Origin: an uncultured archaeon
Lineage (GTDB): Archaea; Asgardarchaeota; Heimdallarchaeia; Heimdallarchaeales; Kariarchaeaceae
Direction: 5' to 3'
Assembly: GCA_964645535.1 (NCBI GenBank)
Contig: CAZYCQ010000083.1
Location: 1-10,196 of the forward strand
Length of the DNA: 10,196 nucleotides
This document shows positions 1 through 10,196 of the stretch, in pieces (position 1 is the stretch's first letter; every line of letters begins with the position of its first letter). Below the pieces are notes generated by a model. The model searched no databases. It worked only from the letters and a program-made list of their open reading frames with translations, and had not been told where the DNA came from. The translations under genes were made by a program, and so were the position numbers.

Positions 1-17
1 CCCTACCATCGCATGAT

Positions 18-467
18 ATGGAAACTGTTCTCATCGATTCAAAACGGGTATATGCTGTGACCCTTGTATTCGGGATTCTGAGCTTGATAATAACCTTCCC
101 CTTTCTGGTCATGTTTGTGACCATTCCTGGTTTTGGTGCTGTAGCATTGGCATTGCGATGGCTGAAAACCCGGTCAAAGACAGGAATGAAACTGGCTCCG
201 ATAGCTGCTGCACTTGATGCCATTTCCTATTTCCTTTCTAGCGGAATTGCTCCCGGTGATTTTCCCACTTGGTATACCGCTATTCATGTGATAACTTGGG
301 TTTTACTGATTGCAATGTTTTTGATCATGAAATGGGAATTGACCATCATTCCACGTCCTGTTGTTGCATTGAATGATGAAGAGACTCGAAGGGCACGAAA
401 AGCCCTGAAGACCCGTGATCCCGAAGACATTATGTCCATTTCCAAAATCAGGGAATGGAATTTCTGA
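18..467 (+). CDS. Hypothetical integral membrane protein (about 4 TM segments)
   Basis: 149-aa ATG ORF with hydrophobic stretches (VYAVTLVFGILSLIITFPF, LVMFVTIPGFGAVALAL, LAPIAAALDAISYFL, IHVITWVLLIAMFLIM) and a charged C-terminal tail; no family motif recognised. Confidence 0.75.
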   Translation: METVLIDSKRVYAVTLVFGILSLIITFPFLVMFVTIPGFGAVALALRWLKTRSKTGMKLAPIAAALDAISYFLSSGIAPGDFPTWYTAIHVITWVLLIAMFLIMKWELTIIPRPVVALNDEETRRARKALKTRDPEDIMSISKIREWNF

Positions 468-523
468 GATGCCCCGTTTTTCCAAAGGCAAAAAACCAAG
501 CTAAAATACTAACAGTTTTGATA

Positions 524-1387
524 ATGGTTATGGATTCCCTCCCCGTAGAACATGTCGAGGAAGACGATCTTGATGACTTCAGATCCGCAGATAAACTGAG
601 AATCAAGCAATGGCCTCCCAAATATAAGAATGGAAGGGTAGGGACTGATCCAGGGGCTTTTTATAAGATTGCCAAGGCGATATTGCAGGGTATGGGAAAA
701 CCATTCCTTCGCCCCAAACTAAAAAATGACTGGGTGCTCCGGAGGCTAGAAGAACGTGGAAAAGGCTTTATTTTTGCATCCAATCATGATTCAGGCTATG
801 ATCCAATCATGCTGATAGGCAATTATATGGGAAAGATGTACATCCTGGCCTTGGACAATCCGTGGTGGGATCTTAAATTGGTGCGAAGTTTCATGGAAAA
901 GGTGGCCGTCATCCCAGTTGCATGGAAAGGCAATAACGAATCCATGCGAGTGGCTATTAGAATTCTCAAAAGCGATTACGCCCTCCTAGTCTTTCCTGAA
1001 GGAAACTTTGTCCATAAACGAAGAAAAATTTACGGAAGAACCGGAATGGCTGTCATGTCTGCAACCACTGGTGCTCCCATACTCCCCATCGGGATTCTGG
1101 GTGTGGATTATCGACATTTCCTTGATTTCATGCCTCCTTTGACCTACAAGATCACCATCAATTATTCCATCCCTCGTATAGTGAAAGATGAATACCGTAT
1201 CGGAGTGAATGAGATTCTTGATCCTGTTGTTGCCCGTGGCATAACAGATGAAATCATGTATGAAATACGCATGGCCTCAAATTTCAATGGTCTTCTCAAA
1301 AAACATGCCATTGAGTTGCTACGCTATTATCGCAGCCCCAAATTTGTCCATAATACCTATACCATGGCAGATCCCGATTTTTCATAA
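524..1387 (+). CDS. plsC: Lysophospholipid / 1-acyl-sn-glycerol-3-phosphate acyltransferase (PlsC/LPLAT family)
   Basis: Catalytic HX4D motif (ASNHDSGYD), FPEG motif (LLVFPEGN) and downstream GAPILPIGI block. ORF opens at 455; ATG 524 or 530 preferred as it avoids overlap with the upstream gene (start uncertain). Exact substrate unknown. Confidence 0.85.
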   Translation: MVMDSLPVEHVEEDDLDDFRSADKLRIKQWPPKYKNGRVGTDPGAFYKIAKAILQGMGKPFLRPKLKNDWVLRRLEERGKGFIFASNHDSGYDPIMLIGNYMGKMYILALDNPWWDLKLVRSFMEKVAVIPVAWKGNNESMRVAIRILKSDYALLVFPEGNFVHKRRKIYGRTGMAVMSATTGAPILPIGILGVDYRHFLDFMPPLTYKITINYSIPRIVKDEYRIGVNEILDPVVARGITDEIMYEIRMASNFNGLLKKHAIELLRYYRSPKFVHNTYTMADPDFS

Positions 1388-1493
1388 GCTGTAAACTTTG
1401 CCTTTCAAAGAATAAGATATCAAAGCCATGTTCAATTTCTTTCATTATCTGTGTAGGAAACAAAAAAAAAACAAAATTGTTGGTTTATTAATC

Positions 1494-2051
1494 ATGCATA
1501 AGAAAATTTTGATGGGATATTTTATGGCTTTTATACTACTTAATTCCAGTATGCATCTTACAAGTGCTTCTGGTGAATATGTAGAACCAACGGATATTTT
1601 TCATGATGTGGATTGTAGGGATGCAAAATCAAGAATTTTGGAACTTGCACAATCATTGATTGCTGGTGGTTGGACCTATCTTCGGATCGGCTTTAATCCT
1701 GTTGCTCCAATGGTTTCCTTTATGTTTGCAATTGAAGAAGGGGATATAGGAGACCTTGGTAGATATCGCTATGGTCATTCTGAGTTTGATAAGTGTGATG
1801 ACCCTGAGTTTCAAAAAATATGGTCATTAATATGGAACCCTCAAACAAATTCTTGGGAAACTATAACCTCAACCAAATCCGAAGTTGTCAGTATTGACTG
1901 GAAAACATTGGCAATTGCTGCCTTACTTGCAGTTGTAGTTATCGGATTAATTTACATCTATATTTATTCTGGTGGGATGGTTGGTGGATCAGGTCCTTCT
2001 TGCCCTGTTGTAAAAGTAGTTCCAAGTTACAATGGCTTAAGCTCCTGTTAG
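1494..2051 (+). CDS. Hypothetical exported, membrane-anchored protein
   Basis: From ATG 1494 the protein starts with a signal-peptide-like segment (MHKKILMGYFMAFILLNSSMHLTSA) and has a C-terminal TM helix (LAIAALLAVVVIGLIYIYIY) followed by a Gly/Cys tail. The longer start at 1428 reads through an A10 tract and looks non-coding. Confidence 0.7.
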   Translation: MHKKILMGYFMAFILLNSSMHLTSASGEYVEPTDIFHDVDCRDAKSRILELAQSLIAGGWTYLRIGFNPVAPMVSFMFAIEEGDIGDLGRYRYGHSEFDKCDDPEFQKIWSLIWNPQTNSWETITSTKSEVVSIDWKTLAIAALLAVVVIGLIYIYIYSGGMVGGSGPSCPVVKVVPSYNGLSSC

Positions 2052-2564
2052 GTGAAAATGATGATCGTCTTCCATCCTATCGTTTGCCAGATCTTTTTTC
2101 TTGTTTCTGAGGATTATCGTGAAACTTTTCATAATCTTCTTGTCCAATATTCTCCTTTTCAAAAGGATTGGGCAATTCTTCGTCGTTACTCTGATGAGAA
2201 TAGTTTTGCAATACTGAAACTAAAAATCCCCATAAGAGAAAAAAAATTGATTGCAACTCAGGATGGAACATTATATACGATCCATATACTCAAAACAAAG
2301 GATTCTTTGCCTTCTCCAAAAACCTCTATTCCAATTCATGCTTTTACAATCATCTGGGACGGCAAAATCCAGGATATTGATGAATGGATGGCTTTATTCA
2401 AGCAATCACTTCATGTGAATTCCTATGGCGCAAATAAGGTCATTTGCTTTGACCTTATCGGTGATTTTCCTTATCAAAATGATCTACCCATCATTCCCAT
2501 TGATGAGGTTAATCTTGACTTCATTTTTGATACAGTTCATTCTATTGTCAACACAATTGCCTAA
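2052..2564 (+). CDS. Hypothetical protein
   Basis: 170-aa ORF abutting the previous stop (GTG 2052, or ATG 2058/2061). A diverged homologous fragment at ~9929-10066 keeps the same amino-acid pattern, supporting that this frame is coding. Confidence 0.7.
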   Translation: MKMMIVFHPIVCQIFFLVSEDYRETFHNLLVQYSPFQKDWAILRRYSDENSFAILKLKIPIREKKLIATQDGTLYTIHILKTKDSLPSPKTSIPIHAFTIIWDGKIQDIDEWMALFKQSLHVNSYGANKVICFDLIGDFPYQNDLPIIPIDEVNLDFIFDTVHSIVNTIA

Positions 2565-2642
2565 TCATCCTTTTCCTCAAAGATCTGGACAAGGTTCCCA
2601 CAGGTGTCGTCAAATATGGCCATATATCCAAATTTTGTTCTG
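2371..2642 (+). repeat. Diverged direct repeat, left (intact) copy spanning the convergent 3' ends of the 170-aa gene and the VOC gene
   Basis: 2519-2586 matches 10021-10088 at 56/68 nt without gaps; weaker gapped similarity extends to about 2371 and 2642. Confidence 0.85.
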
Positions 2643-2941
2643 GTGGGTTCCATGACAAATTCTACCTTGTCTTTCAAACGTGCAAATTCCTTGTCCAAAT
2701 CATCCGTGAACAGCATTAGGGCAGGAATACCTTGTTTCTTCAATCCCTCTTGATACTCCTTTGCAATCGGATTATCATTTGGTTCCAGCAATAACTCGAC
2801 TTGTTTTGATCCCACAGTCACCCAATTGAATTCTCCAACTGGTACGTTAGTTACCATTTCGAACCCCAAAACCTCGGTGTAAAATTTAACTGCCTTTTCT
2901 TGGTCATCCACAAAGACGCTGAACAATCGTAATTTTAACAT
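2561..2941 (-). CDS. VOC family protein (glyoxalase/bleomycin-resistance-like)
   Basis: Typical motifs SVFVDDQEKAVKFYTEVLGF, LMLFTDDLDKEFARL and AIFDDTCGNLVQI; 126 aa; stop overlaps the convergent gene by 4 bp (CTAA, 2561-2564). Confidence 0.92.
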   Translation of the reverse strand: MLKLRLFSVFVDDQEKAVKFYTEVLGFEMVTNVPVGEFNWVTVGSKQVELLLEPNDNPIAKEYQEGLKKQGIPALMLFTDDLDKEFARLKDKVEFVMEPTRTKFGYMAIFDDTCGNLVQIFEEKDD

Positions 2942-2978
2942 AATCTTGGTTAGGGATGTTATTCAAAAGTGTTATTGT

Positions 2979-3560
2979 CTATTTTACAGGAAACCAGATA
3001 TGGCATCCCCTTTTAGTCATTTCATCCAAAAGTTCAAGATGTCTGCCCTCATGTAGAAGGGCATAGTGCAATCTGATTTCTTTCAGTCTTTCCATTTCAA
3101 GGATGGCAGGAGGGAGAATTATGTCGATGTTTGCACTTAAATCAAGATATTCCAGATGCTTTAACATACAGAATTGTGATGGAAGTTCAACGATCTTGTT
3201 GAAAGCAATTCTGAGTTCAACAAGATTTTCCAATTGCAAAATGTCTTCAGGAATTCTTGTTAGTTGATTGAAGGACAAGTCTAGAAACTTCAGATCTTTG
3301 AACCTTCCAATTTCTATCGGAAATTCTTCGAATTGGTTTTTCGATAGATCCAGTCGCTCAAGACCGGTCAAATCCTCCACATAGGGGGGGAGGGTCTTTA
3401 ATCCCAAATTTCTAAGATTAAGACCCTCTACCCTATTCTGGTTGATGCTGAACCCGCGCTCATTCAGCCCAACCTCACTTTTGGTTAACCTTTCTCCGAT
3501 GAACTCCTCAAGTGATTTGATAATGTGATGATCTCTTTCAAGAGCATCGCTAGATGTCAC
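2979..3560 (-). CDS. Leucine-rich repeat protein
   Basis: About five 23-aa repeats of LxxLxLxxNxL/F..hP (LERLDLSKNQFEEFP, LKFLDLSFNQLTRIP, LVELRIAFNKIVELP, LEYLDLSANIDIILP); GTG start, not certain. Confidence 0.9.
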   Translation of the reverse strand: MTSSDALERDHHIIKSLEEFIGERLTKSEVGLNERGFSINQNRVEGLNLRNLGLKTLPPYVEDLTGLERLDLSKNQFEEFPIEIGRFKDLKFLDLSFNQLTRIPEDILQLENLVELRIAFNKIVELPSQFCMLKHLEYLDLSANIDIILPPAILEMERLKEIRLHYALLHEGRHLELLDEMTKRGCHIWFPVK

Positions 3561-3622
3561 TTGTAGAAATAAGTCATCAAATCATATTAGTTTTTCTCTT
3601 TGAGGGATTTTCACAAAGCTCT

Positions 3623-4243
3623 TCAAATCAGTATTATGTGTTTCAAAACATCTGTTTTCACTTCAATTCCGAATTTCGTTGCAATTTGCTCCAACCATGC
3701 ATGCTCTAGTATATCTAGACCTATTACTATTTGATAATCGTACTCTGTTTCTATGAAAAACTTCGGCATTGATGAGAGCAATGCTGTCCATAGCAATGTT
3801 TCTATTTCAACCCCAATGGCTTTCGTCAAACTTTCAAGTACACCTGCAATTTCCGCGTGAATGGACACGCTGATTTCCTTCCCTACGGGATTGCTCTTTT
3901 CTGACTGGATTGTTTGTGGAAAGGCCATGTCATACCTTACTGACGCAGGATCTATTTTTGATAGCTGCACGGCAGTCCATAATCGCATTCTTATGTATTC
4001 CTGTAGCTTGCTTCTTTTCTTGTCCAATTTTCTGGCGAGCTGATTTATTTCAGAAGGTTGAAGATGGAGAGTTACCCATTGACGAGGTCTCATGATTGGA
4101 TGGATGGCCACAAAAGCCTGAATGGTCATCTGTTCTATAAAAAGAGGTAAATCATGTTTGACGGAGCTGTATTTTCCTTGCAAAAACTGCAAAAGACGTT
4201 CCCATTCATTCATTCTGACAGAGAGGTTATGGGTTACACTCAT
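3623..4243 (-). CDS. Hypothetical protein with 3-4 tandem ribbon-helix-helix-like repeats; putative DNA-binding regulator
   Basis: Repeated strand-helix-turn-helix pattern: aa ~4-44 (THNLSVRMNEWERLLQ..), 54-92 (RQWVTLHLQPSEINQLARKLDKKRSKLQEYIRMRLWTAV), 122-155 (KEISVSIHAEIAGVLESLTKAIGVEIETLLWTAL), 170-204 (YQIVIGLDILEHAWLEQIATKFGIEVKTDVLKHII). GGAGG SD upstream; overlaps upstream gene by 17 bp. CDS is solid, fold call is pattern-based. Confidence 0.65.
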   Translation of the reverse strand: MSVTHNLSVRMNEWERLLQFLQGKYSSVKHDLPLFIEQMTIQAFVAIHPIMRPRQWVTLHLQPSEINQLARKLDKKRSKLQEYIRMRLWTAVQLSKIDPASVRYDMAFPQTIQSEKSNPVGKEISVSIHAEIAGVLESLTKAIGVEIETLLWTALLSSMPKFFIETEYDYQIVIGLDILEHAWLEQIATKFGIEVKTDVLKHIILI

Positions 4244-4454
4244 GGAATTCCTCCAGTCTGATCAAATTTGAAAAAATGTCTACAAGAATTGAATAGACAG
4301 CTACAGCAGAAGTATCAGGCCAGGGAAATGTACTTGCAGGTGCGGATAAACGATGGGCTGCTACCCAGAGGGGCTCAGAATTGGTCAGAAGACGACTATA
4401 TTTGTCCCGGATCTGGTTAAGCCTCATCCTATAGGTTTTCAGGGTTCTTCCCAT
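4227..4454 (-). CDS. Small PolB2-associated protein (arCOG07300-like, 'MGRT' family)
   Basis: ATG at 4454 is preceded by a perfect AGGAGGT SD (4461-4467). Sequence MGRTLKTYRMRL...AHRLSAPAS...VYSILVD...RLE resembles, from memory, the small helical proteins encoded beside archaeal polB2. Confidence 0.75.
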   Translation of the reverse strand: MGRTLKTYRMRLNQIRDKYSRLLTNSEPLWVAAHRLSAPASTFPWPDTSAVAVYSILVDIFSNLIRLEEFHECNP

Positions 4455-4692
4455 GAACTGACCTCCTTTCAAGTCTATCAATTCGTTTAAACGCTTCTAC
4501 CATTAGGGTATAGAGAAAAACCTGCATGGCTTCCTTTTGCGTTAGGATTTTCTCCTGCTTTAGGAATCTTTCCTTCAACCCCTCAAGAATCTTCATGGTT
4601 TCATCAAATGCCTTCAAATCGTTTTTTTCCCTTATAACAGGTGCATAGTGTTGTTGAAATTTTTCCTTGAGAATATCCCATTCACTCTTCAT
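4429..4692 (-). CDS. Small helical protein, divergent paralogue of the adjacent MGRT-family protein
   Basis: GAAGGAGG SD; overlaps the radA stop by 11 bp and the next gene by 26 bp. C-terminal VFLYTLMVEAFKRIDRLE aligns without gaps to VAVYSILVDIFSNLIRLE of 4227..4454 (7/18 identical). Confidence 0.7.
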   Translation of the reverse strand: MKSEWDILKEKFQQHYAPVIREKNDLKAFDETMKILEGLKERFLKQEKILTQKEAMQVFLYTLMVEAFKRIDRLERRSVHGKNPENL

Positions 4693-5587
4693 ATTGTATT
4701 TCCTCCTTCATCTTGTGAACTAGATCATCAAAGGAATCGGGTGTCCTATCATTACAGTCTTCAATTCCATTGAAAGTGATGCTAAACCTCCCCTCTGCCT
4801 CAGGAAGATAAGGTGAATCGACAAGTCGTGCTACCGTACAGCTACCTTCTCTCTGCAAGACAATTCTGTGGGTTGTTCCATGTGCCACAATGTTGCCGCC
4901 CACGGCCACCTGCCGTGCTTCACCAAACAGGTTGGACAAATCGGCCATTACTTGATTGGTAACTACAACTGCCCTTGGTTGCTTTTCCGCAAATGCCGCC
5001 AGCTGATTCAGTTGATTGATATGGCGATTCAACAGTTGTTGCCTTTCAAATAACAGATCCTTACCCATGAATTCTGCTCTGAAATTGGCGGTCAAAGAAT
5101 CAACAATTATCAGAATAATTTCGGAATCACTAACTTTCATTACCTCTTCAACAAGTTCCATCTGTTTTTCAGTGCTAGGAGCCTTGCCAACAAATATTCT
5201 GTTCAATATCTCCTGGGGATCAACATCAAACCTTCTGCAGATCTGCAATATGCGTTCTGGTCTGAAACTTCCTTCAGTATCAATGTAAACTGCCTTTCCC
5301 CCGTTCCCTCCCAATTCCTTCGGTAATGTGGCCATAACAAGCAACTGGAGGCAAATTTGTGTCTTTCCTGTCCTGTACTCCCCAAAAAATTCAGTTACAG
5401 CCCCTTGCTCAATACCTCCGCCTAGTATCCGATTAAGAGCCTTACTTCCCGTATCTATTCTGAAAAATTTCTCCCTCTCCTTGAGCACATGATGTGCACT
5501 TTTAAACAGCGATAATACATTGTCTTTTTCAGGTAGAGCTACCTTATCCTCTTTTTGAACTCCTTCCTCGCGTTGCGGCAATGCCAT
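4682..5587 (-). CDS. radA: RadA/Rad51-family recombinase paralogue lacking the N-terminal HhH domain
   Basis: FxxA polymerisation motif (FKSA), TGSKALNRILGGGIE, Walker A GEYRTGKT, YIDTEGSFRPER, Walker B IIVDS, TNQV, GGNIVAH, DSPYLPEAE. Start set at ATG 5587 (GTGAGGA SD-like at 5598-5604); the ORF-track extension to 5653 runs through the shared upstream motif. Confidence 0.9.
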   Translation of the reverse strand: MALPQREEGVQKEDKVALPEKDNVLSLFKSAHHVLKEREKFFRIDTGSKALNRILGGGIEQGAVTEFFGEYRTGKTQICLQLLVMATLPKELGGNGGKAVYIDTEGSFRPERILQICRRFDVDPQEILNRIFVGKAPSTEKQMELVEEVMKVSDSEIILIIVDSLTANFRAEFMGKDLLFERQQLLNRHINQLNQLAAFAEKQPRAVVVTNQVMADLSNLFGEARQVAVGGNIVAHGTTHRIVLQREGSCTVARLVDSPYLPEAEGRFSITFNGIEDCNDRTPDSFDDLVHKMKEEIQYEE

Positions 5588-5623
5588 TGTTGAACGTTCC
5601 TCACATCTTGATGAGATTTTCAT

Positions 5624-5713
5624 CCATAAAAATGAATACGGACGCTTTGTCAAGAGACAGGGGGTGTTAAGCGAAAGTATTTTTTGCTTGTTTTTTCAAC
5701 TTGCCGCAGAAAT
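5624..5713 (-). promoter_or_regulatory. Conserved promoter/operator upstream of the radA operon (copy 1)
   Basis: Plus-strand blocks CCATAAAAAT (5624-5633), ACGGACGCTTTGTCA (5638-5652), GAAAGTATT-N4-GCTT (5673-5689) and TTGCCGCAGAAAT (5701-5713) recur in the same order at 9279-9367. The first block reads ATTTTTATGG (TATA-like) on the coding strand. Confidence 0.75.
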
Positions 5714-6007
5714 ATTTTCTTGCGTCTAGTTATTTGTTATTTATAATTTATACAATTGGTATCTTTTCTTCTTAAGGCCAACAAAATCTTGCGTTTGTCC
5801 CAACGTAACTGTGTGGTGTTCACCAATGTCTCGCCCTTCACCATATCCTTTTCTTTGAAAGGAATTACCACCTAATCACCAAAATCAGATTCTACAATTT
5901 CTGTATATGGGTTCTCCTCCTTCGTGGCTTGAAGATTCCATTACGATCAAAATGAACCACCTCTTTAGTAGGGAATCTGTTTTGATTTGCCACATTCAAG
6001 GTAAATC

Positions 6008-10196: not shown

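What the first reader, a model, noticed from the sequence alone, without database searches (positions are those of the whole stretch)
3623..4243. Single-chain protein with 3-4 tandem RHH-like units as candidate regulator of the cassette
Units show an alternating-hydrophobic strand (WVTLHL, ISVSI, IVIGL, LSVRM), an amphipathic helix, a turn (AIGV, KFGI) and a second helix; units 2 and 3 both end in LWTA. RHH domains normally bind DNA as dimers or dimers of dimers, so four fused units could form two intramolecular DNA-binding sheets suited to a multi-block operator. As the last gene of the radA operon it could be an autoregulator, a functional stand-in for LexA. No Ser-Lys autoprotease domain is evident, so any induction would need another mechanism.
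Basis: inference. Interest (0 to 1): 0.75.

Follow-up and report, generated by a model that had tools for sequence, protein, structure and literature searches.

The report
Four-unit ribbon-helix-helix protein in radA operon

Summary
Observation confirmed. ORF 3623-4243(-) encodes a 206-aa protein. Two AlphaFold2 models, of this protein and of a 32%-identical orthologue, fold as four strand-helix-helix units. Their best solved look-alikes are all single-chain double-RHH proteins: TraY, single-chain Arc, AvtR, DndE and the WYL1 N-domain. No sequence profile recognises the protein. In the models unit 1 pairs with unit 3 and unit 2 with unit 4. A sister genus encodes the same protein as two overlapping genes (units 1-2 and units 3-4).

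The family holds only about five lineages of Heimdallarchaeota. It always sits after radA, a PPB2-like gene and an MGRT gene.

The regulator reading is only partly supported:
- The strongest shared promoter block matches the Sulfolobus DNA-damage element that Orc1-2 reads.
- That block also stands before radA or polB2 in relatives that lack this gene.
- The exposed strand residues are the least conserved structured part.
- The proteins are neutral to acidic.

A second block (ACAAA-N4-YCGTA, about 19 nt before the TATA box) does co-occur with the gene, so local autoregulation stays open. A complex model with the two small proteins gave weak support only.

The scan had noted this protein only on this same window, not on other DNA.

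Verdict: new variant of a known fold; moderate interest.

The parts
3623..4243 (-). Gene for the 206-aa four-unit RHH-like protein (P0001), stop codon included
   Evidence: ORF list and translation. Orthologues of 206-210 aa share the same N-terminus.
4250..4254 (-). GGAGG ribosome-binding site six bases before the ATG at 4243. It supports the M1 start rather than the M11 start used in database calls.
   Evidence: Read from the sequence. P0002 and the ESM Atlas record start at residue 11 and would lose strand 1.
4112..4234 (-). RHH-like unit 1 (residues 4-44). Exposed strand residues are N6, S8 and R10. An extra short helix lies between helices A and B.
   Evidence: AF2 secondary structure. 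In the models it pairs with unit 3: AvtR 4hv0 aligned to model 6..165 (79 residues, Z 5.3), and TraY aligned to 3..165 (97 residues, Z 7.7).
3962..4081 (-). RHH-like unit 2 (residues 55-94). It is the only basic unit (pI 11, KKRSK turn).
   Evidence: It pairs with unit 4: TraY 9f0x_E aligned to model 53..206 (86 residues, Z 8.2), and single-chain Arc to 52..206 (78 residues, Z 7.3).
3878..3961 (-). Linker (residues 95-122), disordered and poorly conserved. It corresponds to the junction of the two genes in the split form.
   Evidence: pLDDT is under 50 for residues 105-120. Mean identity is 35%. The split genes in L052 and L053 end and begin here.
3770..3877 (-). RHH-like unit 3 (residues 123-158). 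It is acidic and among the best conserved parts (SIHAE..G.L..L, LW.A.LS).
3629..3736 (-). RHH-like unit 4 (residues 170-205). It is acidic and conserved (I.LD..E...L...KF).
4227..4454 (-). 75-aa MGRT protein gene. Its end overlaps the start of the RHH gene by 17 nt. It is the most conserved gene of the small-gene set.
   Evidence: Alignment A6 gives 91/82/49% identity. The overlap with the RHH gene is kept in all five lineages, at 11-17 nt.
4429..4692 (-). 87-aa helical protein gene, PPB2-like
   Evidence: Alignment A5. Weak likeness to the 78-aa gene directly before polB2 in G046 (pairwise E 0.002 over 31 residues).
4682..5587 (-). radA paralogue without the N-terminal HhH domain, first gene of the operon (start taken at the Met that gives 301 aa)
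   Evidence: Pfam Rad51 at 3.7e-74. Orthologues are 299-307 aa.
5624..5681 (-). radA promoter: DDRE-like box AATACTTTC (5673-5681), CT-rich spacer, block 2 ACAAAGCGTCCGTA (5637-5650), TATA-like TTTTATGG (5624-5631)
9279..9339 (-). Promoter of the iRadA-polB2 pair with the same layout: AATACTTTC (9331-9339), block 2 (9293-9306), TTTTATGG (9279-9286)
2979..3560 (-). 193-aa leucine-rich-repeat protein gene, 62 nt downstream on the same strand. It follows the RHH gene in three of five lineages and may be co-transcribed.
   Evidence: Pfam LRR families. Conserved in L001 and L003, absent in L007 and L052. No terminator-like site lies between the genes.

Best explanation
The protein is one chain of four ribbon-helix-helix-like units. 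They fold into two pseudo-dimeric RHH modules (unit 1 with 3, unit 2 with 4). It is the fused form of a two-gene pair (units 1-2 and units 3-4) that still exists in a sister genus.

It is made together with a RadA paralogue, a PPB2-like 87-aa protein and a 75-aa MGRT protein. All four come from one operon that carries a DNA-damage-type (DDRE-like) promoter.

I think it most likely acts as a non-catalytic accessory or adaptor subunit of this RadA/PPB2/PolB2 damage-tolerance machinery. It would hold the small helical protein(s) through its conserved helical faces. It may also touch nucleic acid through its sheets. TraY serves a relaxase in this way, DndE an ABC ATPase and WYL1 Cas13d. On this reading it is a product of the damage regulon, not its master switch.

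Shown: the gene, its orthologues, the split form, the operon and the promoter blocks. From predicted models: the fold and the pairing of units. Inferred: the partner and the function.
For: Fold. Two AF2 models show four strand-helix-helix units. About 25 classical RHH proteins follow at Z 3-3.6 on single units. The second model gives the same set: TraY 7.7, AvtR 7.0, sc-Arc 6.9, DndE 5.2 and 5.1, WYL1 4.6.

Most characterised tandem RHH proteins are accessory factors of nucleic-acid machines (PMC12117103, PMC10853773, PMC6547453).

Operon coupling. The gene start overlaps the end of the MGRT gene by 11-17 nt in all five lineages. The order radA / small gene / MGRT / RHH is invariant.

Conservation. 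It is highest on helix B and in the acidic units 3 and 4, and lowest on the exposed strand face.

Charge. The proteins are neutral to acidic.

Complex model of the 87-aa, 75-aa and RHH proteins: weak support. The score was 0.56 and the best of 3 controls 0.00. That mark was reached by 58 of 80 solved complexes and 2 of 110 mismatched pairs. At 0.60 or under it was reached by only 7 of those 80 solved complexes and by both mismatches that passed. The runs agree in at least 59% of contacts and the partner pLDDT is at least 70. The control with the 87-aa chain replaced scored 0.00.

Regulation by another factor. The DDRE-like box matches the Orc1-2 element. It also occurs before radA or polB2 in genomes without this gene and at two further sites in this genome.
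Against: No experiment and no solved structure exist. Fold and pairing rest on models built from 4-5 sequences, and three of the five AF2 runs of the first job were poor (pLDDT 50, 40, 37). The Z scores of 7-8 are in the range the tool calls middling.

The complex prediction is weak by the tool's own calibration, and no interface was given.

RHH proteins are most often transcription factors. A promoter block (ACAAA-N4-YCGTA) co-occurs with the gene, which fits the rival. Unit 1 of the two closest orthologues has an Arc-like N-S-R strand face, and unit 2 is strongly basic.

In L001 the radA operon carries the gene without polB2 nearby, so a link to PolB2 is not obligatory.
Confidence: 0.4

Rival explanations
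1. Local transcription regulator. The two RHH modules of one chain bind the two halves of block 2 (ACAAA and YCGTA, centres about 9 bp apart). This block lies between the DDRE-like box and the TATA box of both the radA and the iRadA-polB2 promoters. Binding there would tune or shut off the operons (autoregulation) on top of the Orc1-type damage signal.
For: The RHH fold is the classic operator-binding fold, and AvtR, a tandem RHH protein, is an autoregulator (PMC5569661). Block 2 is present, with ACAAA 19-20 nt before the TATA-like box, in 8 of 8 promoters from genomes that carry the gene (window twice, L001, L003, L058, L007 twice, L052). It is absent from 4 of 4 DDRE-bearing radA or polB2 promoters of genomes that lack the gene. 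Unit 1 of P0001 and P0003 shows N-S-R on the strand, which fits the rule of a polar residue at position 4 and a positive one at position 6 (PMC6547453). Unit 2 is basic.
Against: Exposed strand residues change freely: N-S-R becomes D-F-S in P0004, and W-T-H becomes W-I-T. Yet block 2 is identical but for one base between the window and L003. Units 3 and 4 have Glu at the start of helix B (GVE, GIE), where RHH proteins usually contact a phosphate. The split forms are acidic throughout (pI 4.9 and 5.25). The co-occurrence rests on two related clades only. The fixed distance to the TATA box fits a core-promoter element read by a TFB paralogue just as well.
Confidence: 0.3
2. LexA-like master repressor of the whole cassette and regulon. 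It would read the full 90-bp shared motif and be inactivated by RadA-ssDNA or by the small proteins.
For: The gene sits in the operon it would control, both operons share the motif, and the fold is of a DNA-binding type.
Against: The main block is DDRE-like, with a known other reader in Sulfolobales. That block occurs in relatives without the gene. There is no protease or sensor domain. The strand faces are not conserved. The gene is limited to about five lineages, whereas the motif and the polB2 and radA genes are family-wide.
Confidence: 0.08
3. Acidic modulator of the RadA filament that does not bind DNA. In outcome it would resemble bacterial DinI or RecX, using the RHH scaffold only as a protein-binding body.
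For: Units 3 and 4 are acidic and carry invariant surface Asp and Glu (E131, D177, E180, D198). The split forms are acidic. The gene is always in a radA operon.
Against: No test of a RadA contact was run. The only complex job used the small proteins. No RHH protein is known to me to act this way.
Confidence: 0.12

Closest known systems
F-plasmid TraY (single-chain double RHH, relaxosome accessory protein; PDB 9f0x, PMC12117103)
   Same: It is the best structural match to both RHH modules of the models (Z 8.2 and 7.7). One chain supplies both halves of an RHH dimer. It is an accessory factor of a DNA-processing machine.
   Different: TraY has two units that pair as neighbours. Here there are four units that pair alternately. 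There is no sequence similarity. TraY is basic and binds oriT sites, whereas this protein is neutral to acidic and its binding is untested.
AvtR of Acidianus filamentous virus 6 (PDB 4hv0; PMC5569661)
   Same: An archaeal-world tandem RHH protein in one chain. It is a structural match (Z 5.3 and 7.0). It would be the model for the autoregulator rival.
   Different: AvtR has two units in about 100 aa, is viral, and has documented operator binding and spreading along DNA.
DndE (two RHH repeats, partner of the DndD ABC ATPase; PMC10853773)
   Same: A double RHH protein encoded as a fixed gene pair with an ATPase. It evolves fast on the DNA-facing side. It is a structural match (Z 5.0-5.2).
   Different: The ATPase belongs to a different class (ABC, not RecA/RadA). 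DndE has two units plus a C-terminal helix and belongs to a DNA-modification system.
WYL1 N-terminal domain of type VI-D CRISPR (PDB 6oaw; PMC6547453)
   Same: Two RHH motifs in one chain with pseudo-twofold symmetry. Its atypical strand residues go with a role other than reading a dsDNA operator. It is a structural match (Z 6.2 and 4.6).
   Different: It is fused to a WYL domain, binds ssRNA, and is bacterial.
Classical RHH repressors (Arc, CopG, MetJ, omega, NikR N-domain)
   Same: The same strand-helix-helix unit. Single units superpose at Z 3-3.8 with rmsd 1.4-3.7 A over about 45 residues.
   Different: Those are homodimers of one-unit chains with conserved basic or polar strand faces. Here no Pfam RHH profile matches, even at E 10.
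Sulfolobales DDRE / Orc1-2 damage response (PMC6061795) and the PolB2-iRadA-PPB2 mutasome (PMC11791011)
   Same: The surrounding system matches these: the AATACTTTC box resembles AATAGTTTC of the DDRE, and polB2 sits with an inactive RadA and small helical proteins.
   Different: Neither paper describes an RHH component, and a search of the mutasome paper's stored supplements for RHH, CopG or ribbon-helix-helix found no such protein (files were cut when stored). Here the small genes sit behind an intact-looking radA rather than beside polB2.

Membership tests
Ribbon-helix-helix (MetJ/Arc) superfamily | Strand-helix-helix unit of about 40-45 residues | tested here: met
   Four such units appear in two AF2 models. 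These are predicted structures, not solved ones.
Ribbon-helix-helix (MetJ/Arc) superfamily | Two units intertwine through a two-stranded antiparallel sheet (RHH2 module) | tested here: met
   The models superpose on whole single-chain RHH2 proteins through units 2+4 (model range 53..206) and units 1+3 (6..165 and 3..165), at Z 5.3-8.2.
Ribbon-helix-helix (MetJ/Arc) superfamily | Recognised by sequence profiles of RHH families (Pfam RHH_1, Arc, CopG and others) | tested here: not met
   No Pfam hit at E up to 10 for the four orthologues, the split proteins or the two halves. There was none in NCBIfam and none among PDB sequences. Membership is therefore by fold only.
Ribbon-helix-helix (MetJ/Arc) superfamily | Base-reading strand face: a positive residue at strand position 2 or 6 and an uncharged polar residue at position 4 (rule as stated in PMC6547453) | tested here: inconclusive
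   Met in unit 1 of P0001 and P0003 (N-S-R, S-S-R). Not met in unit 4 (Q-V-G). Not kept in P0004 (D-F-S), P0005 or the split forms.
Ribbon-helix-helix (MetJ/Arc) superfamily | Sequence-specific DNA binding | not testable with these tools
   This needs a gel shift or footprint.
Single-chain tandem RHH proteins (TraY / AvtR / DndE type) | Two neighbouring units of one chain form the RHH2 module, and the protein acts as a monomer | tested here: not met
   In both models alternate units pair (1 with 3, 2 with 4), as in a dimer of two-unit chains. The split form (91 aa plus 94 aa) fits a heterodimer origin.
LexA-type SOS repressor | C-terminal S24 Ser-Lys self-cleaving domain and an N-terminal winged-helix DNA-binding domain | tested here: not met
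   No Pfam family matches. The whole chain is taken up by four RHH-like units.
PolB2 mutasome components (PolB2, iRadA, PPB2; PMC11791011) | Gene in the immediate neighbourhood of polB2 and iRadA | tested here: inconclusive
   polB2 and iRadA lie next to the radA operon in the window, L007 and L052, in the same or divergent orientation. They are not within 8 kb in L001.
PolB2 mutasome components (PolB2, iRadA, PPB2; PMC11791011) | Predicted physical contact with a known component | tested here: inconclusive
   Complex job with the PPB2-like 87-aa and the 75-aa proteins: weak support, score 0.56, best control 0.00 (with the calibration counts quoted in the For line).

The most novel reading that the evidence does not exclude
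The four-RHH protein is a damage-responsive repressor that sits on block 2, between the DDRE-like box and the TATA box of both operons. It would be lifted off by the RadA-ssDNA filament or by the small proteins. That would be an Asgard archaeal functional counterpart of LexA, built from a different fold and layered on the Orc1-type signal.
Probability: 0.08. Interest if true: 0.85.

Novelty: new variant of a known kind. Interest (0 to 1): 0.48.

Why it matters
If the models hold, this is a natural protein that packs a whole RHH "dimer of dimers" into one chain. A living two-gene intermediate survives in a sister genus, so it is a clean case of how RHH oligomers become single chains.

It also adds an undescribed, lineage-specific fourth gene to the radA / PPB2-like / MGRT operon that accompanies the PolB2 damage-tolerance polymerase in Heimdallarchaeota, the archaea closest to eukaryotes. 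Whether it is a subunit or a local regulator, it gives a handle on how Rad51-like recombinases and error-prone polymerases are coupled and controlled in that lineage.

The family is very small (about five lineages), so the reach is limited.

Tried and rejected
- Foldseek against PDB gave nothing with E under 0.9. The RHH matches came only from the exhaustive VIA search.
- Sequence self-comparison of the four units is not significant.
- Sequence searches found few relatives. The word-index search found 3. Exhaustive phmmer over 1.84 billion representatives found 2. A search for short relatives of units 3-4 found none. The metagenome contig scan found none, and the genome contig scan returned only L007's record.
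- The loose DNA pattern AATACTTTC-N15-25-ACAAA across the order was uninformative. The backwards control pattern matched about as often, so I compared promoters of orthologous genes directly instead.
- Profile comparison of the 87-aa and 75-aa proteins does not support the claim that they are paralogues (hhalign probability 6%).
- The solo MGRT genes of G046 and G038 have no RHH neighbour and no DDRE-like box.
- ESM Atlas feature and shape searches point to RHH families (NikA-like, ParG, TacA, Arc, RHH_1, MobC), but with scores below 0.9 and TM 0.34-0.49. I treat these as leads only.
- I could not inspect model coordinates, so no electrostatic surface or direct strand-pair check was possible.

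Full report
THE GENE. ORF 3623-4243 on the minus strand encodes 206 residues. A GGAGG at 4250-4254 lies six bases before the ATG. Orthologues of 206, 207 and 210 residues share the N-terminus. The start is therefore M1. The M11 start used by one database call (P0002, 196 aa) and by the ESM Atlas record would delete the first strand.

THE FOLD. Sequence alone does not prove a repeat. Local alignments between the putative units reach z 2.5-2.8 against shuffles for units 2/3 and 3/4, and nothing for unit 1. No Pfam, NCBIfam or PDB sequence profile matches, even at permissive thresholds.

Predicted structure is clear. AlphaFold2 on the four-sequence alignment gave pLDDT 75.6 and pTM 0.76, with four strand-helix-helix units and a disordered linker at 105-120. 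The model of the most distant orthologue, P0005 (32% identical), gave the same four units at pLDDT 78.7 and pTM 0.74.

Foldseek found nothing. The exhaustive VIA alignment against 48,161 solved chains gave a very specific answer.
- TraY of the F relaxosome (Z 8.2, rmsd 3.7 A, 86 aligned)
- permuted single-chain Arc (Z 7.3, 2.7 A, 78 aligned)
- the WYL1 N-domain (Z 6.2)
- AvtR (Z 5.3)
- DndE (Z 5.0 and 4.4)

About 25 classical RHH proteins follow on single units at Z 3-3.6. The second model gave the same set: TraY 7.7, AvtR 7.0, sc-Arc 6.9, DndE 5.2 and 5.1, WYL1 4.6. All of these top matches carry two RHH motifs in one chain (PMC12117103, PMC5569661, PMC6547453, PMC10853773). Z values of 7-8 are middling by the tool's own note. 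What carries the argument is the identity and consistency of the hits.

PAIRING AND ORIGIN. The aligned ranges show which units form a module. TraY and sc-Arc cover model residues 53..206 with 78-86 aligned residues, which is units 2 and 4. AvtR, MJ0366 and, in the second model, TraY cover about 3..165, which is units 1 and 3. So the chain behaves like a dimer of two-unit chains.

This fits a discovery made on the way. In a sister genus (G043; longer contig L052; a 78%-identical second source, L053) the same operon position holds two overlapping genes. One is 91 aa and aligns to units 1-2 (pairwise E 6e-4 to residues 35-93; alignment A8). The other is 94 aa and aligns to units 3-4 (profile E 1.2e-6 to residues 123-201). 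The junction falls in the disordered linker. The split is present in two independent assemblies, so it is not a sequencing error. I did not settle which way the change went (fusion or fission).

DISTRIBUTION AND CONTEXT. The family is tiny. Exhaustive phmmer over 1.84 billion representatives found two relatives. In the window's order, 3 of 4 genomes of its genus (counting the window's own) and one other genus carry it, and none of the 35 genomes of the order's other families does. One record names the organism as a Candidatus Heimdallarchaeota MAG.

In all five lineages the gene order is radA paralogue (no HhH N-domain), a small helical gene (87 aa here), an MGRT gene (75 aa here), then the RHH gene or gene pair. 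Successive genes overlap. The RHH start overlaps the MGRT stop by 11-17 nt.

An inactive RadA plus PolB2 pair lies upstream in the same direction here, and divergently in L007 and L052. It is not nearby in L001. This is the PolB2-iRadA-PPB2 mutasome setting described by Timinskas et al. (PMC11791011).

A same-genus genome, G046 (93% complete), has the radA paralogue alone, a PPB2-like 78-aa gene directly before polB2, and a solo MGRT gene elsewhere. The RHH gene is thus a lineage-specific addition. An LRR gene follows 62 nt downstream in three lineages, with no terminator-like site between. "Last gene of the operon" is therefore uncertain.

IS IT THE REGULATOR? The shared upstream motif is real. 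It has three parts:
- AATACTTTC plus a CT-rich stretch
- a second block, ACAAA-N4-YCGTA
- a TATA-like TTTTAT

The first part matches the 20-bp S. islandicus damage-responsive element AATAGTTTCRGWDTACTCWS. Its ANTTTC core is bound by Orc1-2 and is required for induction (PMC6061795). This genome has three Orc1/Cdc6 genes; I did not test orthology to Orc1-2.

The same box stands before the radA paralogue of G046, before radA and polB2 of G038, and before polB2 of G039. None of these genomes has this protein. It also stands at two further sites in this genome, one before a VirB11/PilT-like ATPase gene. So the main block has another likely reader.

The second block behaves differently. ACAAA lies 19 nt (once 20) before the TATA-like box in all 8 promoters of gene-bearing genomes. 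It is missing from the 4 DDRE-bearing promoters of genomes without the gene. That is compatible with a local operator for a two-module RHH protein. It rests on two related clades only, and the fixed phase to the TATA box fits a core-promoter element equally well.

Several points weigh against operator reading:
- The exposed strand residues are the least conserved structured positions. Their mean identity to P0001 is 38%, the same as the linker, against 54% for buried strand residues and 65% for helix B.
- N-S-R in unit 1 becomes D-F-S in P0004, yet the L003 promoter blocks are almost letter-identical to the window's.
- Units 3 and 4 are acidic and have Glu at the start of helix B.
- The whole protein has pI 7.1.
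- The split proteins have pI 4.9 and 5.25.

PARTNER TEST. The result was weak support:
- The score was 0.56 and the best of 3 controls 0.00.
- That mark was reached by 58 of 80 solved complexes and 2 of 110 mismatched pairs. At 0.60 or under it was reached by only 7 of those 80 solved complexes and by both mismatches that passed.
- The runs agree in at least 59% of contacts, and the partner pLDDT is at least 70.
- Replacing the 87-aa chain dropped the score to 0.00.

This is a hint, not a demonstration.

READING. I favour an accessory or adaptor subunit of the damage-induced RadA/PPB2/PolB2 machinery, at about 0.4. A local autoregulator on block 2 comes next, at about 0.3. An acidic RadA-filament modulator (about 0.12) and the LexA-like master repressor (about 0.08) are less likely. 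The fold assignment itself I hold at about 0.85.

NOVELTY. The RHH fold and two-unit single-chain RHH proteins are known. A four-unit chain with alternate pairing, its split two-gene form, and its fixed place in a radA operon of Heimdallarchaeota are not described in the papers I could search. I class it as a new variant of a known kind. Earlier notes of this scan mention this protein only on this same window. One unrelated note reports an RHH gene at the head of a PolB2 operon in another genome. I did not check that lead.

Noticed in passing
L052:4366-4898 and L053:224-756 (sister genus, G043): The four-unit protein exists as two overlapping genes, 91 aa (units 1-2) and 94 aa (units 3-4, GTG start). 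They sit in the same radA / small gene / MGRT operon, with a polB-like gene divergent upstream.
   Followed up: yes
window 2488-2630 and 9990-10134: A direct repeat of about 145 nt at roughly 80% identity. It covers the 3' end of the glyoxalase gene and the start of a small minus-strand ORF, and it brackets the 7.5-kb block that holds both repair operons. In L001 the radA operon has no polB2 pair upstream, so the block's make-up differs between close relatives.
   Followed up: partly
G000:C32:36683-36717 (L014) and G000:C31:31160-31189 (L013): Two more copies of the AATACTTTC...ACAAA element in this genome. One lies before, or in the annotated 5' end of, a VirB11/PilT-like secretion ATPase gene, which recalls the UV-induced pili and DNA-exchange genes of the Sulfolobus damage regulon. 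The other lies before a 144-aa ORF of unknown function, and G044 has an almost identical element.
   Followed up: partly
window 5637-5650 and 9293-9306; L001, L003, L007, L052, L058: A second promoter block, ACAAA-N4-YCGTA, has ACAAA a fixed 19-20 nt before the TATA-like box. It is found only in promoters of genomes that carry the RHH gene. It could be an operator or a special core-promoter element.
   Followed up: partly
window 4227-4454; G046:C2:388135, G038:C344:20427 and others: The 75-aa MGRT protein is far more widespread than the RHH protein (10 of 12 genomes of the family). Elsewhere it is a solo gene away from polB2 and radA. hhalign does not support paralogy with the 87-aa protein.
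   Followed up: partly
window 4213-4243: A public gene call (P0002, 196 aa) and the ESM Atlas record start this protein at Met11, which removes the first strand. The Atlas's own model of that truncated form is poor (pTM 0.39).
   Followed up: yes
L054:2718-2954 (G046): In the same-genus genome without the RHH gene, a 78-aa helical gene sits directly before polB2 and overlaps it. It weakly resembles the window's 87-aa protein (E 0.002). This suggests the 87-aa gene is the PPB2 of this lineage, moved into the radA operon.
   Followed up: partly
L047:2127-3050 (G046) and L048:1214-2314 (G042): RadA copies differ in their N-terminus within the family. G046 has an NTD-less 307-aa form like the window's, while G042's best match is a 366-aa form with a helix-hairpin-helix-like N-domain. 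The window's genome holds at least six RadA-like genes.
   Followed up: no
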